From the sequence record MK327941.1: a stretch of 64,000 bases of DNA; one strand, written 5' to 3'. The translations under genes were made by a program, and so were the position numbers. This document shows, piece after piece, positions 1 to 64,000 of this stretch. The notes beneath the pieces were generated by a model. That model saw nothing but the letters and a program-made list of their open reading frames with translations, did not search any database and was not told the DNA's origin. Numbering within the stretch: position 1 is the stretch's first letter; each line of letters opens with the position of its first letter. The DNA comes from Escherichia phage vB_EcoM_G37-3.

Positions 1-14
1 ATTCAAATCTACTT

Positions 15-22
15 TATAAATA
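15..22 (+). promoter_or_regulatory. T4-type late promoter (TATAAATA) for gene 23
   Basis: Exact TATAAATA about 34 nt upstream of the ATG at 56. Confidence 0.7.
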
Positions 23-55
23 CTTTAGGTTAACAACAAACAAGGTTTAAAGAAC

Positions 56-1642
56 ATGAAAACTACCAAAGAACTGATGGAAAAATGGTCCCCGCTGCTG
101 GAGAACGAAAAACTGCCGGAAATCGCAACTGCGTCTAAGCAGAAACTGGTTGCTAAAATTCTGGAATCTCAGGAAGCGGATTTTGCTGTAGACCCGATCT
201 ATAAGGATGAAAAAGTTGTTGAAGCATTCGGTGGCTTTATCGCAGAAGCCGAAGTTGCTGGCGACCACGGTTATGACGCATCTAATATCGCGGCTGGTCA
301 GACTACCGGTGCAATCACCAACGTAGGTCCGGCTGTTATCGGTATGGTTCGCCGTGCTATCCCTAACCTGATCGCATTTGATATTTGTGGTGTTCAGCCG
401 ATGAGCACTCCGACTAGCCAGATCTTTGCAATCCGTTCTGTATACGGTGGCGATCCGCTGAAATCTGGTGCTCGCGAAGCATTCCACCCGATGTATGCAC
501 CTGATGCGTTCCATAGCTCTCTTGCTGCTAAAGGTGCAACCGTAGGTTCACCAACTGGTACTGCATTCGCTAAACTAACTCTTTCCCAGGCTATCGCTGC
601 TGGTGATATCGTATATCACACCTTCGCAGAAACTGGTATTGCGTATCTGCAAAACGTAACTGGTGATTCTGTAACCCCTACCAAAGCAGGTCAAGAAACC
701 GAAGACGAAACTGTTATGAAACTGATCGAAGAAGGTAAATTGGCTGAAATCGCTTATGGTATGGCTACTTCCATTGCCGAAATTCAGGAAGGCTTTAACG
801 GTTCCAGCAATAACCCGTGGGCTGAAATGTCAATGCGTATTGACAAACAGGTTGTTGAAGCGAAATCTCGCCAACTGAAAGCCCGTTACTCTATCGAAGT
901 TGCGCAGGATCTGCGTGCTGTACACGGTATGGATGCTGACGCTGAACTGAATGCTATCCTGGCTAACGAAGTTCTGCTGGAAATCAACCGTGAAATCGTT
1001 GACGTCATCAACTTTACCGCTCAGGTTGGTAAGACTGGTATGACTCAGACCGTTGGTTCTAAAGCTGGTGTATTTGACCTGCAAGACCCGATCGATACTC
1101 GCGGTGCTCGTTGGGCTGGTGAATCCTTCAAATCTCTGATCTACCAGATCGACAAAGAAGCTGCTGAAATCGCTCGTCAGACTGGTCGCGGTGCGGGTAA
1201 CTTTGTTATCGCTTCCCGTAACGTTGTAAACATCCTGGCTTCTGCTGATCAGGGTATCAGTCTTGCTATGCAGGGTGCTGCAAAAGGTCTGAATACCGAC
1301 ACCACTAAAGCTGTTTTCGCTGGTGTTCTGGCTGGTAAGTACAAAGTGTTCATCGACCAGTATGCTCGTCAGGACTACTTCACTGTAGGTTACAAAGGCG
1401 ACAACGAAATGGATGCTGGTATCTACTATGCTCCGTATGTTGCTCTGACTCCGCTGCGTGCAACTGACCCGCAGTCTTTCCACCCGGTTCTGGGCTTCAA
1501 GACTCGCTATGGCATCGGTATTAACCCGTTTGCAGACAGCAAATCCCAGGCACCGTCCGCTCGCATCACCTCCGGTATGTTGAGCAAAGACAGCGTAGGT
1601 AAAAACGCATACTTCCGTCGTGTATGGGTTAAAGGTTGCTAA
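56..1642 (+). CDS. 23: Major capsid protein gp23
   Basis: 528 aa; near-colinear with remembered T4 gp23 (PEIA...AKI..., GDHGY, MVRRAIPNLIAFDICGVQPM, KNAYFRRV). Confidence 0.95.
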   Translation: MKTTKELMEKWSPLLENEKLPEIATASKQKLVAKILESQEADFAVDPIYKDEKVVEAFGGFIAEAEVAGDHGYDASNIAAGQTTGAITNVGPAVIGMVRRAIPNLIAFDICGVQPMSTPTSQIFAIRSVYGGDPLKSGAREAFHPMYAPDAFHSSLAAKGATVGSPTGTAFAKLTLSQAIAAGDIVYHTFAETGIAYLQNVTGDSVTPTKAGQETEDETVMKLIEEGKLAEIAYGMATSIAEIQEGFNGSSNNPWAEMSMRIDKQVVEAKSRQLKARYSIEVAQDLRAVHGMDADAELNAILANEVLLEINREIVDVINFTAQVGKTGMTQTVGSKAGVFDLQDPIDTRGARWAGESFKSLIYQIDKEAAEIARQTGRGAGNFVIASRNVVNILASADQGISLAMQGAAKGLNTDTTKAVFAGVLAGKYKVFIDQYARQDYFTVGYKGDNEMDAGIYYAPYVALTPLRATDPQSFHPVLGFKTRYGIGINPFADSKSQAPSARITSGMLSKDSVGKNAYFRRVWVKGC

Positions 1643-1727
1643 TATAAGCCATTCCTGAAAAACTTCGGTCGGGTGCAATACCCGACTTATCATAAACCTT
1701 ATGACAGTGTAAAGTGTTAATTCCAAA

Positions 1728-1757
1728 GGGAAGACTCGAAAGGGTCTTCCCTTTTGC
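1728..1757 (+). terminator. Rho-independent terminator after gene 23
   Basis: GGGAAGACTC-gaaa-GGGTCTTCCC hairpin followed by TTTTG. Confidence 0.6.
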
Positions 1758-1771
1758 GTATTATATCCCGT

Positions 1772-1779
1772 TATAAATA
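1772..1779 (+). promoter_or_regulatory. Late-promoter-like TATAAATA in the 23-24 intergenic gap
   Basis: Exact TATAAATA; no long ORF follows for about 360 nt. Confidence 0.4.
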
Positions 1780-2142
1780 AGGTTGCAAGCCTATATTCTA
1801 TTTGGAGCGAAAATAGATACACACAACAAAGACAGGAAGATGCAGAACATCGGTGGGTTGCGATCCTAAATCCGGTGGCTATGATATGTGATTGATTTTG
1901 ATGCGGGATTTATTAAAACACAACAAACAATTCCACCAATTTTCGTAGTAACTGCATGGCAAAGGACCAATGAATGAGATGAGCGTTCATGCTGTGATAT
2001 TGGGTCGGATAGATTTGGTAGATATACAGATCTGGTGTATGCCGACCTTGTTATGACATTCCAGCGTGACGCTAGCGGTAATTTTTTGGTTTTGGTACGC
2101 TGTTCCCTGAATTAACCCAAAATTCTCCATAAGGAGGAATGC

Positions 2143-2295
2143 ATGAGTAAGAAAGAAAACAGCTATGTTATGACTCGTAAGGAATACAACGAATTGATGT
2201 TAGCATTAGCTTATGCAATTATTCGTTCTGATCATGCAATTAATCTGGTAAACAAAGTTAACCGTAGCGTTGATAATGTTTCTAGGAAGAAGTAA
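2143..2295 (+). CDS. Small hypothetical protein (50 aa)
   Basis: ATG preceded by AAGGAGG at proper spacing; ORF MSKKENSYVMTRKEYNELML...; below the ORF-track length cutoff. Confidence 0.4.
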   Translation: MSKKENSYVMTRKEYNELMLALAYAIIRSDHAINLVNKVNRSVDNVSRKK

Positions 2296-2334
2296 GTTTA
2301 TTTTTGGAATCCTTTGGATTCCTTTTTCTTTTTG

Positions 2335-2342
2335 TATAAATA
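2335..2342 (+). promoter_or_regulatory. T4-type late promoter for gene 24
   Basis: Exact TATAAATA about 38 nt upstream of ATG 2380. Confidence 0.6.
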
Positions 2343-2379
2343 TGATATATCCATTAAGGCAAATACAGGATTCATAAAC

Positions 2380-3621
2380 ATGACTCATATTTTTACTGAA
2401 CTGTTGCGGGAATCTACTTCCTCAGTAGCTAACCAGACAGCGCGACCGCAACTATTATCATTAACTCGCGCGGTAAACAACCTGATTTTCTCTGATCTGG
2501 TAGCAATCCAGCCAACGGATCAACCAGTATCTGCATTGTACGGCCTACGTTATCTTAATCATGATGGTCAGATGACTTTCCGAACTGCTGCAACCTACGG
2601 TGGCGCGGTTGGTGATCGCACAGAGATTGAAGAGTTTTCAAAAGAAAAATCTTATGACGAAGGCGCACTATTCAAATCAGGCGATGTTGTATACGAAGTT
2701 GTGACCGCTGGTACAGTCGGTGAAGATGCCGAAACTCCAGAAGCTGCGATCTTTAAAGGCGTAATGACAAACAAAATTCGTTTCTATAGCGATTGTGCAT
2801 CGGTAGAATACTTTGAAGATAAAAACACCGAAATTGCGTCTACCTCTATGCAGTTTGACAAGTGGCAAGTTAATGTAGGTTCTCGTAAACTGAAAACCTC
2901 GTTCACCACTGAATTAATGCAGGATCTTGAGGCAAGCCAAATCAACTCTGAAAACTCTGTAATTGATCTTCTGGCTACTGTTGCTTCCGAAGAGATCAAC
3001 AAAGATATTATTCAGAAGTTGATCACTGTATCATCTCGCTATAAAATTAAAGGGATCACCCCTGATGGCGTACTTTCTCTCGTTAGCGTTCAGGATGCAC
3101 CAACACAAGCGCGTGAACTTTACCGCTATGCTTGCGAGATGAGCAATCAAATGTTGCGGACTTCCTCCTTTGCTGGTACATACGTTTTGGCGTCTTCTCG
3201 CGTGGTTGGCCTCCTGCAATCATCCGGTTGGATGGAAGAAACCGACAATGCTCTAAGCGAAGGTCGTCTGCGTTGCGGTCTGGAAGTGTACGCAGACACG
3301 ACAACACCTTTCGATTATATGCTCGTTGGTTGTAAGCACATGATCGGTGATATGGAGAGTGTAGGTTCTCTGTTCTACTCCCCATATACAGAAGCCGACG
3401 GCGCTGGCGCGTATAAGAGCGTAATTGACCCTAATAGCTTCCAGCATCATGTAGCTATTATGAATCGTTATTCACTCTCTGTCAACCCATACACATCAAA
3501 AGTTGATCAGGAAGAACACCAGGTCATCAAGGGTGACGATTGGGGTAAAATGGCTGGGCGTTCAGAAATGTCCTACATTTTAGGAATCGAACTGCCACCG
3601 CTTGAGATTGACAACGCTTAA
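2380..3621 (+). CDS. 24: Capsid vertex protein gp24
   Basis: Homology to T4 gp24 (ELLRESTS, KWQ..V.SRKLKT, MAGRS); start placed at internal ATG 2380 with upstream AAGG. Confidence 0.9.
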   Translation: MTHIFTELLRESTSSVANQTARPQLLSLTRAVNNLIFSDLVAIQPTDQPVSALYGLRYLNHDGQMTFRTAATYGGAVGDRTEIEEFSKEKSYDEGALFKSGDVVYEVVTAGTVGEDAETPEAAIFKGVMTNKIRFYSDCASVEYFEDKNTEIASTSMQFDKWQVNVGSRKLKTSFTTELMQDLEASQINSENSVIDLLATVASEEINKDIIQKLITVSSRYKIKGITPDGVLSLVSVQDAPTQARELYRYACEMSNQMLRTSSFAGTYVLASSRVVGLLQSSGWMEETDNALSEGRLRCGLEVYADTTTPFDYMLVGCKHMIGDMESVGSLFYSPYTEADGAGAYKSVIDPNSFQHHVAIMNRYSLSVNPYTSKVDQEEHQVIKGDDWGKMAGRSEMSYILGIELPPLEIDNA

Positions 3622-4209
3622 CTAAATATCTAACCAAGACAAGTCAGATCCGCCAAAGATTTTTTCGACGGCGGATCTATTTTCTTGATGATATAAGTTA
3701 AAACATGGTATCCCATGTCTACGGGCAACATAAACAGCAATTCGAGTTCCTCCCGAAACGATTCCATTAACTTCTTTCGCCCAGAATATCACACAATCTA
3801 CAGGGTCATCAAGTGTCTCACCTAAGACTTGAGCGACATTTCTAGAAAACAGATTTTGCATGTATAACGGTATAGAACGAGGATTATCATAAACGTGTTC
3901 TAATTCATCCATCGCCAGATTTTTTTGTTCTAAGGTTTGCCATGCAATCACATCATGACCGTTATGCTTGTGGTCATAAAACTTCCAATTTGGAATGAAA
4001 ATTTTTCTATAATCTGGATCGTAATACTTCATGAAAGCATTGTCCATACCGTAAGCCCCTCCAGAATGCGCTACAACGCGATTTTCTGACAATACCCTCC
4101 CAATGGTACTAGCCATTATCAAAATGTCGCTAGGCGCTTTTCTAGAGCCGATTAAAGCACATCTACGAAGTGGTTTTACTCCAAATAGATCTTGTAACTG
4201 GTCAAACAT
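3622..4209 (-). CDS. SLOG/DprA-like Rossmann-fold protein (hypothetical)
   Basis: 195 aa; ALIGSRKAPSDIL...VVAHSGGAYGMDNAF resembles the DprA/Smf nucleotide-binding core; GGAGG RBS before ATG. Confidence 0.4.
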   Translation of the reverse strand: MFDQLQDLFGVKPLRRCALIGSRKAPSDILIMASTIGRVLSENRVVAHSGGAYGMDNAFMKYYDPDYRKIFIPNWKFYDHKHNGHDVIAWQTLEQKNLAMDELEHVYDNPRSIPLYMQNLFSRNVAQVLGETLDDPVDCVIFWAKEVNGIVSGGTRIAVYVARRHGIPCFNLYHQENRSAVEKIFGGSDLSWLDI

Positions 4210-4324
4210 AATATTTCCTCCATAGAAAGCAATATCATACTACAAGTTAATAACAAATACAAGTATCCGCGTAGCGGAAGCGAGCACAGCGAGCAATAAA
4301 ACACTTCCAGTAATTGATTAATAA

Positions 4325-4540
4325 ATGTTCGAAACAAATTTTTATTATTCTATAAGATAAGTCTTCGTTTTGATCATAATTTAATCATACATGTAAAAAC
4401 TACACAAAAGGATATCGCTTCGCGAACTCCTACGGAGTATAACATTTGTGTTACAATATGTAGTGATTAATAATTAACCAAAGATACATTTTCTATGTTC
4501 TAAAGATCTTTCTTCGTTTTGATCATAATTTAATCAAACA
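4325..4540 (-). repeat. Two copies of a conserved intergenic element (core AAAACGAAGA...ATCTT.TAGAA.ATAGAAAAT)
   Basis: Direct repeats TCTTCGTTTTGATCATAATTTAATCA at about 4362 and 4512; third copy at 57204-57292 on the opposite strand. Confidence 0.6.
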
Positions 4541-4589
4541 GTATTAATATTGTGCACATGTAAACTAAAATTATGTTAATAACAGATAC

Positions 4590-4614
4590 AAAAAAGCCGC
4601 CCCGAAGGACGGCT
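4590..4614 (-). terminator. Rho-independent terminator
   Basis: GC-rich hairpin (GCCGTCCTTCGGGGCGGC on minus strand) followed by T6. Confidence 0.6.
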
Positions 4615-4622
4615 AATGTTAA

Positions 4623-5060
4623 TTATTTGTTGATAACGATCTGATTTCGGCGAATGGTAACATTACTCTTAGAGATGATCAGATCATCCGGCACTACGTT
4701 AGTTTTGTATGGTTGGAAGCGAACAAGCATCTGATTGCGTTTAGACCCTTCCTTAATCTTGATTTCCATCTGAATATTGTTGCCTACGTGAGCAACCGCA
4801 ATTTCACCTTTATTCTCATAGACCCACTTGCTGGTAACGTCTCCAGCAAAAGCCTTAATAACTTGCAATGCTTCGTCGTATGCGGTAGAGCTGTGAACTT
4901 TCAGAAGGCCAGCCGTAGCAAGACGGGAGCAGGTGATCGCCGGAGATTGCCAAACATCAACATTAATTTGCTCAATCAGAGTAACACCGCCCTGGTCAAC
5001 TGCTTTGAATGCTTCAAACATTGTCTTTTTCATTGCTACGTGGTTTTTACGGAATTTCAT
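4623..5060 (-). CDS. Hypothetical protein
   Basis: 145-aa ORF, RBS AGAGGTGA, terminator downstream. Confidence 0.6.
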   Translation of the reverse strand: MKFRKNHVAMKKTMFEAFKAVDQGGVTLIEQINVDVWQSPAITCSRLATAGLLKVHSSTAYDEALQVIKAFAGDVTSKWVYENKGEIAVAHVGNNIQMEIKIKEGSKRNQMLVRFQPYKTNVVPDDLIISKSNVTIRRNQIVINK

Positions 5061-5106
5061 AATTAGTCACCTCTATTGATTAGTTATTCAGAATATTAAT
5101 TACAAA

Positions 5107-5382
5107 TCAGGACATTGCCCGTTTGAATGCGTCCATTATAACAGTGTTATTTGGCTTGTCAACACGTTTTTGAACTTTATTTTTAAATTTTTTGTTGATG
5201 TGGTGTTTACGATAAACAACCTTTTCACGGTTGGCGTAAGCCTCTCGTGCATCTTTTACCATCAACCATGCCTTAGCCGCATCTTGTCCGCTGATCCCGC
5301 CAATCTTCTTAGCAATATCAACAAAATTAAGACCGTGGTCTTCGCGTAGCATGTAAACCATTAACGCTGTTTTCTTGTCCAT
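5107..5382 (-). CDS. Hypothetical protein
   Basis: Start at internal ATG 5382 (MDKKTALMVY...) forming an ATGA overlap with the upstream gene. Confidence 0.5.
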   Translation of the reverse strand: MDKKTALMVYMLREDHGLNFVDIAKKIGGISGQDAAKAWLMVKDAREAYANREKVVYRKHHINKKFKNKVQKRVDKPNNTVIMDAFKRAMS

Positions 5383-5579
5383 CACTTCGCCCCATTGACG
5401 ATTAACAGGATAGTGATCAGCACCGGAAACTGGATCATGATAGTGCCAATAAACCGGATAAATGCATTTTCTGACTTCCACACATGACATGCGACTAGCT
5501 GATAGACCATTGTTGAAACCAGAACTAGGATATAAACCGAAAGCGGTGTAACTTCGATTAGTCGGGAAATCTCATTCAT
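5382..5579 (-). CDS. Small hydrophobic (membrane) protein
   Basis: 65 aa, predominantly hydrophobic; translationally coupled to the downstream ORF. Confidence 0.45.
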   Translation of the reverse strand: MNEISRLIEVTPLSVYILVLVSTMVYQLVACHVWKSENAFIRFIGTIMIQFPVLITILLIVNGAK

Positions 5580-5744
5580 ACTTCACCTCATACATTCATA
5601 AACACAACAACGAATAATACAGTAACAGTTATCAACGCCATTTTCAACCCCATATTCATAATATTTTCTTCGCCTCACTATGGACAGTAGCAGGTCGATG
5701 CGTGCCATTATAGGCATCTAAATCGCTCTGTCAAGCACAAAAAC

Positions 5745-5769
5745 AAAAAGCCACCCCGAAGGATGGCTG
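5745..5769 (-). terminator. Rho-independent terminator after hoc
   Basis: Hairpin AGCCATCCTTCGGGGTGGCT plus T-run on minus strand. Confidence 0.6.
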
Positions 5770-5779
5770 ATAGATTTCA

Positions 5780-6990
5780 TTAAGCAGGATGCGTTTCACG
5801 AATGCGTAGAACTCGCTCTAACGTCGCTCGGTCCAGCTTATGTAACTCTTTGGAATGATACATGAAACCATTGCGAGATTCCATGCAAGTGCAATCACTA
5901 TATTTTTCTTCCGCTGCCGCGATCGTCTCCAGATCTTTGGCGTACTTGCTGGTTGAATAAACTTCTCGATCACGCCACTCTAACCCAGCCTCATTGAATT
6001 TAACAATCTCGTCAAATACCCACCATCCAATGTAGATAAATGAAGTTTTGCGCCACGGGATCGGGTGTACGTAACGAAACATTTTAACAACTTCCATTGA
6101 ACATTTTCGGCTTGTACTTGCTGCAACTTCTACTGTTTCATCTTCGATCTGTTGATATAGTTTAGCAACACACCAGAATTTGGCTGTGTCATCGTAAGTA
6201 GCACTCTCTTTGAACAGATGACCGTCTGGCATGATAGAAAATCCTTCCAGTGCTTCGCCGACCTCACTACCGATTAGAGTCGGTGACGGTTGCCCTTCGC
6301 GCTGCAAATACCAGTTATATTTGATCGTCAATTAGGCATACCGCTAGAATCGCCTACAATGTCCTCTGACACAACATAATTAAGTGATATCTCATTACCT
6401 AGTGCCACGGTCTTTGATTCCACCACATCCTGATCTACGTTCATTGTTGCCAGCATGATTTTAGTCGATGCGCTAGCGGCTGAATCTTCCGACTCGCCCC
6501 ACTTTTACAGTATACACGCCGTTTTTATCTGCTGTAAATTCTTGGATCGTAATATCCTTTTTTGTGTCTATAACGTCATCGCCCTTACTCCAACTATAAT
6601 GTAGTTCATAGTTGTCTGCTGGAGTCTTCCCACCAGAAAAATTGACTGTTGCATGTAATTCTACGTCTGTTTGTGATGATACGTAGAATGCTGCGGTTCG
6701 GTGATATTTACGATTAATGCAGCTTCTTCCATGAGGAAAACTTCAGATTCTACTGATGTCATCGTATCGGTATCTTGTACCGTTACTTTATAGCTACCCG
6801 CATTTTCACTTGTTGCGTCTGCTACAGTTAGCGTAGCTGTGCTATTTTCATGCGGTTGGTCGTCTTTTGTCCATGTATATGTCAAATTGCTGGGTAATGG
6901 TTCGTCACCCGCTACAGTCGCCGTTAAGGTGAAACCATCTCCAGCAAGAAAACATCTTTTGTTAGATTGTATTGATACTGTGAAAGCCAT
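5780..6990 (-). pseudogene. hoc: hoc (highly immunogenic outer capsid protein), disrupted by frameshifts
   Basis: N-terminal Ig-like domain (MAFTVSIQ..., TYTWTKDDQ, GSYKVTV) and C-terminal capsid-binding domain (YVHPIPWRKTSFIYIGWWVFDEI...ESRNGFMYH) both match T4 Hoc but lie in different frames; at least three frame changes near 6661-6742, about 6490 and about 6335. Confidence 0.75.
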
Positions 6991-7085
6991 ATAAAGCCAC
7001 TCCCATCGAAAATCCGAATTTAATTAATTGAAATAGTTGATTGTCATCAACCAGATAACCATTGCGAGATTCCAATACATGAGTA

Positions 7086-7250
7086 TTAGAATAGTGATGC
7101 AACGAGGCCGAAATAGTATCGATCTCGTCTGGGTATTTGTTCTGCTATAAAGTCTGCTGTACTAACAACAATCTTTAACAGAAGTGGATGACCAACGGAG
7201 CCATAAACCGGATCTTCTGTTTGATGTAATACATTGATTTTGTTAGACAT
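7086..7250 (-). CDS. Small hypothetical protein (54 aa)
   Basis: ATG at 7250 preceded by GGGAGA RBS. Confidence 0.4.
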   Translation of the reverse strand: MSNKINVLHQTEDPVYGSVGHPLLLKIVVSTADFIAEQIPRRDRYYFGLVASLF

Positions 7251-7330
7251 GTAGTTCTCCCTTTTTAATTGCATAACGGAACTACAATTAAAATTATAAC
7301 AAATATTTCACAACTTTTATCACCCAAAAA

Positions 7331-8056
7331 TTACTTGAGTGTGTGGAATTGGCTATGTTTAGTCTCTCGCACCTTGACAGACCCATCGCGTTTGATATAA
7401 TAGATCAGTGACTTGAGGGTGTCGTGTACATACGCGTGTGGGAAACGCTCTGGATACTTCTTCCAATCTGGAGTATTAACGATCCAGTCGAAAATCCACC
7501 ACGGGCAGGAGTAGTAACCACGACCGCCACCGATCAAACAAATGGTTGGACGGAAACCAGTAAGATCGCAAAATGAATCAGTGTCATGTGCAGGAGAACG
7601 ATGTTCGGCTTCGTCAGAGAAAATGTTTGCTACCGGAGATTTCACTTTAACTTCCGGTGCTTCTTCAACATCTGACTTAACTTCTTCGACCACTGGTTCA
7701 ACTGCTGGAGATTCTTCTTTTGTTTCTTCAATGACGATCTCAGGTTCTTTCATTGCTTCAACCAGAGACGGATCAACTTCGTCGAATACTACTTTATCAT
7801 CTGCGGTGTCTGCTGCCAGAATAAGATCGTTAATACTGGTTCCTTCTGCCGGAGTTTCTTCTTCCATTTCGGAAGCCAGTTTAGTTAATTCGGTTTCTAC
7901 GAACTCGATCATGTTCTCTAGTGAGAACGTCTTTTTGACCTTAATATCAAATTGTTTTGCGTAGTCCGCTAATTCTGTTTTAGCGGTTTTCTGTGCTTCT
8001 TTGTCGTCGGACGCCGCAATAGCGCGGAGTTCTTCGAAATATTCTTTATCAAACAT
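7331..8056 (-). CDS. inh: Inh-like protein (prohead protease inhibitor) with Hoc-type C-terminal domain
   Basis: Acidic middle region; C-terminus CPWWIFDWIVNTPDWKKYPERFPHAYVH resembles Hoc capsid-binding domain; position matches T4 inh. Confidence 0.5.
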   Translation of the reverse strand: MFDKEYFEELRAIAASDDKEAQKTAKTELADYAKQFDIKVKKTFSLENMIEFVETELTKLASEMEEETPAEGTSINDLILAADTADDKVVFDEVDPSLVEAMKEPEIVIEETKEESPAVEPVVEEVKSDVEEAPEVKVKSPVANIFSDEAEHRSPAHDTDSFCDLTGFRPTICLIGGGRGYYSCPWWIFDWIVNTPDWKKYPERFPHAYVHDTLKSLIYYIKRDGSVKVRETKHSQFHTLK

Positions 8057-8082
8057 GTTATTCTCCTGATTGGGGGTGTTTG

Positions 8083-8090
8083 TATAAATA
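8083..8090 (+). promoter_or_regulatory. Late promoter TATAAATA upstream of uvsW
   Basis: Exact TATAAATA about 37 nt upstream of ATG 8127. Confidence 0.5.
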
Positions 8091-8126
8091 TTTGTATACT
8101 GTATTTATTGAGTGAGGCTATTCGCT

Positions 8127-9814
8127 ATGCAAGATATTAAATTCACTTTCTGAACTACTCCCATGTTCAAATTGAATGTAGCGATTCAATTTTATTAGAA
8201 ATGCGAGATTATTTTAGTTTTGAAGTCGAGGGAGCGCGGTTTCAAAAAAGATTTAAGTATGGTGGATGGGATGGGCGTATTCGTCTTTTAGATTACAACG
8301 GAAAGCTGCCAATCGGTCTAACTAAAACCGTGGGAATCTTCGCTAAAAATATGGGCTATAGCGTATGGGTAGATCCTCGCTTATTCGAAAAAGAACAAGT
8401 TACAGAAGAAGAAATTACAAAATGGTGTAATAACTTAGAATTATATTCCGGTGCTAACAGGATCACCCCTCATTGGTATCAATCAAAGGCCGTCTTTGAA
8501 GGTATTTCATCATAAACGCCGTATGTTAGTTTTGCCTACGTCCGCTGGTAAATCTGCGATTGCTTGTATGTTGTCTCGTTGGTACTTAGAGAATTACGAA
8601 GGGAAAGTGTTGATCATCGTTCCTACCACGTCGCTAGTGCTGCAAATGCGTGATGACTTTGTTGATTATCGCCAGTTTCCTTATGAAGCAATTCATACTA
8701 TCATGAGCGGTACTAGTAAACACGTAGGTGATCGCCTGATCGTTGTTAGTACGTGGCAATCTGCATGTAAACAACCTAGTGAGTGGTTCCAACAATTCGG
8801 GATGGTTATTGTTGACGAATGTCACAAGGCCACTGCTAAAACCTGCTAAACATCGTTACTGATATGGATCATTGTCAATTTAAGATCGGCATGACTGGTT
8901 CCCCTCGTGACGGGAAAGCTAACATGATGCAGTATGTCGGGCTTTTCGGTGATATTTCTAAGATCGTGAGTATTGACCGCCTGATGGAAGAAGGGCAGGT
9001 GACAAAACTGAAAATTAACTGTCTTTTCCTTCGTTATACCGATGAGGAATAGCGCGGTTAAGGGGCGAGAATATGCGGAAGAGATCAAGTACATTACATC
9101 TAACCCACGACGAAATAAGTTTGCTTGTAATTTGGCGCTAAAACTCGCTAAGAAGGGCGAAAACGTATTCCTGATGTTCCGCAACACTAAGCACTGAAAA
9201 TTAACTGTCTTTTCCTTCGTTATACCGATGAGGAATGTAGCGCGGTTAAGGGGCGAGAATATGCGGAAGAGATCAAGTACATTACATCTAACCCACGACG
9301 AAATAAGTTTGCTTGTAATTTGGCGCTAAAACTCGCTAAGAAGGGCGAAAACGTATTCCTGATGTTCCGCAACACTAAGCACGGAAAACTTATGTATGAT
9401 GCGTTACAGAAGGTACACGACAAGGTTTATTATATTGACGGTGGAGTTAAGACAGAAGAACGTGATGAATTTAAGAAATTAGCGGAAGGGGAAACCGGGA
9501 TCATTTGCGTTGCATCCTATGGTGTGTTCTCTACTGGTGTTTCCATCAAGAATTTGCATCATGTTATTTTCGGTCATCCAGTGAAGGAATCAACTATCGT
9601 TCGTCAGAGTATCGGTCGTGCATTGCGTAAACATGGTTCTAAGGATATTGCAACGGTCTGGGATCTTATAGATCATCTGGCGGTGAAGACAAAGAGCAAT
9701 AATGCTAAGAAACAGTTTAGCCACCTTAATTATGCTCTTAAACATGCGCTTGAAAGAATAAAAATTTACAACACCGATCGATTCGAATATGTCACGAAAA
9801 CAATCGAGATTTAA
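8127..9814 (+). pseudogene. uvsW: uvsW (DNA/RNA helicase), disrupted by frameshifts and a tandem duplication
   Basis: Fragments in alternating frames match T4 UvsW (FSFE..G.RF, GWDGRIRLLDY, LPTSAGKS, DECH, GSPRDGKANMMQYVG, VFSTGVSIKNLHHV, TVWDLID); frame changes near 8140, 8505 and 8840, plus duplication at 9009-9382. Confidence 0.8.
9009..9382 (+). repeat. Tandem direct duplication inside uvsW (186 bp + 188 bp)
   Basis: Copies 9009-9194 and 9195-9382 identical except for a 2-nt GT indel; copy 1 reads GAG GAA TAG (stop), copy 2 reads through; junction at GAAAA microhomology. Confidence 0.9.
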
Positions 9815-9819
9815 TAAAT

Positions 9820-9844
9820 AGGGGCTTTAATGCCCCTTTATTCT
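9820..9844 (+). terminator. Rho-independent terminator after uvsW
   Basis: AGGGGC-tttaat-GCCCCT followed by TTATTCT. Confidence 0.55.
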
Positions 9845-9857
9845 ACGGAGATTAAAA

Positions 9858-10094
9858 ATGATTAGCTTTAAACGTTTTTTGGTTGAGGCCGCTATTGACG
9901 GTTTCATGCGTAAGATTTATTCTTGTAATACTATCGAGGGATTAAATGAACTTGAGGCATATTATGAGAAGCGCAAGAAAGAAACAGAATTGAAACCTGC
10001 TGATGATATTTCGATCCGTGATGCCATCGCTGGACGCCGTAAGCAATTGGAAGCGGACAACGAGCCAGAAGAGGAGCCGGAAGAGGATTTTTAA
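9858..10094 (+). CDS. uvsW.1: UvsW.1-like small acidic protein
   Basis: 78 aa directly downstream of uvsW; GGAG RBS; position as in T4. Confidence 0.5.
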   Translation: MISFKRFLVEAAIDGFMRKIYSCNTIEGLNELEAYYEKRKKETELKPADDISIRDAIAGRRKQLEADNEPEEEPEEDF

Positions 10095-10099
10095 GATAT

Positions 10100-10124
10100 A
10101 AAAAAGCCCCATCAATGATGGGGC
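10100..10124 (-). terminator. Rho-independent terminator for the minus-strand uvsY-25-26 unit
   Basis: GCCCCATCATTGATGGGGC hairpin followed by T6 on minus strand. Confidence 0.6.
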
Positions 10125-10157
10125 AAAATAAACCAATTAAAATCGGTTATCAACAAA

Positions 10158-10330
10158 TTACATTAACAGCATTGTTTGCTCTACGAGTTGTTCTTGTTCT
10201 TCGCCGTTCGCATCTTCACTAATCGAACGTTCTGTTACTAGCTGTAAGCAGTAGCCAGTGTGAACAACGCCGTTTTCTGTCTGGACGGATAACGCATCCT
10301 CGACAGGTTGTTTACAACAAATACAGATTT
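10158..10330 (-). CDS. Small Cys-containing hypothetical protein (57 aa)
   Basis: ATG preceded by GCAGGAGGAA RBS; MKICICCKQPVEDALSVQ...; position of T4 uvsY.-1. Confidence 0.45.
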
Positions 10331-10355
10331 TCATAAAAATTCCTCCTGCATGTAT

Positions 10356-10763
10356 TTAGCGACCAGATTCCAGCATACGCAATTCTATAGCATTCTTGAT
10401 CGCAAAGCCACGAGATTTAACGATATCAAGTGCGCGACCAGCGAAATCCATTACCATCTGGTAATATGCAATTTTCGTATCAAGCGGTAAGATCTCGTCG
10501 TCTGCTGCCATGACAACTTTCAATTCTGATTTCTCATATTCAGCACGACACCAGTCATCACTACGGTTAGTGTAAAAGTCAAGACGATTTTTCATAGCCT
10601 TTTTCTTTTTAGCCTCAAGAGCAATCGTCTCTCTTTTCGCCTCGCTGTAAATCCTTAACCACTTTGAGTATACTACCGGATTATTCAGCGCCTCCCATTG
10701 CAACTTAGTCGCATCGATCTTCATGTCAGATTCTAATTGTTCTTTCAAATCGTTTAGGTCCAT
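10356..10763 (-). CDS. uvsY: UvsY recombination mediator
   Basis: 135 aa; matches T4 UvsY (KLQWEA.NN...YSKWL, KSRGFAIK). Confidence 0.9.
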   Translation of the reverse strand: MDLNDLKEQLESDMKIDATKLQWEALNNPVVYSKWLRIYSEAKRETIALEAKKKKAMKNRLDFYTNRSDDWCRAEYEKSELKVVMAADDEILPLDTKIAYYQMVMDFAGRALDIVKSRGFAIKNAIELRMLESGR

Positions 10764-10810
10764 AATATCCCCTTATTCACACTAAGACCTATATCATATC
10801 ACACACAAAA

Positions 10811-11197
10811 TCACTTTGCAAGTCTTATGCGTAGTTGTTCAAGATCATCTGGGTTATCTATTACTGAAAAGTAGATTGATACTATGATTGAGTTATCGTC
10901 GTACTGCGGAGTTACTTCTACTGTCAGGTTTCGGACCCGTGGTTCATAGTTTCGGATCGCCTCATTGATGTTTTTTGATAAGGTATCCACCGTCAGTGGG
11001 TTCATGTTCTCAAACAGTGATTTATTGAGATCGCATCCAAACAGTGGATCAAATGGACGAGATCCCTTGCGAGTAGTCACGATCAGTAGAATAGAATCTT
11101 TAACCGCTTTAATCCCTATGTTCTTTTTAACGTCGTTATTCCACGATCTGGATATATTGAGATCCAAATCAGTATACATCTGATTAATAGTTGCCAT
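10811..11197 (-). CDS. 25: Baseplate wedge protein gp25
   Basis: Matches T4 gp25 (TTRKGSRPFDP.FGCDL, FENM.PLT.DT, RNYEPR, FSVIDNPDD); start at ATG 11197 (MATINQMY). Confidence 0.9.
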   Translation of the reverse strand: MATINQMYTDLDLNISRSWNNDVKKNIGIKAVKDSILLIVTTRKGSRPFDPLFGCDLNKSLFENMNPLTVDTLSKNINEAIRNYEPRVRNLTVEVTPQYDDNSIIVSIYFSVIDNPDDLEQLRIRLAK

Positions 11198-11205
11198 GTT
11201 ATACC

Positions 11206-11835
11206 TCAAAGAATTTTAAGGAAACTGGATAGACCTGATAATGAATATACACCAGATTCCCCGCATTCGCACTTGATCGGTACTGCCAGCGTGATTTGAT
11301 TTCTTGTTAGCTCGTCGATCACTTCTTCCACTTTATCCGTGGTAAGCATATCCAGCACGCGGTCAAAGTCCTGTGCGTTCAGGTCGTCTATATTGAATTG
11401 CTGATCGCCGATCACGATATATTCGATACATGCAATTACCATCTGCATAATATCAACATCTTCTGTAAACTTAGGTTGACGAAATTTGATTTTTACTTGC
11501 CCTAAGTCCAGAATATACGGTTCAACTTCTGGTATCTGTGTGCGTGAAACATCAAGAGAGTATACTTTCTCTTTATTGCATACACCACACACCCAAGTAG
11601 CATCAATTTTCATCTTATTGAGGCTGTGACACCATAAGAGAAGAAAAATATATTCTGCTTCGCATTTCTCTAGCTCTAATGCATTGATCCCCGTACATTC
11701 ATGTATGATCTCTATAACAACCTCTGACAGCTTGCCAGTCTCTTTTGCTGCTACCAGTTTTTGAAATTCGCCGAAGGTGAAAGCACGGGCGTGTATCAAC
11801 TTTTCGCCTAATTGGATCTTGAAAAAGTATTGCAT
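11206..11835 (-). CDS. 26: Baseplate hub subunit gp26
   Basis: 209 aa; synteny (25-26 divergent from 51) and size match T4 gp26. Confidence 0.7.
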   Translation of the reverse strand: MQYFFKIQLGEKLIHARAFTFGEFQKLVAAKETGKLSEVVIEIIHECTGINALELEKCEAEYIFLLLWCHSLNKMKIDATWVCGVCNKEKVYSLDVSRTQIPEVEPYILDLGQVKIKFRQPKFTEDVDIMQMVIACIEYIVIGDQQFNIDDLNAQDFDRVLDMLTTDKVEEVIDELTRNQITLAVPIKCECGESGVYSLSGLSSFLKIL

Positions 11836-11877
11836 AATAAAACACCCTTTATAAACACATAGAATTATTTAGTATTT

Positions 11878-11885
11878 TATAAATA
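11878..11885 (+). promoter_or_regulatory. Late promoter TATAAATA for gene 51
   Basis: Exact TATAAATA about 20 nt upstream of RBS/ATG 11906. Confidence 0.6.
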
Positions 11886-11905
11886 CCCGAAAGGGGGATT
11901 ATACC

Positions 11906-12676
11906 ATGAATATTATCCGAATAAAACTACCGGAAGGTGTGCAGAGATTTAAACCATTCACGGTAAAAGATTATAGAGATTTCCTTCTGGTGTCAACTGA
12001 AATTAAGATGAATCCAGAAGAAGAACAAACGATTCTTGATGAGCTATTAGAAGAAATATATCCAGACGTAGATCCGGCATTTCGTGAATATATTTTCCTG
12101 AATGTCTTTACTAGTTCAATTGGTAAAACTAAGATACCGCTTTGTTTTACTTGCCCGACTTGCAACAAAGAAAGAAGAATGTTGCTTAACTTACAGGTTG
12201 AAGCACTAAAACCAATCGTTCTAGAGGCCGCAGGGCTTAAAATAACTTTCCGGTATGTTAAACCATCAACCGACTATGCAAAAACGTTTCTGGATGCGAT
12301 AGAGCGTGTATCTGATGGTATTAATGACTATCTATGGACTGAATTGCCGGAAGAAGTTAGAGAACAGGTTATCGATTCAATCTCATTTTCTGAATTTGAA
12401 GAAGTTGTTAAGCAGATGCACACAATCAAGATCGAACAAAAGATATCTTGTTGTGAGAGTCATGACCTGAAATACATAGGTCTTCTTCCATTATTCAAAT
12501 TGTTGTTGAATCCAGATGAGTTATTCATCTTTTATCGAATAAACCATCTATTGGCAAAATCAAATTATTCTATCAGTGATCTTATGGACATGTTACCCGT
12601 CGAGAGAAACATTGCACTGACACTGGTCGAGAAAGACGTAAAAGAGGCAAACAATGCAAAGAACGGGGTTTCCTAA
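11906..12676 (+). CDS. 51: Baseplate hub assembly catalyst gp51
   Basis: 256 aa; synteny and size. Confidence 0.7.
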   Translation: MNIIRIKLPEGVQRFKPFTVKDYRDFLLVSTEIKMNPEEEQTILDELLEEIYPDVDPAFREYIFLNVFTSSIGKTKIPLCFTCPTCNKERRMLLNLQVEALKPIVLEAAGLKITFRYVKPSTDYAKTFLDAIERVSDGINDYLWTELPEEVREQVIDSISFSEFEEVVKQMHTIKIEQKISCCESHDLKYIGLLPLFKLLLNPDELFIFYRINHLLAKSNYSISDLMDMLPVERNIALTLVEKDVKEANNAKNGVS

Positions 12677-13763
12677 TGTCTCAATAAAACTTTATCAGGA
12701 TTATGAGGCATTTCTAAATCATCGCTTTATAGAATTGGGTGCTACCTTTGTTACAATGACTCTGCGTGATTCGATTCGTGGGGTGAACGAAGGATTGTTG
12801 CAATTCTATGATAATAAGGCGATGCATACAAAATTAAACGGGAGAGAGATCATTCAGATTTCGCTATCCACTGCTAATACAGATGAAGTGTTTAACCGAA
12901 TCTATGGGATCTCTCATAGTAATGTAACAATTGACCAAAAATCCGACAACATTTTAACATTCCAGTTAAAGAGCTATCACGAATCATTAAACCTTAAATT
13001 TTCTCGCTCATTGACAAATAACGCGGTTAATAACGTAACTAGCATGATTGATGCCATCTATAAGGAAGTTCCTTTATGGAAACCTACTATAAAGGGTGAT
13101 AACGTTGTTATTCCTCGTTGTCCGTGGGTTAGTACCATAAATGACTATATGGATTTTGTGAGGGCATACGGGCAAAGCGTAGAAACCGAGTCTTTCGTGT
13201 ATTGCTGGGAAGATTTTGATGGTATAACGATCGCTGGACACGATACAATATTAAAAAATGAGCCAATACCAGCTATAATCTGTGAGCCTAGACTCATGGG
13301 GCAGTTTATTGATATGTCGCCTAATCTGATGGTTTTTAATTTCGAGTGGCAGACTAAGAGCAATGCTAAAGTTAAAAATTCATTTAGCAATGTGACATAC
13401 ACAACTATTGATTTTGTTACTAAGCAGTATAATAAAATTATTGTTGGTAATGGGGATAACATTGCACACTTTGCTCATGGTGGCGCTTATGGCGATTTAA
13501 CTTATAAGAATGCGTTTTTGGAAGGTTCTAAACTTGCCACAATAGAACAATATGATTCATATGCTACCGCCGTGTGTCACGGTAATTTTTCGTTGCGCCC
13601 CGGTATGGTTATTCGATTCTTTGATGAGAAGCAACAAGCACGCAATGATTTTATTGTTGACGAAGTTGTGCATGAAATTAGCCGAGAGCAATCATTAACT
13701 CACCTGTATATGATCGGTAACAGCGAAGAATTACAGGAAGTCAAATTTGAAGGTAAGATATAA
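12654..13763 (+). CDS. 27: Baseplate hub subunit gp27
   Basis: 369 aa; synteny and size. Confidence 0.75.
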   Translation: MQRTGFPNVSIKLYQDYEAFLNHRFIELGATFVTMTLRDSIRGVNEGLLQFYDNKAMHTKLNGREIIQISLSTANTDEVFNRIYGISHSNVTIDQKSDNILTFQLKSYHESLNLKFSRSLTNNAVNNVTSMIDAIYKEVPLWKPTIKGDNVVIPRCPWVSTINDYMDFVRAYGQSVETESFVYCWEDFDGITIAGHDTILKNEPIPAIICEPRLMGQFIDMSPNLMVFNFEWQTKSNAKVKNSFSNVTYTTIDFVTKQYNKIIVGNGDNIAHFAHGGAYGDLTYKNAFLEGSKLATIEQYDSYATAVCHGNFSLRPGMVIRFFDEKQQARNDFIVDEVVHEISREQSLTHLYMIGNSEELQEVKFEGKI

Positions 13764-14281
13764 TGACAGAAACTAAACCTATGTTAAAATTTGTTGTTCC
13801 TGTAAAAAAATTAGAGATAAACGGGAAACATATCAAGATCCCAAAAATGGGGATTAAGCAACATCGATTATTAAAAGATGTTCGTAGCTGTGATGAAACA
13901 TTAAAGATTCTTCTTGATTCAATCTGTCCTGGGTTAAACGCTGCCGAGTCTGAATTGGTTATGCTTAACCTTTGTGCGTTTAATGGTAAGTGTCTGGAAG
14001 AAAAAGATGGTCTTAAGCTGTCTGATGTGTATATTTGTACAGAGACTGAATTTACTTTAAATGGTAAAGTCTTTAAATTTAAAAATCCAATGTATACTTC
14101 TGACCCCATTATCGATGACGCTGATTTCTTGAGTCATCATTATCACGATCCTAGTGTAGACTTCCATGATTTCCCAGCTTTTATTATGGATTGGGCTACA
14201 GGATTAAGAAAAACTATTGCACTGGATACACCGGAAGGTACTATCTATGGTGGAATTAACATATTGGATCGCCTATCATGA
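13763..14281 (+). CDS. 28: Baseplate hub distal subunit gp28
   Basis: 172 aa; synteny; ATGA stop/start overlap at 14278-14281. Confidence 0.7.
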   Translation: MTETKPMLKFVVPVKKLEINGKHIKIPKMGIKQHRLLKDVRSCDETLKILLDSICPGLNAAESELVMLNLCAFNGKCLEEKDGLKLSDVYICTETEFTLNGKVFKFKNPMYTSDPIIDDADFLSHHYHDPSVDFHDFPAFIMDWATGLRKTIALDTPEGTIYGGINILDRLS

Positions 14282-14305
14282 ATGACGCATTAACATCATT
14301 TCGGG

Positions 14306-16009
14306 ATGCGCAAGGAAGCGGAAGAAAACCCGATTGATAAACTTAACAAATTAGATAAACTTGATTCTATTGATAATTTGCAAGCCGCTACCGAATTGGT
14401 GGCGGAGACAGTGGAACAAAAATCTAATGAAGTTGTTGGTGCGGTAGAGGATAACACCGCAGCCAATGAATTGACGGCAGAAAATACACAATCTACCGCT
14501 GGCAATACCCAAAAAACTTATGAAGAATTGCAAAAACTCAATAATTTCTCTTCTCAGATGAATGAGAAATTACGTGGTTTTGGTGTTATGATGGAACGTA
14601 GATTTGGTGTTGTCAGTAAAATGGCTAGCGGTATTGGTGCGATTGAAGAAGCATTGAAAAAACCGGAACAACCGCAAACAATGCCATCACCTCAGCCAGT
14701 TTTGCCTACTGTGCCGGAACAGCCTAATAATGACAACTATCAAGGTCTTCCAAAGAAAAAACCAGATGTTGAGGAACGGAAGAAAAAGAACGCCACAGAT
14801 AAGCGTAATGCAGATTCTATGGAAAATCTTCTTAAAGTTGTTCGTGGAGGATTTAAAGAAACCATAGGTATCTCTAATAAGGTCTTAGGGATGTTATTTA
14901 AGATCACTTTGACCGCTATGGCAGAAGCCGCAAAATGGGGTGCTATTTTGATGGGTATTGTTTTTGTCATTGATACCCTGATGGTTCATTTCAGATATTG
15001 GAGCGATTTATTCGAGACAAAGTTCAGTGAATTTATGGATAAGGCCGGAGAATGGGCTGGTCCTATTAGCGATATTTTAACTACTGTTCGTCAGGTTCGA
15101 GATTATTGGTCTAAAGGCGAATATGGGGAGTTAATTAAATCTCTTGTTATGGGTATTGGTGATGCATTCTATAAAACCTTTATCCAACTTGATCGAATTA
15201 TCACTACTGGTATTGCTAAAATTCTTCGCATGATCCCTGGTATGGGTGATTATGCCGATAAGTTAGAATATGGTGCTTTAAAATCTGCTGTCGCTCAAGG
15301 CTATACGCCAAATGAAAGAGAACTCGAATTAATGGATAAGATCGAGTCTGAACACGAAGAAGACAAATATGGAGAGCGCACAGGATGGACAGGAAAAGCC
15401 CGTGATATTGGCGAAGCTATTGGGGATTCTATTAAGGATAAAGTTAACGAAGGTCTTGTTAGTCTGGGCTGGAGAGATCAAAAGGATGTTGACGCAGAGA
15501 AACGACAAGAAGAATTAAAACGCGGGGAATATAAGTCTGTTTCTGCTGAACAACGATCTGCTAGTCGTAAACTTAGAATTAAAAGCGAGGGCGCGATCAA
15601 TAATATTAATGAAGTTATGGAGAATTTGAGCGGTGACTATGACAAAGAAAGAATGGGAGAGTTGAAAAAGGATATTGATGTTTACCGTGAGCAAGTTCAA
15701 GATCCTACATTAGTTGAAAGTGATCGTTCTCAGTTAGAGCGTCTTATTGAAAAATTTGATGAGATGTATGCTGATAAAACTAAGGGTGTGGTTCCAACTA
15801 ATCCTGTTCCTGCAACTGAAACGGAAACAGCAAAACAAGCGGAACGTACTGAACAAATGCAGAAACAAGCTGCAATCCAGCAACAAACGACAAATCAGAC
15901 CTCAAACGTAAATAATACACAAATTGTAACAAACAATAGAACTATTAAACAGGGTGCACCAACAACTAGAATTGATGCTCCCGGTACAATTAATATGGGG
16001 AACTTTTAA
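14306..16009 (+). CDS. 29: Baseplate hub / tail length determinator gp29
   Basis: 567 aa; synteny; start uncertain (coupled ATG at 14278 is in another frame). Confidence 0.75.
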   Translation: MRKEAEENPIDKLNKLDKLDSIDNLQAATELVAETVEQKSNEVVGAVEDNTAANELTAENTQSTAGNTQKTYEELQKLNNFSSQMNEKLRGFGVMMERRFGVVSKMASGIGAIEEALKKPEQPQTMPSPQPVLPTVPEQPNNDNYQGLPKKKPDVEERKKKNATDKRNADSMENLLKVVRGGFKETIGISNKVLGMLFKITLTAMAEAAKWGAILMGIVFVIDTLMVHFRYWSDLFETKFSEFMDKAGEWAGPISDILTTVRQVRDYWSKGEYGELIKSLVMGIGDAFYKTFIQLDRIITTGIAKILRMIPGMGDYADKLEYGALKSAVAQGYTPNERELELMDKIESEHEEDKYGERTGWTGKARDIGEAIGDSIKDKVNEGLVSLGWRDQKDVDAEKRQEELKRGEYKSVSAEQRSASRKLRIKSEGAINNINEVMENLSGDYDKERMGELKKDIDVYREQVQDPTLVESDRSQLERLIEKFDEMYADKTKGVVPTNPVPATETETAKQAERTEQMQKQAAIQQQTTNQTSNVNNTQIVTNNRTIKQGAPTTRIDAPGTINMGNF

Positions 16010-17067
16010 TGAAAATTAGTGTTATCAATGATGCCGTTGATAGCTTTAAAGCGGGGGTTAAAACCTCCGCTGGTTTTACCTCAAAAAATAAAGGGAAAAC
16101 ATTAACCGCTCAATTCCCCGCTGAACGTGCTAGCGGTAATGATGCTAGCGGTTATTATATCAACGACTTATATAATAATGGTCTGTTATTCACTGCATAC
16201 GATTATACATCTCGTACTACTGGTTCGTTGCGTGATTTCAGGAAAAAGAAAAATGTTGCTAGCGGTTTTGGCGGTAGCGTTAATATCGCTGGTTTTGATT
16301 TAAATTTGGGTGGGAGAAATGCTGCATTTGACCGAGAGGCAATTGCTAATATTCTTCTTCCTCGTAGTCAATCTGACGTTGACGCTGCTAGCCATAAGTT
16401 TAATGATGTTGGTGAATCTGTTATTTCTCGCGGTGGTGGTACTTTAGGCGGTGCTCTTTCTAATATGGCATCTACTGCCGTTTTTGGCGGTATCGAAAGT
16501 ATTACTGGTGGATACCTTGCCGATCACGGTGAGCAGATTTATAATACTGCGCGAAGTATGTATGCTGGTGCTGACGCACGAACTAAAAACTACGTATGGC
16601 ATCTAACCCCACGTAGTATTGAAGACCTTCGCAATATTCTGATCATATACGAAACGTTTTTAGAATTGTCTTATGGTTCTAGTGGTATTTCCAGCACCGC
16701 AAAAGAATTAAAAGCGGAAGTTGATGCGTGGTATAAAAATACACTATTGAGAAAATCCACCCCAGAGGAAGCGAAGAGAAATGATACTCTGTTTGAAGGG
16801 ATCACCGATTTTCTATCAAACGTAATTACTGTATCTAACCCGACAATATGGATGATCTCTAACTTCGGCAAGCGTACATCGTTTGAAGGGCGTAGCGATG
16901 CATTTGGTCCCGCTCAGATCTCAAGTGTACGTCTGGACAAGTCGCCTGATGGTAAGTTTAATGGCCTTGCTATTTCTCCTAACTTGCCGAGTACCTTTGT
17001 TCTGGAAGTATCATTTAGAGAGATCTTGACACTTTCCCGTGGTACTATATTTGGGAGTGCGGCATAA
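16009..17067 (+). CDS. 48: Baseplate tail-tube junction protein gp48
   Basis: 352 aa; synteny and size; ATGA overlap with gp29. Confidence 0.75.
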   Translation: MKISVINDAVDSFKAGVKTSAGFTSKNKGKTLTAQFPAERASGNDASGYYINDLYNNGLLFTAYDYTSRTTGSLRDFRKKKNVASGFGGSVNIAGFDLNLGGRNAAFDREAIANILLPRSQSDVDAASHKFNDVGESVISRGGGTLGGALSNMASTAVFGGIESITGGYLADHGEQIYNTARSMYAGADARTKNYVWHLTPRSIEDLRNILIIYETFLELSYGSSGISSTAKELKAEVDAWYKNTLLRKSTPEEAKRNDTLFEGITDFLSNVITVSNPTIWMISNFGKRTSFEGRSDAFGPAQISSVRLDKSPDGKFNGLAISPNLPSTFVLEVSFREILTLSRGTIFGSAA

Positions 17068-17999
17068 TGTTTGATTTAAATGATTTTAACGAACAAGCCG
17101 CTAACCTTGACTTTCAGCGATCTAACTTATTCAGCGTGGCATTTGCCACCACTCCAAGTAATAAGACACAAGCGATCCTAGAAAGTATGGGTGGTGCGGT
17201 ATATGATATTATACCAAATGCATTAAATGACTATTTCGGGATTACTCGTGGTGATTATACTGACGCATTAACAAATCTTGCTGTACAGGGTGTTAGGCGT
17301 GCTGTTGATTCATCTGGTGTCAAAAAGTATCTTTTAGGTGCAATGTCATCCCGCGTAGTTCAATCTCTTCTGGGGCAATTTGATGTTGGTACATATGCGC
17401 TTGACTGGTTCAATATGGCATATAAGACAAGCGGTCTTCTGGTGTATGCTGTTAAGGTTCCAGAAAACAGATTGAATTATGAAATGGACCGTAACCACAA
17501 TGCGCCAAACATTCGAATTACCGGACGTGATTTTGATCCGCTTGTATTGAGCTTTAGAATGGACTCTAGCGCATCAAACTATAGAGCAATGCAGGATTGG
17601 GTTAACTCAGTAGAAGACCCCGTTACAGGGCTTCGTGCGCTTCCTGTTGACGTTGAAGCAGATATTCAGGTTAACTTACATAACCGAATGGGAGTTCCTC
17701 ACACGATCATGATGTTTAATGGTTGTGTTCCTGTTGGTGTGAGTGCACCGGAATTAACCTATGAAAATAACAACGAAATTACAACATTCGATGTTACTTT
17801 TGCGTATAGGACTATGCAAACTGGTGCTGTAGGAGAGCAAGCCGCGCGAGAATGGATTGAGGATAAGGCAATAAACGCAATAACAAACACTTTCGGTAAT
17901 AATTTACTTGATAGTGGGTTATCTGCTGCTGGTAATGCTTTATCGCGTCTAAATGGCGTTGGTGGGCGTGTGGTGAATACTGTCACTAACTGGTTCTGA
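17067..17999 (+). CDS. 54: Baseplate tail-tube initiator gp54
   Basis: 310 aa; synteny and size; ATGA overlap with gp48. Confidence 0.75.
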   Translation: MFDLNDFNEQAANLDFQRSNLFSVAFATTPSNKTQAILESMGGAVYDIIPNALNDYFGITRGDYTDALTNLAVQGVRRAVDSSGVKKYLLGAMSSRVVQSLLGQFDVGTYALDWFNMAYKTSGLLVYAVKVPENRLNYEMDRNHNAPNIRITGRDFDPLVLSFRMDSSASNYRAMQDWVNSVEDPVTGLRALPVDVEADIQVNLHNRMGVPHTIMMFNGCVPVGVSAPELTYENNNEITTFDVTFAYRTMQTGAVGEQAAREWIEDKAINAITNTFGNNLLDSGLSAAGNALSRLNGVGGRVVNTVTNWF

Positions 18000-18008
18000 T
18001 AAACGAAA

Positions 18009-18033
18009 GGCGGGGATTATCCCCGCCTTTTTA
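18009..18033. terminator. Bidirectional rho-independent terminator
   Basis: GGCGGGGATTATCCCCGCC flanked by AAACGAAA and TTTTTA. Confidence 0.65.
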
Positions 18034-18543
18034 TTTGATTAAATCATCACATTGTTTGCGTAGTTTATAGCGATACTGTTTTGATTGTAGCAATTGAAGT
18101 TTTTCATAATCCCCTTCCTCATATGCAGCCGAAAGATCATCTTGATATGCTGCTTCCGTCCCGATTACACATACTCCAAATTTTCTACGACGGTCGGCAT
18201 CTTCCATTGCTTTGCGATTCATTTCTTCAATTGAATTTTCATGACCATAATAATATTCGTAAATGCGTTTCTTCTCTGCTTCTTTATCTGCCTTAATCTT
18301 TGCGATCTGTTCTGCTGATTCCGGTTGACGACCTAAACGCTGTAATGAGGCGTCTTTCTTTTCAAGGTAGTCAATCACGCAATCTTCAACGCTATTAAAT
18401 GGAAAACGTGACTCTTTCTGCCATCGTTCACATGACCGTACAAACTCGTGTGTATTCTTAGATGCAAGTGCCAGATCATGCACAGCGCACCCATTAAGCA
18501 TAGCCACTAAAGCCGCAAGACCAATCAGTTTAATCATTTTCAT
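18031..18543 (-). CDS. Putative lipoprotein
   Basis: N-terminal signal peptide with lipobox LNGC (MKMIKLIGLAALVAMLNGC). Confidence 0.55.
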   Translation of the reverse strand: MKMIKLIGLAALVAMLNGCAVHDLALASKNTHEFVRSCERWQKESRFPFNSVEDCVIDYLEKKDASLQRLGRQPESAEQIAKIKADKEAEKKRIYEYYYGHENSIEEMNRKAMEDADRRRKFGVCVIGTEAAYQDDLSAAYEEGDYEKLQLLQSKQYRYKLRKQCDDLIK

Positions 18544-19364
18544 TTAGTCACCTCACCGAAAATTGTAAATTGTCTACGATTCTCATCGCCGAAAGATTCT
18601 ACTACGTCGTTTACCTTGACGCAAGTCCCGCGCGGTAAAATTACTTCACATTCGCAAGGGTTCCATGCAATTGACCCAACAACAAAACCTTTATGATCTT
18701 TTACGTCAATTACCCATGATACATTACAAGAATGTTGCATCTTTCCGGTCATTGATTCATATCGATTCTCACAATAAAGGCTAGTGCTGTTTGATAGCCA
18801 TCCTCCAAAGATGATTGGTGTCATGCTGGTAGATACAAAGTTTTTAAAGGTAAACTCCTTATCTTCAATGATACGCTCTATTGTCTGAATGTCAAGATGT
18901 TGACCGCGATAAAGAGTACCGTTTAACTTTTCGGTTTTATCCATGACGCAATCCATCAAATCGACAATCTCTGATATCTCATCGGTCATGTCTTCTTCCC
19001 CTAAGAGAGCACCATTTACCCATTCGTATTGTTCAGACACATAATCACAGATTGCATTATATTCTGCTGGGGTTATGTTGTTATGTTTGTAATGTTTGAA
19101 TACATTATCTCCAAAGTCTTCGGAGTGTACTTCATACATCACATTAATGATTTTCTTGACAAATCCATAATCTTGTGTCTCACGCTCAAGGAAGCGGATA
19201 ACCTTCACATAATCATCAAAGTTAATCTGATCGCTAATCATCTCAGTGATCATGTAACCATTAATCCCCTCAATGTCATATGTTTCAATATAATTGTCCA
19301 TACGTTCCATCATTGATTCGCGTGATTCTTCCGAAAGACGAAAATCCTGTAATTTCTTGAACAT
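18540..19364 (-). CDS. ADP-ribosyltransferase (Mod/Alt-like)
   Basis: R-S-E triad context: TLYRGQ, FVSTS, CECEVILP; own early-type promoter upstream. Confidence 0.65.
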   Translation of the reverse strand: MFKKLQDFRLSEESRESMMERMDNYIETYDIEGINGYMITEMISDQINFDDYVKVIRFLERETQDYGFVKKIINVMYEVHSEDFGDNVFKHYKHNNITPAEYNAICDYVSEQYEWVNGALLGEEDMTDEISEIVDLMDCVMDKTEKLNGTLYRGQHLDIQTIERIIEDKEFTFKNFVSTSMTPIIFGGWLSNSTSLYCENRYESMTGKMQHSCNVSWVIDVKDHKGFVVGSIAWNPCECEVILPRGTCVKVNDVVESFGDENRRQFTIFGEVTK

Positions 19365-19385
19365 TTTAAACCTCCCATATAACAG

Positions 19386-19418
19386 AAAACGGGGCTAGTA
19401 TAAAACTAGTCCCCGTTT
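19386..19418 (-). terminator. Hairpin terminator after alt, overlapping the downstream early promoter
   Basis: CGGGGCTAGTATAAAACTAGTCCCCG inverted repeat flanked by A/T runs. Confidence 0.45.
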
Positions 19419-19425
19419 GAGTCAA
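19397..19425 (-). promoter_or_regulatory. Early sigma70-type promoter with stem-loop (PeSL-like)
   Basis: Minus strand TTGACT-N17-TATACT; hairpin overlaps spacer; RBS GGGAGG follows. Confidence 0.55.
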
Positions 19426-19442
19426 CCATTATTTCTTAAAAA

Positions 19443-21494
19443 TTACATTTTAAATTTATCTGGCATTGCGTCTACAGATACCAGATCAGCGATAAGCTGA
19501 CGTAGAGTTGCCTTATCTGCTTTCTTACGTTCGGTTTTAGCTTCGCTAATGAAGCTGGAGAAAGACAGGTCAGAAGCAGGTTTAACAACACCTTCACGGA
19601 TGAATGCATCGCCGTCCGCGATCATCTCGCCAGATTCTTGTAATGCTGCCAGTTCATTTTTGTTCATAATATGTGCCTCAATGTAATAAGTTTCTTGTGA
19701 ATCCGTCGATGCCGTAGCACGAGTTACCGTATCAAAGGATAACACAACACCGCGAGGAAGTAAAATCTCGCATTCTTTGTAAGCAAATGCTTTGTTACCT
19801 ACTGGCAAGACAGGGATGTTTTCCGCGCCAGCAATGGAGAAAGCAACATTAGCGCCACCTTCACCGCGAGAGCCAGCCATAGAATCAACACCAGCAACGG
19901 CACTAGCCACGTTTGCATTCCAGCCGCCAAAAATGTTAGGTGCAAGGGAAGTGCTCACATAGTTTTTAAAGTAAAACGCTTTTTGCTTACGTGCAGTTTC
20001 CCACATTTGCGACCGGAAGTCCATACCACGATACAGAATAGTACCAGGATCAAGTTTAACGCCATAGTTAGAGAAGGCATTATCCAGTGCATCGCACATC
20101 TTGACCAATTCTTCTGGATCTGCGATTCCCTCAAACTCTTCCAGCTTACGGTCGGTTAGGAAGTTGTTCATATTGATGTATGCTGCATCGGCATATTCGC
20201 TCAACACAAAACCTTCCGCGCCTGGTAGATCAAGATCAATATCTGCCATCATTTCACCCATGTTGCTAGCAATTGCTTCAAACATACCGGAAGCAACATT
20301 ACGTAGGGCATCGGTTTTAATCTGGGTGATATGACTACGCAGCATTTCAGCTTTTACATCTGCTGGCATAGACTGGTCTACTCGATCCATTGCCAGGGCG
20401 GTGATCTTGTTTTCGAATACTTCCTCGCTCATGATTTCTTTTAAGCGTTTGATTGATGCTGCGATAACTTCCGCAGACAATGGATCATATTGATCCTGAA
20501 CTTTTACCAGTTCGCTTACTGCGTATTTTGCATCGGCTTCGCTTTCAAAAATAGTACGCATGAAACCATAGCGAGTGATAATATCACTTGTCCAGTCATT
20601 CAGAGAACGGGCGGTTGAACGTTCTAAGGCTTGACGATCAATCAGAGTATTAAACTGTTTCTTAGGTTCGGCTTCGGTGATATCTTCTTCCGGTTTAAGA
20701 TTAATTTTTTCTGGATGATTCACATAGTCGCTGTTATAGGTCGCTTGAGTTTTCAGCATTTCTTCTTTAGTCAAACGAGATTTAGCCGCTACGCGTTGTT
20801 CCGCTTCCGCGTTTCGTTCTTCTTCTGACACCAGACTAGCCGCATACGCCTCATCTTTAGTCAGAGATTCACCAGTAGCCTTAGATACCCAGCGATCACC
20901 TAAATCACTTTCTACTTTAGTGAACAAGGAATCATCAAGTTTAATCCCTTTAATCTTATCAATCGCCATACCGCGACGCTTGACAACAACTAAAGCGATC
21001 TTTTTGCTGGTCATTACTTCCTGCTGGAATACTTCAAACTTCGGTGTACGACGCACCAAACGCTCTATAACGCGCTTAACCAGTTCGGTCTTACCTTTCA
21101 TGCGGGATACGTTAAAACGGAACATAACAGCGTCTAATTGCGCTTTACGGGCTGTTTCCATAACCACATCAAAAGCACTTGCCATAACTGCAATCGGGTT
21201 ATCGCCTAGACCATTTTTAAGCTGTACAATACGACCGCTTTTGTTCATTTCGCACAGTACAACATGCGCTGTCTTGTCACCCATACGAATGATTTTAGGT
21301 GTTTTGTTGGTGAAGTTACAAAGACGGACAATCACATCTTTATCGCGTGTCTGTACTGCAAAAAGCTGTTTAGGATTCTGCTTAGGCTTTAAGCACTGTA
21401 CCGGAGCAATACTACCAAAGTTTTCTTCCTCTTCCGTCAACAGCCATTTCTCGAAAGATTCAATCATTAGGTCGTCGATTTCTAAGTTAAACAT
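19443..21494 (-). CDS. alt: Alt ADP-ribosyltransferase (packaged)
   Basis: 683 aa (T4 Alt 682 aa); C-terminal ILYRGMDF, YVSTS, ECEILLPRG. Confidence 0.8.
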   Translation of the reverse strand: MFNLEIDDLMIESFEKWLLTEEEENFGSIAPVQCLKPKQNPKQLFAVQTRDKDVIVRLCNFTNKTPKIIRMGDKTAHVVLCEMNKSGRIVQLKNGLGDNPIAVMASAFDVVMETARKAQLDAVMFRFNVSRMKGKTELVKRVIERLVRRTPKFEVFQQEVMTSKKIALVVVKRRGMAIDKIKGIKLDDSLFTKVESDLGDRWVSKATGESLTKDEAYAASLVSEEERNAEAEQRVAAKSRLTKEEMLKTQATYNSDYVNHPEKINLKPEEDITEAEPKKQFNTLIDRQALERSTARSLNDWTSDIITRYGFMRTIFESEADAKYAVSELVKVQDQYDPLSAEVIAASIKRLKEIMSEEVFENKITALAMDRVDQSMPADVKAEMLRSHITQIKTDALRNVASGMFEAIASNMGEMMADIDLDLPGAEGFVLSEYADAAYINMNNFLTDRKLEEFEGIADPEELVKMCDALDNAFSNYGVKLDPGTILYRGMDFRSQMWETARKQKAFYFKNYVSTSLAPNIFGGWNANVASAVAGVDSMAGSRGEGGANVAFSIAGAENIPVLPVGNKAFAYKECEILLPRGVVLSFDTVTRATASTDSQETYYIEAHIMNKNELAALQESGEMIADGDAFIREGVVKPASDLSFSSFISEAKTERKKADKATLRQLIADLVSVDAMPDKFKM

Positions 21495-21534
21495 TTTATA
21501 TCCTCTAGTTGATAACCTATAAACCTATATTTAT

Positions 21535-21563
21535 GAAAACGGGGCTTAACGCCCCCTTTTTAT
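21535..21563. terminator. Hairpin terminator
   Basis: GGGGCTTAACGCCCC hairpin with flanking T/A runs. Confidence 0.45.
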
Positions 21564-21775
21564 TATAATGCACCATCGAGCAATTGCTCTAAGGTGTATC
21601 CTGAATAGTCTTTTTCAATCAGGATATATTTTCCTACTCGTTTAATACAACCGCGCATTTCAACATATTCTGCGTAGTTGATGGTGCGAGTTGTTCCATC
21701 TTCTAGCAAAGCAGTACCGATTTCGTTAATGCGGTCATAAGTTACGTAGGTAATGATGATTTCGATGTTAGCCAT
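21563..21775 (-). CDS. Small hypothetical early protein
   Basis: Start at ATG 21775 (MANIEII...) with AAGGAG RBS downstream of promoter 21810-21838. Confidence 0.55.
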   Translation of the reverse strand: MANIEIIITYVTYDRINEIGTALLEDGTTRTINYAEYVEMRGCIKRVGKYILIEKDYSGYTLEQLLDGAL

Positions 21776-21809
21776 TTGATACTCCTTAGTAGTTCGTTTC
21801 GGTATGTGT

Positions 21810-21838
21810 ATTATAGGGGATCGATGATCCCCTGTCAA
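21810..21838 (-). promoter_or_regulatory. Early promoter with palindromic spacer (PeSL-type)
   Basis: Minus strand TTGACA-GGGGATCATCGATCCCC-TATAAT, A-tract upstream. Confidence 0.7.
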
Positions 21839-21846
21839 CAACTTTT

Positions 21847-22365
21847 TTAGTTATTTTTTAATTGCTCATCTTGCAATAGGGCAATCACATGCTGGCGATG
21901 TTCTTCCGATTGAGGCACACCGAAAAAGTTTGTTTTGTAGAAATACTCTAATCGGTCTTCTCGTGTGCTCTCTTCCATCATGATCGCGGGTAGTCCGAGA
22001 TTTCGGAAACGTCGCTTTTCTGCTGGCGTAAAATCACTGTAATACAACATAGAATCATCATTACCAGCAATGCTAAACTCATCTTTCATAAAGGAGAATA
22101 TTGCGTTTAAACGCTGTTTACCGTCCACGATTTCGATCTCATAGCGAGAGCCATCATCAATCTTAGCCATTGCGATAGCACCAACCGGAAAATCATTAAT
22201 CAGGTTTTCGATAAACATACGTTTGTTTTCGGTGTCCCATACCAAAGGACGCTGATAATCTGGGTTCATGTTGATATATCCATCTTCTAACCACGCCTCA
22301 TAAACAGAGATGACAAAGTTTTTAGTATTGGTATAGTAACGGCGTTTAGGCGTTAAACGGTTCAT
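21847..22365 (-). CDS. DUF262 / ParB-like nuclease-domain protein
   Basis: DYQRPLVWDTENK...VDGKQRLNAI resembles the DUF262 (GmrSD N-terminal) DGQQR motif; start ATG 22365 with CAGGAGA RBS. Confidence 0.5.
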   Translation of the reverse strand: MNRLTPKRRYYTNTKNFVISVYEAWLEDGYINMNPDYQRPLVWDTENKRMFIENLINDFPVGAIAMAKIDDGSRYEIEIVDGKQRLNAIFSFMKDEFSIAGNDDSMLYYSDFTPAEKRRFRNLGLPAIMMEESTREDRLEYFYKTNFFGVPQSEEHRQHVIALLQDEQLKNN

Positions 22366-22366
22366 G

Positions 22367-22699
22367 TTATAGTCTCCTGAATGGATCATCACGTAAATCA
22401 ATATCTTTTAAGAACTCATCCCATGAATGGCGGATATTGTTCTTAATTCTCCAGATAAGCGCAGGGATTGAACGCTCTCCCATCTGGAAGTATGGATCAT
22501 ATGATCCGTATGCCCAATATGCTACTACAATTCCACAATCAGAGCAATAGTATTCTATTTCACTTGCTGGCGACCAAAGTCCATCAATATGATCGGTGAT
22601 CTTGCTTTCGATGTTATGGCTATGACAATCAGGGCAACGGATGCAATGACCTTGTTTATCGTAATTTGACGTTAGCGAATACTTAAACAATCTCATCAT
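22367..22699 (-). CDS. Zinc-finger protein (hypothetical)
   Basis: CIRCPDCHSH...CSDC, two CxxC pairs. Confidence 0.5.
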   Translation of the reverse strand: MMRLFKYSLTSNYDKQGHCIRCPDCHSHNIESKITDHIDGLWSPASEIEYYCSDCGIVVAYWAYGSYDPYFQMGERSIPALIWRIKNNIRHSWDEFLKDIDLRDDPFRRL

Positions 22700-23412
22700 A
22701 GATCCTTATTGGCTTCAAATACTGCCTTTGCGAATCCTCGCGGGGTAAGTGACCTTATAGTCTTTGTTTTCGTTCCTTTCCCGCCTAGCTTAGAATGCTG
22801 TTTACTGTACCCTTTATTAATCTGCAAAGGTTTCTTTTCTGGCATCATAAAGCCTTGTCCGGTCCATAAGCAAGTCTTTTTCGGGTACATATCACGGGCG
22901 GCAATATACTCAGGAAACGTAGGATGCTTATCATCTTCCGGCAAATAACCGCCATATTCCCACGGATGAAACATATAATCAGGCTTACGCCACATGCTAG
23001 AGATAACGCTTACAGGATTCTCTATCATGTAGGGAACTCCTAGCCATTCACCCAAATAAGCGGTTATTTTAGCTGCCCGTACATCATGAACTTGAATCAA
23101 TGGTCCTTGTTCTCGTTTCTTTCGTTCAAAGTGCGCAGCGCCACTAACAGCTAAATTGGTGCACGGTGGGAATGCAAAGATAATATCCGGTTTCCCCCAT
23201 TCAAGGTCCATTGCTCTTTCCAGCCAGTTCAAATCAATCCATGTGTTTACATAGGTAATGTTTGGATGTTCAAATCTGGTATTATACTTTTTGTATGTGC
23301 CGTGGTCGCCATCATCAGCATTAAAGCAGATCACCTTATGACCTGCTTTAGCCCATTCTAGCCCCATTATCCCCGATCCGTCAAAGTTACAGAATATTAA
23401 TTTTTGTTTCAT
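22696..23412 (-). CDS. C5-cytosine methyltransferase-like protein (catalytic core only)
   Basis: Motif I-like FCNFDGSG, motif IV-like FPPCTNLAVSGA, motif VI-like MIENP; no evident target-recognition domain. Confidence 0.45.
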   Translation of the reverse strand: MKQKLIFCNFDGSGIMGLEWAKAGHKVICFNADDGDHGTYKKYNTRFEHPNITYVNTWIDLNWLERAMDLEWGKPDIIFAFPPCTNLAVSGAAHFERKKREQGPLIQVHDVRAAKITAYLGEWLGVPYMIENPVSVISSMWRKPDYMFHPWEYGGYLPEDDKHPTFPEYIAARDMYPKKTCLWTGQGFMMPEKKPLQINKGYSKQHSKLGGKGTKTKTIRSLTPRGFAKAVFEANKDL

Positions 23413-23654
23413 ATACGCCCCTTTAATCCAACACAGATTTTAGAAGGTTCTTTGCCGTGCCACATTAAGTAAAGTCCGTTAATGCGGCCTTGTTTTGTAT
23501 ATGATTCTTTTCTGATCTTCTTATAGTGTCGTGTTTCCTCAGCCGATTGTTTAGAATACCAATCATAAAGGAAGATGAACAAAGGCCACCCATTAGCGGC
23601 CTTAATGCAGTTATTCAAAAATTCCTTATTGCGTTTAATTAATTTTCTTTTCAC
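23409..23654 (-). CDS. Hypothetical protein
   Basis: 81 aa, overlapping-stop coupling with neighbours. Confidence 0.5.
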   Translation of the reverse strand: MKRKLIKRNKEFLNNCIKAANGWPLFIFLYDWYSKQSAEETRHYKKIRKESYTKQGRINGLYLMWHGKEPSKICVGLKGRI

Positions 23655-23902
23655 GCTGCCCCCATTGGTTTGATAGTAACAGAATCTAAAAGACCTTTGT
23701 TAGCCAGTTCGCGGCAAGTTTTCAGATCCGCAACTTCCCAACCAGCCGCAATCAGGTTATCAATCAGGCTGTTAGCAACTTCTTCGCTCATGAAAGAGCA
23801 CTGTTTGCCGATGGTGTAGCGTACACGCTGTAATTTCAGTTTACGGAAGCCTTTAACGTTCAGGTCTTTAGCGATTTTCTTTGCGGTTTCGATGTTAGCC
23901 AT
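23651..23902 (-). CDS. Hypothetical protein
   Basis: 83 aa, first gene after promoter 23943-23971. Confidence 0.5.
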   Translation of the reverse strand: MANIETAKKIAKDLNVKGFRKLKLQRVRYTIGKQCSFMSEEVANSLIDNLIAAGWEVADLKTCRELANKGLLDSVTIKPMGAA

Positions 23903-23942
23903 TGTTTGATTCTCCTAAGTGGTATCTCGTCTTGATGGTTGT

Positions 23943-23971
23943 ATTGTAGGGGAGTTATCCTCCCCTGTCAA
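23943..23971 (-). promoter_or_regulatory. Early promoter with palindromic spacer (PeSL-type)
   Basis: Minus strand TTGACA-GGGGAGGATAACTCCCC-TACAAT. Confidence 0.65.
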
Positions 23972-23985
23972 CACTTTTTATAAAA

Positions 23986-24153
23986 TTATTTGTTAATTTC
24001 TGGTGCGTTGCTAGGATAGTAACCTTCTTTAACACCCAGATATTTTGCAACCATCCCTACAATCTTCTGTGCTACTACAATGTCAAATTTCAGATAATCT
24101 TCGCCGTGGGTTTCAATGATATATGCTTCACATGCTGCTTTAGTCTCGAACAT
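23986..24153 (-). CDS. Small hypothetical protein (55 aa), paralog of 27246-27413
   Basis: AGGAGA RBS; about 90 percent nucleotide identity with second copy. Confidence 0.5.
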   Translation of the reverse strand: MFETKAACEAYIIETHGEDYLKFDIVVAQKIVGMVAKYLGVKEGYYPSNAPEINK

Positions 24154-24186
24154 TTTGATTCTCCTATTTCGTTTCGTTATGTGTGT

Positions 24187-24215
24187 ATTATAGGGGATCT
24201 CCCGATCCCCGTCAA
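24187..24215 (-). promoter_or_regulatory. Early promoter with palindromic spacer (PeSL-type)
   Basis: Minus strand TTGACG-GGGATCGGGAGATCCCC-TATAAT. Confidence 0.6.
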
Positions 24216-24229
24216 CAACTTTTTTAAAA

Positions 24230-24511
24230 TTATTCGTGATTAGTTTCGATGTTGTGCATTTTGCACCAGTTCAGCCAATCACCCAGATCCTGATAGTTAA
24301 TGCTTTTATCTGCTGCCATCGTTTTTGTCTTGATACCCATATGTGCGTTATGAGTAAGCATTTTTACAGTGAACTCAATTTTATCACCTTTAGCTTTAAC
24401 ATCAACCAGTTTGGTCCACTGGCTACCAGCGCCGCGAATGTTCATACCAACGATGTTTCCGATGTATGCTTCTTTGTTTTTCAGGATTTCGGTTGCTTTG
24501 ATGAATTTCAT
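24230..24511 (-). CDS. Hypothetical protein
   Basis: 93 aa, GGAGA RBS. Confidence 0.5.
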   Translation of the reverse strand: MKFIKATEILKNKEAYIGNIVGMNIRGAGSQWTKLVDVKAKGDKIEFTVKMLTHNAHMGIKTKTMAADKSINYQDLGDWLNWCKMHNIETNHE

Positions 24512-24581
24512 TTTTGATTCTCCAGTTCGTTTCGGTATGTGTGTATTATGCTATGTTCTTACTTTGGTGTCAACAACTTTT

Positions 24582-24851
24582 TTAGATATTTTCAGAAATA
24601 AATTTTAAAACTTGACGTAAATGTTTCTCATCTTTGATAGTCGCCGGAAGTTCTTCTTTTACTTCCTGTGCAAGATAGATATTTCCGTTCCAAGTGAAAG
24701 ATCCGTCTTCGTTTACGCGATAGCTGAACATCCACTCGCAATCATTTTCGATTTCATATACACACAGAAGGGTGTAATCGTTAAAGCTATTGATTTCAAG
24801 GTCGAAGCCGTGACGTTTTGCAAAGTTGGTAGTGGTTTTAGTCAGAGCCAT
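24582..24851 (-). CDS. Hypothetical protein
   Basis: 89 aa, AGGAGA RBS. Confidence 0.5.
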   Translation of the reverse strand: MALTKTTTNFAKRHGFDLEINSFNDYTLLCVYEIENDCEWMFSYRVNEDGSFTWNGNIYLAQEVKEELPATIKDEKHLRQVLKFISENI

Positions 24852-24924
24852 TGTTTGATTCTCCTAAATGGTATCTCGTTTCGATGTGTGTATTATGCTA
24901 TAGGCCGGATCTGGTGTCAATGCC

Positions 24925-24954
24925 TTTTTTAAAAAAGCCGACACTAAGGTCGGC
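24925..24954. terminator. Hairpin terminator
   Basis: GCCGACACTAAGGTCGGC flanked by T6 and A6. Confidence 0.55.
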
Positions 24955-24962
24955 TAATAAAA

Positions 24963-25271
24963 TCATTTAGACAAGTAATCATTCTGTGCAATACGGTCGG
25001 CGTATGCTGGTGTTATGTCAATCGCCAGCACTTTAACGCGTGCTTTCTTGCGACCTGGGTTTTCTCGTAACCAGTGCTCATGACCGTGAACATTTTTATA
25101 CTTTGATGCTTCTTCAAATGTACGGATCGGACCTGGGTAATCAGCGTAAAGGATCTCTAGGTCTTCGGTGATGTAAAAATATACATCGTAATTACTGTTC
25201 TCTAGTTTAAGCAGAGAGTTGCGAAATTGTGGTAAATTCTCGCGGGTAAATTCAACTACAAGATTTTTCAT
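24963..25271 (-). CDS. HxHW-family small protein, member 1
   Basis: HGHEHWLRENPGRKKARVKVLAIDITP. Confidence 0.55.
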   Translation of the reverse strand: MKNLVVEFTRENLPQFRNSLLKLENSNYDVYFYITEDLEILYADYPGPIRTFEEASKYKNVHGHEHWLRENPGRKKARVKVLAIDITPAYADRIAQNDYLSK

Positions 25272-25321
25272 AGTGATATCCTCATTCAGATAGATTAAAA
25301 GGGGGCTTAACGCCCCGTATA

Positions 25322-25609
25322 TTAAAACAGTCCTTCCTGTACACCGTAGTAGAGTTCATCGCTGATAATTTCATTAATGCGACGGTGTGCATATTCCTGA
25401 TTTGCGAAGTTATCAGCAAGTTCTACTTTAGTTTCGCCGTCATGAGTCCATTTAGTGATAACTTTACCATCTGCAAATTTGAAGTTGAACTCTTTAGCTA
25501 CTGCATCGCGTACCAGACGTGCGAACTTGTTGTTACGGATTGCATTATCGGTTTCGTGTGCAGCGTGAGCGAATTTGTTAACTTTCAGAGTGATAGTAAT
25601 GTATGCCAT
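25322..25609 (-). CDS. Hypothetical protein, paralog of 28851-29162
   Basis: Shared AKEFN.K core with second copy. Confidence 0.5.
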   Translation of the reverse strand: MAYITITLKVNKFAHAAHETDNAIRNNKFARLVRDAVAKEFNFKFADGKVITKWTHDGETKVELADNFANQEYAHRRINEIISDELYYGVQEGLF

Positions 25610-25655
25610 AATTTGATTCTCCTAGTTAGAAAGTGTATCTCGTTTCGATGGGGAT

Positions 25656-25684
25656 ATTATGCTATATCCCCGATCCGGTGTCAA
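25656..25684 (-). promoter_or_regulatory. Early promoter with inverted repeat flanking the -10
   Basis: Minus strand TTGACA-N17-CATAAT with GGGGATAT / ATATCCCC arms. Confidence 0.55.
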
Positions 25685-25690
25685 CACTTT

Positions 25691-25969
25691 TTATAAAATA
25701 ATTTTTTGATATTTTTCTATGATGTTCGTGTAAGTCACATCAACCGCTAGCACCGTTGCTTCGAATCCACCGTTTAGCCAATGGCTATGATCATGATCGT
25801 GAAAGAAACCTAGACCAGTACGAAGACCTTCTTTATATTCTGCGCGTACATTCAGTTTGTCGTCGATAAACAGATAAAACCATGAATTTTTACTAGGATT
25901 GATGATACAACCTTTCAGATTAGGGAGAATATCACGACTAAGAATAAACTTATCACCTACTTTGAGCAT
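25691..25969 (-). CDS. HxHW-family small protein, member 2
   Basis: HDHDHSHWLNGGFEATVLAVDVT; start at internal ATG. Confidence 0.5.
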   Translation of the reverse strand: MLKVGDKFILSRDILPNLKGCIINPSKNSWFYLFIDDKLNVRAEYKEGLRTGLGFFHDHDHSHWLNGGFEATVLAVDVTYTNIIEKYQKIIL

Positions 25970-25983
25970 AATATTTTCCTCAC

Positions 25984-26292
25984 TTATAAAGTTTGACCGT
26001 TGTTTTTCGCGTAATGCTGAATGCGTGCTTGATCTGCTTCCGCTGGTGATAGATTCCATGCGATCACTACAACTTCTGACGCATCATGATCATTATCACT
26101 TACCCAATGATTATGATTCATACAATTGTTTGCTATCGCGTGAGCAAATGATCTCATTACCGGAGACGTATAATCATAGTAACGGATTTTCAGATTTTCA
26201 TCAACGTACAAGTAGATCGTATACGGCTTATATTCAGTAACCAGTAACAGACAGTTACGCAATTCTGGGAAAATCTTTTTAGTTAATTTCAT
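25984..26292 (-). CDS. HxHW-family small protein, member 3
   Basis: NHNHWVSDNDHDASEVVVIAWN; start at ATG 26292. Confidence 0.5.
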   Translation of the reverse strand: MKLTKKIFPELRNCLLLVTEYKPYTIYLYVDENLKIRYYDYTSPVMRSFAHAIANNCMNHNHWVSDNDHDASEVVVIAWNLSPAEADQARIQHYAKNNGQTL

Positions 26293-26293
26293 T

Positions 26294-26512
26294 TTATAAT
26301 CCTCGGTCGCGGCTATAGTACACGGTACGCCATACAATTTCATGTTTCGTGTCGCTCCAGCACACGATCTCATTTACTCTTAAATCTTTGTTATCAACAA
26401 AAGATGAACATTGTGACGCTTCTTTCATCATTTTATCTGCTGTTTTCTCATCAAATACAGCACAGATTTCTTTATACACTCGATAATCTTTGAATTGACT
26501 CTGGATACTCAT
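26294..26512 (-). CDS. Hypothetical protein, paralog of 26515-26730
   Basis: SQFKDYRVYKEICAVFDEKTADKMMKEASQCSSF versus SKFKEYKAYQQILRVYEPEFAEKMMEDASKCPSF. Confidence 0.45.
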   Translation of the reverse strand: MSIQSQFKDYRVYKEICAVFDEKTADKMMKEASQCSSFVDNKDLRVNEIVCWSDTKHEIVWRTVYYSRDRGL

Positions 26513-26514
26513 AA

Positions 26515-26730
26515 TTAACACCAATCAAGAGTTTTTGAGAAAACCTCTATCCATTGTTGAGTATATGCGGTTTCTTTCCATGATACAATACCAGTAGAAT
26601 AATGGTTTTTGTTTCCAGAAAAGGACGGGCATTTTGATGCATCTTCCATCATCTTTTCGGCGAACTCTGGTTCGTATACCCGCAAAATCTGTTGATATGC
26701 TTTGTATTCTTTAAATTTGCTCATAATCAT
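26515..26730 (-). CDS. Hypothetical protein, paralog of 26294-26512
   Basis: Tandem paralog pair. Confidence 0.45.
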   Translation of the reverse strand: MIMSKFKEYKAYQQILRVYEPEFAEKMMEDASKCPSFSGNKNHYSTGIVSWKETAYTQQWIEVFSKTLDWC

Positions 26731-26989
26731 TCACTACCTTATCAGCTTCTTTTGTTGTTTTTACATCAACTGCGATAACCCGTAAAGGTTCGTCATGGTT
26801 CCACCAATGATCGTGAATATCGGCTTGTGATTTATCACCAAAGGAATCACGAATATCATTTTTACATTTATAGCTAATGTGACCGTCATAGTCAACATAA
26901 AGGTAATTATCGAAAATCGGCGTTTTTAAGATCATACCGAAAAATCTTTCTTTGTGTGTCTTATCCAGTGTTGCAGTAATTCGCATCAT
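26711..26989 (-). CDS. HxHW-family small protein, member 4
   Basis: IHDHWWNHDEPLRVIAVDVKT. Confidence 0.5.
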   Translation of the reverse strand: MMRITATLDKTHKERFFGMILKTPIFDNYLYVDYDGHISYKCKNDIRDSFGDKSQADIHDHWWNHDEPLRVIAVDVKTTKEADKVVNDYEQI

Positions 26990-27001
26990 AATATATTCCT
27001 C

Positions 27002-27181
27002 TTAGAAAGGGATGGTCATTTCTTGAGCTTGTACATTCTCGTTAGGATTAAACTTCATCCAACCGATATTGTCTACCAGCATATGTACATTTTTATCATA
27101 TCCTACGTGAGTAGTCAACACTAAATGTGCTTTACCTTCAACGATGATTTCCATGTACTTCTGAACTTCGATAGCTTTCAT
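27002..27181 (-). CDS. Small hypothetical protein (59 aa)
   Basis: ATG with GGAGA RBS. Confidence 0.4.
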   Translation of the reverse strand: MKAIEVQKYMEIIVEGKAHLVLTTHVGYDKNVHMLVDNIGWMKFNPNENVQAQEMTIPF

Positions 27182-27245
27182 TTTGATTCTCCGTTTGTTG
27201 TCTTGATGGGAGTATCTTACTACTCCCTTTAATCATTGTCAACGA

Positions 27246-27413
27246 TTATTTGTTAATTTCCGGTGCGTTGCTTGGATAGTAGCCTTCTTTAACACCCAGA
27301 TATTTTGCAACCATTCCGGTGATCTTCTGTGCTACTACGATATCGAATTTCAGGTAGTCTTCACCGTGGTTTGCTACAATGTATGCTTCGCATTCTGCTT
27401 TAGTCTGGAACAT
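27246..27413 (-). CDS. Small hypothetical protein (55 aa), paralog of 23986-24153
   Basis: Near-identical second copy. Confidence 0.5.
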   Translation of the reverse strand: MFQTKAECEAYIVANHGEDYLKFDIVVAQKITGMVAKYLGVKEGYYPSNAPEINK

Positions 27414-27447
27414 TTTTGATTCTCCTATATCTCGTTGGTATGTGTGT

Positions 27448-27476
27448 AGTATAGGGGATCACCGATCCCCTGTCAA
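27448..27476 (-). promoter_or_regulatory. Early promoter with palindromic spacer (PeSL-type)
   Basis: Minus strand TTGACA-GGGGATCGGTGATCCCC-TATACT. Confidence 0.65.
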
Positions 27477-27484
27477 CAACTTTT

Positions 27485-27775
27485 TTATTCTTTATACGCA
27501 TATTTCATAAATTTGTCTGCTACTTCATCGGCATGTTCCGATTCTACGCCGGATTCGAGAACAATAGCAAGGTCGGTTTCGTCGTGACCTTCGTACCAGT
27601 GATTATGTGTGTCGTTTGAATCAATATAGAATTTATCACCTTCGTAAGTTCGAGCAAATACATCTAAATTCTCGTCGATGTAAAAGATCCAATCTTCATA
27701 AAGAATAACCGTATTAGCAAGGTTCTTATTACCTTCAACGAAAGGTTCGGCTACAAACAAATCAGTACGTTCCAT
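27485..27775 (-). CDS. HxHW-family small protein, member 5
   Basis: THNHWYEGHDETDLAIVLE. Confidence 0.5.
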   Translation of the reverse strand: MERTDLFVAEPFVEGNKNLANTVILYEDWIFYIDENLDVFARTYEGDKFYIDSNDTHNHWYEGHDETDLAIVLESGVESEHADEVADKFMKYAYKE

Positions 27776-27790
27776 AGTATTTTCCTCAAA

Positions 27791-27952
27791 TTAAGAAAAA
27801 GCGTTGAAAACACCCGCCAACACAACTACGTTAGCGATAAGGCTTAAAAAGCATTTCTTGATACTTTCAGTGCAGATACCAATACTGGCAGGAATTACAC
27901 CGATCACGATAGCATAAAGAATAACTGCGATTTCTTGAAATACACCGTTCAT
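27791..27952 (-). CDS. Small membrane protein (53 aa)
   Basis: Hydrophobic ORF MNGVFQEIAVILYAIVIGVIPASIGI... Confidence 0.35.
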   Translation of the reverse strand: MNGVFQEIAVILYAIVIGVIPASIGICTESIKKCFLSLIANVVVLAGVFNAFS

Positions 27953-28008
27953 AATATTATCCTCAATTTGTGGGAGAGTATTACCCTCCCGATTATTGTT
28001 ATACTACA

Positions 28009-28311
28009 TTACGCAAAATGGCGTGTCAATACTTCTTTTGCTGTTCCGCTAAGATTCTCGATCTCTCCTGGCATAACATCAACCGCCAGAACTTCTACAA
28101 CATCCTCTGATCCTAACCAGTGAGTATGACCTTTGTAGAACTTGATATCCCATTTATCGCTATCGCTAGCCCACCACACATCACCGTCTATAAAGTTGAT
28201 GTAAAGCACACTACGACACATTGAATTAGTTACTTTCAATACTGCGCCTTTCATCTCTTCCACGGTATGGTCTTCCATTTTGAAGACCTCGCCTACCTTA
28301 ACTTTTGCCAT
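28009..28311 (-). CDS. HxHW-family small protein, member 6
   Basis: GHTHWLGSEDVVEVLAVDVMP; start at ATG 28311. Confidence 0.5.
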   Translation of the reverse strand: MAKVKVGEVFKMEDHTVEEMKGAVLKVTNSMCRSVLYINFIDGDVWWASDSDKWDIKFYKGHTHWLGSEDVVEVLAVDVMPGEIENLSGTAKEVLTRHFA

Positions 28312-28312
28312 G

Positions 28313-28579
28313 TTACATGCTCCGAATATGTTTAGATGCATCTTCCAGTTCGTCGATAGTGACACTGTGAGCCAGTAAGTGTACTGGTTGTGGTTCTTCA
28401 CCTTCCATAGTATTGATCAGATGACCGTTTCCTGGGTGGAATGTATCGTTGCCGTTCCAAATAGCATACACATCATCTTCTGTTACGTAGATAATAAGTC
28501 CAATCGGTGATTCTGGTAATTGAAAAATTTTACCCACTGCATCTTTGCGATTGTTTACGATATCTTTTACTGTCTTCAT
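28313..28579 (-). CDS. HxHW-family-related small protein, member 7 (divergent)
   Basis: FHPGNGHLINTMEGEEPQPVHLLAHSVTIDE. Confidence 0.4.
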   Translation of the reverse strand: MKTVKDIVNNRKDAVGKIFQLPESPIGLIIYVTEDDVYAIWNGNDTFHPGNGHLINTMEGEEPQPVHLLAHSVTIDELEDASKHIRSM

Positions 28580-28598
28580 TTAGTTACCTCTCGTTAAA

Positions 28599-28778
28599 TT
28601 ACATCACAATCACGCCAGCCGTTGAAAGTTGATGTTTCAACTGAGCATTTTCTGCTACTGTCAAATCAATGATTTCTTGTGACGCTGCAATCATATAGCC
28701 ATTGGTGATATTGTTTTGCATCAGTTCAATGGTTTCTTCGTTGTAGCGGATTTTAGCGATGATTTCGTTGAAGTTCAT
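28599..28778 (-). CDS. Small hypothetical protein (59 aa)
   Basis: ATG with GGAGA RBS. Confidence 0.4.
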   Translation of the reverse strand: MNFNEIIAKIRYNEETIELMQNNITNGYMIAASQEIIDLTVAENAQLKHQLSTAGVIVM

Positions 28779-28812
28779 GTTTGATTCTCCTAGTTCGTTT
28801 CGGTATGTGTGT

Positions 28813-28842
28813 ATTATAGGGGAGTTTAACCTCCCTTGTCAA
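28813..28842 (-). promoter_or_regulatory. Early promoter with palindromic spacer (PeSL-type)
   Basis: Minus strand TTGACA-AGGGAGGTTAAACTCCCC-TATAAT. Confidence 0.6.
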
Positions 28843-28850
28843 CAACTTTT

Positions 28851-29162
28851 TTAAAGTTTTTCCATGATAACGGTCATAATTACATCTTCTGCGCGGGCGG
28901 TCAGATTATCAGCGTCAGCATGTGGGCGGTTGGTTGTTACAGAGATAACACCGTTGCGCACTGGTTTGATATTGATATCAAGATGATCCGCGAAACGTTC
29001 GCCAGTTACAGAATGAATTTTGGTGTTAAATTCTTTTGCCAGTGCCTTGCGAACTTCACGAATCAGGATAGCGTTTTTCAGTTGGTTCTCCGCGCTCATG
29101 GTCTTCTGGGTGTTCATGGTTCCGTCGAAGTCAATCATTGGCAGCGTTACGATGTATTTCAT
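28851..29162 (-). CDS. Hypothetical protein, paralog of 25322-25609
   Basis: Shared AKEFN.K core. Confidence 0.5.
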   Translation of the reverse strand: MKYIVTLPMIDFDGTMNTQKTMSAENQLKNAILIREVRKALAKEFNTKIHSVTGERFADHLDINIKPVRNGVISVTTNRPHADADNLTARAEDVIMTVIMEKL

Positions 29163-29207
29163 TTTTGATTCTCCGTTTAAGAAAGTGTGTTTCGTTTTGA
29201 TGTGTGT

Positions 29208-29236
29208 AGTATAGGGGATACGTGATCCCCTGTCAA
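29208..29236 (-). promoter_or_regulatory. Early promoter with palindromic spacer (PeSL-type)
   Basis: Minus strand TTGACA-GGGGATCACGTATCCCC-TATACT. Confidence 0.65.
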
Positions 29237-29249
29237 CAACTTTTTTGAA

Positions 29250-29594
29250 TTATTTTTTCATGAGCTTAATGGCTTCTTCCATAGCCAGCACATTTCGATA
29301 GTTAGGGTATCGTGTTAGATCGTCATACATTCGCTTAAGGGTGGAAACTTCCTCAAACTCTGGGTTTTCTAGATACAGTTGAACAAATTGTTTCTCTACC
29401 ATCTCGGCTTTTAGCTTGTCTGCTTGTTCCTGTTCATATGATTTCGTTGGACCCAACACCAACAAAATGATAAAGGTGATCAACGGGCTAATGATCAATG
29501 ATAGGATAACATAACCGATAACGCTACGGTTTAAACGGCTTGCGTACATGCCTACCAGGAAAACAAAAAGGATATAGATAAACAGAAAGAACAT
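29250..29594 (-). CDS. Membrane protein (hypothetical)
   Basis: Hydrophobic N-terminal half. Confidence 0.5.
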   Translation of the reverse strand: MFFLFIYILFVFLVGMYASRLNRSVIGYVILSLIISPLITFIILLVLGPTKSYEQEQADKLKAEMVEKQFVQLYLENPEFEEVSTLKRMYDDLTRYPNYRNVLAMEEAIKLMKK

Positions 29595-29601
29595 ATAATG
29601 G

Positions 29602-30075
29602 TTACTCCTTATTTTCGCGCTCGTACTTTTCGAAATAAAATTCTACTGGCTGGTCATGAATTGACAGCAAGCCAAAGCGTTTAGCCGCTCGCAATCCCAT
29701 ATTGCGCTGAATGTACTTCTGGAAGTTCTCGCGTATACACTTACGCCAGTATTCTAAGCCCATACAGCTTTTATAAAGATTGCATTGCACACACGCCGGA
29801 TTCATGTTATCAAGTATATCATGTTCCGGTTTATGCATTCCTACAACCTTATACTTCCACGATCCATCATCATTACGGGCAATTCGTCCATTTTCATCAT
29901 AGACTACCTTTGAGCGTCGCAATACTGGTTTGATGTGGTCTGCGTGCCAGCGATCCCCTAGTTCCTCGCCACAATAGGCACAACGTCCACCATATTTCAT
30001 TTTCAGGATCTGGCGTTGCTCTTTCTTTGACAATTTTTTAGGTTTAGGGGCTTTCGCCCCTTCATTATCACACAT
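29602..30075 (-). CDS. HNH endonuclease
   Basis: CAYCGE...HADHIKP...CVQCN motif set. Confidence 0.65.
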   Translation of the reverse strand: MCDNEGAKAPKPKKLSKKEQRQILKMKYGGRCAYCGEELGDRWHADHIKPVLRRSKVVYDENGRIARNDDGSWKYKVVGMHKPEHDILDNMNPACVQCNLYKSCMGLEYWRKCIRENFQKYIQRNMGLRAAKRFGLLSIHDQPVEFYFEKYERENKE

Positions 30076-31570
30076 CGAATACCTCTTTTACTGTATTTGC
30101 AGTGGTCTTGTCGTAGCGAATACGTTTGATGATCGGGAGAAATAAAGAGAACTCCGGTTCATCTTCTTTACGTGATTTGCTGCGGATATACCCGTTGCAT
30201 GTCATCTCAATGACTTTTCCAATCAGGTTATGACGGTCAGCCCATAACATTTCTCGGTCGAGTTCATTTCGACGATCGAACGGAATTACACGTTCAATAC
30301 CATCATCACCTTTTTCGGTTGTAGTGTCGGTTAATCCCGATCCGGTGTTAGTCATCATTCGTCCGCACGCACTACGGACAGTAAAACCGCCTACCTTATT
30401 GGGGTCTTTACTATGCGGATATACATCAACAATTTCCGCGTCGAAGTCAATCACTTCTTTAAATTTAACCTGATCTTTACTACGGCGATCTTCAAATACA
30501 CCATGTAAATTTTTAAGGATAATACCTTCTAAGCCCATGTTTACATAGCGATGATATACTTCGCGAGCTTCATCTATATTGTTAACTACAGTGTTTTCGA
30601 TTATCTGAACACGAGGATCGTTAAGTTCTTCAACAATCTGTTTTAGTTCTTCGAATCGATCTTTATATTGCTTCGTTGCTTTCTCGTTTCCGTAATACAC
30701 ATCACGGTCGATAACATCCCAGACAGTATAAACAATACATTGGGCTTCTTCTTTTGGAATAGTTCCTTTAAGTGATTTGTTGAGGATACCATTTCCGGTC
30801 TGACGGTCTGCAACAACGGATTCTTTTACTGCTTCCGCTACTGGCGTTAATGGCATTTCCTCTTCTTCAAATATCCATGACAGAGTACCATCATAAACGC
30901 TTTCAACGAAGTTCTGCGCTGGTGTTTGCGAAAGGGTAGGCATATATACCAATTCGCCATCTAGAACAATTCCACGGCCTCGTAGACGCTCTAAAACCGC
31001 AAACAAATCATCAAGTCCCTGATAGGTATTACCTGAACGGGTATAGATTGCTAATGTTTCCCCGTCAATATCAGCCATACCACGAGCACCATCGCTTTTA
31101 AGTTGTGCATACGCCGGATACTTGATATTAGCAATAGCCTTATCAGAATATGACGATGCAAGGTGACACGGTTGCTGGGGGATCAGTTTCTTCCATACCT
31201 TGTTTGCAGTGGTAGCGGAACAACCACATTCCAGATCACGATTCAGGACCATCATTGCAACTTTAGCATCATCTTCTGACAAGCAAGTCAGAGTATCGGT
31301 AACTAGCTGTAATGCTGCGTTACCAGTTACTTGACGCGTGGCAAGTTTATTTTTAAAGACCTGTAATGCACCGGATAAAGACAATACAGACGAATAACGC
31401 GATGGTTTATCGTATTTCTTTACGCCAAACGTAACCTGTTTGCAATATGCCAGATAAAAGCATTCTTTCAGTGTTTCATTGCTTGCAGATTCTTTCAGGA
31501 TCTTTTCTTTCAGCGATGTTTTGTCTGTTGCTGCAAGCTGGTTAATGATATTAAGAATTGACATTTTCAC
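30068..31570 (-). CDS. 30: DNA ligase gp30
   Basis: 500 aa; KADGAR lysine-adenylation motif; extended similarity to T4 ligase. Confidence 0.9.
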   Translation of the reverse strand: MKMSILNIINQLAATDKTSLKEKILKESASNETLKECFYLAYCKQVTFGVKKYDKPSRYSSVLSLSGALQVFKNKLATRQVTGNAALQLVTDTLTCLSEDDAKVAMMVLNRDLECGCSATTANKVWKKLIPQQPCHLASSYSDKAIANIKYPAYAQLKSDGARGMADIDGETLAIYTRSGNTYQGLDDLFAVLERLRGRGIVLDGELVYMPTLSQTPAQNFVESVYDGTLSWIFEEEEMPLTPVAEAVKESVVADRQTGNGILNKSLKGTIPKEEAQCIVYTVWDVIDRDVYYGNEKATKQYKDRFEELKQIVEELNDPRVQIIENTVVNNIDEAREVYHRYVNMGLEGIILKNLHGVFEDRRSKDQVKFKEVIDFDAEIVDVYPHSKDPNKVGGFTVRSACGRMMTNTGSGLTDTTTEKGDDGIERVIPFDRRNELDREMLWADRHNLIGKVIEMTCNGYIRSKSRKEDEPEFSLFLPIIKRIRYDKTTANTVKEVFDV

Positions 31571-32030
31571 CTCGTTTTGTTAAACGTTCACGAATATCAT
31601 TGAGGATACTACAAAATTCCGATTCAGTCAATATAGTCTTTAACGGATCAGTTCCACCTATGCTATGACGTAATTTCTTATTTCCTGTAGCGAGTAATGC
31701 TTTACAAAATTCTGGGTTATTCCGTGCCATCGTAACAAATGCCAGATGTACCAGTCTGTAATAATGCTCACTCATTCGATGAATCGGGCGACCCTGAAAA
31801 TATAACATGTGATTCTCAATCTTTTCAGTTCTTCCGGTTCTTTTTGCTTTGCCACCGTGCATCAAAAAGATTTCTCTTTGTCTCTGAGGGTTCTTAAATC
31901 TTAGCCCCTGTAAAAATCCTTCTGTGCTGTTAATATCGCAACCAAATAGACGGAATGGTCTTTTATTGAAATTACTCAATTCACCAGATGGATAAGGTCC
32001 ACCCGCATAGATATCAATTTCAGAAGTCAT
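31551..32030 (-). CDS. NADAR-domain protein (YbiA-like)
   Basis: ELSNF...PF...NSTEGFLQGLRF matches the NADAR signature (E. coli YbiA: DFSNF...PI...PTSEHYFQAQKF). Confidence 0.55.
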   Translation of the reverse strand: MTSEIDIYAGGPYPSGELSNFNKRPFRLFGCDINSTEGFLQGLRFKNPQRQREIFLMHGGKAKRTGRTEKIENHMLYFQGRPIHRMSEHYYRLVHLAFVTMARNNPEFCKALLATGNKKLRHSIGGTDPLKTILTESEFCSILNDIRERLTKRGENVNS

Positions 32031-32184
32031 TGAAACTAATCTCGCTAATCAGAGAGAACGGATCATAATCGTCATTAGGAATATCGATAGTAATCGAATG
32101 AGGATTTACCCATACACCAAACTGGTCTTCTTCGGTGAATACTTCGGTATGGATTTCGTGGATGTTTACATTCATAGTTTTCAT
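32024..32184 (-). CDS. Small hypothetical protein (53 aa)
   Basis: ATG with AAGGAA RBS. Confidence 0.35.
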
Positions 32185-32228
32185 AATAAAATTCCTTAAT
32201 AATCAATAACTTACAAAATCATATAGCC

Positions 32229-32255
32229 AAAATATAGGCGGGATTATTACCCGCC
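32229..32255 (-). terminator. Rho-independent terminator after gene 31
   Basis: GGCGGGTAATAATCCCGCC hairpin plus T-rich tail on minus strand. Confidence 0.55.
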
Positions 32256-32266
32256 GTTTAAAATCA

Positions 32267-32590
32267 TTAACCGTAAACTACCACAATATTCTGTTTGTGC
32301 GTTACAGTCCATTTCAGGTCGATCTCTTCTTCCTTCTTAACGCCGTTAATAACGTCTGGATGAGGAACTTTATTAAGTTTCCCATGAGGAAGCAATACAG
32401 TCTTGCCCAGCAATTCTTTATCAACGTTATCACCGATATCAATAATCTTACCGACTAAAGGAATCTCTCCCATAGTTCGTTTTTGCTCTATGATAATACC
32501 AAAATCGCTCTTTACTTCGGTCCCTGCGCTTTCCGCTTTAGCTTCAATGATCACATAGTCACCAAGTGCTTTAGGAGTTTTAACGGTCAT
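32267..32590 (-). CDS. 31: Co-chaperonin gp31 (GroES-like)
   Basis: 107 aa; GDYVII, VPHP motif; synteny with T4 gp31. Confidence 0.75.
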   Translation of the reverse strand: MTVKTPKALGDYVIIEAKAESAGTEVKSDFGIIIEQKRTMGEIPLVGKIIDIGDNVDKELLGKTVLLPHGKLNKVPHPDVINGVKKEEEIDLKWTVTHKQNIVVVYG

Positions 32591-32631
32591 AATTTTCTTA
32601 CCTCTTCAATTCATCTCAATAGTAAATTATT

Positions 32632-33242
32632 TTATTTCGCGACCTTTGGATTTCGCCGCAGACCGGAATGTATTTGCGCTATACAACAATAAGAAACATT
32701 AAACATATCAGCTATAATTTGCTTCTTAACTTTTCCTTTAAGCCGCATTATTTCTTCGACTTGCGCATTTGTCAGTTTTGCCCGTGAGTGGTTTTCACCG
32801 ACATTGTTATTGAGTCCAGTTCTAAATGAATGTCTCATATTTTCTAGTAAGGTTACTATTTCTAGATTCCACACATAATTGCAGGTTTTACACCATTGAT
32901 GTGATTAACCTCAAGTCCGGTAACGTCTCCTAGAAATGCATTTGCTACAAGTCGATGTATCTTTTCGGCTTTAACTGAGATTTTACCATTGTCTTTTTGT
33001 TTTGACAATGTTGAATAATAATATCCATATCGGTCTAAAATTGGTTTTATTATTTTACCAACACGTTTTTGTTTTACGAGCTTAATATTACCGGGAGAAA
33101 CTTCTCTATAAAATTCGATACTTCGGTCAATAGATCTCAATCTACCATAATTAGAGATTTCATACCACGGATAACCTACAGCTTGTCTCCATTCTTCCGG
33201 CGCTGGTAATATGATATTATCATCTTTTGTTTCCATTGTCAA
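32632..33242 (-). pseudogene. HNH homing endonuclease (NUMOD4 + HNH_3), frameshifted
   Basis: N-terminal ORF has YEISNYGRLRS and HRLVANAF...VNHINGVK, then stops; next frame continues NLEIVTLLENMRHSFRTGL; single frame change near 32870. Confidence 0.6.
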
Positions 33243-33565
33243 CTGCCACCGTAAATTTCGACGATCTGCGCTGGAGTCAGCCCATCCACATTAATCAGAC
33301 TATCAAGCCCAAAACTACGGAAACCTTCAACTGCAATTTCATATACTGGCAAAGATGTTTCTGATTCTTTACGCGGTTTTTCAACATTCGGAACTAACCA
33401 CTTTTCGTATGTTTCAAACGGCATCAGTGCCGGATCTCGCGTGGCGATCATCTCGCGGACAGTACCATCTTTCTTAGTAAACTGCAAAGAGTGAGTACCG
33501 ACCGAAAACATTTTCTTTAGTGCTTCACGAAGTGCGATATTATCAACTTGTTCAGTCATTATCAA
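33239..33565 (-). CDS. Hypothetical protein
   Basis: 108 aa. Confidence 0.5.
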   Translation of the reverse strand: MIMTEQVDNIALREALKKMFSVGTHSLQFTKKDGTVREMIATRDPALMPFETYEKWLVPNVEKPRKESETSLPVYEIAVEGFRSFGLDSLINVDGLTPAQIVEIYGGS

Positions 33566-34058
33566 TACCCTTCAAATCAGTCAATAATGCTTTTGGAATA
33601 CGCGTGATTGTAATATCTGTATTATTCAGAATATCAGCCCAATCACGCCCACCATTTCGATCATATGTGTCGCAATAGTATAAATGTTTAATTCCACTGT
33701 TTGCAATTGCTTTAGCGCAATCTGGACACGGTGAAGCAGTACACCACATACTAGCGCCTTCAATCGATACACCGCTACGGGCAGCAAACAAAATAGCATT
33801 TAATTCAGCATGGATCTCGTTTTTCTGTGACCATGCACTATGCTCTGGTCGTTTTTCTGGGATCATTTTGCCGTCATCATCCAGCCAACCGTTTTTATGT
33901 GCATGACAGCTACAATTTACTTGCCCTGCTGGAGTTCCGTTAAATCCAGTAGAAATGATTCGCCCGTCTTTTTCGATCAGTGCGCCTACCTTCCACGAAA
34001 CACATTTAGAGTTCTTTGCGATCAGATAGGCGATCTGCATGTAAGTTTGTGACAACAT
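33552..34058 (-). CDS. cd: dCMP deaminase
   Basis: Zinc-binding deaminase motifs HAELNAI and PCPDC. Confidence 0.85.
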   Translation of the reverse strand: MLSQTYMQIAYLIAKNSKCVSWKVGALIEKDGRIISTGFNGTPAGQVNCSCHAHKNGWLDDDGKMIPEKRPEHSAWSQKNEIHAELNAILFAARSGVSIEGASMWCTASPCPDCAKAIANSGIKHLYYCDTYDRNGGRDWADILNNTDITITRIPKALLTDLKGIDND

Positions 34059-34079
34059 AATATAATCCTCACATATTAA

Positions 34080-34283
34080 TTAACCGTATACGCGAAAGTA
34101 TTCTACTGATCCGTCGCTATACTGTTTTACATTGAATGTATTCACACCATGATTATTTCTCATGATGACATATACACTGCGACGTTCATCGCTAAACGGC
34201 ATAACTGGCGCTGGTTCAATATCAACACTAAAACCACGGTTAGCAAGTGCTTCGCCTAATTGCTTGAGTTTATCGGTAAACAT
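34080..34283 (-). CDS. Hypothetical protein
   Basis: 67 aa. Confidence 0.45.
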   Translation of the reverse strand: MFTDKLKQLGEALANRGFSVDIEPAPVMPFSDERRSVYVIMRNNHGVNTFNVKQYSDGSVEYFRVYG

Positions 34284-35161
34284 TAAAATTCTCCGTAGTT
34301 AACCTGAAAACATTCTACACCAATTGAGCGGTACATGTCAACCACTTGATCGCGGTCATCTACCGCCAAAACAACATGATAACGCGGTGCAATTTCAGAG
34401 AAGAAGATCTCTTTCTTCACTTCATGATCAGGACGACGATCATTAGTTTCACGTTGAAAGTGATCACTAGGTTCAATACCCTGTTCACGCAGCCATTGCA
34501 GAGTATCTTCTTCGCAAACATCCTCACGCCCTGAGCATGTAATGATACGATAGCCATTATCACGATACAGTTTAAGCATTTCGATCACTTGCGGACGAGG
34601 TTTATCTTCTTTGACCTTTGTCCAGTCAAACGGATGACGACCGCCCTTATCCGCTAATGTCCCATCAATATCAAAGATCACTGCCTTTGGCAGCATGGTA
34701 TTCGGTTTGTATACTTCTTGACCCATATATTCCTGCATCAGATAAAATTGGTTACGCAAATGAGAAAGTGGAATTGCTTTCTCGCCGCGATAGAAATTAC
34801 GTTTCTTTAGTGTCTCAAATGATTCATTGAACACTTGTTCAGTATACACCGCGTTAAATTCTTTTGCAAGTTCTTTGTAGAATACACGATGTTTTTCTTT
34901 CAGGTTGGTATCGGAGATAATGATACTCAATCCGCGTGATAGAGTCTCACGAGCAATCATTCTCTGAATAGACTCTACCAGTTTTTCTTTTTCCTTAGTA
35001 TACTTGTATTTCAAATGTGAGTCAACACCAAACAACATAAGACGAAGATCATCGCGATTCACATTACGATAATTACTAAACCGTTTACACGTTTCCATAG
35101 CCCATGTAGTTTTACCGGACCCAGAACAACCAACGGTTAAAATCACTTCACATTTCGGCAT
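34283..35161 (-). CDS. pseT: Polynucleotide 5-kinase / 3-phosphatase
   Basis: P-loop GCSGSGKTT, HAD-like DIDGTL; start at ATG 35161 (MPKCEVIL) with ATGA overlap. Confidence 0.85.
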   Translation of the reverse strand: MPKCEVILTVGCSGSGKTTWAMETCKRFSNYRNVNRDDLRLMLFGVDSHLKYKYTKEKEKLVESIQRMIARETLSRGLSIIISDTNLKEKHRVFYKELAKEFNAVYTEQVFNESFETLKKRNFYRGEKAIPLSHLRNQFYLMQEYMGQEVYKPNTMLPKAVIFDIDGTLADKGGRHPFDWTKVKEDKPRPQVIEMLKLYRDNGYRIITCSGREDVCEEDTLQWLREQGIEPSDHFQRETNDRRPDHEVKKEIFFSEIAPRYHVVLAVDDRDQVVDMYRSIGVECFQVNYGEF

Positions 35162-35613
35162 TATTTCTCCTTCGGTTTGCACCGTTCCTCATTAAGTTCT
35201 TTTCGATAATAACACATGATCAACTTACTTTCAAGTGTATATCTCTTAATATCCGCAAGCCAGACTCTAAATTTTTGGGAGTCCTCCCACGACATAGAAA
35301 CTCTAGGTTTACCGTCTATTGTATCCACTTTCAGGTCAATGTCAACTTTTTCTATTGGTGCTGGTAGTGAAGGATGTAATTTCGGTTCCTGTGAATAATG
35401 GTCCAGTGTACACGAAGAAAGCGCAAATACAATAGGCACAGCGAAAACATGGATTATGGCGGTCTGAAAATTCTTATGTGCTTTCTTAAACATCCAGTGT
35501 ATCACGAAAATTGAAAACACCATCAGGATAATAATGCTTGCACCTATCCCCAGATAATCAACCAGATTAAAATTGCTTATCTGCTCTTGCGTAGGCAATA
35601 TTTCTATGCTCAT
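35161..35613 (-). CDS. Putative o-spanin (lipoprotein); start uncertain
   Basis: Internal Met followed by signal peptide and lipobox LSSC; adjacent to i-spanin candidate. Confidence 0.4.
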   Translation of the reverse strand: MSIEILPTQEQISNFNLVDYLGIGASIIILMVFSIFVIHWMFKKAHKNFQTAIIHVFAVPIVFALSSCTLDHYSQEPKLHPSLPAPIEKVDIDLKVDTIDGKPRVSMSWEDSQKFRVWLADIKRYTLESKLIMCYYRKELNEERCKPKEK

Positions 35614-35933
35614 TTAGTAGCCTCCTTTAATTCTTCGGTAAACTCCTTAAATGAGTCATTAAGCTGTTTCTCTACCAACTTGGGTTTTTGTGCTACTACA
35701 TAGCCTCGTGTAGCGTCTTTCATTGCTTTGTTTTGTTCTTCTGCAAACTTAGTTCTTATTCCGTACATCTCCTTTTGTAGTGAGTCTACAATCTTCATCT
35801 TTTCATCTGTCTTTTTCTTATACTCTGTAAATTCCTGATTCAGTCGATCTACCTCCTTTTTATTTTCCCACCACATATTACCACCTACCCCTAGCAAGAC
35901 AGAGATGATAACAATGTATATCAGCTTTGACAT
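35610..35933 (-). CDS. Putative i-spanin
   Basis: N-terminal transmembrane helix followed by charged coiled-coil-like region. Confidence 0.45.
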   Translation of the reverse strand: MSKLIYIVIISVLLGVGGNMWWENKKEVDRLNQEFTEYKKKTDEKMKIVDSLQKEMYGIRTKFAEEQNKAMKDATRGYVVAQKPKLVEKQLNDSFKEFTEELKEATK

Positions 35934-35976
35934 ATTACCCCCAACGACAAAAGGCGGGAACTAGCCCCGCTTATTA

Positions 35977-37146
35977 TTACCAATCAATCTTATCAGCCGG
36001 AATCAGTTTCTTATAATTCCGTAGATAGTAAGTTTTCATTGAATCCAGAATACGGTCATAATCAAGACCATCAAATGCAATCATCAGACACATGAAAATA
36101 TATGCTTGTGCATCACCGTGTTTACGTGATTCGATAGTCGCATTTGATGCATATGTCTTTCTGTCTTCTCCCGCGTGTGCGTTATAAAATTCTGTTGCTG
36201 TCGTGAAGGCATTGCGAAGAATAGACCTGAATGCTTCCTCGAATAGCTCGATTCGTTCCAGTGCTTCCGGTTCGCCTTCATATGCAGCACGCAAATCATC
36301 GGTTTCGCTTTCTACGACATAGTAGATCAGGTTATTAGGAAACATCGATGTGTTTTTAATGTTATGCACACCAATATACCATTCACTCTTCACTTTGAAC
36401 ATTTGACCGTCTTTAGTGCGTGCAACAATTCCTTCGATACCTTCTGCGATCCGAACTTCATCAAGAATATTGCTAAAACGCGCTGAATCAACCTGTAACG
36501 CATTTACCAGATGAGAACGTAGGATTGCGTCAGCAAATAGCATTTGATGCGGTACGTACTCTCCTGTGACGTTATGGCGTACATTCAGAAGTGTTAGCGA
36601 CGGTTCAGAATATTCTACAACAATTCGGTTGCTGGGCGCTGTATATTCAAAGTTGAAAGTATAATCAGACCCAATATCAGCAATCTTAGCGCGTAGATCC
36701 GCATACTTCTCTGAATACAGAAGACCGTTTGCTCTCTCTGCTTGGCTTGAGTACAAGGCCGCTTTAGACTTCAACTGAACATAGCCGTTATCAATGTATG
36801 TGCTTACTAGACTACCGTCCATTTTGTCCATGACCATTTCCACATCTTCCGGCTTAAAGCGAGCGCGATCATTCTCACCCAAATTAAAAAACTTCTCCAT
36901 AGGACGAGATGCGATGCGGACCGGACGACCTTTATCGTCAATTTCAAACATGATCCCGCGACACTCTAACGCATCTGGTTTATTCCACATTTCCGGTTTG
37001 CTCAAGTACAGATAGCTAAAAATGCGCATACGGGTTTGCATCGCCGTAATTTCATCTTTGTAATAGAACGTATCAGATCCGTCACATAGTGCCATCAGAT
37101 TTTTGAACAATGCTAAAACTTTTTTGTTGTTTTCTTTTGTTGACAT
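35977..37146 (-). CDS. rnlA: RNA ligase 1
   Basis: Extended similarity to T4 RnlA (ECRGIMFE, PVRIASRPMEKFFNL, KxDGSLVSTY, NFE). Confidence 0.9.
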   Translation of the reverse strand: MSTKENNKKVLALFKNLMALCDGSDTFYYKDEITAMQTRMRIFSYLYLSKPEMWNKPDALECRGIMFEIDDKGRPVRIASRPMEKFFNLGENDRARFKPEDVEMVMDKMDGSLVSTYIDNGYVQLKSKAALYSSQAERANGLLYSEKYADLRAKIADIGSDYTFNFEYTAPSNRIVVEYSEPSLTLLNVRHNVTGEYVPHQMLFADAILRSHLVNALQVDSARFSNILDEVRIAEGIEGIVARTKDGQMFKVKSEWYIGVHNIKNTSMFPNNLIYYVVESETDDLRAAYEGEPEALERIELFEEAFRSILRNAFTTATEFYNAHAGEDRKTYASNATIESRKHGDAQAYIFMCLMIAFDGLDYDRILDSMKTYYLRNYKKLIPADKIDW

Positions 37147-37543
37147 AATTTGTGTTCCATTCTGGTTTAAATTTGGTGATCAAAACAGGTTCTTCGATAT
37201 CGGCAGTGCTTATAATATCTTTACCCGTTGGATTCTCAATATATAACTCAAAGCACTGGCGGTAATAGAATGTTACTGTCTTCCCTTCCTCTAGCGCCTT
37301 ATGAATATTCTTACTCTTGCGAGTATCCGCTGTTGGTGTTTGTCTGTTAATGCTAGTCCGGTAATAATTGATCCGCTTTCTGAGATTGACAGTCTGACCA
37401 ATGTATACCAGTTCATCATCAACCACAATAGCATAAAGAACATTTAAACGGTTCTTCTGAGGCGGTAGAATCACATCACCATCTTTACACTCTAAACATG
37501 AATATTTAACGAATCCATAGTTTTCTATTAGCTCATTAATCAT
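37082..37543 (-). CDS. denA: GIY-YIG endonuclease (endonuclease II-like)
   Basis: GIY-YIG motif LYAIVVDDELVYIGQTVNLRKRINYY; position adjacent to rnlA as T4 denA. Confidence 0.6.
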   Translation of the reverse strand: MINELIENYGFVKYSCLECKDGDVILPPQKNRLNVLYAIVVDDELVYIGQTVNLRKRINYYRTSINRQTPTADTRKSKNIHKALEEGKTVTFYYRQCFELYIENPTGKDIISTADIEEPVLITKFKPEWNTNYVNKRKQQKSFSIVQKSDGTM

Positions 37544-37559
37544 TATCCTTTCCTCACGT

Positions 37560-37590
37560 CACAACAAAGGCGGGATTTCTCCCGCCCACC
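37560..37590 (-). terminator. Rho-independent terminator
   Basis: GGCGGGAGAAATCCCGCC hairpin plus T-rich tail. Confidence 0.5.
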
Positions 37591-37593
37591 TTA

Positions 37594-37992
37594 TTAACTT
37601 TCCAGAATATCGCGAGCTTCGTTACGCTCCTTGATGATTTTCAGGACAAATTCCAGTTTTTCTTTGTTTAGTGTTCCGTTTTCCATTGCTTCTTTGACGG
37701 TAAACACTCCGCCACCTTGCCCGTATACAGTGACAGTGATTTCACCTAACATCGTGGTATGAAAACCGCCAATTTTCGGTGATTCGAAAGAAACAATTAC
37801 CTCGCGGACAGTATTACCGTCGTTGATTTCTGAGAGGGTAATGTCGTTTTTGTAGGCGGTTGCTTTAACCATACGGATCAGCATAGTCTGATCTGGGGAG
37901 ATGGTCATTTTGTCCATTGCATGTTGCAATGCAGCGTAACCGAAAACTTTAACGAAGTCCAGAACGTCTTTGCGAGTTTGAAATTTAATCAT
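37594..37992 (-). CDS. Hypothetical protein
   Basis: 132 aa downstream of early promoter. Confidence 0.55.
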   Translation of the reverse strand: MIKFQTRKDVLDFVKVFGYAALQHAMDKMTISPDQTMLIRMVKATAYKNDITLSEINDGNTVREVIVSFESPKIGGFHTTMLGEITVTVYGQGGGVFTVKEAMENGTLNKEKLEFVLKIIKERNEARDILES

Positions 37993-38015
37993 CTTGATAC
38001 TCCTTAGTTGTTTTG

Positions 38016-38044
38016 GTATGGGAGTATCTTACTACTCCCGTGAT
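38016..38044 (-). promoter_or_regulatory. Early promoter, second PeSL class (inverted repeat spanning the -10)
   Basis: Minus strand TTGACA-N17-TAAGAT within GGGAGTAGTAAGATACTCCC palindrome. Confidence 0.6.
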
Positions 38045-38063
38045 ATGCTGTCAACTGCTTTTT

Positions 38064-38212
38064 TATGCAACCGCAAACATCAACATTTGAACATTCTTGG
38101 CTGTCTGGCTTTCAAAGTTCTGACATTCTTTGATAATGTCCTCTACTTTCTCGCCGGAGATCTCCGCGTAAGTTTCGATTGCCATTTTAAGTACCGCGTC
38201 AAAGTTGTTCAT
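38064..38212 (-). CDS. Small hypothetical protein (49 aa)
   Basis: ATG start; ORF MNNFDAVLKMAIETYAEISGEKVEDIIKECQNFESQTAKNVQMLMFAVA. Confidence 0.3.
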
Positions 38213-38279
38213 TTGATTCTCCTTAAAGTGTATTTCGTTTCGATGGGGGTATATTACTACCCCCGTTTCATGCTGTCAA

Positions 38280-38498
38280 CTACTTTTTAATGACAAGTTC
38301 GAATTTTGCTACCTTGCGTCCTCGTTTATTGAAAGCAACCCACGGACGGTTTTCAATGTAGAACAATTCTTCACCAATAATGAATACTGGCTGATTGTAA
38401 AGGCGACCCATCAGGTCACGCTGGCGAATGGTAGTAGATTCGTATACTTCGCCCACTACAAAGTGTTTGCTGATAGAGTCGGTGCAAGTAAATTTCAT
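38280..38498 (-). CDS. Hypothetical protein
   Basis: 72 aa. Confidence 0.45.
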   Translation of the reverse strand: MKFTCTDSISKHFVVGEVYESTTIRQRDLMGRLYNQPVFIIGEELFYIENRPWVAFNKRGRKVAKFELVIKK

Positions 38499-38567
38499 TT
38501 TGATTCTCCTTTGTTTCGTTTCGATGGGAGTATCTTACTACCCCCGTTATTCAGTGTCAACTACTTT

Positions 38568-38786
38568 TTACTTGTTGTATTCATTCCACCATTGGGTGAG
38601 CTTATCAATTATTTTTGTGTTTCTATCCAACTTCTCCCACCGTTTTCTAGGGTTTATCAACCGGAATAGGTAAGGTGTACTTGTTAAGTGAACTCGGTCA
38701 ATGTAGTGATTGATGTACTGCTTTTCGATTCTAAGTTTCATCTTTTTACGATGAAAATATGCAATGACTTGTTCTTCTGTTTCCAT
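38568..38786 (-). CDS. Hypothetical protein
   Basis: 72 aa. Confidence 0.45.
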   Translation of the reverse strand: METEEQVIAYFHRKKMKLRIEKQYINHYIDRVHLTSTPYLFRLINPRKRWEKLDRNTKIIDKLTQWWNEYNK

Positions 38787-38846
38787 ATGTTCCTCCGTTT
38801 CGATGTGCGTATTATGCTATGGCAAGATCAGATTGTCAACACCCAA

Positions 38847-38878
38847 TAACAAAAAAGTCGCCACGATGGGCGACTTTG
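38847..38878 (-). terminator. Rho-independent terminator
   Basis: AGTCGCCCATCGTGGCGACT hairpin followed by T6. Confidence 0.6.
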
Positions 38879-38886
38879 AACAAACA

Positions 38887-39363
38887 TTAATCATGACCGT
38901 GATTTGCAATATCCGCTCGCGTCTTATCTTTGTGATTTCCTACGTCAAAGACACGATAACCATTTTCACGCAAAACTTTAATCACTTCTGGGTTATCCTC
39001 AAAGACTCCGACAACTTCATCTTTATCAAAGGATTTAATTACCTCTAATTTGATGTGATAGTCTTTACGGGAATCGGTACGGCCTCTCATAAAGATTTTA
39101 TCAAAACACACCCCGTTAGAAATTAACCAATCAATTGTTTCCATGTAAGCATGTGAACTTCGTCCGGTGAGGATGTAAATCAAATGCCCGTTGTCGGAAA
39201 GAGCATTAATAACACGAATTACATCGTAAATGGGGGAATCTCCCCCACATGCCTTGTTATATTCGATCCATGACTCGACTTTATCAAGATTTTCGGTTGG
39301 CATCTTTGCTAGTCGATGCGTTGGATCTGTGATCGTAAAATCTAAATCGACAAAATATATCAT
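38887..39363 (-). CDS. HAD-superfamily hydrolase-like protein
   Basis: N-terminal DLDFTI (DxD motif I). Confidence 0.4.
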   Translation of the reverse strand: MIYFVDLDFTITDPTHRLAKMPTENLDKVESWIEYNKACGGDSPIYDVIRVINALSDNGHLIYILTGRSSHAYMETIDWLISNGVCFDKIFMRGRTDSRKDYHIKLEVIKSFDKDEVVGVFEDNPEVIKVLRENGYRVFDVGNHKDKTRADIANHGHD

Positions 39364-40523
39364 AGATATTTCCCGAATCGGTTGTAGTCGTCGTCTGTTA
39401 AATCGGTATTAACCTGAGATACCAGATACATAATCTCTACTTCTTGCGCTGCATTCTGTACTTCGTCAGAGTTCAACCATTTACGCATCCACGGTAACGG
39501 ATGACGACGAACACTAAACGGGCTTTTCAGTCCGGCAGCACGCATACGGGAATCTGCCAGGTATTCTACATAGGTTTTCAGAATTTCCGGTGACAGGTTA
39601 GGAATTGCCCCCATTGCGAATAGGTGGTCTACCCATTCTTTTTCTTGCTCGACAACATCCAGAAAGATTTTCGTTGCTTCACCTTCAAGTTCTTCCGCAA
39701 TCTGTTTCCACTCATCACCATCAACCCCCGTTTGCCATTGACGAATAATGTATTGTGTGCCTTTTAAGTGAAGTTGTTCATCACGCGCAATAAATTTCAT
39801 GATCTTCGCGTTACCTTCCAGTAAACCACGTTCGGCAAAGCTGAAAGTACATGCAAAGGACACATAAAAACGAATTGCTTCCAGTGCATTGACGCAGTGT
39901 GCACACAGATAAATCGAAGCCATCAGATCTCGTTTTGTATCTTCAAAAAATCTTCTTGCATCATCTAATGCTGTCTGGTCGTCTCGTTCTTCCCAATAGC
40001 GGAGATCTTCTTTTGCATTCTCATACTTACGAATCCAATAAAGAACATCATCATAATATTTCCCGATAGATTCCGCTCGCTTCATGATAGCAGGGTTATC
40101 GATGATCTGGTCGAACTCACTAGCCGGATCAATGAAACAGTTACGCATAATGTGTGTATAGCTTCGGCTATGAATCGTTTCGCTGAATGTCCATGTTTGC
40201 AACCATGTATCGAGAGTTGGATCAGATACAATTGGACCAAATACACGGGCTGGCGCTCTGCCTTGAATCGAATCTAGCAAAGTTTGATAACGTAAGTTCT
40301 CGGTGAAGAAACGCTTTTCAACATCGCTCATATTCAGATATTGAATGCGGTCAGTTGCAAGTGAAATCTCTTCTGGACGCCAGAAAAATGACAACTGCTT
40401 CTCGATCAACTCTTCAAATACTTGATGACGCTGAATATCATAACGAGCAATCCCTAAATCACTACCAAAAAACATCGGTTCGGTCATAATATCAACATGT
40501 TCACGATTAAATACGCTCATCAC
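39360..40523 (-). CDS. nrdB: Ribonucleotide reductase small subunit
   Basis: 387 aa; R2-type ferritin-like motifs; synteny. Confidence 0.85.
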   Translation of the reverse strand: MMSVFNREHVDIMTEPMFFGSDLGIARYDIQRHQVFEELIEKQLSFFWRPEEISLATDRIQYLNMSDVEKRFFTENLRYQTLLDSIQGRAPARVFGPIVSDPTLDTWLQTWTFSETIHSRSYTHIMRNCFIDPASEFDQIIDNPAIMKRAESIGKYYDDVLYWIRKYENAKEDLRYWEERDDQTALDDARRFFEDTKRDLMASIYLCAHCVNALEAIRFYVSFACTFSFAERGLLEGNAKIMKFIARDEQLHLKGTQYIIRQWQTGVDGDEWKQIAEELEGEATKIFLDVVEQEKEWVDHLFAMGAIPNLSPEILKTYVEYLADSRMRAAGLKSPFSVRRHPLPWMRKWLNSDEVQNAAQEVEIMYLVSQVNTDLTDDDYNRFGKYL

Positions 40524-41062
40524 TATTCTCCATCAATTTTGTTTATATTGTAACCCATGTTGCCTTTTTCTATTTCTCTCAACGCAACTGAATTAAACGC
40601 TCTTGCCGCATCTTGTTCGCTATCAAATCTCCCTATATGAACACTCTTTCCTTGTATATTAATATGAACTAGCCATCTATTTGTGTACTTACACCAACTT
40701 ACCCCGTTATATTTTGATGATGCACCTTTAAATTTAGTTCTGTTTCGATTGTTGACAGAATAATCAGTACCTCGTAAATTTTCTATATGATTGTTCAGCT
40801 TGTTTCGGTCGATGTGATCTATAACTTTAGGCTTATGCCCGTGAAACATATGATAAATCACATGATGTATTAACTTCTTTCTATTGTCTACTGTTAGTTG
40901 AAGATATCCCCCATTATGTGGACTTCCAACCTCATCACCAACTTTAACTTTATTGCTTGTTGAAACCTTTCTGAAAAGTTTACCATCTTCGTATTTAAAT
41001 AGATAATGATACCTTTCGTAAAGTATTCGGTCCTCTTCCGTATAATGTATTACCTCATACAT
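40523..41062 (-). CDS. HNH-AP2 homing endonuclease (mobE-like position)
   Basis: HNH (HHVIYH...IDHIDRNKLNNHIENLR) plus AP2 domain (YNGVSW...GRFDSEQDAARAFN); located between nrdA and nrdB. Confidence 0.65.
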   Translation of the reverse strand: MYEVIHYTEEDRILYERYHYLFKYEDGKLFRKVSTSNKVKVGDEVGSPHNGGYLQLTVDNRKKLIHHVIYHMFHGHKPKVIDHIDRNKLNNHIENLRGTDYSVNNRNRTKFKGASSKYNGVSWCKYTNRWLVHINIQGKSVHIGRFDSEQDAARAFNSVALREIEKGNMGYNINKIDGE

Positions 41063-41079
41063 AATATTTTACTCACTTT

Positions 41080-41245
41080 TTAACACAAAAGAACTTAGTA
41101 TTTCTGTTAACTTCGCTATCCTGCTGCAATTCCTGCACAGCTTCAAAACAATTTTGATGTGATGAAAACTCTACGCTGGTAACAGTTCCTTTATTATATA
41201 CGCCTACGCTAACGGAAAGCAATAACCATACAGTAGCCATTATCC
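41080..41245 (-). CDS. Small hypothetical protein (55 aa)
   Basis: ATG start; hydrophobic N-terminus MATVWLLLSVSVGVY. Confidence 0.3.
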
Positions 41246-41407
41246 TACAACCTCAAAGCATTTATCATCAGGAAGAATAGCCCATTCTACGCCATATTCA
41301 TCCTCAACGTAGTAGCAAGCCCCATCATGTCGAGCATCATATACATCACCGACAACAAAGCTATCAGCTAGCTAAAAATCTACAGCAACACATTTTAATT
41401 TGGTCAT
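41243..41407 (-). CDS. Small early ORF with in-frame TAG at codon 12
   Basis: Early promoter and GTGAGGA RBS precede ATG 41407; MTKLKCVAVDF-TAG-LADSFVVGDVYDARHDGACYYVEDEYGVEWAILPDDKCFEVVG. Confidence 0.3.
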
Positions 41408-41438
41408 AATAAAATCCTCACTTGTTTTTGATGGTTGT

Positions 41439-41467
41439 ATTATAGCGGGGATTTCTCCCCGCGTCAA
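41439..41467 (-). promoter_or_regulatory. Early promoter with palindromic spacer (PeSL-type)
   Basis: Minus strand TTGACG-CGGGGAGAAATCCCCGC-TATAAT. Confidence 0.65.
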
Positions 41468-41475
41468 CAGTTATT

Positions 41476-43719
41476 TTACAGCTTACAGGATGAACACTCG
41501 CTAGCGTCTTCCGTACCATCAGCACCATCACGCACGTTAGCGTAATACAGTGTCTTGAGGCCGTAATATTGAGCAAACAGCATATCATCTAACACATCAG
41601 CAATATCGACTTTACCAGTCTTATAAGTGCTTGGATCATAGGATGTATTGGAACTAATCGCCTGATCTACAAACTTCTGCATGATCGCTGCCAGTGTCAG
41701 ATAGGGCTTGTTACCTTTCTTGATCAGTGTCCAAAGCAGGTCAATAACATCAGCATTATTCTCTACGTTCGGAATAACCTGATTAAATTGCCCTTCTTTC
41801 GATCCTTTAACCGATACAATCCCGCGAGGCGGTTCAATACCGTTTGTGCTGTTAGATACCTGAGAAGATGACTCACAAGGCATCAGCGCCGAAAGCGTAC
41901 TGTTACGAATGCCATATTTTTTCAGGTCTTCGCGCAGTTCTTCCCAATCCATCTCATACACCGGATCAACCAGTTCATCTACTGTCTTTTTGTACCAGTC
42001 GATAGGAAGTTCACCGCGACCATAGCGTGTTTCGTGCATCAGTTCGCAAGCACCCTTCTCTTTAGCCAGTCGCACACTAGCCTTAATCAGAGCATATTGC
42101 AAGCGTTCAAACGTTTTATGCGTAAACTCGTTAGCGTCTTCATATGTGAAGAAATTATCTGCTAGATATGATGCAAAGTTAGTCACGCCAACGCCCAGAG
42201 ATCGACGTTTTTTGGCTGTCAGAGCTTGTTCTACAGGATAATCCTGATAATCTAACAGGTTGTCAAGTGCACGCACCATAACCATAGCAATGCGTTCTAC
42301 TTCTTCCATATTTTCGATATCGAAATTACCTAAAACATATGCTGCCAAAGTACATAGGCTAATTTCTGAATCATCACGACCCATCGGTTTTGTTGGCAGA
42401 GCAATTTCACAACACAGGTTAGATTGTTTAATCGGTGCTACATTACGAATAAACGCCCCGTGATTGTTCATGTTGTCTGTGAACGCTGGATAGATTCGAC
42501 CAGTGTTAAAACGTTCAATTGCCACCGCTAAAAACAGGTCTTCGGCTTTAACACGAGTTTTACGAACACTCGGATCTTTTTCCAGTTTTTCGTAAAGCTG
42601 ACGGAAACCTTCCTCATCTCGGAAGTACAGATCCCACAACAAGCCACCTGCAACATCTGGACTAAACAGAGTAATGTAATCCCGTTTAAGGAATCGCTCT
42701 ACCATCAGGTTATTAATCTGTACGCCGTAATCAAGATGACGAATGCGGTTATCTTCTACCCCCTTATTGTTCTTTAACACAATCAGACTTTCAAACTCTA
42801 AATGCCACATTGGGTAATAGAGAGTCGCCGCCCCGCCACGAATACCGCCTTGTGAGCATGACTTAACGGCAGTCTGAAAATGTTTCCAGAATGGGATAAC
42901 TCCAGTATGACGAACTTCACCATGCCCGATCTTAGATCCTTCCGCGCGAATCATGCCAGCGTTGATACCGATACCAGCACGCTTGCTAATATACTTGATG
43001 ATTGCATTTGCGGTTTCATTAATACCCTGCAATGAGTCATCACTTTCAATCACCACACACGAACTAAATTGGCGTGTTGGGGTACGCACACCTGCCATAA
43101 TCGGAGTAGGCAGAGAGATTTGCTTATTCGCAACCGCATTATAAAAATCAATCACATGTTCAAGTCGATTTTCTGTCTCTTCTTGATGCAAGCACATACC
43201 GATCAGCATATACGCAAATTGCGGTGTTTCGATGATTTTCTTAGTGCTGCGATCCTGAACAAGATATTTCTCTTTTAACTGCATCGCACCAGCATAGGTC
43301 ATTTTAAAATCAAGTTTATGGTCGATGAATTTCTCCAGATATTCCACTTCTTCACGGGAATACTTTTGCAGAATTTCACGATCATATTTTCCGGTTGCAA
43401 TATTACGCTCAATATGGCTGTAAAAATCAATCGGTTGGAATTGACCGTATACTGATTTGCGAAGCGCGAACATTGCAAGGTTACTTGCTACATATTGATA
43501 ATCAGGTGTTTCTACAGTAATGTTATCTGCTGCGACCTTAATCAATACTTTCTGGATATCATTGGTAGACATACCTTCTGTCAGAAGTGGTTCAACCATA
43601 TCAAACAATTCATATGGATCAACGTTATGACCTTCGGCTGCCGCTTCCAGAATTTTCATTACTTTTTCTTTTTCAAACGGAACAGTCAGACCGGAAGACT
43701 TAACAACATTTTTAATCAT
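41476..43719 (-). CDS. nrdA: Ribonucleotide reductase large subunit
   Basis: 747 aa; ATP-cone N-terminus, C-terminal CSSCKL-type tail; synteny. Confidence 0.9.
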   Translation of the reverse strand: MIKNVVKSSGLTVPFEKEKVMKILEAAAEGHNVDPYELFDMVEPLLTEGMSTNDIQKVLIKVAADNITVETPDYQYVASNLAMFALRKSVYGQFQPIDFYSHIERNIATGKYDREILQKYSREEVEYLEKFIDHKLDFKMTYAGAMQLKEKYLVQDRSTKKIIETPQFAYMLIGMCLHQEETENRLEHVIDFYNAVANKQISLPTPIMAGVRTPTRQFSSCVVIESDDSLQGINETANAIIKYISKRAGIGINAGMIRAEGSKIGHGEVRHTGVIPFWKHFQTAVKSCSQGGIRGGAATLYYPMWHLEFESLIVLKNNKGVEDNRIRHLDYGVQINNLMVERFLKRDYITLFSPDVAGGLLWDLYFRDEEGFRQLYEKLEKDPSVRKTRVKAEDLFLAVAIERFNTGRIYPAFTDNMNNHGAFIRNVAPIKQSNLCCEIALPTKPMGRDDSEISLCTLAAYVLGNFDIENMEEVERIAMVMVRALDNLLDYQDYPVEQALTAKKRRSLGVGVTNFASYLADNFFTYEDANEFTHKTFERLQYALIKASVRLAKEKGACELMHETRYGRGELPIDWYKKTVDELVDPVYEMDWEELREDLKKYGIRNSTLSALMPCESSSQVSNSTNGIEPPRGIVSVKGSKEGQFNQVIPNVENNADVIDLLWTLIKKGNKPYLTLAAIMQKFVDQAISSNTSYDPSTYKTGKVDIADVLDDMLFAQYYGLKTLYYANVRDGADGTEDASECSSCKL

Positions 43720-43788
43720 ATTACCTCACTTCATATTTTAGCAGGAACAAGTTTTATCCTCCATATTGGGGGCTTTCGCCCCCTTTGT

Positions 43789-45009
43789 TTATACTGCCAT
43801 TTGAGCGGTGATCGCTGGATGGCTTTGATAGTTGTGAATTTTAAAATCTTTCGGAGTCTTTGTCAATACCTCATCTAAAGATTTAAATTCCGGCAACTCA
43901 ATTGTTGGTTTATCAAACGGAACACGGCTTAACTGTTCCATAACTTGATCAAAATGGTTTTTGTAAATGTGAGTATCTCCACCAGAGAAAATCAGTTCTC
44001 CTACCTCAAGATCACACATTTTCGCTATGATGTGAGTTAACAGCGCATAGCTGGCGACGTTAAAGGGCAAGCCCAAAAAGCAGTCTACGCTTCGCTGAAA
44101 CCACATACAAGACAGTTTACCTTCATTGACGTAGAATTGTACGAACGGATGACATACACCCAATACAGCATTATGTGTTCCTTGTACGTTCCATGAGTCA
44201 ATGATGATACGTCGATCCGTTGGATTGTTTTTAATTTGTTCAATCACGTTTTGTAACTGGTCTTCCCAAATCTTCGGGCGATAGACATATTCTTCATCGT
44301 CTTTAGTGCTTGATGTGTCTACGTCCATACTAACAAACATCGTGGTATCCGGTGCTATAATATCCCCACCCAGATAATCACTATCAAGCAGATAACCGAA
44401 ATAACCATCATCTACCCATTCCTGGAATCCCCACAAGCAATATGCATCATTAACAAAATTAGATTGAGTCTTCCAGTGGTCTGCTACCAGAATATAATCA
44501 AACTCTTCATAACGCATACCACGCCAGATAGCACATAAACGGTCTTCTGTGTCATTGGTTGGCGTAAAGTCTTCTACCCACGGGTGCTTAAATGTATGTG
44601 TATATTTGCTCTTAACGCGCTTAATTTTGATTTCACCATGTGGATGAATCGGTTTGCGTCGCCACGCCATACCATACATATTGCCGACATTATAACCATT
44701 GAATCGCAAGGGATTCTTTTCTTTCATATCAAGACAGTTGCCGCGCCAAATATCAAAGGCTTCCTCGTCAAACTTGCCGCGTGTAATTTCCTGTAAGCGA
44801 CGGCGGTCAAGTGATCCATCCATAAACCATAGCAATTCGCCAATTACAGAGGCTGTAGCCATCTTTTTAGTGGTCAGTAATGGGAAACCCTTGCTTAAAT
44901 CAATTCGCATCTCTGCGCCGAATTTAGAGAGCGTACCTACCCCCGTGCGGTCTTCACGAGGACAGCCATTATCAAGAACATCACGCAATAGTTTCAAATA
45001 TTCTTTCAT
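43789..45009 (-). CDS. td: Thymidylate synthase with about 125-aa internal insertion
   Basis: TS motifs (DRTGVGT, RRIIIDSWN, VCHPFVQFYV, RSVDCFLGLPFNVASYALL, GDTHIY) in one 406-aa ORF; T4 Td is 286 aa. Confidence 0.8.
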   Translation of the reverse strand: MKEYLKLLRDVLDNGCPREDRTGVGTLSKFGAEMRIDLSKGFPLLTTKKMATASVIGELLWFMDGSLDRRRLQEITRGKFDEEAFDIWRGNCLDMKEKNPLRFNGYNVGNMYGMAWRRKPIHPHGEIKIKRVKSKYTHTFKHPWVEDFTPTNDTEDRLCAIWRGMRYEEFDYILVADHWKTQSNFVNDAYCLWGFQEWVDDGYFGYLLDSDYLGGDIIAPDTTMFVSMDVDTSSTKDDEEYVYRPKIWEDQLQNVIEQIKNNPTDRRIIIDSWNVQGTHNAVLGVCHPFVQFYVNEGKLSCMWFQRSVDCFLGLPFNVASYALLTHIIAKMCDLEVGELIFSGGDTHIYKNHFDQVMEQLSRVPFDKPTIELPEFKSLDEVLTKTPKDFKIHNYQSHPAITAQMAV

Positions 45010-45250
45010 CCCACATCACCTTTTTCTTATTGATTGCTTTCTTACGCAGTTTTGCTACTGTCTCGTCAATGTCTATAAAGATAACACCACGGTCGAATAT
45101 AGTAGCAGGTCTTGATATATCGCTATTTTCTTGCACAGGAAGCCATGATGCGCTCGCTTCATCATAGAGATATTGTAAACCGTAATAATCTACGGCTACT
45201 GCGTAGTTTTCACTGGTAGCTGACCATAATTGAATAATACCGACTTTCAT
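44981..45250 (-). CDS. Hypothetical protein
   Basis: Start at ATG 45250 (MKVGIIQLW), overlapping-stop coupling with upstream zinc-ribbon ORF. Confidence 0.4.
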   Translation of the reverse strand: MKVGIIQLWSATSENYAVAVDYYGLQYLYDEASASWLPVQENSDISRPATIFDRGVIFIDIDETVAKLRKKAINKKKVMWDERIFETIA

Positions 45251-45333
45251 TATTGTTCCCGTCCGCAATGTAAACACCGACTACCAGCAAACATCAAAGA
45301 TTCACCACAATGTTTGCACTCATAATCTGTCAG
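45241..45333 (-). CDS. Zinc-ribbon micro-protein (29 aa)
   Basis: MKILTDYECKHCGESLMFAGSRCLHCGREQ; GAAGG RBS. Confidence 0.35.
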
Positions 45334-45343
45334 AATTTTCATG

Positions 45344-45925
45344 TTACGCCTTCTTACGTTCTAAAATTTGTTCGCTGATCAGGTAATCATCAAGGAAGTA
45401 ATTATGTTCTTCTTTTGTTGCAAAGTCAAAATATAATTCCTGAATCATTTCCTTAGAGATGCCAACATCATATTCAAACGGATCATTAATTCCTGGTCGT
45501 TGAACATACGTTAACACAATACGGTCCGCAAAGTCAACTGCTTTTTCAATCAGGGAAGGTCCGCCAATAACGCTTACCAAACCTTGCAATTTCTCTATGA
45601 CTTCTAATAATTCCTTCAATCCACCATCATTAGTAATCGCGGTATACACATCTGGTTGGTCGCCGTTTTTTGCTTTCGGTGCTGGCTTACTGGTATCGGT
45701 GCTAACAACCACATTCACACGACCTTCCAGTGCTTTAGGGAGACTTTCAAAGGTATTACGTCCCATTACAACCGCCGCAAGATCAACATCTCCCATAGTG
45801 CGCATTTTAAAGTTTTCCATGTCCTTTTTGATTGGACGTCCCCACGGTAAACCGCCTTTAAAACCAAAAGCCCAATTTTCATCTGACATTTTAGTATCAC
45901 CAATCGCAAATACACATTGAATCAT
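45344..45925 (-). CDS. frd: Dihydrofolate reductase
   Basis: 193 aa (same as T4 Frd); GLPWGRP motif. Confidence 0.85.
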   Translation of the reverse strand: MIQCVFAIGDTKMSDENWAFGFKGGLPWGRPIKKDMENFKMRTMGDVDLAAVVMGRNTFESLPKALEGRVNVVVSTDTSKPAPKAKNGDQPDVYTAITNDGGLKELLEVIEKLQGLVSVIGGPSLIEKAVDFADRIVLTYVQRPGINDPFEYDVGISKEMIQELYFDFATKEEHNYFLDDYLISEQILERKKA

Positions 45926-45940
45926 AATATAAATCTCCCA

Positions 45941-46270
45941 TCAAATCAGTTTGAAATAGTTTTCGTTTACATTTTCTTCTGTGATTGCTGTCTTAAATTC
46001 TTGACCGTTATCCGGTGTGATGAAATAACGGTCAGAATAATCACGAAAACGTTTTAAGTGAGATACCCCAACATTAACACCATTTTCCCAAAAACGAAAG
46101 GTAATCATTTTTGGTTCATATCGATAGTCGCTGGTTAACACAGTACCATCACCGCGACGGGCTTCATAAACCGTAATACATTCACGATTAGCGGCTTTAA
46201 GGCATTCTTCAATAGTGCCGCATGAGATAATACTTACTTTTTCATCTACGATTTGTTCTACAGTCCACAT
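45941..46270 (-). CDS. Hypothetical protein
   Basis: Start ATG 46270 with GAGGAT RBS; sigma70-like promoter upstream. Confidence 0.5.
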   Translation of the reverse strand: MWTVEQIVDEKVSIISCGTIEECLKAANRECITVYEARRGDGTVLTSDYRYEPKMITFRFWENGVNVGVSHLKRFRDYSDRYFITPDNGQEFKTAITEENVNENYFKLI

Positions 46271-46317
46271 AATATAATCCTCTCTTTGTTTCGATATGTG
46301 CATTATACACTATTGCG

Positions 46318-47541
46318 TTACGCTGTCAACTCTTTTTCAAAAGATTTTACGATATACATGATGGTGCTCAATTCGGACGGCGCTACTGTCTCTGTGTAGC
46401 CATCCGGCATATCTTCTTTCGAGATATAGGAAGTTTTACCTTTCATTGCTTCCTTGATTTTGTTCTCTAATTCTAAGATCTTTTGACCGTCTTGTAAAGT
46501 CAATTCATAAAAGATCTCATGATCGAACTTTGAAACACGAGATTGGTTTCTCATGCGCTCATGTGTTTCTTTGTTTGTTATTCCAAATTTCACGCCAACA
46601 AAGGAATCATTGTTGGTTAATTTCTGTATATAAAGAGTTCCTGTCTTTAATGCCTGATAACCATGCTTAGAACACAACGGGCAGCGTGTTCCGCGATTAA
46701 CAAAATTATCAATAGTTACATCCCATTCATGGTTACGTTCGCATGTCAGAAGTATTCTTGTTAATGCACCTTTCCACTTTCCTGAAATCCCAATAAATTT
46801 TAGTCTGTTGGTTTCGCATATTTTTTTAATTTGTTTTAATCGGTCACTTTTTGTTATTGGTGCTGTTCCGCTACATTTGCGACACCGACGACCTAGTTTG
46901 AACTTATCATAACTTTGTTCGTAAATGTGATTATTAGGACACTCAAATTTAAGTTTAGTTTTTGTTCCTCTCCATTCCCCAATTATACCCAAAAATTTAT
47001 AATCTCCTTTATTTTCATTTATATAAGATAAGGAATCTTCTTTATCATGCATCTTGCCCCCGTTACATAAAGGACATCTTGTTTTTTGATGAATGAAATC
47101 TGTATATGTTGGTTGGTATGTGTGTCCGTTTGTACAGTTCATAATGAGTCTTGTTCTGCTATTTTTATACTCCCCACCAACAAAACCAACAAATACATCG
47201 TTTGTTTCTTGTTTTATTCTTTCTATCACATTGTTTGGGTTTAATCTTTGAGAATCAACCACACATTTCTTACACGAAACTTTTTTCCTGATATTTGCTA
47301 GAGTTGATGTGTATTCATGCTTGTTATTACATAATATAAGAGCTTTTGTTTTGAGACCAGACCATTCTCCAACAAACCCCATGAAAGAATAACCAACTTC
47401 CAAACATGAATTTTTTACAACATTTTCCCAATAGAAGGGAGTTTTCGTGTTTCCTTTTATTTCTATACGAATCTCGTGTGCTTGACGTACCAACATATTT
47501 TTATCCTCCGTTGTTTCGATGATTGTATTATACATTACCAC
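46318..47541 (-). CDS. Zinc-ribbon-repeat protein with C-terminal T5orf172 (GIY-YIG-like) domain
   Basis: Four repeats of F.G..GEW.G..T...L.C...H.....Y..F....RC..C; C-terminal GTLYIQKL...VGVKFGITN..THERMRNQ. Confidence 0.5.
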   Translation of the reverse strand: MVMYNTIIETTEDKNMLVRQAHEIRIEIKGNTKTPFYWENVVKNSCLEVGYSFMGFVGEWSGLKTKALILCNNKHEYTSTLANIRKKVSCKKCVVDSQRLNPNNVIERIKQETNDVFVGFVGGEYKNSRTRLIMNCTNGHTYQPTYTDFIHQKTRCPLCNGGKMHDKEDSLSYINENKGDYKFLGIIGEWRGTKTKLKFECPNNHIYEQSYDKFKLGRRCRKCSGTAPITKSDRLKQIKKICETNRLKFIGISGKWKGALTRILLTCERNHEWDVTIDNFVNRGTRCPLCSKHGYQALKTGTLYIQKLTNNDSFVGVKFGITNKETHERMRNQSRVSKFDHEIFYELTLQDGQKILELENKIKEAMKGKTSYISKEDMPDGYTETVAPSELSTIMYIVKSFEKELTA

Positions 47542-47615
47542 ATCAGCATGTCAATACATTTTCATAAAATTTTAGGCAATAAAAAAGCCTTCCCGAAGGA
47601 AGGCTTTAAAATTCA

Positions 47616-48590
47616 TTACATCCCTAACAGAGCGTCAAGATCATCCAGATCAGAAGCGGAGGAAGTACCGCCACCCAGGTCCAGAGATGCCATCAGATCA
47701 TCAGCGGAAGAATCTAACGCCGTGCTAGCTGCGTTAATACCAACTACAGTGCTAACCGCGTTAATACCAGCATCGAATGCATTCATCTGTGCGTCAAAAT
47801 CGTCAAGCTGGCTGTTAATCGCTGCCGCAGCACTGGAAGCCGCAGCACCAGCTACCATAGACACACCCATAGTTTTCTTAAATTTGGTTTCCAGTTCATC
47901 GAACGGTTTAAACTGGCTAGGCGCTACAATCTCACTCAGGTCAACCATGTTTTCCATCAGATATTTCTGATATGCTTCGTCTTCAATTTTCGGAAGCTGT
48001 GATTGCTGCATGAAACGAGAATCATCATAGTTCTGGTGTTTATCAACCTTCTTAGCTTTCAGGAGGAAGTTAGCACCGGAGAACACACAAGTTACATCTA
48101 CCGGAACTTCGCCCATATCGGTATTCACGTTCACCATTGCAACGATCTTATCATAAATTTTCTGACCGAAGCGGAATTTGAATACCTTACCTTCATTTTC
48201 TGGTGCTTGAGGATCTTTCAGTACCAGAATATTTGCGTAGTAAGAGGCTTTACGCTTAATCAGTTGCCATTCGGTTTTATCGGTATTGTACAGGTCTTTT
48301 TCGTTAATATATTTGCACACAGGGCAAGAATCAAAATCACCGTGGGTGCTTGAGCAGTTTTCCCAATACCATTTACCATTAACTTTGAAGGAATGGTTTA
48401 CCAGTTTCACAATCGGCAGACCGTCTTCTGTCTTAGACGGCAGGAAGCGAATCAGGGCTTCACCGTTACCTGCTGCATCAGTCTTAATCTTCCACTCTTT
48501 CGGATCTTCTTTGGAGAAACCGTTGCCACCTTTCAGTGCGGCCAGTTGAGCTTGCAGTTTGGAAGAATCTTGGCGTTTAAACATATTCAC
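47616..48590 (-). CDS. 32: Single-stranded DNA-binding protein gp32
   Basis: Strong match to T4 gp32 ([49 protein letters not shown]). Confidence 0.95.
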
Positions 48591-48620
48591 TATTCCTTCT
48601 TTTGATTAATTTACTAGACT

Positions 48621-48648
48621 ATTATACAGATTTAAATTTACTTGTCAA
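48621..48648 (-). promoter_or_regulatory. Sigma70-type promoter upstream of gene 59
   Basis: Minus strand TTGACA-N16-TATAAT. Confidence 0.5.
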
Positions 48649-49325
48649 CTATTTGTTTCGGCTTTTAATTGAGATATTTCTTTACACTCTTTAACTACTT
48701 TAACAAATAATGCTCTTGCTTTTGCGGCGTCAATAACAAGTAGTTTCTTGTACGCCTTCATTTTAACACTATAAGTTTGCCAAATCAAGTCTTTGGCTAC
48801 CTTGTCGTGTTCGTCGATTATATTTAGAAAGCTATCTAACAACATAAACGACTCAAACGATATAATCCGATTTTGCAGTAGTTTAAAGATACCGCTAGTT
48901 TCGGTTGCGGGATTGTATGTAATTAGCTCTTTAAGAGTAACCCCGCGTTTCTCTGAGAAGTATACCAGACTTTTAATGTCATCGTCAAATCGTGTTGCTG
49001 CATCGGTTATCTTTCCTATGTATTCCATATAAAAGCCGTATGCGTCAACATCAGTGATTTCACCTACCCATGCATCGGTATTAGCTACCAGATTGCTTAG
49101 GAATAGGAAGTATAATTCTCTTAGATTGTACTTTTCCGCTAATTTTGCGAAATAATACTTATCTCTGCGTTTATTGAATGCGGCATCAGACAACCGCATC
49201 CTCCAATTGTATTTTACGCAATCATAACGCCCGTTCATGTGAGCTTTCATCATGCAATATAACATATACACAGATTTAGCATTAATTCGCATATCTGGAT
49301 CTGGAGGAAGACGGTTTCTGATCAT
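48645..49325 (-). CDS. 59: Helicase loader gp59
   Basis: Matches T4 gp59 (KSVYMLY...HMNGRYD..KYNW.MR.SDAA..KRRDKY.F.KL). Confidence 0.9.
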   Translation of the reverse strand: MIRNRLPPDPDMRINAKSVYMLYCMMKAHMNGRYDCVKYNWRMRLSDAAFNKRRDKYYFAKLAEKYNLRELYFLFLSNLVANTDAWVGEITDVDAYGFYMEYIGKITDAATRFDDDIKSLVYFSEKRGVTLKELITYNPATETSGIFKLLQNRIISFESFMLLDSFLNIIDEHDKVAKDLIWQTYSVKMKAYKKLLVIDAAKARALFVKVVKECKEISQLKAETNS

Positions 49326-49334
49326 ACATACCCC

Positions 49335-49604
49335 TTAAATATCGAGAGTGTTTGTCGGTTCGTCGATCACTCCCTTCCTGAGCGTTCTATTTACTATACA
49401 TTCTTGTGTGATCTTGTCAATAATGGACACTGGAATATATTTCTGATAGTGACCATATTCGATAGAGTTTTCCTCTACAAACTGCGTTGTCGCTTCAAGA
49501 TAAGTCAATCCATCTTCAACAACCAGTTTTTCGATTGCAAGACCGTTTGCTGTTTTATTCGCGGCTTTTACCGCATGTTCATTAAGCATTGAACACCCGA
49601 TCAT
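49335..49604 (-). CDS. 33: Putative late-transcription accessory protein gp33
   Basis: Assigned by synteny (between 59 and dsbA) and size only. Confidence 0.4.
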   Translation of the reverse strand: MIGCSMLNEHAVKAANKTANGLAIEKLVVEDGLTYLEATTQFVEENSIEYGHYQKYIPVSIIDKITQECIVNRTLRKGVIDEPTNTLDI

Positions 49605-49857
49605 AGAGTTCTACCGCTTCGTCGCGTTCTGCTTCGAAGGTTTCGCGCTGTTGCTGGTGATACAGTTTAAACAGAATGCCCCACATTTTACCATCTACGC
49701 CTAATTCTTCTTTAGCACGCTGTTTGATCTCTTTGATCTTATCGCCATATGCTTCTTGAATGGTTTTCTGATCGCTGGCTTCTTTAATCAGTTGTGCCAG
49801 GGTATTTCCGTGTACATTTTCATCGAATACTACTTTTTCTTTTTTCTGTTCAGTCAT
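49582..49857 (-). CDS. dsbA: Putative DsbA (dsDNA-binding late transcription protein)
   Basis: 91 aa (T4 DsbA 89 aa); synteny only. Confidence 0.45.
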   Translation of the reverse strand: MTEQKKEKVVFDENVHGNTLAQLIKEASDQKTIQEAYGDKIKEIKQRAKEELGVDGKMWGILFKLYHQQQRETFEAERDEAVELYDRVFNA

Positions 49858-49862
49858 AATAT

Positions 49863-50459
49863 TTAACCCTCTTTCGTCATTAATTGAAAACCACGTTCAG
49901 CTTTTGAGATTTCGCTAGGACTTAAATCGTCACCCACATATTCTAGCATCATTTCTCGGATAATGTCAAGTGCTTTTTCATCACCTGATTTTAACTCGAA
50001 CTCAAGTTCATAGTGAGCGTCTCCCATTACTTCGCCGACTTTGCAATAATAGAAAGTGTCTTTGCACATTTCCACTATAGCACCCTCAAGGTCAAGTGTC
50101 AATGACTTGCGGTATGTCATGACTTGCAGTAAAGGAACGATAAGGTCGGAGTTTACGCCTAGACTATCAACATAGTGATAGAAATCATCCATTGTTGAAA
50201 AAGTAATTTCTTCTCGGTTGAAGAGTCCAGATTCACTATCACCTATTTTGACCATGATCAATGATCTATTAACGTCAAGTCGAGCATAAATTCCTTTTCG
50301 ACGCAGTGCATGATCTTCGGTATCATAATAAAATTCGTGTTTTAGAGTGTTAGCACGATCTACTAGATTGCACCCGTCATACATTGCCACCCACAAATCA
50401 CAGATGGTTTCGACGCCAATTTGTGAGTGTGCATAGTATTTTAATTCAAGTTCTTTCAT
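49863..50459 (-). CDS. CYTH-like (triphosphate tunnel metalloenzyme-like) protein
   Basis: N-terminal MKELELKYY (ExExK-type strand) and later ELEFELK; inserted between dsbA and rnh relative to T4. Confidence 0.35.
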   Translation of the reverse strand: MKELELKYYAHSQIGVETICDLWVAMYDGCNLVDRANTLKHEFYYDTEDHALRRKGIYARLDVNRSLIMVKIGDSESGLFNREEITFSTMDDFYHYVDSLGVNSDLIVPLLQVMTYRKSLTLDLEGAIVEMCKDTFYYCKVGEVMGDAHYELEFELKSGDEKALDIIREMMLEYVGDDLSPSEISKAERGFQLMTKEG

Positions 50460-50469
50460 CTGTCAACCC

Positions 50470-51417
50470 TTAGAACTCACCAATTTTCTGCAACATTTTA
50501 ACTAACGCATTTGTTACAAAATAGTTATAAATTTTACCGCGTGGTGCTGGTTTAGATTTCTCCCATGCTAACAAAATTTCATATTCGATGTTATCGGGAA
50601 TAAATTCAAAATCAATAAGTTCGCGGTTTTCGTCAAAGCGTCGTGCTTCTTCCTCTGTCATCAAAGACTTTGGATCTTCGGCATCGAAAATTTGCTCTAA
50701 CCATTTGGTTGCAATTGGTTTAGCTCGTTCTCCTTCAAGTCGTGAGATAATGAAATCACTACGGCACTTGATCGAAGCTACACCGTCTTTTGCGTCACCC
50801 TTAACACATTTTACCATAAGGTCTTTGTAAGGGCTACCATATTTGCATTTCTTCCATGCTTTCTGTACTGGCGCCCACTGTTTCACGTTTTTGTATTTGT
50901 GCAACTGTGTGTAGTCACCATCGCCGGAGTTGATTAGCACCTGACGACCTTCTACAGAAAACTTTTTAGTTAATACAGCGATTATATCATCCGCTTCAAC
51001 TTTGTCAACCTTAATAACGTGATAAGGCATGTTCTCTTTAAACTCTTCGGTGATCTTATTGATCGCAGCAAAGATCATCTCCCAATCACGCGGATCTGCG
51101 TCTCGTTTTTCCTTACGGTTGCGTTTATAGTAAGGGGCGATATCACGTCGCCAGTAACCTTTACTTGAATCAAAGGCAAGTACCGTAATAGGGTATTGCT
51201 CTTTGAATTTTGTCATATTATAACGCATGGTGTCAAGGATAAGATGACGGATCATGCCTTCATTAATAGGATCTTCCGGTTTAAAGGTATGCGAGATAGT
51301 AGCAATCATAAGCTGCGACATATCAATCAAATGCACACCTTCCGGCAGTTTATCTTCTGGATCATCGAAGAAATCATTAAGTGTAGCGGTAGTTTTTGTA
51401 AACGGGTTATACGTCAT
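50470..51417 (-). CDS. rnh: RNase H (5-3 exonuclease)
   Basis: Matches T4 RNase H (GYWRRD.A.YYK.NR, SGDGD.TQLHKY.NVKQW, PPRGKIY.YFV). Confidence 0.9.
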   Translation of the reverse strand: MTYNPFTKTTATLNDFFDDPEDKLPEGVHLIDMSQLMIATISHTFKPEDPINEGMIRHLILDTMRYNMTKFKEQYPITVLAFDSSKGYWRRDIAPYYKRNRKEKRDADPRDWEMIFAAINKITEEFKENMPYHVIKVDKVEADDIIAVLTKKFSVEGRQVLINSGDGDYTQLHKYKNVKQWAPVQKAWKKCKYGSPYKDLMVKCVKGDAKDGVASIKCRSDFIISRLEGERAKPIATKWLEQIFDAEDPKSLMTEEEARRFDENRELIDFEFIPDNIEYEILLAWEKSKPAPRGKIYNYFVTNALVKMLQKIGEF

Positions 51418-51419
51418 AA

Positions 51420-51605
51420 TTAAGTTCTCTCCACTCTCACAACAACATATTCGCCAAACGAGTTAGATACTTCACGATCATACCCGTATTTCTCCATAAC
51501 TCGCAGAATTGCATTGTTTAGTTCTGCGCGAAAATAATTATAATCCTTATCAGGTATTCTGTCAACTATCCATTTTGCACCGTCTGACAAATCAAATTTA
51601 ACCAT
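51420..51605 (-). CDS. Hypothetical protein
   Basis: 61 aa. Confidence 0.45.
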   Translation of the reverse strand: MVKFDLSDGAKWIVDRIPDKDYNYFRAELNNAILRVMEKYGYDREVSNSFGEYVVVRVERT

Positions 51606-51611
51606 AATATA

Positions 51612-52193
51612 TCATCCTCTTTTTGGAAAATTTAAATAAGCATACTCGCCAACTATTTCATGTGCTGCACGGTCATAAGCCTTAGCCGCCTCAACTTCTG
51701 TCTCAAAGTATCCTAGATGTATATTCTTTCGATTGATAACAATATACGCCTTCCACGGCTTTTTCTTGCTTGGTGATAATGATACACCTTTATATTTGCT
51801 ATGGCAAGCCTTTTTCTTTGAGACGTTAAACTGATTTTGCTGTTCGGTTGCTTCTCTCATGTTTGACGGTCTATTGTTAGTTTTGTCTTGGTCTATGTGA
51901 TCTATTCGTTCAACCTGAGTACCATACTCTAAAAACCAGACAACTCTATGTACAAACAGATTAAGTTTATGACCATTGTTGTAAAATGTAAAGTATAAAT
52001 ATCCTTCTTTATGGAGACATACCCTTACCACATCACCTTTTTTGTATATGGACCCTTCTTTTCGGAATCCAGCAGCTACAGAATCCTTTAAATGGTATAA
52101 TATTCCATCGACATGATAGAATCTACCTTTTATCGCTTTCTGTGTCTCGATATCCCAAAATTTTGTTTTTGCCACAACAAACACCTCACACAA
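51612..52193 (-). CDS. HNH-AP2 homing endonuclease
   Basis: HRVVWFLEYG...IDHIDQDKTNNR (HNH) and YKGVS...GYFETEVEAAKAYD (AP2); between rnh and gene 34. Confidence 0.6.
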   Translation of the reverse strand: MCEVFVVAKTKFWDIETQKAIKGRFYHVDGILYHLKDSVAAGFRKEGSIYKKGDVVRVCLHKEGYLYFTFYNNGHKLNLFVHRVVWFLEYGTQVERIDHIDQDKTNNRPSNMREATEQQNQFNVSKKKACHSKYKGVSLSPSKKKPWKAYIVINRKNIHLGYFETEVEAAKAYDRAAHEIVGEYAYLNFPKRG

Positions 52194-52227
52194 TAAATAA
52201 TTTCATATTATAACAGGAGACCCAATA

Positions 52228-55200
52228 ATGGCAGATTTTTCTCAACATTTCAAGGCCACCTTTGGCTTTGACGCTGGTAATGAAAAGGTCGTCAATGTAG
52301 CATACGCAGATAAAAACACATCAACGGATGCGGTCAACGTTGAATTTTTCAATTACCATAATGGTATTACTCAGTATGACACAACTCGCGGTTATGATCA
52401 ATACGGAACTACAATCTATCAAAACCGTCCGTATTATGCAAAAGAAGATATCACAAAGCCAGCGGGTGATTTTGACCCGACGAAATGGCAAGCACTGCGC
52501 AACGATCCACGTTGGGATTATATTGCAGCAACTTCCGGTGATACTCCTTTAAAGTCTGGTGATTATATCGCAGCAGATGGTCAATTTGCAAACTTGACTT
52601 TCTCTATGCCAAACAAACCAGCAGAGGGAGACACTATAACAGTAAAAGATATCGGTGGCAAGTGTGGTGTTAACGAATTATCGTTCTTGAGTTCAGGGCA
52701 TGAGTTTTACCATAACGGTAATGTGTATAACCGAAAATGGTATTGCACTACCCCGTATGCAATGAACTATTTCATCTTTGTTCGTAATCGTTGGCATGTT
52801 TATCAGACAGGAACAGAGCCACGCGGTGTGTACGCACAGCCAGCGATTGATGCTATTCAAATGCAGAATGGTGATCAGGTATTTCGTCGTAGTTCGTTGG
52901 GTAATATTACCTTAGTGCTTCCTAAGTTTGCCAACAATGGCGACATGATCCAGACTACAGATCTTGACGGGTTAACCGCAACCAACCACGTTACGGTTAA
53001 AGTTCATGAGCACGCAGAAGAACAATCAATTGGCACGTCCGGTCTAAAAGAGATTATCGGTAAGCGTAGCGGTCATGGTGTATTCATATTTGACAAACCG
53101 GAAAACTTATGGCGTTTGTGGGATGGTGATCAGTCTGTTCGCTTGAATCCTATCATTAGTGATACTCGCTTATCCCCTAATAGCTATGTTGCAGTATTTG
53201 GTGATCGTGATGTTGCCTTGACTTTACCGACCAATGTCGAGCCGGGTGATCGCATTCAAGTTTCTATGCAGTATATGCACGGAAACCAGACTTGCCGAAT
53301 CATTACCTCAGAAGAGGATACAAAAATCCTTATGCAGAAAAACATGGTTCAGTTTCCTAAGCGTAGCGAGTACCCATTCAATGGGACCGATACATGGACG
53401 GGAGTATCTGAATTGTCTTTCAACGCTGCAAATGATTATGTACCTTATCTGGAGTTCTCTTATTCAGAAGGTGATGATGGTAAGAAATACTGGTTGGTGG
53501 CACATGCTCACCCGATTGTAGAACGAGTAGATCCGACTCGTAAAGATCGTGTTGGTGTAATTGCACTGGCTACCCAGGATGAAACAAACAAAAACCATGA
53601 AGATAATCCTAGCGACGAAGTTGCGGTGACTCCAAAGGTTCTGGCTAACAAAACAGCCAACGAAACTCGACGCGGTATTGCTCGCATTGCGACTCAAGCG
53701 GAAACGCATCAAGATACTGGTTCCAGCTTCCTGGATGATGTTATCGTTACGCCTAAAAAGTTAAATGATTGTGTTGCTACCGAAGCCCGTCGTGGTGTAA
53801 TGGAAATTGCAACTCAACATGAAACCAACGAAGGTTTAGACGATACTCGCGCAATAACTCCTAAGAAGTTAGAAGAACGTCGCGCTTCCGAAGATCTCGC
53901 TGGTATTGCTGAAATTGTTCAGGTTGGCGGTAGTGCTGCCACTCGACGTGGCGAAGCTGGTACAGGGATCTATAACATCAACGACCATGCTAAAATTGTT
54001 ACGCCACAAAACATCAACGAAGTCAAGGCGACCGAAACTTCCCGTGGTGTTGGCTATCTGGCAACTGACGCGGAAGTGCAAGGGGCTACAGAATCAACCC
54101 CGCAAGATGCTTTACTAATCACGACTCGCACGCTAACGAAGCGTACTGCTACAGAATCGCGTACTGGTATCGCTGAAATTGCAACTCAGGAAGAAACAAA
54201 CTTAGGTCAAAGTGATAACCATATCATCACGCCTAAAAAGCTGCATACTCGCCGCGCAACGGAAACTTTACACGGTTTAGCAGAAATTGCAACTCAGTCG
54301 GAATTTGACGCAGGTCGTGACGATGCTCGCATTTCTACCCCATTGAAGATTAAAACCTTCTTTGAGAATGCACAGCGTTTGAAAGTAGATCCGACTCAGG
54401 GGCTTAACCTTACGGGTGACTTGTGGCAAGGTATCACGATCAGCGGTCTTGATGCAACCGAAGACACAAAAGGTGTCGCTAAAGTTGCTACTACTCAGCT
54501 TACGGATGTTGGTCAAGATGATACTACAATCATCACGCCTAAAAAGCTGCAAGGCAAAAAAGCCACCGAAGGTAAAGAAGGTATTATCCGCGTTGGTACT
54601 CAAGCCGAAACCGTGGCTGGTACACTGGCTAATGTAGCAATTTCTCCGAAGAACTTCAAATATGTTGTTCAGACAGAGGATACATGGAAAGCAACCGAAG
54701 CTCGTCGTGGATTCTTGAAAGTTGCTACTCAGGAAAACTGTTTTGTTGGTGATAATCTGCAAGGTTCTACTCAAGAACTAGGAAACTACCAGCATGACGG
54801 AATTGCTGTTACCCCTAAAGGATTAAACTACGCACTTGCTAATTTCTTACCTAAGATGGCAACTGCCCAGAATAGTTTGAAATTGGGTAACGTAGATGCC
54901 GCTAAATGGGCGCGTAGAGACATTGACCAGACCATTGAGAGCAATTACACGTTTAATAAAAACGTTAACGTGAAGGGCGATTTAGAGTGCTTAAAATCAG
55001 GTTCCTTTGAAACTCTGTTTGTGACTAAGAACTCGACTGATGATCCGAGTAATGGTCATCTGGTGTTGGGTGAGCGTGGAGTTGACGGTCACACCGGAAT
55101 TACTCTGCATGGCACAACCGCATCGGAAGGCATGGAAAACTCATGGTCTATTATCGTTGGTGGCACTGGAACATCTCAAGTTGTTGATAGTAATGCTATC

Positions 55201-55968
55201 GCTTTCGGTAAAATCAATGATGGTGGAGTCGTCGAGCATTACGCCTTTGCTATGGAACACAATGGCGACGCGACAGCATATAGAGACTTTATTGCAGGTC
55301 GTAACCTGTATGCGAAACAAGGCGGTTTATACATTGTTGACCAGTCTAATCCGGCAATGACTCGTTCCCCAGATGGTATGCTGAATATCGGTCACGGTGG
55401 AAGTGTTAACATCAAGGCAGGTCATCAAACGTTAACTACAGAGATCGCCGGACAGAAATATCAGATCGTCCACGCAGGAAACGCAGACGAAGTTCTTAAC
55501 CGTCAGTTTGTTAAGAATGCTGGCGATACAATGGTCGGTAAGCTGACTATGGATAATGCGCCTATTGTTTCTGTTAAGCATGAAGCTAGCGCGGCAACCG
55601 CTCCGGCAATCAGCAACATCGGTTTCTGGAATATGCGCGTTACTACCCAGAACATCAAAGAAACTTATCCAGAGAAGAAAAACGGTACTCTGATGCAATG
55701 GGGTACTGACGCGGACGGGCTTACCCAGCTTTGGTCCCCCGATGGTACTCATAAACATTATATCCGTTCCGGTACTGGTGGTCAATGGACCGCATGGGGT
55801 GAAATTTACACCAAACAGAATAAGCCTACCGCTCAGGAAATCGGGGCAGTAGTTGCAGAAGGTGGTTTAATGAACTCTATGACGGTTCGTGACTGGATCA
55901 AAGTTGGTAATGTTAAAATCATCGCCAATAATCTGACTCGTACCGTAGACTTTATCTGGGAAGACTAA
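52228..55968 (+). CDS. 34: Long tail fiber proximal subunit gp34
   Basis: 1246 aa; N-terminus matches T4 gp34 (DAG..K..NVA.AD...TD.VNV, QYD.TRGY); synteny. Confidence 0.85.
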   Translation: MADFSQHFKATFGFDAGNEKVVNVAYADKNTSTDAVNVEFFNYHNGITQYDTTRGYDQYGTTIYQNRPYYAKEDITKPAGDFDPTKWQALRNDPRWDYIAATSGDTPLKSGDYIAADGQFANLTFSMPNKPAEGDTITVKDIGGKCGVNELSFLSSGHEFYHNGNVYNRKWYCTTPYAMNYFIFVRNRWHVYQTGTEPRGVYAQPAIDAIQMQNGDQVFRRSSLGNITLVLPKFANNGDMIQTTDLDGLTATNHVTVKVHEHAEEQSIGTSGLKEIIGKRSGHGVFIFDKPENLWRLWDGDQSVRLNPIISDTRLSPNSYVAVFGDRDVALTLPTNVEPGDRIQVSMQYMHGNQTCRIITSEEDTKILMQKNMVQFPKRSEYPFNGTDTWTGVSELSFNAANDYVPYLEFSYSEGDDGKKYWLVAHAHPIVERVDPTRKDRVGVIALATQDETNKNHEDNPSDEVAVTPKVLANKTANETRRGIARIATQAETHQDTGSSFLDDVIVTPKKLNDCVATEARRGVMEIATQHETNEGLDDTRAITPKKLEERRASEDLAGIAEIVQVGGSAATRRGEAGTGIYNINDHAKIVTPQNINEVKATETSRGVGYLATDAEVQGATESTPQDALLITTRTLTKRTATESRTGIAEIATQEETNLGQSDNHIITPKKLHTRRATETLHGLAEIATQSEFDAGRDDARISTPLKIKTFFENAQRLKVDPTQGLNLTGDLWQGITISGLDATEDTKGVAKVATTQLTDVGQDDTTIITPKKLQGKKATEGKEGIIRVGTQAETVAGTLANVAISPKNFKYVVQTEDTWKATEARRGFLKVATQENCFVGDNLQGSTQELGNYQHDGIAVTPKGLNYALANFLPKMATAQNSLKLGNVDAAKWARRDIDQTIESNYTFNKNVNVKGDLECLKSGSFETLFVTKNSTDDPSNGHLVLGERGVDGHTGITLHGTTASEGMENSWSIIVGGTGTSQVVDSNAIAFGKINDGGVVEHYAFAMEHNGDATAYRDFIAGRNLYAKQGGLYIVDQSNPAMTRSPDGMLNIGHGGSVNIKAGHQTLTTEIAGQKYQIVHAGNADEVLNRQFVKNAGDTMVGKLTMDNAPIVSVKHEASAATAPAISNIGFWNMRVTTQNIKETYPEKKNGTLMQWGTDADGLTQLWSPDGTHKHYIRSGTGGQWTAWGEIYTKQNKPTAQEIGAVVAEGGLMNSMTVRDWIKVGNVKIIANNLTRTVDFIWED

Positions 55969-56002
55969 TTAAAGGGGGCGAAAGCCCCCCTATGGGGTTA
56001 TT

Positions 56003-57142
56003 ATGACACAAGAGATAGAATTACGCAACACTGGAATTAGGTTTGCGCATTTCGACGAAGACTCTGCGACATTTACCAGCATTTCAGAAAATAACTCTGT
56101 GATGTATAAGCTGGAAGTGCGCGGATCTAATGCGGATTCTACCAAACCAGCAAGAATTAGATTTAATGGAGTGGAGATCGTCGGGACTGGCTATGAGACT
56201 GGCCTAAACTTTAAAGTTTTTACTCCAACTGGACAATTGCACGAAGAAAAGGTATTCTATGGTCGTGGTGCTGTATTGGCAATGCGTGATTATCTTTATT
56301 TGCTAAAAGGCGACTATATCATTGCGATGGCAACGCATGGAGAATTGTTTGCAGATCCGATAAGTGATGATATATTTTCTAAGCTGGGATCTGTATCATT
56401 CCCGAATCACATTTTGTTACAGCAAATGCCTCGTGTATCCTATGCAGCAATTTATTCTACTAAAATGGGTAAAATTGTGTGCGAAGGGATGCAAGCAACG
56501 CACGGAGAAGGTCAAGATTCGTCTATACAAATTGAGAAAGTTTATGATACTATAGACGATCTTGCAATAACAGGAACACCACAACGATTTTTAGATTATC
56601 CGGTTGAGTATGTTAGCGAAGATGCCGAACATTTCGAGATAATACAATGGCCTCATGATGAGATCAGCGCACCACTTGAACATTTTAACATAAAGGCAGG
56701 TGACAAACTATCAATATCCTTTGAATTGTTCCGTGATAGTGCCGCAGCCGCAGCCAACGTAACAGCGCGTTTCTATCACAACTACTTCACTGATGGACAA
56801 TATCAAACTGGCGTTCGTTATAATGCCAGCCAGAAAGATCAATGGGAAAAGTTTGAAACCGTCTATACCGTACCGGAAGGAGTTGATAGTGTTGCCACTG
56901 GTTGTATCAGATATCCAACCAACTCAAATGAAGGTATTGTTAAAATTAGAAACATACTAATAACGCCGATCAGTGGAGTCGTCAAAACTACTGGTCCTAC
57001 TTCCTTTGGTGTTAACGGTATTAGAACAACTCACATTCAGGATAACGGTAATTTCGATAACCCTGTTATGAGTCTTCTTAAACTACCTAGAGACAATAAA
57101 CATATCACATCCAACAACTTTAAAGAGTTCGATGTTGATTAA
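56003..57142 (+). CDS. 35: Long tail fiber hinge connector gp35
   Basis: 379 aa; synteny and size. Confidence 0.7.
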   Translation: MTQEIELRNTGIRFAHFDEDSATFTSISENNSVMYKLEVRGSNADSTKPARIRFNGVEIVGTGYETGLNFKVFTPTGQLHEEKVFYGRGAVLAMRDYLYLLKGDYIIAMATHGELFADPISDDIFSKLGSVSFPNHILLQQMPRVSYAAIYSTKMGKIVCEGMQATHGEGQDSSIQIEKVYDTIDDLAITGTPQRFLDYPVEYVSEDAEHFEIIQWPHDEISAPLEHFNIKAGDKLSISFELFRDSAAAAANVTARFYHNYFTDGQYQTGVRYNASQKDQWEKFETVYTVPEGVDSVATGCIRYPTNSNEGIVKIRNILITPISGVVKTTGPTSFGVNGIRTTHIQDNGNFDNPVMSLLKLPRDNKHITSNNFKEFDVD

Positions 57143-57154
57143 CATTTTTAACAA

Positions 57155-57184
57155 GCCGATCCTCGTGGTCGGCTTTATTTTTAT
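57155..57184 (+). terminator. Rho-independent terminator after gene 35
   Basis: GCCGATCCTCGTGGTCGGC hairpin followed by T-run. Confidence 0.6.
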
Positions 57185-57203
57185 ACAGTTGGTTAAAACA
57201 TAA

Positions 57204-57292
57204 CCAAAACGAAGAAAGATCTTTAGAATAATAGAAAATTTGTTTCGGTTAAAAAATAGTCAGTGCCTACGGCACGTCGCGAAGCGATATTT
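57204..57292 (+). repeat. Third copy of the conserved intergenic element seen at 4325-4540
   Basis: CCAAAACGAAGAAAGATCTTTAGAATAATAGAAAATTTGTTTCGG and CGCGAAGCGATAT blocks shared with the 4.3-4.5 kb region. Confidence 0.6.
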
Positions 57293-57303
57293 TGTTAACA
57301 TTC

Positions 57304-57311
57304 TATAAATA
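57304..57311 (+). promoter_or_regulatory. Late promoter TATAAATA for gene 36
   Basis: Exact TATAAATA about 33 nt upstream of ATG 57345. Confidence 0.6.
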
Positions 57312-57344
57312 CTCGGAACTATAACTAATTTTTGAGGTTACTTT

Positions 57345-58835
57345 ATGGCAGATTTGAAACATGGATCTACTGTAGGCGGATCTCCCATTTGGACGCAAGG
57401 AAACTTGACGATCCAGCCAGCGGGGGATCAGCTTTTCTACAAAGGTCATAAAATCTATACCGCTTTTGATAAACCTTCGGCTGCCGATTTTGATGCTGTT
57501 AGTGCATCCGAAGGTGGCACATTTCAAAAGCAAGTTCATTTCGAGGAAGGTTTAAGCGTAGGTAGCGCATCGGCTGGAGAAACCAAAAAGAACGGGATCT
57601 TTAAAGGAAATAGTGATGCGGCTAACTTTGATGGTGTAAGTTGGGGTTTGCATTCGTGGAAATCTATTGGTTTTGTTAATGCTCGTGATGATGTTATCAT
57701 GGCTTATATTGACACTACCACAGGTGATTTTAAAACTAAAGGGACTATCGAAGGGACAACCATTAAAGACACAGGTCAACGCGTCTATAGCCCTGTTAAT
57801 AAACCAACGAATAATGATTTAGATTTGGTGTCTCGTCGCGGTGATACCCTCACAGGAACATATAATTTAAACACTGTCACTGTTAAACTATCGGTTGATT
57901 CGAAATTAATTGCAAGGGAACGTGATTTAATTAATTTTGATGCGACTAAGATCTATTATGGTAACGTTCTTGATACGTTGGTCTTCCGAAGTAAAGATGA
58001 GCCTACCATTTTTGTTAATGGCAGAGAAGGTCGTTTTTATCACACCAACAATAAACCAACTAAAGCCGATGTTGGGCTAGGCAATGTCACCAATGATGCA
58101 CAGGTTAAACGTGCTGGTGATATTATGGAAGGTAACTTGCAAGCACCTAGAATGTTGGCGACAAACGATCCTGCTGGTCCTAATGAATTGGTTCGTTTGA
58201 GCTACTTTGAGAGAAAATCAATGGTAGCAAATCCAACCATCATTGGAAACGTTGATTGGAACACTCTTATTAATCGCGGTATCTATCGTGTGGAAAATGC
58301 TGGGTCAGGTACTAATAAACCGTCTGATAGCTATTATAACGGCGTTTTGATGGTATATCGCCCAGAAGATGCGGTCGGTACTCGTCGAATTGTTCAGGTG
58401 TATTATCCTGAATCTATTGACCATCCGATGTGCTGGCGTTCTTGTTCTAATGAATCATGGACTGCATGGAACTATGTAGATCACCGTAAATTGGCTGATA
58501 TTCGCTATGTTAACGTCACTGGCGATACCATGACAGGACCGTTAACTGTTCCGGCTGCAAACGGTGTTAGAACGGCTAGAGGTGCATATAATGGTGATAA
58601 CTACTATGCCGGGTTAAATAGTGCTGACGGCACGGCTATGATTCACCGTATCAGCGATATTAAAGCCACTGAAAAATTGGGTATTACACATGATTCGAAA
58701 GCTGTTTTCGTTAAATCGCGTGGAAATACTCAAGCCACAGACCGCTATGAACTTTACCACGAAGGGCATAAACCTACCCCTGCCGAAGTTGGTGCGGTTC
58801 CACTTAATGCGGTGATTGATTTCGGTACTTTCTAA
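57345..58835 (+). CDS. 36: Long tail fiber distal connector gp36
   Basis: N-terminus MADLKHGSTVGGSPIW.QGN matches T4 gp36; 496 aa, longer than T4 (221 aa). Confidence 0.75.
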   Translation: MADLKHGSTVGGSPIWTQGNLTIQPAGDQLFYKGHKIYTAFDKPSAADFDAVSASEGGTFQKQVHFEEGLSVGSASAGETKKNGIFKGNSDAANFDGVSWGLHSWKSIGFVNARDDVIMAYIDTTTGDFKTKGTIEGTTIKDTGQRVYSPVNKPTNNDLDLVSRRGDTLTGTYNLNTVTVKLSVDSKLIARERDLINFDATKIYYGNVLDTLVFRSKDEPTIFVNGREGRFYHTNNKPTKADVGLGNVTNDAQVKRAGDIMEGNLQAPRMLATNDPAGPNELVRLSYFERKSMVANPTIIGNVDWNTLINRGIYRVENAGSGTNKPSDSYYNGVLMVYRPEDAVGTRRIVQVYYPESIDHPMCWRSCSNESWTAWNYVDHRKLADIRYVNVTGDTMTGPLTVPAANGVRTARGAYNGDNYYAGLNSADGTAMIHRISDIKATEKLGITHDSKAVFVKSRGNTQATDRYELYHEGHKPTPAEVGAVPLNAVIDFGTF

Positions 58836-58839
58836 TTTT

Positions 58840-58866
58840 AGCGGGGATTCTCTCCCCGCTTTTCTA
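58840..58866 (+). terminator. Rho-independent terminator after gene 36
   Basis: AGCGGGGATTCTCTCCCCGCT followed by TTTCT. Confidence 0.5.
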
Positions 58867-58905
58867 AATAATATTATTCTAATAACCGTTTAAGGATTTT
58901 ATAAA

Positions 58906-61770
58906 ATGGCAGATTTAAACAGAATCCAATTTAAACGCACTAGCACTAAAGGTCGTAAACCTGATGCTAGTACGATGTATCCGGGGGAATTGGCAATCAA
59001 CCTTGCGGATCAATACATGTTTACTAAAAATGATTCGGGGACTCTCATCAATTTAAGTTGTCCTCCGGTGTATAACCGTGACGTTATAATGGCGGGTAAG
59101 GTTAAAGGGAATGATTATATTTTAAGCAAAACCGCTAATTATTTTGAAGACCAAACCGCGCGAGATCTTAATTATTTTGGTGCGTTTCGACCGAATAATG
59201 CTGATGGTTGGTCTAACTTGATTCTGAACATTCCTCATCCCAGCGGTAAAGCACACGGTCGCGGTTTTGAGTTCCAATATGGGTCCAGCTCACCTCAAGT
59301 TAAAACCTATGGCTTTGATAAAGATGGTAATAAGCGATTCAGCTTTCGCATGTATCACGAAGGTGATAAGCCTAGTCCGTCAGAATTAAATGTGTACAGC
59401 AAACAAGAAGTAGATCGGATGTTCCAAAAGACACTTGATTTTGGAACTGAGTCTGGTTGGTTTAAAATTGCTACTGTATATCTTCCGCAACACTTCGGTC
59501 GTAGTGCTAAAATTAGATTGGTTGGTGGTAATGGCTATAATGTAGGAAAGACAGATCGATGTAATATTATTGAATTAGTGTTGCGGAATGGCAACAATGC
59601 CCCTAAAGGAATTAATATTGTTGCTTATCATCACATTTCTGGGGGTGAAAACCAATTTTGTGCTATTAATACAAGCGACGATAATTATGATATATATGCT
59701 TATTATTTCGGACATACATCATTTGTTCTTGCTGAATATCAAGCGTCTACCGGTGTTAATTTAACTGTACTTGATCGACCTGAATATGTCGGCGAAAAAC
59801 CTGTAGCTGATCATATCTATGATGCATATACAATATACTCCTTTAACAGTTTCAGTAACCGTGGAACGTTAAATTTTGCTGGAAACCCTCAAGGCCAATA
59901 TGACATTGAGCATATGAACGAACAACCGACAAATGCTAAAAAGATGTTGCGTCGGTTTAGAAGCTCTGCTCTTTCCACTATCTGGCATGAAACCGTTGAT
60001 GACCAGAATTATCGTCTTGCCACTGGCTTTACAGATTCAGGTCAACAATTATTGCTGACAACAACCGGGTTACATGTCAAGAGATTAACATTGGATGGCG
60101 GTGCTGCGGGTGGAAATGCTGGTATTGATATTCGTCGAGGACCAAACGAAGCAAGCCATTTTAATTTTATGGATTATCGCACTGGTCAAGATGTTCGTAA
60201 TGGCTGGTTTGGTTTTGGTGATTTGACGACCAAAGATTTTATTTGGTGGAACGATAACGGTCAAAACTCGATAAACTTGGTCGAAAACGGTGAATTACAG
60301 ATTTCTGGCGGTAAAGGCCAGAAAATTGTAATGAATAGCGAAGTTGCATTATCTGAAAATGCTCGTTTGGCTGTTAGAGGTGGTAATTATGGCGTGATAT
60401 TCCGTAATGATGGAACGAGCTTTCATCTGCTTACTACCGATTTAAAAGATTCTTTTGGTAGTTGGAATAATCGCAGACCGTTCAGTTATGATTTCGCCGA
60501 AGGTGGATTAGATCTAGGTGGCACAACGACCGCTCGTTGTTTACATCTGGGAATTGATGGTAGTACCCGCATCGAGGATAACTTAGTTTTCCGGGCTGGA
60601 TCTCGTCAATCAATGGACTATATTGAAATGATCCATTGGGGTAACAGTAATATCGCTCGTGACAACGTTTTGAGTATGAAAGACTCGAAAGGATTCCTTG
60701 CTGAATTTGAACGCGTGGGTGGGACTAACGGCGTTAAAACCAGATTATTTGGCGAAACCTTCACTGACGGTACATTATACCTAAATCAGATGAATAATAG
60801 CTCTGAACGATTCTCTATCAACAATTGGGGAAATTCAGAAGTTGGACGCGCGGCAGTAATGGAGATCGGTGATTCCAAAGGTTATCACTTCTATACTGAA
60901 CGTAGAACAGATAACACCGTTTTATTTGATGTAGCTGGTGCTTTGACCGTGCATGGACCTAACGGAATAACCATCAAAAACTCAACTGGTGCACGCCATA
61001 TCTGGTTTAGAGATGACAGCGAATCGGAAAAGGCTGTTATCTGGGCTACAGATGAGGGTATTTTACATATTCGCAATAACCACGGTGGACAATTTAGTCA
61101 TCACTTCCAGGGTGCAATGATTAAAGCGGGAGAGCGTGTTCCATATAATAGTGAATACGCTCTTATCCGTGGTGATATTTCCGGTGGTGCATGGGTAGAC
61201 TGGCGAGCGCGTCCGGCTGGATTGTTGGTAGACTGTCAGGACTCACGAAATCAAGCATATAACATTTGGAAAGCTACTCATTGGGGCGAACAGCACCTTG
61301 CGGCGATGGGTGTTCATGCTGGCGGTGGTAATCCTCATGTTGTATTGCATGTGGGTGGGAATGATTATGCATTTGCATCTAACGGTGATTTTACTGCTGG
61401 TGCTGCTGTATATTGTAACGACGTTTATATTCGTTCTGACCGTCGTCTGAAAATTAATGTTGAAGACTACGAAGAGAATGCGGTAGATAAGGTAAATAAA
61501 CTCAAAGTTAAAACCTATGATAAAGTTAAATCTCTTTCTGACCGCGAAGTTATCGGCCATGAGATTGGTATTATCGCACAGGATTTGCAAGAAGTATTAC
61601 CGGAAGCTGTTAGCACTTCTAGTGTCGGATCTCAGGATAACCCAGAAGAAATTTTAACAATTTCAAACTCCGCAGTGAACGCGCTGTTAATTAAAGCGAT
61701 CCAAGAAATGAGCGAAGAAAATAAAATCCTTCGTGAACGTCTTGCTGCAATTGAGGCTAAATTAGGGTAA
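58906..61770 (+). CDS. 37: Long tail fiber distal subunit gp37 with C-terminal intramolecular chaperone-like domain
   Basis: N-terminus RIQFKRTSTKGRKPDAS..GELAINL matches T4 gp37; C-terminus IRSDRRLKINVED...GIIAQDLQEV resembles the S74 autoproteolytic chaperone domain. Confidence 0.8.
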   Translation: MADLNRIQFKRTSTKGRKPDASTMYPGELAINLADQYMFTKNDSGTLINLSCPPVYNRDVIMAGKVKGNDYILSKTANYFEDQTARDLNYFGAFRPNNADGWSNLILNIPHPSGKAHGRGFEFQYGSSSPQVKTYGFDKDGNKRFSFRMYHEGDKPSPSELNVYSKQEVDRMFQKTLDFGTESGWFKIATVYLPQHFGRSAKIRLVGGNGYNVGKTDRCNIIELVLRNGNNAPKGINIVAYHHISGGENQFCAINTSDDNYDIYAYYFGHTSFVLAEYQASTGVNLTVLDRPEYVGEKPVADHIYDAYTIYSFNSFSNRGTLNFAGNPQGQYDIEHMNEQPTNAKKMLRRFRSSALSTIWHETVDDQNYRLATGFTDSGQQLLLTTTGLHVKRLTLDGGAAGGNAGIDIRRGPNEASHFNFMDYRTGQDVRNGWFGFGDLTTKDFIWWNDNGQNSINLVENGELQISGGKGQKIVMNSEVALSENARLAVRGGNYGVIFRNDGTSFHLLTTDLKDSFGSWNNRRPFSYDFAEGGLDLGGTTTARCLHLGIDGSTRIEDNLVFRAGSRQSMDYIEMIHWGNSNIARDNVLSMKDSKGFLAEFERVGGTNGVKTRLFGETFTDGTLYLNQMNNSSERFSINNWGNSEVGRAAVMEIGDSKGYHFYTERRTDNTVLFDVAGALTVHGPNGITIKNSTGARHIWFRDDSESEKAVIWATDEGILHIRNNHGGQFSHHFQGAMIKAGERVPYNSEYALIRGDISGGAWVDWRARPAGLLVDCQDSRNQAYNIWKATHWGEQHLAAMGVHAGGGNPHVVLHVGGNDYAFASNGDFTAGAAVYCNDVYIRSDRRLKINVEDYEENAVDKVNKLKVKTYDKVKSLSDREVIGHEIGIIAQDLQEVLPEAVSTSSVGSQDNPEEILTISNSAVNALLIKAIQEMSEENKILRERLAAIEAKLG

Positions 61771-61809
61771 TTGGAAAGCGGGGAGAAAATCCCCGCTAAG
61801 GATTCTTAT

Positions 61810-62106
61810 ATGGGATATTGGGTCAGTAGTGAAATTAATACTAAAATCGATGCTTTAAAATGGCATGTATTTGATATTCCTAACGGCTATGGTACTGCTC
61901 GCGCTGGCGTTGCTGTCATGCGTCATAATGCTGGTGGTGGATGGTCTGATGCACATATTAACGTAGATGGTTTGACCGTTGCTCGTCGTCGTGGTGGGTC
62001 CAATTGGGGATCTACTATAAATTCGTTTGTTCCTGCTGGCTGTACCGTCTCCTTTGGTTTAGGGGGTGAAGGTGGTGTTGAATATTTTAAATTCATGGAG
62101 TTTTAA
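61810..62106 (+). CDS. Glycine-rich small protein, tandem paralog A (FDIPNG family)
   Basis: ATG 61810 with AAGGA RBS; FDIPNGYG, NAGGGW, TVSFGLGGEGG. Confidence 0.55.
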   Translation: MGYWVSSEINTKIDALKWHVFDIPNGYGTARAGVAVMRHNAGGGWSDAHINVDGLTVARRRGGSNWGSTINSFVPAGCTVSFGLGGEGGVEYFKFMEF

Positions 62107-62108
62107 TT

Positions 62109-62414
62109 ATGGCTGGATGGATAAATCAAAGAATGTCAAACGCTATTAGTATTTGGGCTAATGGTGGATATTTTGATATCCCTAACGGTTGGGTCACTGA
62201 TTCATGCGGAATTGTTTTTGCTCATATGGAAGCCATTAACGGTGCTGGTGATCTTGGTTCTGAATTGGCTGTAAATGGATTGATTGAATCAGGTCATCAC
62301 GCTGGTAATGCCGGAAGTTGGGGCGCTAGTTCTTTAGTTGGCGCTGGTGCTACCGTTAGCTTTACATTGGGTAAAGGTAGTTTGCATTATTTCAAATTCA
62401 GGAGAATGCACTAA
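62109..62414 (+). CDS. Glycine-rich small protein, tandem paralog B
   Basis: GGAG RBS; FDIPNGW, ESGHHAGNAGSWG, TVSFTLG. Confidence 0.55.
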   Translation: MAGWINQRMSNAISIWANGGYFDIPNGWVTDSCGIVFAHMEAINGAGDLGSELAVNGLIESGHHAGNAGSWGASSLVGAGATVSFTLGKGSLHYFKFRRMH

Positions 62415-62716
62415 TGGCATTTTGGGTAGATGGCGCTTTGGGGAATAGGGCGGGTAAAGCAAATCAAGGATGGTTTGATATTCCTAACGGTTGGACAGCC
62501 GACGCTTTCGGGACTATTTCATTTTCCGCTCATTCTTCCGGTGGTGGCGGCGGTGACTCTGAATTGTTTATTCATGGTTTTTGTGTTTCTGGAAGCCATA
62601 AGGGTCATGATTGGGGACAGATCCATTCTTGTATTGCACCGCAAGGGGCGGTAATTACCGTTAGCACAAATAGGGGGGTCGCTCATCTTCGTTATAGACG
62701 TTTGAGCAACCGCTAA
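62414..62716 (+). CDS. Glycine-rich small protein, tandem paralog C
   Basis: AGGAGA RBS; FDIPNGW, SSGGGGGD, SGSHKGHDWG. Confidence 0.55.
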   Translation: MAFWVDGALGNRAGKANQGWFDIPNGWTADAFGTISFSAHSSGGGGGDSELFIHGFCVSGSHKGHDWGQIHSCIAPQGAVITVSTNRGVAHLRYRRLSNR

Positions 62717-62771
62717 ATAAATAGAATTACGGAAAACTCCCAGGGAAGGGAACTACTAAGGAGAAACGGCT

Positions 62772-63011
62772 ATGGTCTATAATATCGTCATTGGTGCTTT
62801 GTCTAATTTCGGAATGAAACTATTGTCAAAGTTAATTAGTGAAAAGATGCTCACTAAAATTTTCTTCTATTGCGCTCGTCGTCTTGCGGCTTATACCAAT
62901 ACGCCAATTGATGATCGTTTTGTGGAAGAGCTTTATAAGGAGTTTAATAAAGATCAGTCAGAAGATAGCAACGAGCAAAATAAAAATAGTGATAGTCAAG
63001 TACCTAAATAA
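62772..63011 (+). CDS. Small hypothetical protein with hydrophobic N-terminus
   Basis: AAGGAGA RBS; 79 aa. Confidence 0.5.
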   Translation: MVYNIVIGALSNFGMKLLSKLISEKMLTKIFFYCARRLAAYTNTPIDDRFVEELYKEFNKDQSEDSNEQNKNSDSQVPK

Positions 63012-63044
63012 GAATACACTGTCATAGTTATCTTAGGGCATTAT

Positions 63045-63701
63045 ATGCAAGTTTCTGAAAAAGGGAAAGACTTTGCTATCTCAAATGTCCTGCGCGCTAT
63101 TTTCACAACTAAAAGCACGGAGTTGCTCGTACTTCGTGTTTTTGCTGCCGTCGTGTTGTCTATATTAGCATTTGTCGTTTATAGTAAAAACGAGTTATTT
63201 GCCTTGTATAAAGAGACTCGTTATGAGACTTATGCTCACGTTCTCCAGGTAGAGAAAGACCGCAATTTTGATAATGCAGCACAGGAGCAGTTACAGATAG
63301 TTCATGTGTCGGCTAATGCCGATTTTTCTGCTGTTTTTAGTTTTCGTCCGAAAAACCTAAACTATTTTGTTGATTTGGTGGCATATGAAGGAAAGTTACC
63401 TCATACAATCGACGAAAAGAATTTAGGCGGATTCCCTATCAATAAAACGAGTGAAGAATATCGTAGGCATCTTTTAGGTAAATCCTATTTTACCGATAAA
63501 GATTTCCAGTATATTCCATCAAGAGAAAAGAAATTAGAGAGTATCGATATAGGGTTTATGTATTCTTGCCCTATATTCAATCTCGATAATGTCTATTCTG
63601 GTAGTATCGCCATTGCATGGAAGAATAAACCGGATATTGACATTGAGAATTTAGATACTCTTTGCAATCAATCTGCCAGAATCCTCGGAAGGATTAGATA
63701 A
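63045..63701 (+). CDS. t: Holin
   Basis: 218 aa; strong match to T4 holin T (LEQLQIVH.S..ADFSAV.SFRPKNLNYFVD..AYEGKLP, YSCP.FNLDN.Y.G, ARILGR). Confidence 0.9.
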   Translation: MQVSEKGKDFAISNVLRAIFTTKSTELLVLRVFAAVVLSILAFVVYSKNELFALYKETRYETYAHVLQVEKDRNFDNAAQEQLQIVHVSANADFSAVFSFRPKNLNYFVDLVAYEGKLPHTIDEKNLGGFPINKTSEEYRRHLLGKSYFTDKDFQYIPSREKKLESIDIGFMYSCPIFNLDNVYSGSIAIAWKNKPDIDIENLDTLCNQSARILGRIR

Positions 63702-63706
63702 CTTAA

Positions 63707-63739
63707 AGGGGAAGCCTTTCGGCCTCCCCTTCTTTTTTA
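63707..63739 (+). terminator. Rho-independent terminator after holin gene
   Basis: AGGGGAAGCC-tttc-GGCCTCCCCT followed by T-run. Confidence 0.65.
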
Positions 63740-63985
63740 TTGGCGCATAGAAGCCCCTGAATCACATTTTGACGCTGTATGATGAAAACATGTAGCGTAC
63801 CAGTCATCGGCTTGTTTGTCTTCGTCAGAAAACGCATAATTTCGTTGTATGCCGTTTTCTACTTTGACCAGTGCAATAGCTGTTTCTGGAAGATCAATCA
63901 ATCGGACAAAATCACCATCTTCCCACTCTACACGAGCAATATCATAGCCCATCTCAAAGTATACAATCGCTTGTTCTAATTTCAT
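63737..63985 (-). CDS. Hypothetical protein
   Basis: 82 aa, convergent with holin gene. Confidence 0.45.
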   Translation of the reverse strand: MKLEQAIVYFEMGYDIARVEWEDGDFVRLIDLPETAIALVKVENGIQRNYAFSDEDKQADDWYATCFHHTASKCDSGASMRQ

Positions 63986-64000
63986 TCTGGAAACTTCCCG

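Follow-up and report, generated by a model that had tools for sequence, protein, structure and literature searches.

A stable array of small paralogs from an H-x-H-W protein family in RB49-like phages

Introduction

Small early genes of unknown function, located in variable regions, make up a large share of the genome of T4-type phages, and such regions are the source of several anti-defence and host-takeover factors characterised recently.

The closest described systems are the PeSL-associated ORFans of phages RB49 and phi1, which are small, narrow-range and dispensable genes (PMC2839356, PMC4122927). They share the phage group, the type of region and the cassettes with the locus of Escherichia phage vB_EcoM_G37-3 analysed here. 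The papers on them (Arbiol et al. 2010, PMC2839356; Comeau et al. 2014, PMC4122927) treat such genes as ORFans unrelated to one another, which PeSL recombination shuffles; in RB49/phi1, PeSLs act as strong promoters and terminators (PMC2839356). When fused to lacZ, one of these cassettes, RB49 PeSL206/205, yielded about 13,000 Miller units (PMC2839356). The words 'paralog' and 'gene family' are absent from both papers, and literature searches on RB49 and Krischvirus found no description of the family reported below.

Another comparable system is represented by the internal protein (IP) loci of T-even phages, where variable small accessory proteins are encoded at a fixed T4-type locus with conserved regulatory elements, and for which adaptive or defensive roles were proposed (PMC2839356). 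The array resembles these loci in the clustering of small accessory proteins at a fixed T4-type locus with conserved regulatory elements. However, IPs are carried inside the capsid and injected along with the DNA, and close relatives show high polymorphism at these loci, whereas the H-x-H-W family is placed under early promoters acting after infection, its content and order are conserved, and it shows no sequence relation to IPs. The family is also comparable in size, early or accessory position and small alpha/beta architecture to small phage anti-defence proteins of solved structure, such as Tad2 and AcrIIA7.

The array and its genes

The window, i.e., the whole analysed stretch of 64,000 nucleotides of record MK327941.1, contains seven ORFs of interest (m1 to m7), located in the variable stretch that separates gene 30 (DNA ligase) from alt, as in RB49; the array thus sits in the RB49-type hyperplastic region, the location typical of PeSL-flanked ORFan modules. 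All seven ORFs proposed by a sequence-only reading were confirmed on the minus strand, each preceded by a Shine–Dalgarno-like GAGG/GGAG located 5-10 nt upstream of ATG:

m1, 24963..25271, minus strand: 102 aa, HGHEHW, VLAIDI; RB49 ORF197 ortholog; phrog_9345; leave-one-out E 5.1e-16
m2, 25691..25969, minus strand: 92 aa, HDHDHSHW, VLAVDV; RB49 ORF199 ortholog; phrog_17255; leave-one-out E 1.1e-8
m3, 25984..26292, minus strand: 102 aa, HNHW; RB49 ORF200 ortholog; phrog_9345; leave-one-out E 6.5e-15
m4, 26711..26989, minus strand: 92 aa, HDHW, VIAVDV; RB49 ORF203 ortholog; phrog_15972; leave-one-out E 4.6e-8
m5, 27485..27775, minus strand: 96 aa, HNHW; RB49 ORF206 ortholog; phrog_15965; leave-one-out E 6e-6
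m6, 28009..28311, minus strand: 100 aa, HTHW, VLAVDV; RB49 ORF208 ortholog; phrog_16486; leave-one-out E 3.3e-7
m7, 28313..28579, minus strand: 88 aa, N-x-H-L replaces H-x-H-W; JSE EpJSE_00215 ortholog; absent from RB49

The start of m6 lies 1 nt past the m7 stop. The m5 gene, corresponding to RB49 ORF206 that adjoins the tested cassette PeSL206/205, is the most acidic copy (pI 4.2, net charge -17) and also the most variable one between genomes. No tandem DNA repeat was found under the array, and the 64-kb window holds no Rfam families or tRNAs.

Orthologs of six of these genes are already held by PHROGs groups, all described as 'unknown function', namely phrog_9345 (m1/m3), phrog_17255 (m2), phrog_15972 (m4), phrog_15965 (m5) and phrog_16486 (m6); phrog_9345 is also matched weakly by m2, m4 and m5 (E 7e-5 to 2e-3). 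While these five groups have no mutual link and m7 is in none of them, here the seven proteins are joined by HMM, profile–profile and fold evidence, together with an invariant motif. All seven genes are paralogs forming one family of small (88-102 aa) alpha/beta proteins.

Reality of the family and its motif

Leave-one-out HMMs were searched against the window translated in six frames (598 segments). All of m1-m6 were recovered when left out, with E-values between 5e-16 and 6e-6, and the best unrelated segment reached about 0.03-0.5; a weak recurring match at 10814-11215 (minus strand) appeared to be noise on inspection (~0 bits). Moreover, H.HW occurs six times in the 50,724 translated residues of the window, against 0.54 expected, and every occurrence falls in m1-m6. 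Both the E-values and this count indicate that the motif is significant for m1-m6, which constitute a statistically solid family.

The shared strings proposed from the sequence alone fared unequally: H.HW is found in six of the seven proteins, (V/L)(L/I)A(V/I)D(V/I) in only four, and the fixed-spacing version (Y/F)..D......H.HW in none. The proposal of a seven-paralog family was supported by the leave-one-out procedure for m1-m6, and m7, which is not recovered in this way, is linked to them by hhalign and Foldseek.

The probability that the motif is shared by chance among unrelated or non-coding small ORFs is negligible. Pairwise identities among the paralogs are low (22-36%) and m7 fails the simple HMM test, as coincidence might predict, but the leave-one-out E-values (to 5e-16), the excess of motif copies, the dN/dS of 0.07-0.33 in orthologs, the confidently predicted fold and the hhalign probability of 95% for m7 argue against it. 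For m1-m6, coincidence is ruled out by the HMMs, dN/dS and the motif count.

Across 18 representatives of <60% identity, H64, H66 and W67 are the sole invariant positions, other conserved positions being mostly hydrophobic core. Asn or Asp predominates at the x position of H-x-H-W, and the residues surrounding the motif are enriched in Asp, His and Gly. Both m1 and m2 read HxHxH, and Asp/Glu is present 2-6 residues past the Trp in all six window copies. Two His alone would make an incomplete metal site, and a third His is absent in 8 of the 18 representatives.

The divergent m7 branch

The m7 protein lacks H.HW and has GNGHLI at that site. Its leave-one-out E-value was 0.54 (rank 9). Nevertheless, alignment of m7 orthologs with the family by hhalign gave a probability of 95.4% (E 1.8e-8, 68 colinear columns), and the m1 model matched the JSE m7 ortholog C4MZ33 in BFVD (Foldseek probability 1.00, E 0.033, TM 0.58/0.65). 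A model built from the six m7 orthologs alone was poor (pLDDT 64); its elements follow the same order as in m1, and the reciprocal fold search found only its own ortholog. Because N-x-H-L stands in place of H-x-H-W, m7 is considered a divergent relative rather than a canonical member. Its orthologs keep their sequence despite the loss of the first His and the Trp, and this suggests that the motif is dispensable for the fold or for some functions.

Only 7 distinct cultured genomes of Krischvirus contain this branch, and most genomes lack it. One relative (P0108), 65% identical to m7, is part of a terminator-bracketed two-gene moron at the extreme edge of a lambda-like Salmonella prophage. In prophages only the m7 branch was seen, and H-x-H-W members were seen only in lytic T4-like genomes.

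Structure and search for known relatives

The AlphaFold model of m1 (pLDDT 88, pTM 0.82) consists of a strand, a helix, three strands, a long loop with a short helix, a strand and a C-terminal helix, and it matches BFVD models for orthologs of other paralogs and of m7 in Foldseek. H-x-H-W follows strand 4 and precedes strand 5, where the model has its lowest confidence and indels are frequent, and the secondary-structure and pLDDT tracks suggest that the motif loop would be exposed on the surface. Family proteins have pI values of 4.2-6.9 and no hydrophobic segments, and are therefore likely to be soluble and not to bind nucleic acid.

The predicted fold is without a known relative. Scans of Pfam, NCBIfam and PADLOC and a sequence-profile search of the PDB all remained at noise level, and the family did not map to a known characterised domain. 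Neither the seven proteins nor the prophage homolog matched a PADLOC family at E<=0.1. Several known motifs and folds were compared with the motif or the N-terminus and rejected. The cupin signature G(X)5HXH(X)3-4E(X)6G with a second His motif in a beta-barrel was not found, nor was the histidine-triad (HIT) pattern H-phi-H-phi-H-phi-phi, with three conserved His, hydrophobic spacers and the HIT fold. The family also lacks the beta-beta-alpha metal finger of HNH endonucleases, with its spaced His...Asn...His and Pfam HNH models, the KOW profile match and SH3-like barrel of Spt5-NusG proteins, and the HxHxD of metallo-beta-lactamases.

A comparable protein from elsewhere is PYDG_00009 (87 aa) of the N4-like Pseudoalteromonas phage pYD6-A, which matches the m1 model with a Foldseek probability of 0.98 and TM of about 0.6. 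Like the family genes, it sits in an early run of 85-105-aa ORFs including paralog pairs, and it has a similar strand...strand-helix layout ending V-E-L-I-x-x-D-I. However, it lacks H-x-H-W, its HMM score is non-significant (6.8 bits), and both its phage family and its host are unrelated; it is at most a remote fold-level analog.

Distribution, synteny and selection

Outside RB49-like (Krischvirus) T4-type phages, the family is essentially limited to a few uncultured relatives. Among 1.84e9 representatives, 20 matched at E<=1e-3. Word-index searches gave only orthologs, a second search seeded with 20 divergent members added one protein, and tblastn with distant members returned Krischvirus only among 50,697 phage records.

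An RB49-like coliphage carries a conserved row of six to eight paralogs, whose order is identical in 10 genomes, and dN/dS is 0.07-0.33 in all seven ortholog groups. The array is old and keeps its order throughout the genus, with purifying selection acting on every copy. Single copies can be absent, replaced or frameshifted; for instance, JSE has a split m1, and both JSE and KMB43 show replacement at the m2/m3 slots. The antiquity of the array is also marked by L012, a metagenome contig with m6-, m4- and m3-like copies and a two-domain fusion in an order similar to the array, and by L002, with two m5-like copies, also in the ligase-alt region.

The locus had been called a diversifying early gene family on first reading. 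The family itself is supported by the m1-m6 HMMs, and variation between orthologs is concentrated in the motif-flanking loops and the N-terminus, but gene-wide purifying selection and stable synteny are unusual for an arms-race locus.

Transcription units and PeSL cassettes

The seven genes are internal members of short operons headed by PeSLs, cassettes that combine a near-consensus sigma-70 promoter with a stem-loop. Ten aligned PeSL cassettes with TTGACA-17/18-TATAAT-like boxes are located between 23.9 and 29.3 kb, each followed by another small ORF and not by a family gene. Those related to the array, and the companion ORFs, are as follows:

28779..28866, minus strand: early promoter cassette of the PeSL type described in PMC2839356, TTGACA-18-TATAAT, matching at 12/12 positions, spacer with a stem-loop; unit 59-aa ORF, m7, m6
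28599..28778, minus strand: 59-aa companion ORF, phrog_14803, first gene of the m7/m6 unit; homolog precedes an m6-like gene in L012
27953..28045, minus strand: weaker PeSL-like cassette, TTGACA-17-TAGTAT, stem-loop after -10; overlaps the m6 3' end; unit 53-aa ORF, m5
27791..27952, minus strand: 53-aa companion ORF, hydrophobic, probably membrane; precedes m5; no PHROG or Pfam match
27414..27500, minus strand: PeSL cassette just downstream of m5, at the site of RB49 PeSL206/205; heads a 55-aa ORF
27182..27262, minus strand: PeSL cassette of the longest unit, 59-aa ORF, m4, 71-aa ORF, 76-aa ORF, m3, m2
27002..27181, minus strand: 59-aa companion ORF, phrog_15082; precedes m4; homolog precedes the fusion gene in L012
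26294..26730, minus strand: two tandem 71/76-aa paralogs, phrog_8471, 40% identical, in the m4-m3 gap; homologs adjoin family members in L013 and L002
25610..25708, minus strand: PeSL cassette downstream of m2; unit 95-aa ORF, hairpin (25302-25316), m1
25322..25609, minus strand: 95-aa companion ORF, phrog_7474; precedes m1
24936..24955, minus strand: terminator-like hairpin and T-run directly after m1; the next PeSL follows at 24852-24944

The claim of an early promoter for each gene, either its own or one to which it is coupled, was half right: each lies in an early unit, and none of the seven is directly behind a cassette. They are the second to sixth genes of their units, each with a GAGGA-type ribosome-binding site. 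In other words, the PeSL immediately upstream that defines PeSL-flanked ORFan modules is not found at family genes. Unlike the PeSL-shuffled ORFans, these genes are paralogous, syntenic and genus-stable, lack flanking PeSLs of their own, and follow a different first gene in each unit. The promoter sequence and the published reporter assays on neighbouring cassettes suggest that the genes are expressed early. Duplication of whole modules (companion plus family member) was considered and rejected: the two 59-aa companions are dissimilar, and a 95/103-aa pair shares a PHROG assignment only.

Possible functions

The preferred interpretation, tentative and rated slightly below an even chance, is that the array is a maintained panel of related early binders with differing specificities, which would help to take over the host or counter its defences, each of them being dispensable on laboratory hosts. 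Host RNA polymerase would transcribe the genes in the first minutes of infection from near-consensus sigma-70 PeSLs, and the products would act as soluble cytoplasmic accessory factors. Each protein may bind a host component (or a small ligand) through the surface loop with two His and Trp, a divalent metal ion being probably bound by the two His together with acidic residues close by, while the length-variable Asp/Gly/His-rich loops flanking the motif would set target specificity. It is unlikely, though conceivable, that the family is the first example of a fold class not recognised before, made up of small effectors that target the host or counter its defences with the help of metal. RB49-type phages would then keep six to eight specificities, and the m7 branch would travel between lytic T4-like phages and temperate prophages of Salmonella.

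Other explanations appear less probable. The proteins might be small oligomeric 'sponges' sequestering a small molecule, such as a nucleotide-derived immune signal or a metal ion, with paralogs covering different ligands; the likelihood of this is low. In such a sponge, stacking on a base or ring would fall to the Trp, and contacts with phosphates or metal to the His. A comparably low likelihood is given to a role in shielding the host cell, infected or lysogenic, from other phages or from mobile elements, by superinfection exclusion or inter-phage competition. The position of the m7 relative at a prophage edge is typical of lysogen-expressed exclusion or defence genes, and immediate-early expression would be fitting timing in a lytic phage; nevertheless, the restriction of prophage copies to the divergent branch and the lack of a matching PADLOC defence model argue against this role, and the prophage-end position is non-discriminating because anti-defence genes also occur there.

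Still smaller is the chance that the family represents a minimal metal-dependent enzyme (hydrolase or phosphoesterase) with a His-x-His catalytic centre, reminiscent of the cupin HXH(X)3-4E, histidine-triad HxHxH and metallo-beta-lactamase HxHxD motifs. Two strictly invariant His are what an active site would typically show, and the HxHxH of m1 and m2 and the acidic residue after Trp in the six window copies would suit such a centre. Equally doubtful is a role in regulating the phage's own gene expression via nucleic acid or the transcription/translation machinery, as KOW/SH3-like adaptors. This possibility is favoured by one public record labelling an m2 ortholog (P0071) as 'KOW2-KOW3 domains of Spt5' and by the N-termini of m2 and m6 (KVGDKF..LKG), which look KOW-like by eye.

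Seven 'hypothetical proteins' distributed over five unlinked PHROGs can now be treated as a single family, defined by an invariant motif of three residues and supported by a confident model and evidence of selection, accompanied by a two-domain fusion and a prophage-borne cousin; this makes it a compact experimental target. The picture of unrelated ORFans shuffled by PeSLs is corrected, since an old and stable array of paralogs makes up part of the region. Should the function prove ordinary or redundant, the interest would be local to Krischvirus biology.

The purifying selection and stable synteny noted above, unusual for an arms-race locus, count against the preferred interpretation. Individual dispensability fits the patchy occurrence of m7 and the split or replaced copies in JSE and KMB43. 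In MAFFT alignments, single-domain sequences were stitched across both halves of the natural tandem fusion P0091, and such an alignment would mislead AlphaFold. The existence of this fusion indicates that two family domains can work side by side.

A family of small paralogs in the ligase-alt region

All seven ORFs that a sequence-only reading had described as an array of paralogs are present at their coordinates on the minus strand, and a GAGG/GGAG-type ribosome-binding site precedes each ATG. They are listed here as m1 to m7, together with the early promoter/stem-loop cassettes (PeSLs, named by position) and their companion ORFs.

Transcription units of the array
P28842, 59-aa ORF, m7 (28313-28579), m6 (28009-28311); minus strand
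Weak P28029, 53-aa hydrophobic ORF, m5 (27485-27775); minus strand
P27476, 55-aa ORF; minus strand
P27242, 59-aa ORF, m4 (26711-26989), 71-aa ORF, 76-aa ORF, m3 (25984-26292), m2 (25691-25969); minus strand
P25684, 95-aa ORF, hairpin, m1 (24963-25271), terminator; minus strand

When the window's complete set of 598 stop-to-stop segments was searched with leave-one-out HMMs, m1-m6 were each found at E 5e-16 to 6e-6, with the best unrelated segment at about 0.03-0.5. This recovery indicates that the relationship of m1-m6 is not due to chance, despite pairwise identities of 22-36% among family members, and the HMM check proposed earlier thus found the motif family to be significant for these six. 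Moreover, the 50,724 translated residues contain H.HW six times, against 0.54 expected, and all six occurrences fall in m1-m6; that the shared motif arose by chance is hardly conceivable. In the same search m7 was not recovered (E 0.54), and it carries GNGHLI instead of H.HW. Its ortholog alignment nevertheless matches the family profile in hhalign (probability 95.4%, E 1.8e-8, 68 colinear columns), with N-x-H-L opposite H-x-H-W, and the structural model of m1 resembles the BFVD model of the JSE m7 ortholog C4MZ33 (probability 1.00, E 0.033, TM 0.58/0.65). Taken together, these results define six canonical members and one divergent relative, so that the idea of seven paralogs with a common motif stands for m1-m6 and fails for m7 as a carrier of the motif. 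As literal strings, H.HW is present in six of the seven proteins, the strict LAVDV-type string in four, and the proposed fixed-spacing aromatic-D-H.HW string in none.

Megablast of 24900-28650 matched 58 phage records at 80-99% identity, all of them from RB49-like coliphages or Shigella phages in the T4-type genus Krischvirus (Straboviridae), and the genes under the match are annotated as hypothetical proteins in every case. In RB49, the array region is bounded by gene 30 (DNA ligase, then an HNH endonuclease ORF) and alt, and this is one of the hyperplastic regions of RB49 and phi1 (PMC2839356). The Krischvirus array belongs with the accessory families of early genes found in the hyperplastic regions of T4-type phages. 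The PeSL cassettes, the hyperplastic region and the ORFans are already published (PMC2839356, PMC4122927), and individual family proteins are in databases as hypothetical proteins. RB49 ORFs 197, 199, 200, 203, 206 and 208, together with JSE 00215, are one paralogous family with an invariant motif and a fold that is unassigned, a grouping that was not found in the searchable literature. The family is real and clean and lends itself to experiments; it is also taxonomically narrow, and would be of little surprise to a T4 specialist.

Transcription context and companion ORFs

The stretch from 23.9 to 29.3 kb has ten intergenic cassettes that fit one aligned consensus, composed of an A-rich tract, TTGACA, a GC-rich stem-loop, a TATAAT-like element, ACACACAT..CGAAACGA, GGAGAATCAAA and ATG, in which the stem-loop usually lies within the 17-18-nt spacer. 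These cassettes are PeSL elements, for which Arbiol et al. 2010 demonstrated very strong sigma-70 promoter activity as well as terminator activity (PMC2839356). PeSL206/205, a cassette tested in that work (Arbiol et al. 2010, PMC2839356), is directly downstream of RB49 ORF206, the m5 ortholog. None of the seven family genes stands immediately behind a PeSL; of the proposal that each has its own early promoter or is coupled to one, the first half is incorrect. Early expression of these genes can soundly be inferred from the sequence and the published reporter data.

The companion ORFs, all on the minus strand, include paralogs of their own. Two 55-aa ORFs (23986-24153 and 27246-27413), each directly after a PeSL cassette, belong to phrog_8009 (unknown function) and are 89% identical, as if a duplication or a gene conversion had recently taken place in between the genes of the H-x-H-W array. 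Between m4 and m3, the 76-aa (26294-26524) and 71-aa (26515-26730) ORFs are tandem paralogs of phrog_8471 with 40% identity. Homologs of these two ORFs adjoin family members on L013 and L002, both metagenome contigs, which points to an association that recurs. Additionally, ORFs of 95 aa (25322-25609) and 103 aa (28851-29162) both match phrog_7474 at about 1e-43, while no pairwise BLASTP similarity was found between them; either they are very remote paralogs or this PHROG is heterogeneous.

Conservation and spread of the array

Across ten Krischvirus genomes the array comprises 6-8 members in the constant order m7, m6, m5, m4, m3, m2, m1, with m7 missing in RB49, JK32, Sf20 and KMB43. The alleles in the m2/m3 slots of JSE and KMB43 share just 46-53% identity with m3; JSE also has a split m1, and m5 is the most variable copy (71-97% identity). 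Values of dN/dS per ortholog group range from 0.07 to 0.33 (Nei-Gojobori), which shows that the genes are real and constrained. In the sense of gene-wide positive selection, the description of the family as diversifying is not borne out. Variation among orthologs is concentrated at the N-terminus and in loops beside the fixed motif.

Uncultured T4-like phages are the source of the distant members. Contig L002 carries two m5-like copies within the equivalent ligase-alt interval. Contig L012 (SRR8048117_15661, a metagenome contig) has, within 2.1 kb, an m6-like, an m4-like and an m3-like gene, along with homologs of both 59-aa companion ORFs. In this compact array, the three single-domain members are joined by P0091 (823-1434), a 203-aa protein in which two family domains, each with HNHW, are naturally fused head to tail. 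Members on L012 pair with different window paralogs (m6 at 47%, m4 at 37%, m3 at 44%), which implies that the duplications are older than the split of these lineages. No tandem DNA repeat is left in the array.

The mobile branch of the family is m7, present in only 7 distinct cultured Krischvirus genomes. A homolog with 65% identity lies in a Salmonella enterica assembly (GCA_017826215.1; L014 7754-8294), where it forms, with an unrelated 78-aa ORF, a two-gene moron. The unit lies between terminator-like hairpins at the edge of a lambda-like prophage, on the side next to the host DNA, and indicates that the gene has been transferred between temperate phages and lytic T4-like ones.

Database searches and predicted structure

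The earlier failure to place the family among known ones was upheld: none of the seven proteins has a Pfam match above noise, and there was no match in NCBIfam (20 members scanned) or PADLOC. In PHROGs, m1-m6 are spread over five separate families with unknown function, and m7 is in none of them. Of 1.84 billion cluster representatives searched by profile, just 20 reached E<=1e-3, and one of these is a spurious repeat protein. Two word-index searches returned essentially orthologs alone, and when two divergent members were compared by tblastn with 50,697 phage records, only Krischvirus was matched. The sequence was also checked for a cupin, HIT, HNH, metallo-beta-lactamase or KOW reading, none of which held.

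In m1 numbering, H64, H66 and W67 are the only positions that do not vary among 18 representatives with less than 60% identity, and the residue between the histidines is Asn or Asp in 15. Other conserved positions are mostly hydrophobic strand residues, with D35, D/N85 and A91-D92, the latter at the start of the C-terminal helix. The proteins lack hydrophobic segments and are neutral to strongly acidic (pI 4.2-6.9); Asp, Gly and His are enriched in the loops around the motif (odds ratios 1.75, 2.6 and 2.0, respectively).

The AlphaFold2 model of m1, built from a 20-sequence alignment, is confident (pLDDT 88.2, pTM 0.82), with its lowest confidence in the block around the motif. It comprises strand 5-7, helix 13-16, strands 19-23, 29-34 and 40-45, helix 52-55, a short helix 65-68 (the motif), strand 78-83 and helix 88-101. 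In BFVD, Foldseek matched this model only to family orthologs, the m7 ortholog and one protein of pYD6-A, an N4-like Pseudoalteromonas phage. As far as could be tested, the predicted fold has no characterised relative among these matches. The pYD6-A protein, an 87-aa early protein (L018 2215-2478), resembles the m1 model in fold (probability 0.98) and lacks both the H-x-H-W motif and a significant sequence score. The surrounding early region (L018 1932-4985) contains a run of 85-105-aa ORFs including paralog pairs, and could be remotely analogous to the Krischvirus array.

Possible function

The family is tentatively regarded, at slightly less than an even chance, as a panel of early accessory binders directed at host components or small ligands. 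Presumably transcribed from immediate-early sigma-70 promoters, these small, soluble, acidic single-domain proteins would bind their targets through a common contact, the His-x-His-Trp loop, possibly with the assistance of a metal, and specificity would be set by the loops flanking the motif. Such a panel best fits the combination of immediate-early promoters, small, soluble, acidic proteins, the individual dispensability of members together with purifying selection, and an invariant three-residue motif whose surrounding loops vary in length and are enriched in Asp, Gly and His. A bolder version, in which the proteins are a new fold class of metal-assisted effectors, serving counter-defence or host takeover and maintained as a panel with several specificities, appears unlikely.

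Other functions are given still lower probability. The Salmonella prophage moron suggests a role in superinfection exclusion or between phages, which is nonetheless considered quite improbable, and a sponge for a ligand or metal is placed equally low. A minimal metalloenzyme and a KOW-like regulator of phage expression are both judged very unlikely.

Other observations in the window

The HNH endonuclease ORF (29602-30075, minus strand, 157 aa) overlaps the 3' end of DNA ligase gene 30 (30068-31570, minus strand) by 8 nt, and the arrangement is annotated likewise in RB49, JSE and other Krischvirus genomes. Three further paralog pairs on the minus strand (40526-41068/51615-52202, 34286-35188/38890-39408 and 18543-19394/19446-21524) emerged from an all-against-all comparison, with 29-37% identity over 100-117 aa. 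The uvsW helicase gene (context 8201-9814, plus strand) contains a 188-bp tandem duplication at 9007-9388, in two copies that are 98% identical; in 55 related phage records, the stretch that matches 1000 bp of the window is no more than about 815 bp long. The gene is split into at least five ORFs in alternating frames, which could be a real disruption or a sequencing or assembly artefact.

Follow-up and report, generated by a model that had tools for sequence, protein, structure and literature searches.

The window that we analysed, a 64,000-nucleotide stretch of Escherichia phage vB_EcoM_G37-3 (MK327941.1), carries at 31551..32030 (stop codon included) an open reading frame of 159 aa, which is exactly the product that an earlier note made from the sequence alone had placed there. 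The note gave no strand; in the ORF listing the frame lies on the minus strand, as do the other window features given below with coordinates. This is gene 30.3, the adfN ortholog, predicted to encode a phage-type NADAR ADP-ribosylglycohydrolase, and it begins with the ATG annotated in its relatives. The DNA ligase that the note had named as its neighbor is gene 30 (ATP-dependent DNA ligase, 30068..31564), whose start overlaps the 30.3 stop by 14 nt. Upstream, a 54-aa ORF equivalent to RB49 gp31.-1 (32020..32184) overlaps the 30.3 start by 11 nt. This ORF is annotated in all Krischvirus relatives fetched, the 11-nt overlap with 30.3 recurs in every copy examined, and we detected no family or function for it beyond PHROG 15277 (function unknown). 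A terminator-like GC hairpin with a T-run (32237..32255) lies directly after gene 31, between that gene and the 31.-1/30.3/30 block, and in GEC-3S and Makalu_002 the records label its counterpart a terminator. No promoter that would serve this block alone is evident in the 50-nt gap. Sigma-70-like promoter sites were not enriched (12 found versus 11.7 expected from shuffled sequence), and we therefore make no claim on the timing of 30.3 expression.

The 3.5 kb around 30.3 are 97-99% identical to 59 Krischvirus phage genomes, including RB49, JSE, Phi1, PHB13, and KFS-EC, and the first 25 kb of the window likewise belong to Krischvirus, which the taxonomy lines of the records place within Straboviridae but outside the subfamily Tevenvirinae. 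The 30.3 product itself matches RB49 gp30.3 as deposited (AJ550428) at 100% identity. The surroundings also hold mobile-type genes. An HNH homing-endonuclease-like insertion between genes 31 and 31.1 (32632..33242) is split into two overlapping ORFs of 80 aa and 126 aa, both matching PHROG 59, and resembles a mobile endonuclease that has frameshifted or degenerated; it occurs in PHB13, KFS-EC, and ECD7 and is absent from JSE, kvi, and others, where only 82% of the query is covered. A second HNH endonuclease gene (29602..30075; PHROG 2118, E=2.7e-54) sits directly downstream of the DNA ligase gene, shares 8 nt with its 3' end, and is annotated in JSE too.

Within the phage collection, gene 30.3 is full-length (480 nt), free of indels, and without frameshift in 59 of 59 Krischvirus genomes, at 95.4-99.8% nucleotide identity. 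Nei-Gojobori comparisons with seven relatives gave dS values of up to 0.23 and dN values of at most 0.008, with dN/dS between 0.00 and 0.08. Because every copy is intact and the dN/dS ratio is this low, we conclude that 30.3 is a maintained, functional protein gene under strong purifying selection and not a chance ORF.

To place the product in a family, we compared it with several profile collections. It matches PF08010 (Phage_30_3, 'Bacteriophage protein GP30.3') over profile positions 2-138 of 138 with 132.5 bits (E=1.2e-38), far above the curated cutoff of 36 bits, and PHROG 652 ('unknown function') at 2.5e-45. By tblastn, 1509 phage records contain homologs; most are T4-like phages, with hosts that are mainly Escherichia, Klebsiella, Shigella, Aeromonas, Acinetobacter, and Vibrio, and those outside Krischvirus are all below 60% identity. 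When 1.84 billion representative proteins were searched with a profile, 1665 clusters passed E<=1e-3. Domains of the gp30.3 type are not confined to phage-sized single-domain proteins but turn up in longer ones as well (P0014, P0022, P0031, P0058, P0073, P0086, P0087, P0110, and P0114). These longer members include tandem copies, one of which lacks the catalytic Glu, with P0031 and P0058 also lacking the Lys, as well as fusions to BspA-type leucine-rich repeats, Lgt, or an FtsW-like membrane domain; the fusions are uninformative on the substrate.

The NADAR label that the earlier note had attached to this protein needed more than a direct family match. Pfam NADAR scored 15.5 bits, below its cutoff of 35.1, and therefore cannot carry the claim alone; NCBIfam gave only a faint NADAR anti-phage match, PADLOC had no match for the product, 12 of 66 family members reached Pfam NADAR at E<=0.01, and family HMMs searched against PDB sequences matched YbiA marginally (E=0.12 and 0.021). 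Since these links by sequence are marginal, profile comparison and structure were required. Aligning a 66-sequence family profile with E. coli YbiA by hhalign gave a probability of 93.6% (E=2.1e-7) over 128 columns covering residues 4-151. The AlphaFold2 model of the product is very confident (pLDDT 94.2, pTM 0.89) and displays the NADAR/YbiA fold, namely a helical core flanked by small beta-hairpins, and a Foldseek search of PDB yielded as credible matches only YbiA (2b3w, E=2.5e-6) and a Phytophthora NADAR-ADP-ribose complex (8bau, E=1e-3). The modelled fold and the profile comparison thus confirm the predicted product as a NADAR, and the label stands on them rather than on the Pfam match. 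The top phmmer match among PDB sequences, the DltA ligase (7vhv_D, E=3.8e-4, with a weak NCBIfam echo), was discarded as spurious because the fold search returns only NADARs.

The residues expected of such an enzyme are largely in place. Published work locates the key NADAR positions at the Glu and Lys of an E-x3-Q-x2-K motif and at an acidic residue of the last strand, a position held by His in phage NADARs, by Glu in YbiA-type, and by Asp in DarG1-type proteins (PMC11543638, PMC11125620, PMC12945103). The motifs quoted in the earlier note, ELSNF (residues 17-21), PF (25-26), and NSTEGFLQGLRF (34-45), coincide with the best-conserved positions of the family, with L18, S19, N20, F26, E37, and Q41 conserved in 154-159 of 163 representatives. 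The catalytic glutamate is E37 (codon GAA, 31920..31922), which corresponds to T4 E36, YbiA E48, PnNADAR E43, and EcC7 E88 and is Glu in 158/163 representatives. H122 (codon CAT, 31665..31667), the phage-NADAR-specific histidine, stands beside the last beta-strand (model strand 119-121 directly before it) and is His in the same number, 158/163. Of the catalytic residues that the note had wanted to see, E37 and H122 are therefore present, and the phosphate-coordinating lysine (T4 K43, YbiA K55, PnNADAR K50, EcC7 K95) is replaced by arginine, R44 (codon AGA, 31899..31901). Lys occupies this position in 155/163 representatives and Arg in six, namely the window sequence, the Krischvirus cluster, one metagenomic relative of 71% identity, a further, independent protein, and two repeat copies also lacking the Glu. 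R44, E37, and H122 are shared by 8/8 Krischvirus copies examined (the window and seven relatives). The arginine is a conservative change; it lowers certainty about potency and leaves family membership unaffected. At the C terminus, the model contains with high confidence an alpha-helix of residues 136-155 (31566..31625), and the alignment with T4 AdfN extends to the last T4 residue, so the helix is intact. In RB69 AdfN this helix is truncated, its loss inactivates the allele, and the helix is needed for full activity (PMC11825919).

The counter-defense role of this family is already known, published, and independently reproduced. T4 gene 30.3 is adfN, the anti-DarT factor NADAR (Johannesman et al., Nat Commun 2025, PMC11825919), and the family has been addressed elsewhere in vitro (Toxins 2024) and by HIDEN-SEQ (2025). 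Chimeras of T2xRB69 and T4xRB69 map DarTG1 resistance to 30.3, and T4 AdfN, a guanine-ADP-ribose DNA glycohydrolase, is both necessary and sufficient for it: deletion sensitizes T4, and ectopic expression rescues RB69. The E36A, K43A, and C-terminally truncated forms are impaired, E36A behaving as catalytically inactive in dot blots in addition to its defect in vivo. Purified T4 AdfN strips ADP-ribose from DarT1-modified DNA, does not bind DarT1, and has no effect on DarTG2, which modifies thymine (all PMC11825919). Its guanine specificity in vitro was shown independently (PMC11125620, PMC12945103), and all NADAR families also remove guanine-linked ADP-ribose (G-ADPr) from RNA (PMC12945103). 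In a T4 transposon screen, 30.3 insertions were lost only on DarTG1 hosts and the gene was non-essential otherwise. T4 AdfN does not rescue uninfected cells (PMC11825919, PMC11125620). It protects non-T-even phages weakly and is fully effective only in Tevenvirinae infections, which suggests a T-even helper factor (PMC11825919). The phages challenged with DarTG1 in that study (T2, T4, T6, RB69, and Bas35-47) are all Tevenvirinae, and our literature search found no paper testing Krischvirus or RB49 against DarTG.

Taken together, the 30.3 product is the ortholog of T4 gp30.3/AdfN in Krischvirus, and by this orthology we consider it probable that it acts as a minimal ADP-ribosylglycohydrolase of the phage NADAR type with an anti-DarTG1 function. 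The suggestion of the earlier note that it counters DarTG gains support from the published function of the T4 protein, to which it is 38% identical over its full length. For the Krischvirus gene we established the ORF identity, family, fold, active-site residues, intact C-terminal helix, and purifying selection; for the T4 ortholog only has it been demonstrated that the protein is enzymatically active, that it is necessary and sufficient against DarTG1, and that it has no effect on DarTG2. In the mechanism that we propose, host DarT1 would ADP-ribosylate guanine N2 in replicating phage DNA, and the 30.3 enzyme would bind the ADP-ribose with E37 and H122 around the distal ribose and R44 on the diphosphate. 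Hydrolysis of the N-glycosidic bond would then give back unmodified guanine, and replication could proceed on DarTG1-carrying E. coli. The protein would thus serve as an orphan, antitoxin-like counter-defense without a toxin partner.

Several points count against an AdfN-like function. The identity to T4 AdfN is only 38%, the links to NADAR by sequence are weak, and PADLOC is silent. T4 AdfN may need a T-even factor, and Krischvirus lies outside Tevenvirinae and lacks the T4 neighbors 30.1 and 30.2. Since T4 AdfN may need a phage helper, the tightly packed neighbor gp31.-1 would be a candidate for this role. Moreover, Arg stands at the phosphate-coordinating position, and the K95R variant of the EcC7 NADAR, active in vitro, fails to rescue cells from DarT1 (PMC11543638). 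However, T4 AdfN fails to rescue uninfected cells and yet protects the phage, which makes this rescue assay a poor predictor of the outcome of infection. From orthology, we infer that gp30.3 of the RB49 type would act in Krischvirus infection as AdfN does in T4, even with R44 in place of the lysine.

The same arginine lends itself to a different reading, namely a clade-specific weakening or retargeting of the enzyme with fold and chemistry retained, which would leave a poor DarT1 antagonist whose main substrates might be G-ADPr in RNA, the products of another DNA- or RNA-directed ART defense, or soluble ADP-ribose derivatives. We regard this as unlikely. In its favor, the rare Arg is present in 8/8 Krischvirus copies examined, which are under strong purifying selection, whereas 155/163 representatives keep Lys, the EcC7 variant loses rescue in vivo, NADARs of all families act on RNA G-ADPr as well (PMC12945103), and the Aravind group predicted soluble ADP-ribose derivatives as substrates of phage NADARs. 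But arginine preserves the charge, the EcC7 variant keeps its catalysis (PMC11543638), and the remaining conserved residues are all intact. The failure to rescue is shared by T4 AdfN, which still protects its phage, and no gp30.3-type protein with an alternative substrate has been shown. In a related vein, there is a slim chance that the substitution marks a lineage-specific retuning of AdfN, towards another ADP-ribosylated nucleic-acid substrate or a DarT variant, or independence of a T-even helper; the latter is raised because the clade lies outside Tevenvirinae and lacks 30.1, 30.2, and AdfA.

The earlier note had also proposed that 30.3 processes ADP-ribosylated products of the phage's own ARTs, and this part found no support. 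The ARTs in question are encoded in tandem, in keeping with the annotation of JSE: Alt (683 aa, 19443..21494) and a 274-aa ART (18540..19364), which match PF03496 with E values of 2.4e-9 and 4.3e-16. A 170-aa ORF without a Pfam match comes next; it shares 4 nt with the ART stop, and the whole region spans 18031..21494. It is true that both ART genes share the strand of 30.3, about 10 kb downstream, that T4 alt lies four genes from 30.3, and that a published contextual analysis describes the NADARs of T4-like phages as early genes alongside ARTs. T4 Alt, however, is a protein ART acting on RNA polymerase. Both window ARTs are of the PF03496 type. By contrast, all NADARs tested act on base-linked ADP-ribose (G, some C), and three studies (PMC11543638, PMC11125620, PMC12945103) report none that acts on ADP-ribose linked to protein. 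In addition, T4 30.3 is dispensable without DarTG1, and in Krischvirus about 10 kb and more than 20 small ORFs separate the ARTs from 30.3. We therefore judge it very improbable that the 30.3 enzyme reverses or edits ADP-ribosylation by Alt and the 274-aa ART. A housekeeping role like that of YbiA, as an N-glycosidase of riboflavin-pathway intermediates, is hardly credible, since, although YbiA is the best structural and profile match, the last-strand Glu that defines the YbiA family (PMC11125620) is His here and in 158/163 members, the T4-type cluster lies nearest the DarG1-type NADARs in the published tree (PMC11825919), and the phage offers no riboflavin context.

An anti-DarTG1 role of the AdfN type, which we favor over these alternatives, would have practical consequences. 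RB49 gp30.3 is already deposited (AJ550428, AY343333) and belongs to a curated Pfam family, and most Krischvirus records still say 'hypothetical protein', so that they could be re-annotated as adfN-type NADARs. On this reading, RB49-like phages, themselves candidates for therapeutic use, should be resistant to DarTG1. Finally, the natural Arg variant provides a ready test of how the phosphate-binding residue affects potency in vivo.

Among known systems, T4 gp30.3/AdfN is the closest counterpart. Both are PF08010 proteins of T4-like myoviruses, their genes lying between gene 31 and the DNA ligase gene, and both consist of a minimal NADAR core of about 150-160 aa with the catalytic Glu, the phage-type His, and the C-terminal helix. 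The Krischvirus protein differs in having Arg for K43 and nine extra, low-confidence C-terminal residues. The gene order differs as well: in T4, 30.1 and 30.2 lie between ligase and 30.3, and 30.4-30.9 and rIII lie between 30.3 and gene 31, whereas in Krischvirus gp31.-1 alone lies upstream, and the ligase gene follows 30.3 directly because 30.1 and 30.2 are absent.

More distant are the DarT1-associated DarG1-type antitoxins of the BC4488 family, such as the E. coli C7 NADAR and the G. lovleyi NADAR (PDB 8BAT), which are 11% identical to the Krischvirus protein in structural alignment. Unlike them, 30.3 is an orphan with gp31.-1 and the DNA ligase gene as neighbors and no adjacent DarT toxin, a 159-aa core without the N-terminal extension, with His in place of the catalytic Asp and no PADLOC match. 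E. coli YbiA (PDB 2B3W) and the P. nicotianae NADAR in complex with ADP-ribose (PDB 8BAU) are 18-22% identical to it; neither is phage-borne, His replaces their last-strand Glu in 30.3, and the protein thereby departs from YbiA, a housekeeping N-glycosidase, at the residue that defines that family. AdfN-Bas32 (T5-like) and AdfN-Bas60 (Vequintavirinae) resemble 30.3 as phage-borne orphan NADARs, and they neutralize DarTG1; they differ in belonging to other, independently acquired NADAR clades that are not of the gp30.3 type and work without phage infection (PMC11825919). In the complete RB49 genome, tblastn searches with T4 proteins gave no match for 30.1, 30.2, 30.4, alt.1, or AdfA (61.2) and recovered a single AdfN homolog. 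Outside the window, RB49 also encodes a homolog of AdfM (the T4 Tk.4 macrodomain, anti-DarTG2) with 44% identity (E=1e-38), located at about 127.0-127.5 kb of OZ035808.1 (L015:29049-29498). Since RB49 has homologs of both AdfN and AdfM, Krischvirus appears, judging from these sequence matches, to be equipped with an enzymatic eraser against either type of DarT.

Follow-up and report, generated by a model that had tools for sequence, protein, structure and literature searches.

Probable recent loss of ORF233, a small early accessory gene, through a nonsense mutation in an RB49-like coliphage

An in-frame amber codon in a small early ORF of Escherichia phage vB_EcoM_G37-3 (MK327941.1) was found to interrupt a reading frame that is assigned here, on the basis of synteny and similarity, as the ortholog of RB49 ORF233, located directly 3' of nrdA. 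The feature is best explained (probability of about 0.85) as a nonsense mutation that has recently inactivated a small but real early accessory gene. The stretch of DNA analysed, referred to here as the window, spans 64,000 nucleotides of this genome, and the feature within it is of a common type, an accessory ORFan gene turned into a pseudogene by a nonsense codon. The locus, which is read from the minus strand, encompasses the following features:

41476..43719, minus strand: nrdA, ribonucleotide reductase large subunit, upstream (stop codon TAA at 41478-41476)
41439..41467, minus strand: sigma-70-type early promoter with 11/12 consensus matches
41445..41462, minus strand: 7-bp GC-rich hairpin GCGGGGA-GAAA-TCCCCGC within the promoter spacer
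41415..41421, minus strand: Shine-Dalgarno (SD) sequence GTGAGGA, 7 nt 5' of ATG 41407
41372..41407, minus strand: translated part, as read from the sequence, with ATG plus 10 codons (MTKLKCVAVDF) and then the amber codon
41372..41374, minus strand: amber codon TAG at codon 12, with T at gene nt 34 (window 41374) in place of the G of GAG (Glu12)
41240..41371, minus strand: rest of the ORF233 ortholog (codons 13-55 and the TAA), presumably untranslated and otherwise matching intact alleles
41073..41240, minus strand: downstream 55-aa gene, an ORF232/ORF231 chimera (phrog_5579), whose ATG overlaps the ORF233 TAA (TAATG)
40523..41062, minus strand: gene for a free-standing homing endonuclease of the HNH/AP2 type, located 3' of the small ORFs and 5' of nrdB (context)
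39360..40523, minus strand: nrdB, ribonucleotide reductase small subunit, downstream (context)

The start signals, the TAG at codon 12 and the 43-codon extension described in the original prediction, i.e. the promoter, the GTGAGGA SD and the ATG at 41407, were all confirmed in place. On the minus strand, the promoter consists of a -35 element TTGACG (41467-41462), a 17 nt spacer and a -10 element TATAAT (41444-41439). The ATG (41407-41405) opens a frame that meets TAG at 41374-41372 and then remains open for 43 codons up to TAA at 41242-41240, with the conceptual translation MTKLKCVAVDF*LADSFVVGDVYDARHDGACYYVEDEYGVEWAILPDDKCFEVVG. With uniform codon frequencies, the probability of 43 open codons is ~0.1, a length that is not beyond chance alone. 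The promoter and the GTGAGGA SD were shown to be invariant across relatives, and the record of phage GEC-3S also annotates this promoter.

The 17 nt promoter spacer itself is almost wholly occupied by the hairpin, with a GAAA loop, and is likewise invariant in relatives. The hairpin starts 14 nt past the nrdA stop codon and is not followed by a T-run at its 3' side, and terminator prediction at this position called no terminator. Folding of the 86-nt leader returned -21.2 kcal/mol (z = -3.4). On transcripts reading through from nrdA, the spacer would give a stable stem-loop, and it may represent an RNA-stability or processing element superimposed on the promoter.

The window region was found to match 58 deposited records of phages, which represent 52 unique genomes and are without exception Krischvirus, at 90-99% identity; none of these records is identical to the window region, the best reaching ~97.5% over 12 kb. 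Krischviruses are RB49-like, T4-type coliphages, in which nrdA is followed by small ORFs, in some cases a homing endonuclease gene, and then nrdB, and RB49 carries three tandem small genes at this locus, i.e. ORF233 (55 aa), ORF232 (57 aa) and ORF231 (55 aa). When Glu is restored at codon 12, the translation of the interrupted ORF matches phrog_16302 over positions 1-55 of 55 (E = 9e-42) and is 96% identical to protein P0001. Synteny is retained, the ORF being the first gene after nrdA, behind the TTGACG/TATAAT promoter and the GTGAGGA SD. RB49 ORF233 (RB49p233, NP_891804), phi1p233, Sf20 gp102 and phiS gp098 share position, promoter, SD, start codon and 55-codon frame with the window, at 93-99% nucleotide identity and, for phiS, a distance of 1 nt. 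These orthologs carry GAA or GAG at codon 12, whereas TAG in the window would cut the product to 11 residues. Because this TAG leaves the window without an uninterrupted 55-codon frame, its copy is classed as a pseudogene allele, and not as a functional member of phrog_16302.

Alleles of RB49, G2494 and others have GAA as codon 12, and a second allele group has GAG; one or the other is present in all 52 relatives except phage ELT3. Of the deposited loci, 28 were read directly, while all 58 records were included in a span analysis. ORF233 was undisrupted in 43 of the 52 unique relatives, 26 of which were read or are identical to RB49, and 17 of which were called from an unchanged 168-nt span (KMB43, PTE-Eco09, W115, TB34, GoldenSnicker, SAP, OZ035808, 011D4, Delraymugoa, Aragogtheria, PHB13, SSG23, SFHK24, JK32 and Makalu 1-3). 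It was also intact in all ten additional, divergent relatives that were checked, and in the only two loci recovered by a protein-based search of IMG/VR. Metagenomes, when scanned for the codon-12 region in any allelic form, yielded only two contigs, both with GAG, which are too few for allele frequencies.

Comparison of 22 unique alleles (repaired) gave a pS of 0.114, a pN of 0.023 and a pN/pS of 0.20, indicative of a real coding gene on which purifying selection acts across the genus. The deduced protein is very acidic, with 13 D/E against 4 K/R residues and a pI of 4.05. Structure prediction using AlphaFold was performed from a single sequence (pLDDT 43) and with a six-sequence alignment (pLDDT 91.7, pTM 0.74), the latter being the model used. 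The predicted fold, in what is a confident model, is an SH3-like five-stranded β-barrel with strands at residues 2-6, 22-27, 32-35, 41-44 and 51-54. Strand 1 alone precedes codon 12; as the amber codon thus spares only this strand, the 11-residue product is predicted to be unable to fold.

Foldseek comparison of the model with the PDB returned SH3 domains at a TMq of ~0.6, with non-significant E-values (E >= 0.17). Comparison with BFVD, where both sides are predicted models, returned many tiny uncharacterised phage proteins, including DUF7244 members, at TM 0.7-0.84. Among these, a 62-aa protein of Klebsiella phage GH-K3 is modelled as a five-strand barrel like that predicted for ORF233 (TM 0.84, rmsd 1.5 Å). 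Small SH3-like proteins of the DUF7244 type are, at ~55-62 aa, of the same size as ORF233 and equally uncharacterised, and provide a clue to fold and none to function. A Pfam search of ORF233 returned DUF7244 and DUF6150 alone, both below threshold, the DUF7244 match being weak (E = 0.023, 15.2 bits against a gathering cut-off of 27), and both this match and weak tblastn matches agree with the structural comparison. The PHROGs family matched by ORF233 carries no functional assignment. A word-indexed search of 5.8 billion proteins detected no copies of ORF233 beyond Krischvirus, while HMMER, run exhaustively against 1.84 billion representatives, contributed a single further relative (48% identical, 58 aa) on an uninformative 935-bp contig. 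The other HMMER matches were repeat proteins and were judged to be spurious, and a profile search of PDB sequences with ORF233 returned nothing significant.

These comparisons bear on the suggestion in the original prediction that the feature might be two unrelated short ORFs, or on the related notion of a natural leader peptide of 11 codons with non-coding DNA behind it. The bare sequence allows such a reading and offers nothing more in its favour. Against it, the homologs represent one continuous 55-codon ORF with a pN/pS well below one and a confident single-domain predicted fold, and TAG is present at codon 12 in only 2 of 53 genomes, i.e. the window and ELT3. No in-frame ATG, GTG or TTG was found in the 43 codons 3' of the TAG, so the remnant codons would be incapable of separate translation. 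Both halves therefore form one gene in related phages and the TAG is not a natural stop; the two-ORF reading was rejected, its probability being negligible. Programmed stop-codon read-through or recoding was also considered and was excluded, since the TAG is not conserved and the other genomes carry GAA or GAG. The 11-codon ORF and the 43 open codons that follow should accordingly be annotated as one pseudogene, an ORF233 ortholog, rather than as two ORFs or, as in the ELT3 record, left blank.

The intact phiS allele (PP449093) and the window copy differ at one nucleotide (G34 versus T34), from which it follows that the lesion is a single G>T transversion converting GAG to TAG. An amber mutation or a decayed gene had been among the explanations first offered, and this part of the original prediction proved right, as a conserved gene was found to be interrupted by one nonsense change. 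Relative to the RB49 protein, the window copy also encodes E22V and T30A; both also occur in G2248, Cognac, Brandy and phiS, the alleles of which are intact, and are regarded as ordinary polymorphisms and not as decay. Since the gene is otherwise undecayed, the mutation appears to be evolutionarily recent.

A TAG-specific 44-mer was matched at 100% in one of the 58 records, that of ELT3 (PQ368571; listed host MG1655), while the exact TAG 27-mer had no matches in IMG/VR. The ELT3 allele carries the same G34T amber at codon 12 in a gene that is unannotated in its record, and a literature search found no paper on this phage. Its copy is of a KFS-EC-like haplotype, which differs from the phiS-like window copy at nt 65, 79, 162 and 164. 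The occurrence of the same G34T on two haplotypes implies either recurrent mutation or movement of the change by intragenic recombination. The 600 nt upstream of ORF233 are mosaic, with no single nearest genome, so that the ambers of the window and ELT3 may or may not be identical by descent.

This second occurrence is also relevant to the possibility of a sequencing or assembly error, in which the true base would be G and ORF233 would be intact. The changed base adjoins a run of four T residues and the genome was judged from its assembled sequence; however, the change is a substitution rather than a change in homopolymer length, and the identical change is present in ELT3, an independent GenBank genome, which makes a sequencing error extremely unlikely. 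G34 lies directly 3' of the T4 run, and the same run bears an additional T in kaaroe, FL04 and FL38. Polymerase slippage with or without realignment ('dislocation' mutagenesis) yields such substitutions and frameshifts, and would be a plausible origin of both the G>T and the +T lesions. Two kinds of lesion at the 3' edge of one T4 run plausibly mark a mutational hot spot, and the shared G34T together with the adjoining +T site points to such a hot spot or to very short-tract recombination.

If the allele were instead a suppressible amber, arising as a laboratory mutant or through propagation on a suppressor host, the TAG would be read as an amino acid and the full 55 aa would be made. TAG is the classical suppressible codon, the remainder of ORF233 is undecayed, and supE44 is carried by many K-12 laboratory hosts. 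However, relatives tolerate unsuppressible frameshifts in ORF233, and the gene is dispensable, judging from the lesions carried by viable relatives; with a dispensable gene, there is nothing to select an amber for. A conditional-lethal amber presupposes a gene needed for growth, and disrupted ORF233 was found in nine viable deposited phages. Furthermore, MG1655 is a sup0 strain, and ELT3, with MG1655 as its listed host, has the same TAG. Neither a tRNA gene nor a suppressor gene was detected within the 64-kb window, and a crude scan of the window for other stop-interrupted genes returned non-coding frames only, none of them convincing. As RB49-type genomes are reported to carry 0 tRNA genes (PMC2993671), no phage-borne suppressor is in view.

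The classical amber mutants of T4, which are in principle suppressible by supD, supE and supF hosts, resemble the window allele in having an early TAG in a gene of a T4-type phage. They differ in that they affect essential genes and were kept on suppressor hosts, whereas the window allele lies in a dispensable gene and occurs in independently isolated phages. A suppressible amber is thus considered highly unlikely, and the related proposal that the codon is an amber carried by a laboratory strain is probably not correct: ORF233 is non-essential and frameshifted in viable relatives, the TAG recurs on another haplotype in the separately sequenced ELT3, a different null allele is present in an uncultured metagenome scaffold, and the window has no tRNA or suppressor gene.

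For a recent nonsense allele, the strong early promoter would still be expected to drive transcription, and ribosomes to initiate at the SD and ATG. In a non-suppressing host, ribosomes would release the 11-residue peptide MTKLKCVAVDF, which should be unable to form the barrel, and the remaining 43 codons would persist as an untranslated relic. If near-cognate tRNAs read through UAG at a low level, or if the host were supE/supF, some full-length protein would nevertheless be made.

The lesion may also affect the next gene. In T4-type phages, TAATG stop/start overlaps are interpreted as evidence that translation of the two genes is coupled (PMC2988022), and the downstream 55-aa gene was presumably coupled to ORF233 by analogy. 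Given this overlap, a premature stop 130 nt upstream would probably lower translation of the 55-aa gene, whose own SD-like motifs are weak and badly spaced (GAGG at -14 and AGGA at -6). This gene is itself a chimera, in which the first 10 nt derive from ORF232 (MATV...) and the rest from ORF231. Comparison of window 41220-41240 (minus strand) with loci L001 (1761-1960) and L002 (1759-1780) revealed the loss of 173 bp through a deletion that joined the nearly identical 5' ends of ORF232 and ORF231, the crossover lying in TATGGTTATTG at 41230-41220. Among the surveyed genomes that keep the cluster, the same deletion was observed only in FL20, in which ORF233 is also null. ORF232 is retained in FL37, which has a near-twin of the FL20 ORF233 allele, and in ELT3, whereas the window has lost it. 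In both lineages, ORF233 appears to have been lost first and ORF232 second, a sequence-based hint (n=2) that the small-gene cluster decays as a unit.

ORF232 and ORF231 (phrog_5579; window 41073-41240, minus strand; L001 1761-2101) are paralogous; their N-terminus, MAT[VLI]WLL[LI]..., is hydrophobic and two Cys residues are conserved. They resemble small early proteins that are anchored in a membrane or secreted.

The homing endonuclease that follows in the window is a 179-aa HNH_3 plus AP2 protein, the stop codon of which overlaps the nrdB start, and G2494 and G5211 carry the same insertion. Other Krischviruses have a different homing endonuclease, of ~215 aa, which replaces ORF232 and ORF231 (JSE, FL15 and AV108) or follows ORF231 (phiS). 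The nrdA-nrdB slot of T4, with mobE, is a known landing site for free-standing HNH endonucleases with UAAUG-type overlaps (PMC2988022), and corresponds to the genomic slot of the HNH/AP2 endonuclease in the window. Krischvirus ORF233, ORF232 and ORF231 differ in that no T4 counterparts were detected, and the window endonuclease is not the carrier of the amber codon.

Elsewhere at the locus, nrdB of Cognac (L018 1229-1478) and Whisky (L026 1174-1468) is annotated as two overlapping CDS (228 nt and a second piece), which could reflect frameshifts, sequencing errors or introns; nrdA of Whisky is also annotated short. In IMGVR_UViG_3300045988_033703 (L011, upstream of 2501), 417 of the 600 positions 5' of ORF233 differ from the nrdA 3' end of all other relatives, which suggests that DNA was inserted or rearranged between nrdA and the promoter.

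The window allele is not the only null allele of this gene. ORF233 was found to be null in 9 of the 52 deposited Krischvirus genomes, in addition to the window and three raw assemblies, representing at least nine independent lesions. The lesions observed, together with one in-frame duplication, are as follows:

Codon 12: amber (G>T), in the window and ELT3
Codon 11/12: +T in the T4 run, which creates TGA as codon 12, in kaaroe, FL04 and FL38
Codon 4/5: -A in an A4 run, in pEJ01
Codon 31: -2 bp, in FL20 and FL37
Codon 40: +T, in AV108
Codon 41: ochre (GAA to TAA), in JEP8
After codon 26: in-frame 21-bp tandem duplication, possibly still functional, in GEC-3S
Codon 29/30: -G on the window/phiS haplotype, in raw assembly SRR15275265
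Codon 24: +AT, in the 91-kb metagenome scaffold ERZ28586303
Codon 50/51: -1 nt, in raw assembly SRR4051861

In GEC-3S (L005 706-894), the duplicated segment GATGAATATGATGCTCGAC[G/A]T repeats residues 21-27 to give a protein of 62 aa, and would extend the predicted barrel in its β2 region.

Across the genomes surveyed at this locus, ORF232 and ORF231 (342 bp) were undisrupted wherever present, with zero lesions. If lesions fell at random over the 510 bp, the probability of all six deposited-genome events falling in ORF233 would be ~0.0013, a post-hoc value. FL04 and FL38 share their null allele with kaaroe, and FL20 shares its allele with FL37, among genomes of 89-97% ANI from different studies (PMC12032242). 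Since null alleles are common to distinct genomes, and one was found in an uncultured metagenome, they evidently circulate in nature rather than being laboratory artefacts. Purifying selection on intact copies, combined with recurrent and persisting null alleles, suggests that the gene has a conditional value or a conditional cost, and its inactivation next to unbroken neighbours points to conditional dispensability or counter-selection.

Under the stronger form of this idea, the intact protein would be conditionally harmful in some hosts, such as K-12 MG1655, for example by being sensed there or by interfering with a host component, and null alleles, this amber among them, would be positively selected rather than products of neutral decay. 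At least nine independent lesions in a 168-bp gene otherwise under purifying selection, their absence from the adjoining 342 bp with the low post-hoc probability given above, and the sharing of null alleles between genomes of 89-97% ANI, suggestive of spread (PMC12032242), are in line with such an adaptive knockout. In addition, ORF233 was null in 6 of 8 genomes isolated on MG1655 and in 3 of 44 others (Fisher p = 1e-4), but Danish origin produces the identical 6/8 versus 3/44 split, so that host and geography are fully confounded. Moreover, intact ORF233 was observed in phages grown on K-12 hosts, namely kvi and FL15 (MG1655) and Phi1, JSE and JK32 (other K-12 strains; JK32 by span), and the protein thus does not prevent growth on K-12. 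Several of the lesions also fall within short homopolymers, and could reflect mutational hot spots or sequencing error, and the 17 span-only genomes were called intact from span and annotation. Positive selection for the null alleles is therefore a possible but tentative interpretation. The more specific proposal, that ORF233 is costly in some hosts through recognition by or triggering of a defence system or through toxicity in K-12, with the amber as one of at least nine escapes, is unlikely though not negligible. Both are rated this low because host and geography are inseparable and intact copies occur in phages grown on K-12. Most safely, ORF233 is read as an early accessory gene that the phage can do without, and of which the window carries a fresh null allele.

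If ORF233 were indeed costly in some hosts, this ORFan would represent a natural 'sensitivity determinant' found from the recurrent null-allele pattern alone. Purifying selection, repeated inactivation and untouched neighbours together constitute a cheap computational pointer to accessory genes whose cost or benefit depends on the host. The class of genes so marked, i.e. anti-defence factors and defence triggers, is now being sought experimentally, and the 55-aa ORF233 is nominated as a candidate.

What the first reader, a model, noticed from the sequence alone, without database searches (positions are those of the whole stretch)
43789..45009. Thymidylate synthase with a large internal insertion rather than an intron
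All canonical TS blocks are present in one uninterrupted 406-aa ORF, but about 125 residues (roughly IHPHGEIKIKRVK...YVYRPKIWE) are inserted between the WRRKP region and the DQL...RRII block. T4 td is instead interrupted by a group I intron; here there is no frame break. The insert has no intein hallmarks that I can see, so it may be a novel inserted domain.
Basis: partly seen in the sequence, partly recalled or inferred. Interest (0 to 1): 0.55.

Follow-up and report, generated by a model that had tools for sequence, protein, structure and literature searches.

The report
Endonuclease relic inside phage thymidylate synthase
This phage's thymidylate synthase carries, in one unbroken reading frame, a 132-residue extra domain that is the worn-down remnant of a DNA-cutting "homing endonuclease", and other phages keep that endonuclease intact at exactly the same spot, which suggests selfish nucleases can live inside an essential enzyme without an intron or an intein.

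Summary
Window 43789-45009 (minus strand) is one 406-aa ORF, the td gene of an RB49-like coliphage (Krischvirus). A complete thymidylate synthase (TS) is interrupted once, between W116-R117 and D250-Q251, by a 132-aa block. The block is not an intein, not an intron, and not scattered indels.

The Krischvirus insert is a cut-down derivative. It lacks the N-terminal β-domain, the motif helix and the C-terminal module. Lys, Tyr and Asn are replaced, and it is acidic (pI 4.8 versus 9.0). It still models confidently (pLDDT 94.7), evolves under purifying selection (dN/dS about 0.2) and is present in all 58 Krischvirus records.

The long form looks mobile: ph0011 differs from its sister phage 121Q by a replaced central td segment. 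No paper describing this was found.

The parts
43789..45009 (-). td gene: 406-aa thymidylate synthase with an internal insert (predicted 47.3 kDa unspliced; 31.5 kDa if residues 118-249 were removed)
   Evidence: ORF list and translation; Pfam PF00303 at 284 bits; 96.8-99.5% identity to td of Krischvirus phages such as kvi and RB49; masses computed
44659..45009 (-). TS N-terminal core, residues 1-117, ending in the invariant G-x-x-Y-x-x-x-W116-R117 block
   Evidence: Aligns to E. coli ThyA 1-82 and onwards; invariant columns in A1
44263..44658 (-). 132-aa insert, residues 118-249: a degenerate relic of an in-frame endonuclease module (PHROG 2081 family, labelled HNH)
   Evidence: Single block in A1. 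tblastn with the KP13-7 long insert hits RB49-type td inserts at E 1e-11 (H69/H70). Profile search A4. AF2 pLDDT 94.7. dN/dS 0.14-0.31. pI 4.83
44620..44652 (-). N-terminal stalk strand of the insert (PIHPHGEIKIK, residues 120-130). It is conserved in TS-embedded forms and absent from the free-standing proteins aligned here
   Evidence: AF2 strand E3-13; alignments A1 and A4
44410..44553 (-). Helical subdomain (residues 153-200) with the family motif L..IW..M ... V..HW..x.NF..D...LWGFQEWVD. W162, W179 and F185 are invariant across the family
   Evidence: AF2 helices H36-54, H60-72, H78-83; invariant W45, W62, F68 of the insert in A4 and A5
44329..44394 (-). Degenerate β-β remnant of the putative nuclease motif (YLLDSDYLGGDIIAPDTTMFVS, residues 206-227). 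D209-S210-D211 replaces D-K-D, and I218 replaces the invariant Tyr. The following helix with the invariant Asn is missing (D231 aligns there)
   Evidence: Column-by-column table; secondary structure of the short and long models
44266..44289 (-). C-terminal stalk strand (YVYRPKIW, residues 241-248). The V-x-R-P-x-I motif is shared by nearly all TS-embedded inserts
   Evidence: AF2 strand E124-131; alignments A1 and A4
43792..44262 (-). TS C-terminal core, residues 250-406, starting at the invariant D250-Q251. It contains the catalytic C286 and R306/S307/D309/N317/H347/Y349
   Evidence: Aligns to E. coli ThyA 110-264; invariant columns; residues verified

Best explanation
The gene encodes a working thymidylate synthase. 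Its surface loop between E. coli ThyA R99 and D110 has been replaced by the eroded core of a homing-endonuclease-like protein.

Inferred history: a free-standing phage endonuclease of the PHROG 2081 family became inserted in frame into the loop-coding part of a phage td gene. That family has an N-terminal small β-domain, a helical W..M..RC subdomain, and a β-β-α unit with D-K-D...Y...N that resembles the Tyr-type His-Me finger of PacI. Many members also have a NUMOD/HTH tail. Once inserted, the module is displayed on a two-stranded β stalk and stays in the mature enzyme; there is no RNA or protein splicing.

In many phages this long form is intact and behaves like a mobile element. In the Krischvirus lineage the N-terminal β-domain, the motif helix and the C-terminal DNA-binding tail were deleted, and the conserved Lys, Tyr and Asn were substituted. 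This leaves an acidic 132-residue domain that can almost certainly neither cut nor bind DNA. It persists under purifying selection, most likely because TS must fold around it. Imprecise deletion would damage an essential enzyme. A secondary structural or interaction role is possible but not shown.

Shown: the single-block insertion, homology to the long inserts and to free-standing proteins, loss of the conserved motif residues, the confident fold, purifying selection, and fixation in the genus. Inferred: nuclease activity of the long forms, the direction of evolution (long to short), absence of splicing, and TS activity.
For: (1) Single block at one invariant site. All 76 TS with an insert of at least 100 aa share profile position 123.
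(2) Long inserts hit PHROG 2081 'HNH endonuclease' at E 1e-16 to 1e-42, and also PHROGs 953, 374, 3377 and 8790. The window insert alone gives E 0.068 to the same family.
(3) tblastn with the KP13-7 insert finds 1,440 phage records, mostly free-standing genes lying between replication or nucleotide-metabolism genes. It also finds RB49-type td inserts at E 1e-11.
(4) An exhaustive profile search finds 97,242 representatives at E<=1e-3, and 67 of the top 147 contain a TS domain.
(6) In long-TS and free-standing members the motif residues are near-invariant: D164 24/24 and 35/35, K165 23/24 and 34/35, D166 23/24 and 35/35, Y173 24/24 and 35/35, N186 21/24 and 35/35. The window has D, S, D, I, D and no helix. 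All short forms have lost K and Y.
(7) TS-embedded long inserts carry I-HmuI NUMOD-like domains at 31.7 and 29.6 bits, above the cutoff of 27. The window insert has none.
(8) The short insert has pI 4.83; the long insert has pI 9.01.
(9) dN/dS is 0.14-0.31 in the insert and 0.02-0.08 in the core outside the mosaic patch. Insert identity is 51-56% against 62-72% for the core in P0003-5.
(10) The insert is present in 58 of 58 Krischvirus records.
(11) The window's TS clade contains both short and long forms, and free-standing relatives have the full architecture.
(12) Intermediates exist: 194- and 197-aa inserts lack the β-domain, one of them confirmed to retain LDKD/Y/N, and P0014 (163 aa) is a further partly reduced form.

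Against: Purifying selection, a pLDDT of 94.7, and retention across lineages only about 52% identical (P0006) are more than a mere passenger strictly needs. They could mean the relic has a function of its own.

The long-to-short direction is inferred from parsimony on a rough NJ tree. TS activity and the absence of splicing are inferred from sequence only.
Confidence: 0.75

Rival explanations
1. Exapted domain. The relic is retained because it gained a selected function of its own in Krischvirus Td. Candidates are a protein-protein contact in the phage dNTP-synthesis complex, regulation of TS, or protection of td from cleavage by related endonucleases because the target site is disrupted.
For: dN/dS of 0.14-0.31 is well below 1. 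The fold is confident and compact. The insert is fixed in 58 of 58 genomes and kept in lineages down to about 52% identity. Blocks such as DAYCLWGFQEWVD and APDT.IF are strongly conserved among short forms, even though the putative catalytic residues are gone.
Against: No partner, ligand or motif is identified. Constraint could simply reflect the need for a loop-embedded domain to fold without poisoning TS. The insert evolves three to five times faster than the core at non-synonymous sites. In-frame indels are tolerated inside it.
Confidence: 0.25
2. The Krischvirus insert is still an active, mobile homing endonuclease.
For: It is homologous to a family that looks mobile elsewhere. td alleles in the genus are mosaic, with a breakpoint about five codons after the insert.
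Against: K165, Y173 and N186 equivalents are S, I and D, and the motif helix is absent. The N-terminal β-domain and the NUMOD/HTH tail are missing. The pI is acidic at 4.83. It is present in every genome of the genus, so there are no empty sites to home into.
Confidence: 0.04
3. It is an intein or other self-excising protein element.
For: It is an in-frame insertion in a conserved nucleotide-metabolism enzyme, which is the typical intein niche.
Confidence: 0.01
4. It is a lineage-specific elaboration of the TS loop, a de novo or TS-derived domain unrelated to endonucleases. On this reading the resemblance to the endonuclease family is spurious.
For: The insert alone has no Pfam or PDB sequence hit and only E=0.068 to PHROG 2081. 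TS is known to tolerate length variation at this loop, from 5 to 33 residues.
Against: There is direct tblastn similarity to the KP13-7 long insert at E 1e-11 over about 120 residues. It shares invariant W, W and F and the conserved LWGFQEWVD block with long inserts and free-standing proteins. It shares junction motifs and the identical insertion point.
Confidence: 0.02
5. It is an unrecognised intron or a sequencing/annotation artefact read through as protein.
For: T4 td has a group I intron, and Bacillus phage td genes are split by intron endonucleases (H166).
Against: The ORF is uninterrupted and conserved at the protein level, with dN/dS below 1, across 58 independent genomes. There is no Rfam match. 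GC content is like the rest of the gene, 0.41 against 0.40-0.45.
Confidence: 0.01

Closest known systems
Free-standing phage 'HNH endonuclease' genes of PHROG 2081 and related PHROGs 953, 374 and 3377. Examples are Vibrio phage D391 VPHD391_0038 (174 aa) and Vibrio phage K408 VPHK408_0176 (273 aa)
   Same: They belong to the same protein family as the long TS inserts, with the β-domain, the W..M..RC helices, and LDKD...YSP.TC.F...N, at E down to 1e-42. They sit between conserved replication and nucleotide-metabolism genes, and in K408 the gene lies just upstream of td.
   Different: They are separate ORFs, not embedded in a host enzyme. The window's insert retains only the middle third of the architecture and has lost the conserved K, Y and N.
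Inteins carrying homing-endonuclease domains (for example PI-SceI, mycobacteriophage inteins)
   Same: An endonuclease module sits in frame inside a conserved enzyme gene. In the long-form relatives the distribution is sporadic and flanking sequence is co-converted.
   Different: There is no Hint splicing domain and there are no splice-junction residues, so the insert must remain in the mature protein. The nuclease type is HNH-like, whereas the best-studied intein endonucleases are LAGLIDADG-type (own knowledge).
Intron-encoded td/thyA endonucleases: I-TevI (T4 td) and I-BmoI (Bacillus mojavensis thyA)
   Same: These are selfish endonucleases that colonise the thymidylate synthase gene of phages and bacteria.
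   Different: They are GIY-YIG enzymes encoded in group I introns that are removed from the mRNA, and the introns lie near the active-site codons (own knowledge; reviewed in PMC2988022). Here there is no intron, the protein family is different, and the site is a surface loop.
PacI restriction endonuclease (PDB 3m7k), the Tyr-type His-Me finger (group 20 of Jablonska et al. 2017, PMC5714182)
   Different: Similarity is marginal: 9-10% identity, no Foldseek hit, and no shared Zn-binding cysteines were checked. Membership is not established. The window's insert lacks the Tyr and the helix.
Known length variation in TS surface loops: the eukaryotic TS inserts and the ~50-residue insert of Lactobacillus casei-type TS
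   Same: TS tolerates extra residues in the small domain around the G-x-x-Y-G-x-x-W-R block. Insert-less TS already vary from 5 to 33 residues at this exact spot.
   Different: Those are short loops or helices of TS itself (own knowledge). Here the extra residues are a 132-285-residue foreign domain with its own fold and free-standing relatives.

Membership tests
Thymidylate synthase ThyA (PF00303) | Profile match above the curated cutoff over the whole fold | tested here: met
   284.1 bits against a cutoff of 24.3, in two stretches covering profile positions up to about 110 and 110-266. E 7e-69 to E. coli TS structures.
Thymidylate synthase ThyA (PF00303) | Catalytic Cys (E. coli C146) and dUMP/folate-binding residues (R21, E58, W80, R126', R127', R166, S167, D169, N177, H207, Y209) | tested here: met
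   R21, E58, W88, R266, R267, C286, R306, S307, D309, N317, H347 and Y349 are all present and are invariant columns in A1.
Thymidylate synthase ThyA (PF00303) | Enzymatic dTMP synthesis | not testable with these tools
   Needs thyA complementation or an enzyme assay.
Intein | N-terminal Cys/Ser, C-terminal His-Asn, and Cys/Ser/Thr at +1 | tested here: not met
   The junctions are W-R|R-K-P-I... and ...K-I-W-E|D-Q.
Intein | Hint-domain fold or profile | tested here: not met
Group I intron | Ribozyme core interrupting the ORF | tested here: not met
   The ORF is uninterrupted. There is no Rfam match at E<=1 in 43500-45400.
PHROG 2081 'HNH endonuclease' family (long-insert and free-standing module) | Significant profile or sequence similarity | tested here: met
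   For the window insert the direct hit is only E 0.068. However, tblastn with the KP13-7 long insert matches RB49-type inserts at E 1e-11. The long inserts score E 1e-16 to 1e-42. The joint profile A4 recovers both groups.
His-Me finger / HNH nuclease (Tyr-type, PacI-like) | β-β-α-metal topology | tested here: not met
   The window insert keeps strands E89-92 and E107-110 but has no following helix. The long insert does have strand 162-164, strand 179-181 and helix 183-193.
His-Me finger / HNH nuclease (Tyr-type, PacI-like) | Catalytic His, or a Tyr in the loop between the strands, plus a metal-binding Asn/His on the helix | tested here: not met
   The window has I218 at the Tyr column, S210 at the Lys column and D231 at the Asn column. 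Long and free-standing forms have Y in 59/59 and N in 56/59. The criterion is from PMC5714182.
His-Me finger / HNH nuclease (Tyr-type, PacI-like) | Significant structural or profile similarity to a solved or curated HNH domain (tested on the family as a whole) | tested here: inconclusive
Homing endonuclease (functional class) | Homing-endonuclease-type DNA-binding modules (NUMOD, I-TevI-like) | tested here: not met
   The window insert has none. Long TS inserts and free-standing relatives have I-HmuI_NUMOD-like domains of up to 36 bits against a cutoff of 27.
Homing endonuclease (functional class) | Sporadic presence among close relatives, with co-conversion of flanks | tested here: not met
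   The window's form is present in 58 of 58 Krischvirus records. For the long form the feature is met. ph0011 has the insert and 121Q and sister phages lack it, with a foreign central td segment flanked by DNA that is 92% and 86% identical. P0017 and insert-less P0099 share 83% core identity.
Homing endonuclease (functional class) | Site-specific DNA cleavage and biased inheritance | not testable with these tools
   Needs biochemistry and phage crosses.

The most novel reading that the evidence does not exclude
The window's insert is the fossil of an undescribed class of mobile element: a homing endonuclease that colonises a protein-coding gene directly in frame, inside a permissive surface loop of thymidylate synthase. 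It has neither an intron nor an intein, so the host enzyme and the nuclease are one permanent polypeptide. The element would still be active and spreading between td genes in other phages (for example Asteriusvirus ph0011, Alcyoneusvirus KP13-7, UE-S1, Bacillus phage 015DV002, and dozens of metagenomic lineages). Krischviruses would preserve a domesticated, disarmed stump of it.
Probability: 0.5. Interest if true: 0.8.

Novelty: new variant of a known kind. Interest (0 to 1): 0.62.

Why it matters
Selfish endonucleases are generally thought to survive in essential genes only if something removes them, either a self-splicing intron or an intein, or if they stay between genes. Here the same endonuclease family is found free-standing next to td, embedded full-length in a TS surface loop in at least 63 TS cluster representatives, and as a disarmed stump fixed in a whole phage genus.

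If the long forms are active, this is a third in-gene lifestyle: in frame and never excised. It would also give a natural series showing how such an element is tamed.

It offers tractable E. coli phage pairs for direct tests: ph0011 against 121Q, and RB49-like phages. It marks a loop in TS that tolerates domains of 130 to 285 residues, which is useful for protein engineering.

It also corrects annotation. Several of these td genes are labelled 'hypothetical protein' (ph0011, phiKp_21, pEJ01, Whisky, Cognac, Brandy).

Tried and rejected
- **Insert-only searches.** Pfam at E<=10, PDB sequences at E<=10, and the word-indexed 5.8-billion-protein search all returned nothing. The last is a limitation of the index, because relatives do exist.
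- **Profile against PDB sequences.** Only chance hits to a glutamate receptor.
- **Fold libraries.** AFDB50 was not available. Foldseek against the PDB with the long-insert model gave no significant match, so I do not claim HNH membership, only resemblance.
- **Intein, intron, artefact and de novo domain readings.** Rejected; see the rival explanations.
- **Compositional signature of recent transfer.** None found: insert GC is 0.41 against 0.40-0.45 in the flanking td and 0.40 for the window.
- **Literature.** Five full-text searches and three papers were checked for RB49 td, TS with HNH, and in-frame intein-less endonucleases. None describes this arrangement. The RB49 genome paper (PMC135041) is not held.
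- **Other host enzymes.** Ten non-TS proteins of 433-724 aa with internal matches have no Pfam domain at all. They look like multi-module free-standing proteins, so there is no evidence for other hosts.
- **Names for metagenomic long-insert TS proteins.** None on record.

Full report
**1. What is there**

Window 43789-45009 holds a single 406-codon ORF on the minus strand. The window is an RB49-like T4-type coliphage of the genus Krischvirus. The protein is 99.5% identical to td of phage kvi and 96.8% identical to RB49 td. The local gene order on the minus strand is: a CapR/zinc-ribbon endonuclease-like gene, a 120-aa ORF, frd (dihydrofolate reductase), a 98-aa ORF, td, then nrdA.

Pfam Thymidylat_synt scores 284 bits but in two stretches. 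Solved TS structures align to residues 1-82 and 250-406, with residue 250 matching E. coli D110. In an alignment with 24 relatives, W116, R117, D250 and Q251 are invariant, and the 132 residues between them form one block. Insert-less TS have only 5-33 residues there. All catalytic and substrate-binding residues are present.

There is no frame break and no Rfam hit. GC content is not unusual.

**2. What the insert is not**

It is not an intein. The junctions, R-K-P at the start and I-W-E|D at the end, lack every splice-site residue. No Hint or intein profile matches even at E 10. The predicted fold is not Hint-like. It is not an intron.

**3. What it is related to**

On its own the insert finds nothing in Pfam or the PDB, and only a marginal E 0.068 to PHROG 2081 'HNH endonuclease'. 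Searching with the whole protein revealed a series of long TS proteins:

- 401-414 aa, with RB49-type short inserts;
- 441 aa;
- 494-613 aa, with 223-284-aa inserts at the same site.

The long inserts hit PHROG 2081 at E 1e-16 to 1e-42 over profile positions of about 25-216 of 433, and they also hit four related endonuclease PHROGs.

tblastn with the insert of Klebsiella phage KP13-7/phiKp_21 finds 1,440 phage records. Most are free-standing genes annotated 'HNH endonuclease' or hypothetical. They are typically wedged between conserved DNA-metabolism genes:

- between primase and polymerase in Vibrio phage D391;
- next to the RNR alpha gene in ESCO9 and AV126;
- between an exonuclease gene and td in Vibrio phage K408.

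The same query hits RB49-type td inserts at E 1e-11. That hit, together with shared invariant W/W/F positions, the LWGFQEWVD block and identical junction motifs, ties the window's insert to the family.

An exhaustive profile search shows the module is very common: 97,242 cluster representatives at E<=1e-3. Of the top 147, 67 contain a TS domain. HMM mapping puts all 76 TS inserts of at least 100 aa at the same profile position.

**4. Architecture and likely chemistry of the full-length module**

The KP13-7 insert models at pLDDT 95.1. Its parts, in order, are:

- terminal strands that should pair as a stalk;
- a small N-terminal β-domain;
- a helical subdomain carrying the Y..W..M..RC motif;
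- a strand(LDKD)-strand(TCIF)-helix unit;
- a small C-terminal α/β module.

D164, K165, D166, Y173 and N186 are near-invariant in both long TS inserts and free-standing proteins.

Family members, including TS-embedded ones, also carry the I-HmuI NUMOD-like DNA-binding domain, above Pfam's cutoff in several cases.

The limits of this assignment need stating. No Pfam HNH model matches any member. Foldseek finds nothing significant. No member has been assayed. 'Works like a Tyr-type His-Me homing endonuclease' is therefore an inference, not a demonstrated membership.

**5. The window's version is a disarmed stump**

Relative to the long form it lacks the N-terminal β-domain, the helix of the β-β-α unit and the C-terminal module. 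At the near-invariant columns it has D-S-D instead of D-K-D, Ile instead of Tyr, and Asp with no helix instead of Asn. Every short-insert lineage has lost the Lys and the Tyr. Its pI is 4.83, against 9.01 for the long insert, which argues against DNA binding.

It is nevertheless not decaying freely:

- AF2 gives pLDDT 94.7 for a compact domain flanked by two long strands.
- dN/dS is 0.14-0.31, against 0.02-0.08 for the core outside a mosaic patch.
- Insert identity to distant short-insert relatives is 37-56%, where the cores are 60-72%.
- All 58 Krischvirus records carry it, with only a 4-residue in-frame indel polymorphism.

Partly reduced forms exist. The 194- and 197-aa inserts have lost the β-domain. 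One of them is confirmed to keep the motif residues. P0014 has a further reduced 163-aa insert. The window's TS clade contains both long and short forms. Together these observations support reduction from long to short.

**6. Evidence that the long form is, or recently was, mobile**

On a rough NJ tree of 177 TS cores, insert presence needs at least seven changes. For 18 of 76 insert-bearing TS, the nearest core relative is insert-less. P0017, with a 272-aa insert, is 83% identical in core to insert-less P0099, which has a native ~30-residue loop at that place. Core and insert identities are only weakly correlated (Spearman 0.16), and some inserts are more alike than their cores, for example 64% against 56%.

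The clearest case is in cultured phages. Most ~350-kb Asteriusvirus-type jumbo phages (121Q, PBECO4 and others) have a ~309-aa TS, but Asteriusvirus ph0011 has a 546-aa TS with the insert.

The ph0011 and 121Q loci are 91.7% identical up to td nucleotide 165 and 86.2% identical from ph0011 td nucleotide 1399 onward. The 1,233 nucleotides between those points do not align at all. That segment comprises the insert plus about 63 upstream and about 81 downstream TS codons, and its product is identical to the metagenomic protein P0015 in the regions compared.

A foreign patch centred on the insert, with co-converted flanks, is what endonuclease-initiated gene conversion leaves behind. Ordinary recombination between td alleles could also produce it.

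**7. Mechanism proposed**

An endonuclease gene of this family entered the loop-coding region of a phage td gene in frame. The loop is the one place in this part of TS that tolerates length variation, so the enzyme stayed functional with the nuclease displayed on a β stalk. No splicing is needed or possible.

Where the nuclease is intact, it would cut insert-less td genes in co-infecting relatives and be copied in by repair, together with flanking td sequence.

In the Krischvirus ancestor the element became fixed. With no empty sites left, selection on the nuclease lapsed. Deletions removed the DNA-binding and catalytic parts, leaving the smallest stump that still folds without harming TS.

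Confidence in this account for the window's insert is about 0.75. The chance that the stump has acquired a function of its own is about 0.25.

**8. Novelty and score**

The gene sequence has long been public and is annotated simply as thymidylate synthase, or in several phages as 'hypothetical protein'. I found no paper describing the insert's origin or the TS-embedded endonuclease family, though the searchable library is incomplete.

The components are known kinds: homing endonucleases, td as a target, and loop insertions in TS. The arrangement is a new variant: in frame, unspliced, in an enzyme loop, with a full decay series. From my own knowledge, the nearest precedent is LAGLIDADG genes fused in frame to mitochondrial rps3 in fungi.

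Interest is 0.62. The window's feature itself is a relic, but it points to a potentially new lifestyle for selfish nucleases that is directly testable in E. coli phages.

Noticed in passing
window 46318-47541 (minus strand): A 407-aa ORF with four CapR-homology domains and treble-clef zinc ribbons, matching PHROG 681 'endonuclease' at E 7e-101. It lies three ORFs upstream of td, beyond frd. Only 7 of 58 Krischvirus records have this 1.6-kb stretch full-length (for example GEC-3S at 99.8%); the others have about 41-46% of it. It looks like a polymorphic free-standing homing-endonuclease-like gene in the frd-td-nrdA neighbourhood.
   Followed up: partly
window 43960-44247 (td residues ~255-350): Krischvirus td alleles are mosaic. 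JSE, GEC-3S and KFS-EC carry a highly divergent patch (dS above 2, 44 non-synonymous differences) that starts about five codons after the insert and spans the TS active-site region. The insert and the C-terminal tail are identical or nearly so; window against GEC-3S shows zero differences in the insert. The patch resembles the P0003-type allele. It looks like a recent gene-conversion tract abutting the insert.
   Followed up: partly
window 44494-44499 (td residues 171-172, inside the insert): An in-frame 4-residue indel polymorphism: FD-YILV here and in JSE, GEC-3S and Phi1, against FDSEYN[LQ]FLV in RB49, KFS-EC and SSG23.
   Followed up: no
L001 2387-4281 (Vibrio phage K408, OZ196578.1): A free-standing 273-aa member of the same endonuclease family sits immediately upstream of an ordinary 282-aa thymidylate synthase, with one small ORF between them, followed by frd. 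This is a possible snapshot of the association with td before insertion.
   Followed up: partly
proteins P0150, P0153, P0192, P0196, P0204, P0214, P0217 (metagenomic TS, 565-676 aa): In addition to the endonuclease insert, these TS show a second break in the TS match near TS position ~168, with about 20-100 extra residues. This suggests a second insertion hot-spot.
   Followed up: no
H166, Bacillus phage vB_BceH_LY2 (ON366411.1) 91129-94167: Here td is matched in four pieces over 3 kb, with 'intron-associated endonuclease 1' and 'HNH endonuclease' annotated in between. This is the classical intron route into td, in contrast to Bacillus phage 015DV002, whose td carries the in-frame insert.
   Followed up: no
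window 44981-45277 (minus strand): A 98-aa ORF (PHROG 16012, unknown function) overlaps the td start by 29 nt. The arrangement is conserved in RB49, Phi1, JSE, GEC-3S, KFS-EC and SSG23, which suggests translational coupling with td.
   Followed up: no
protein P0002 (metagenomic, 406 aa): Another mosaic td allele. The N-terminal core is 98% identical to the window, but the insert is 86% and the C-terminal core 82% identical, so the breakpoint lies near the 5' edge of the insert.
   Followed up: no
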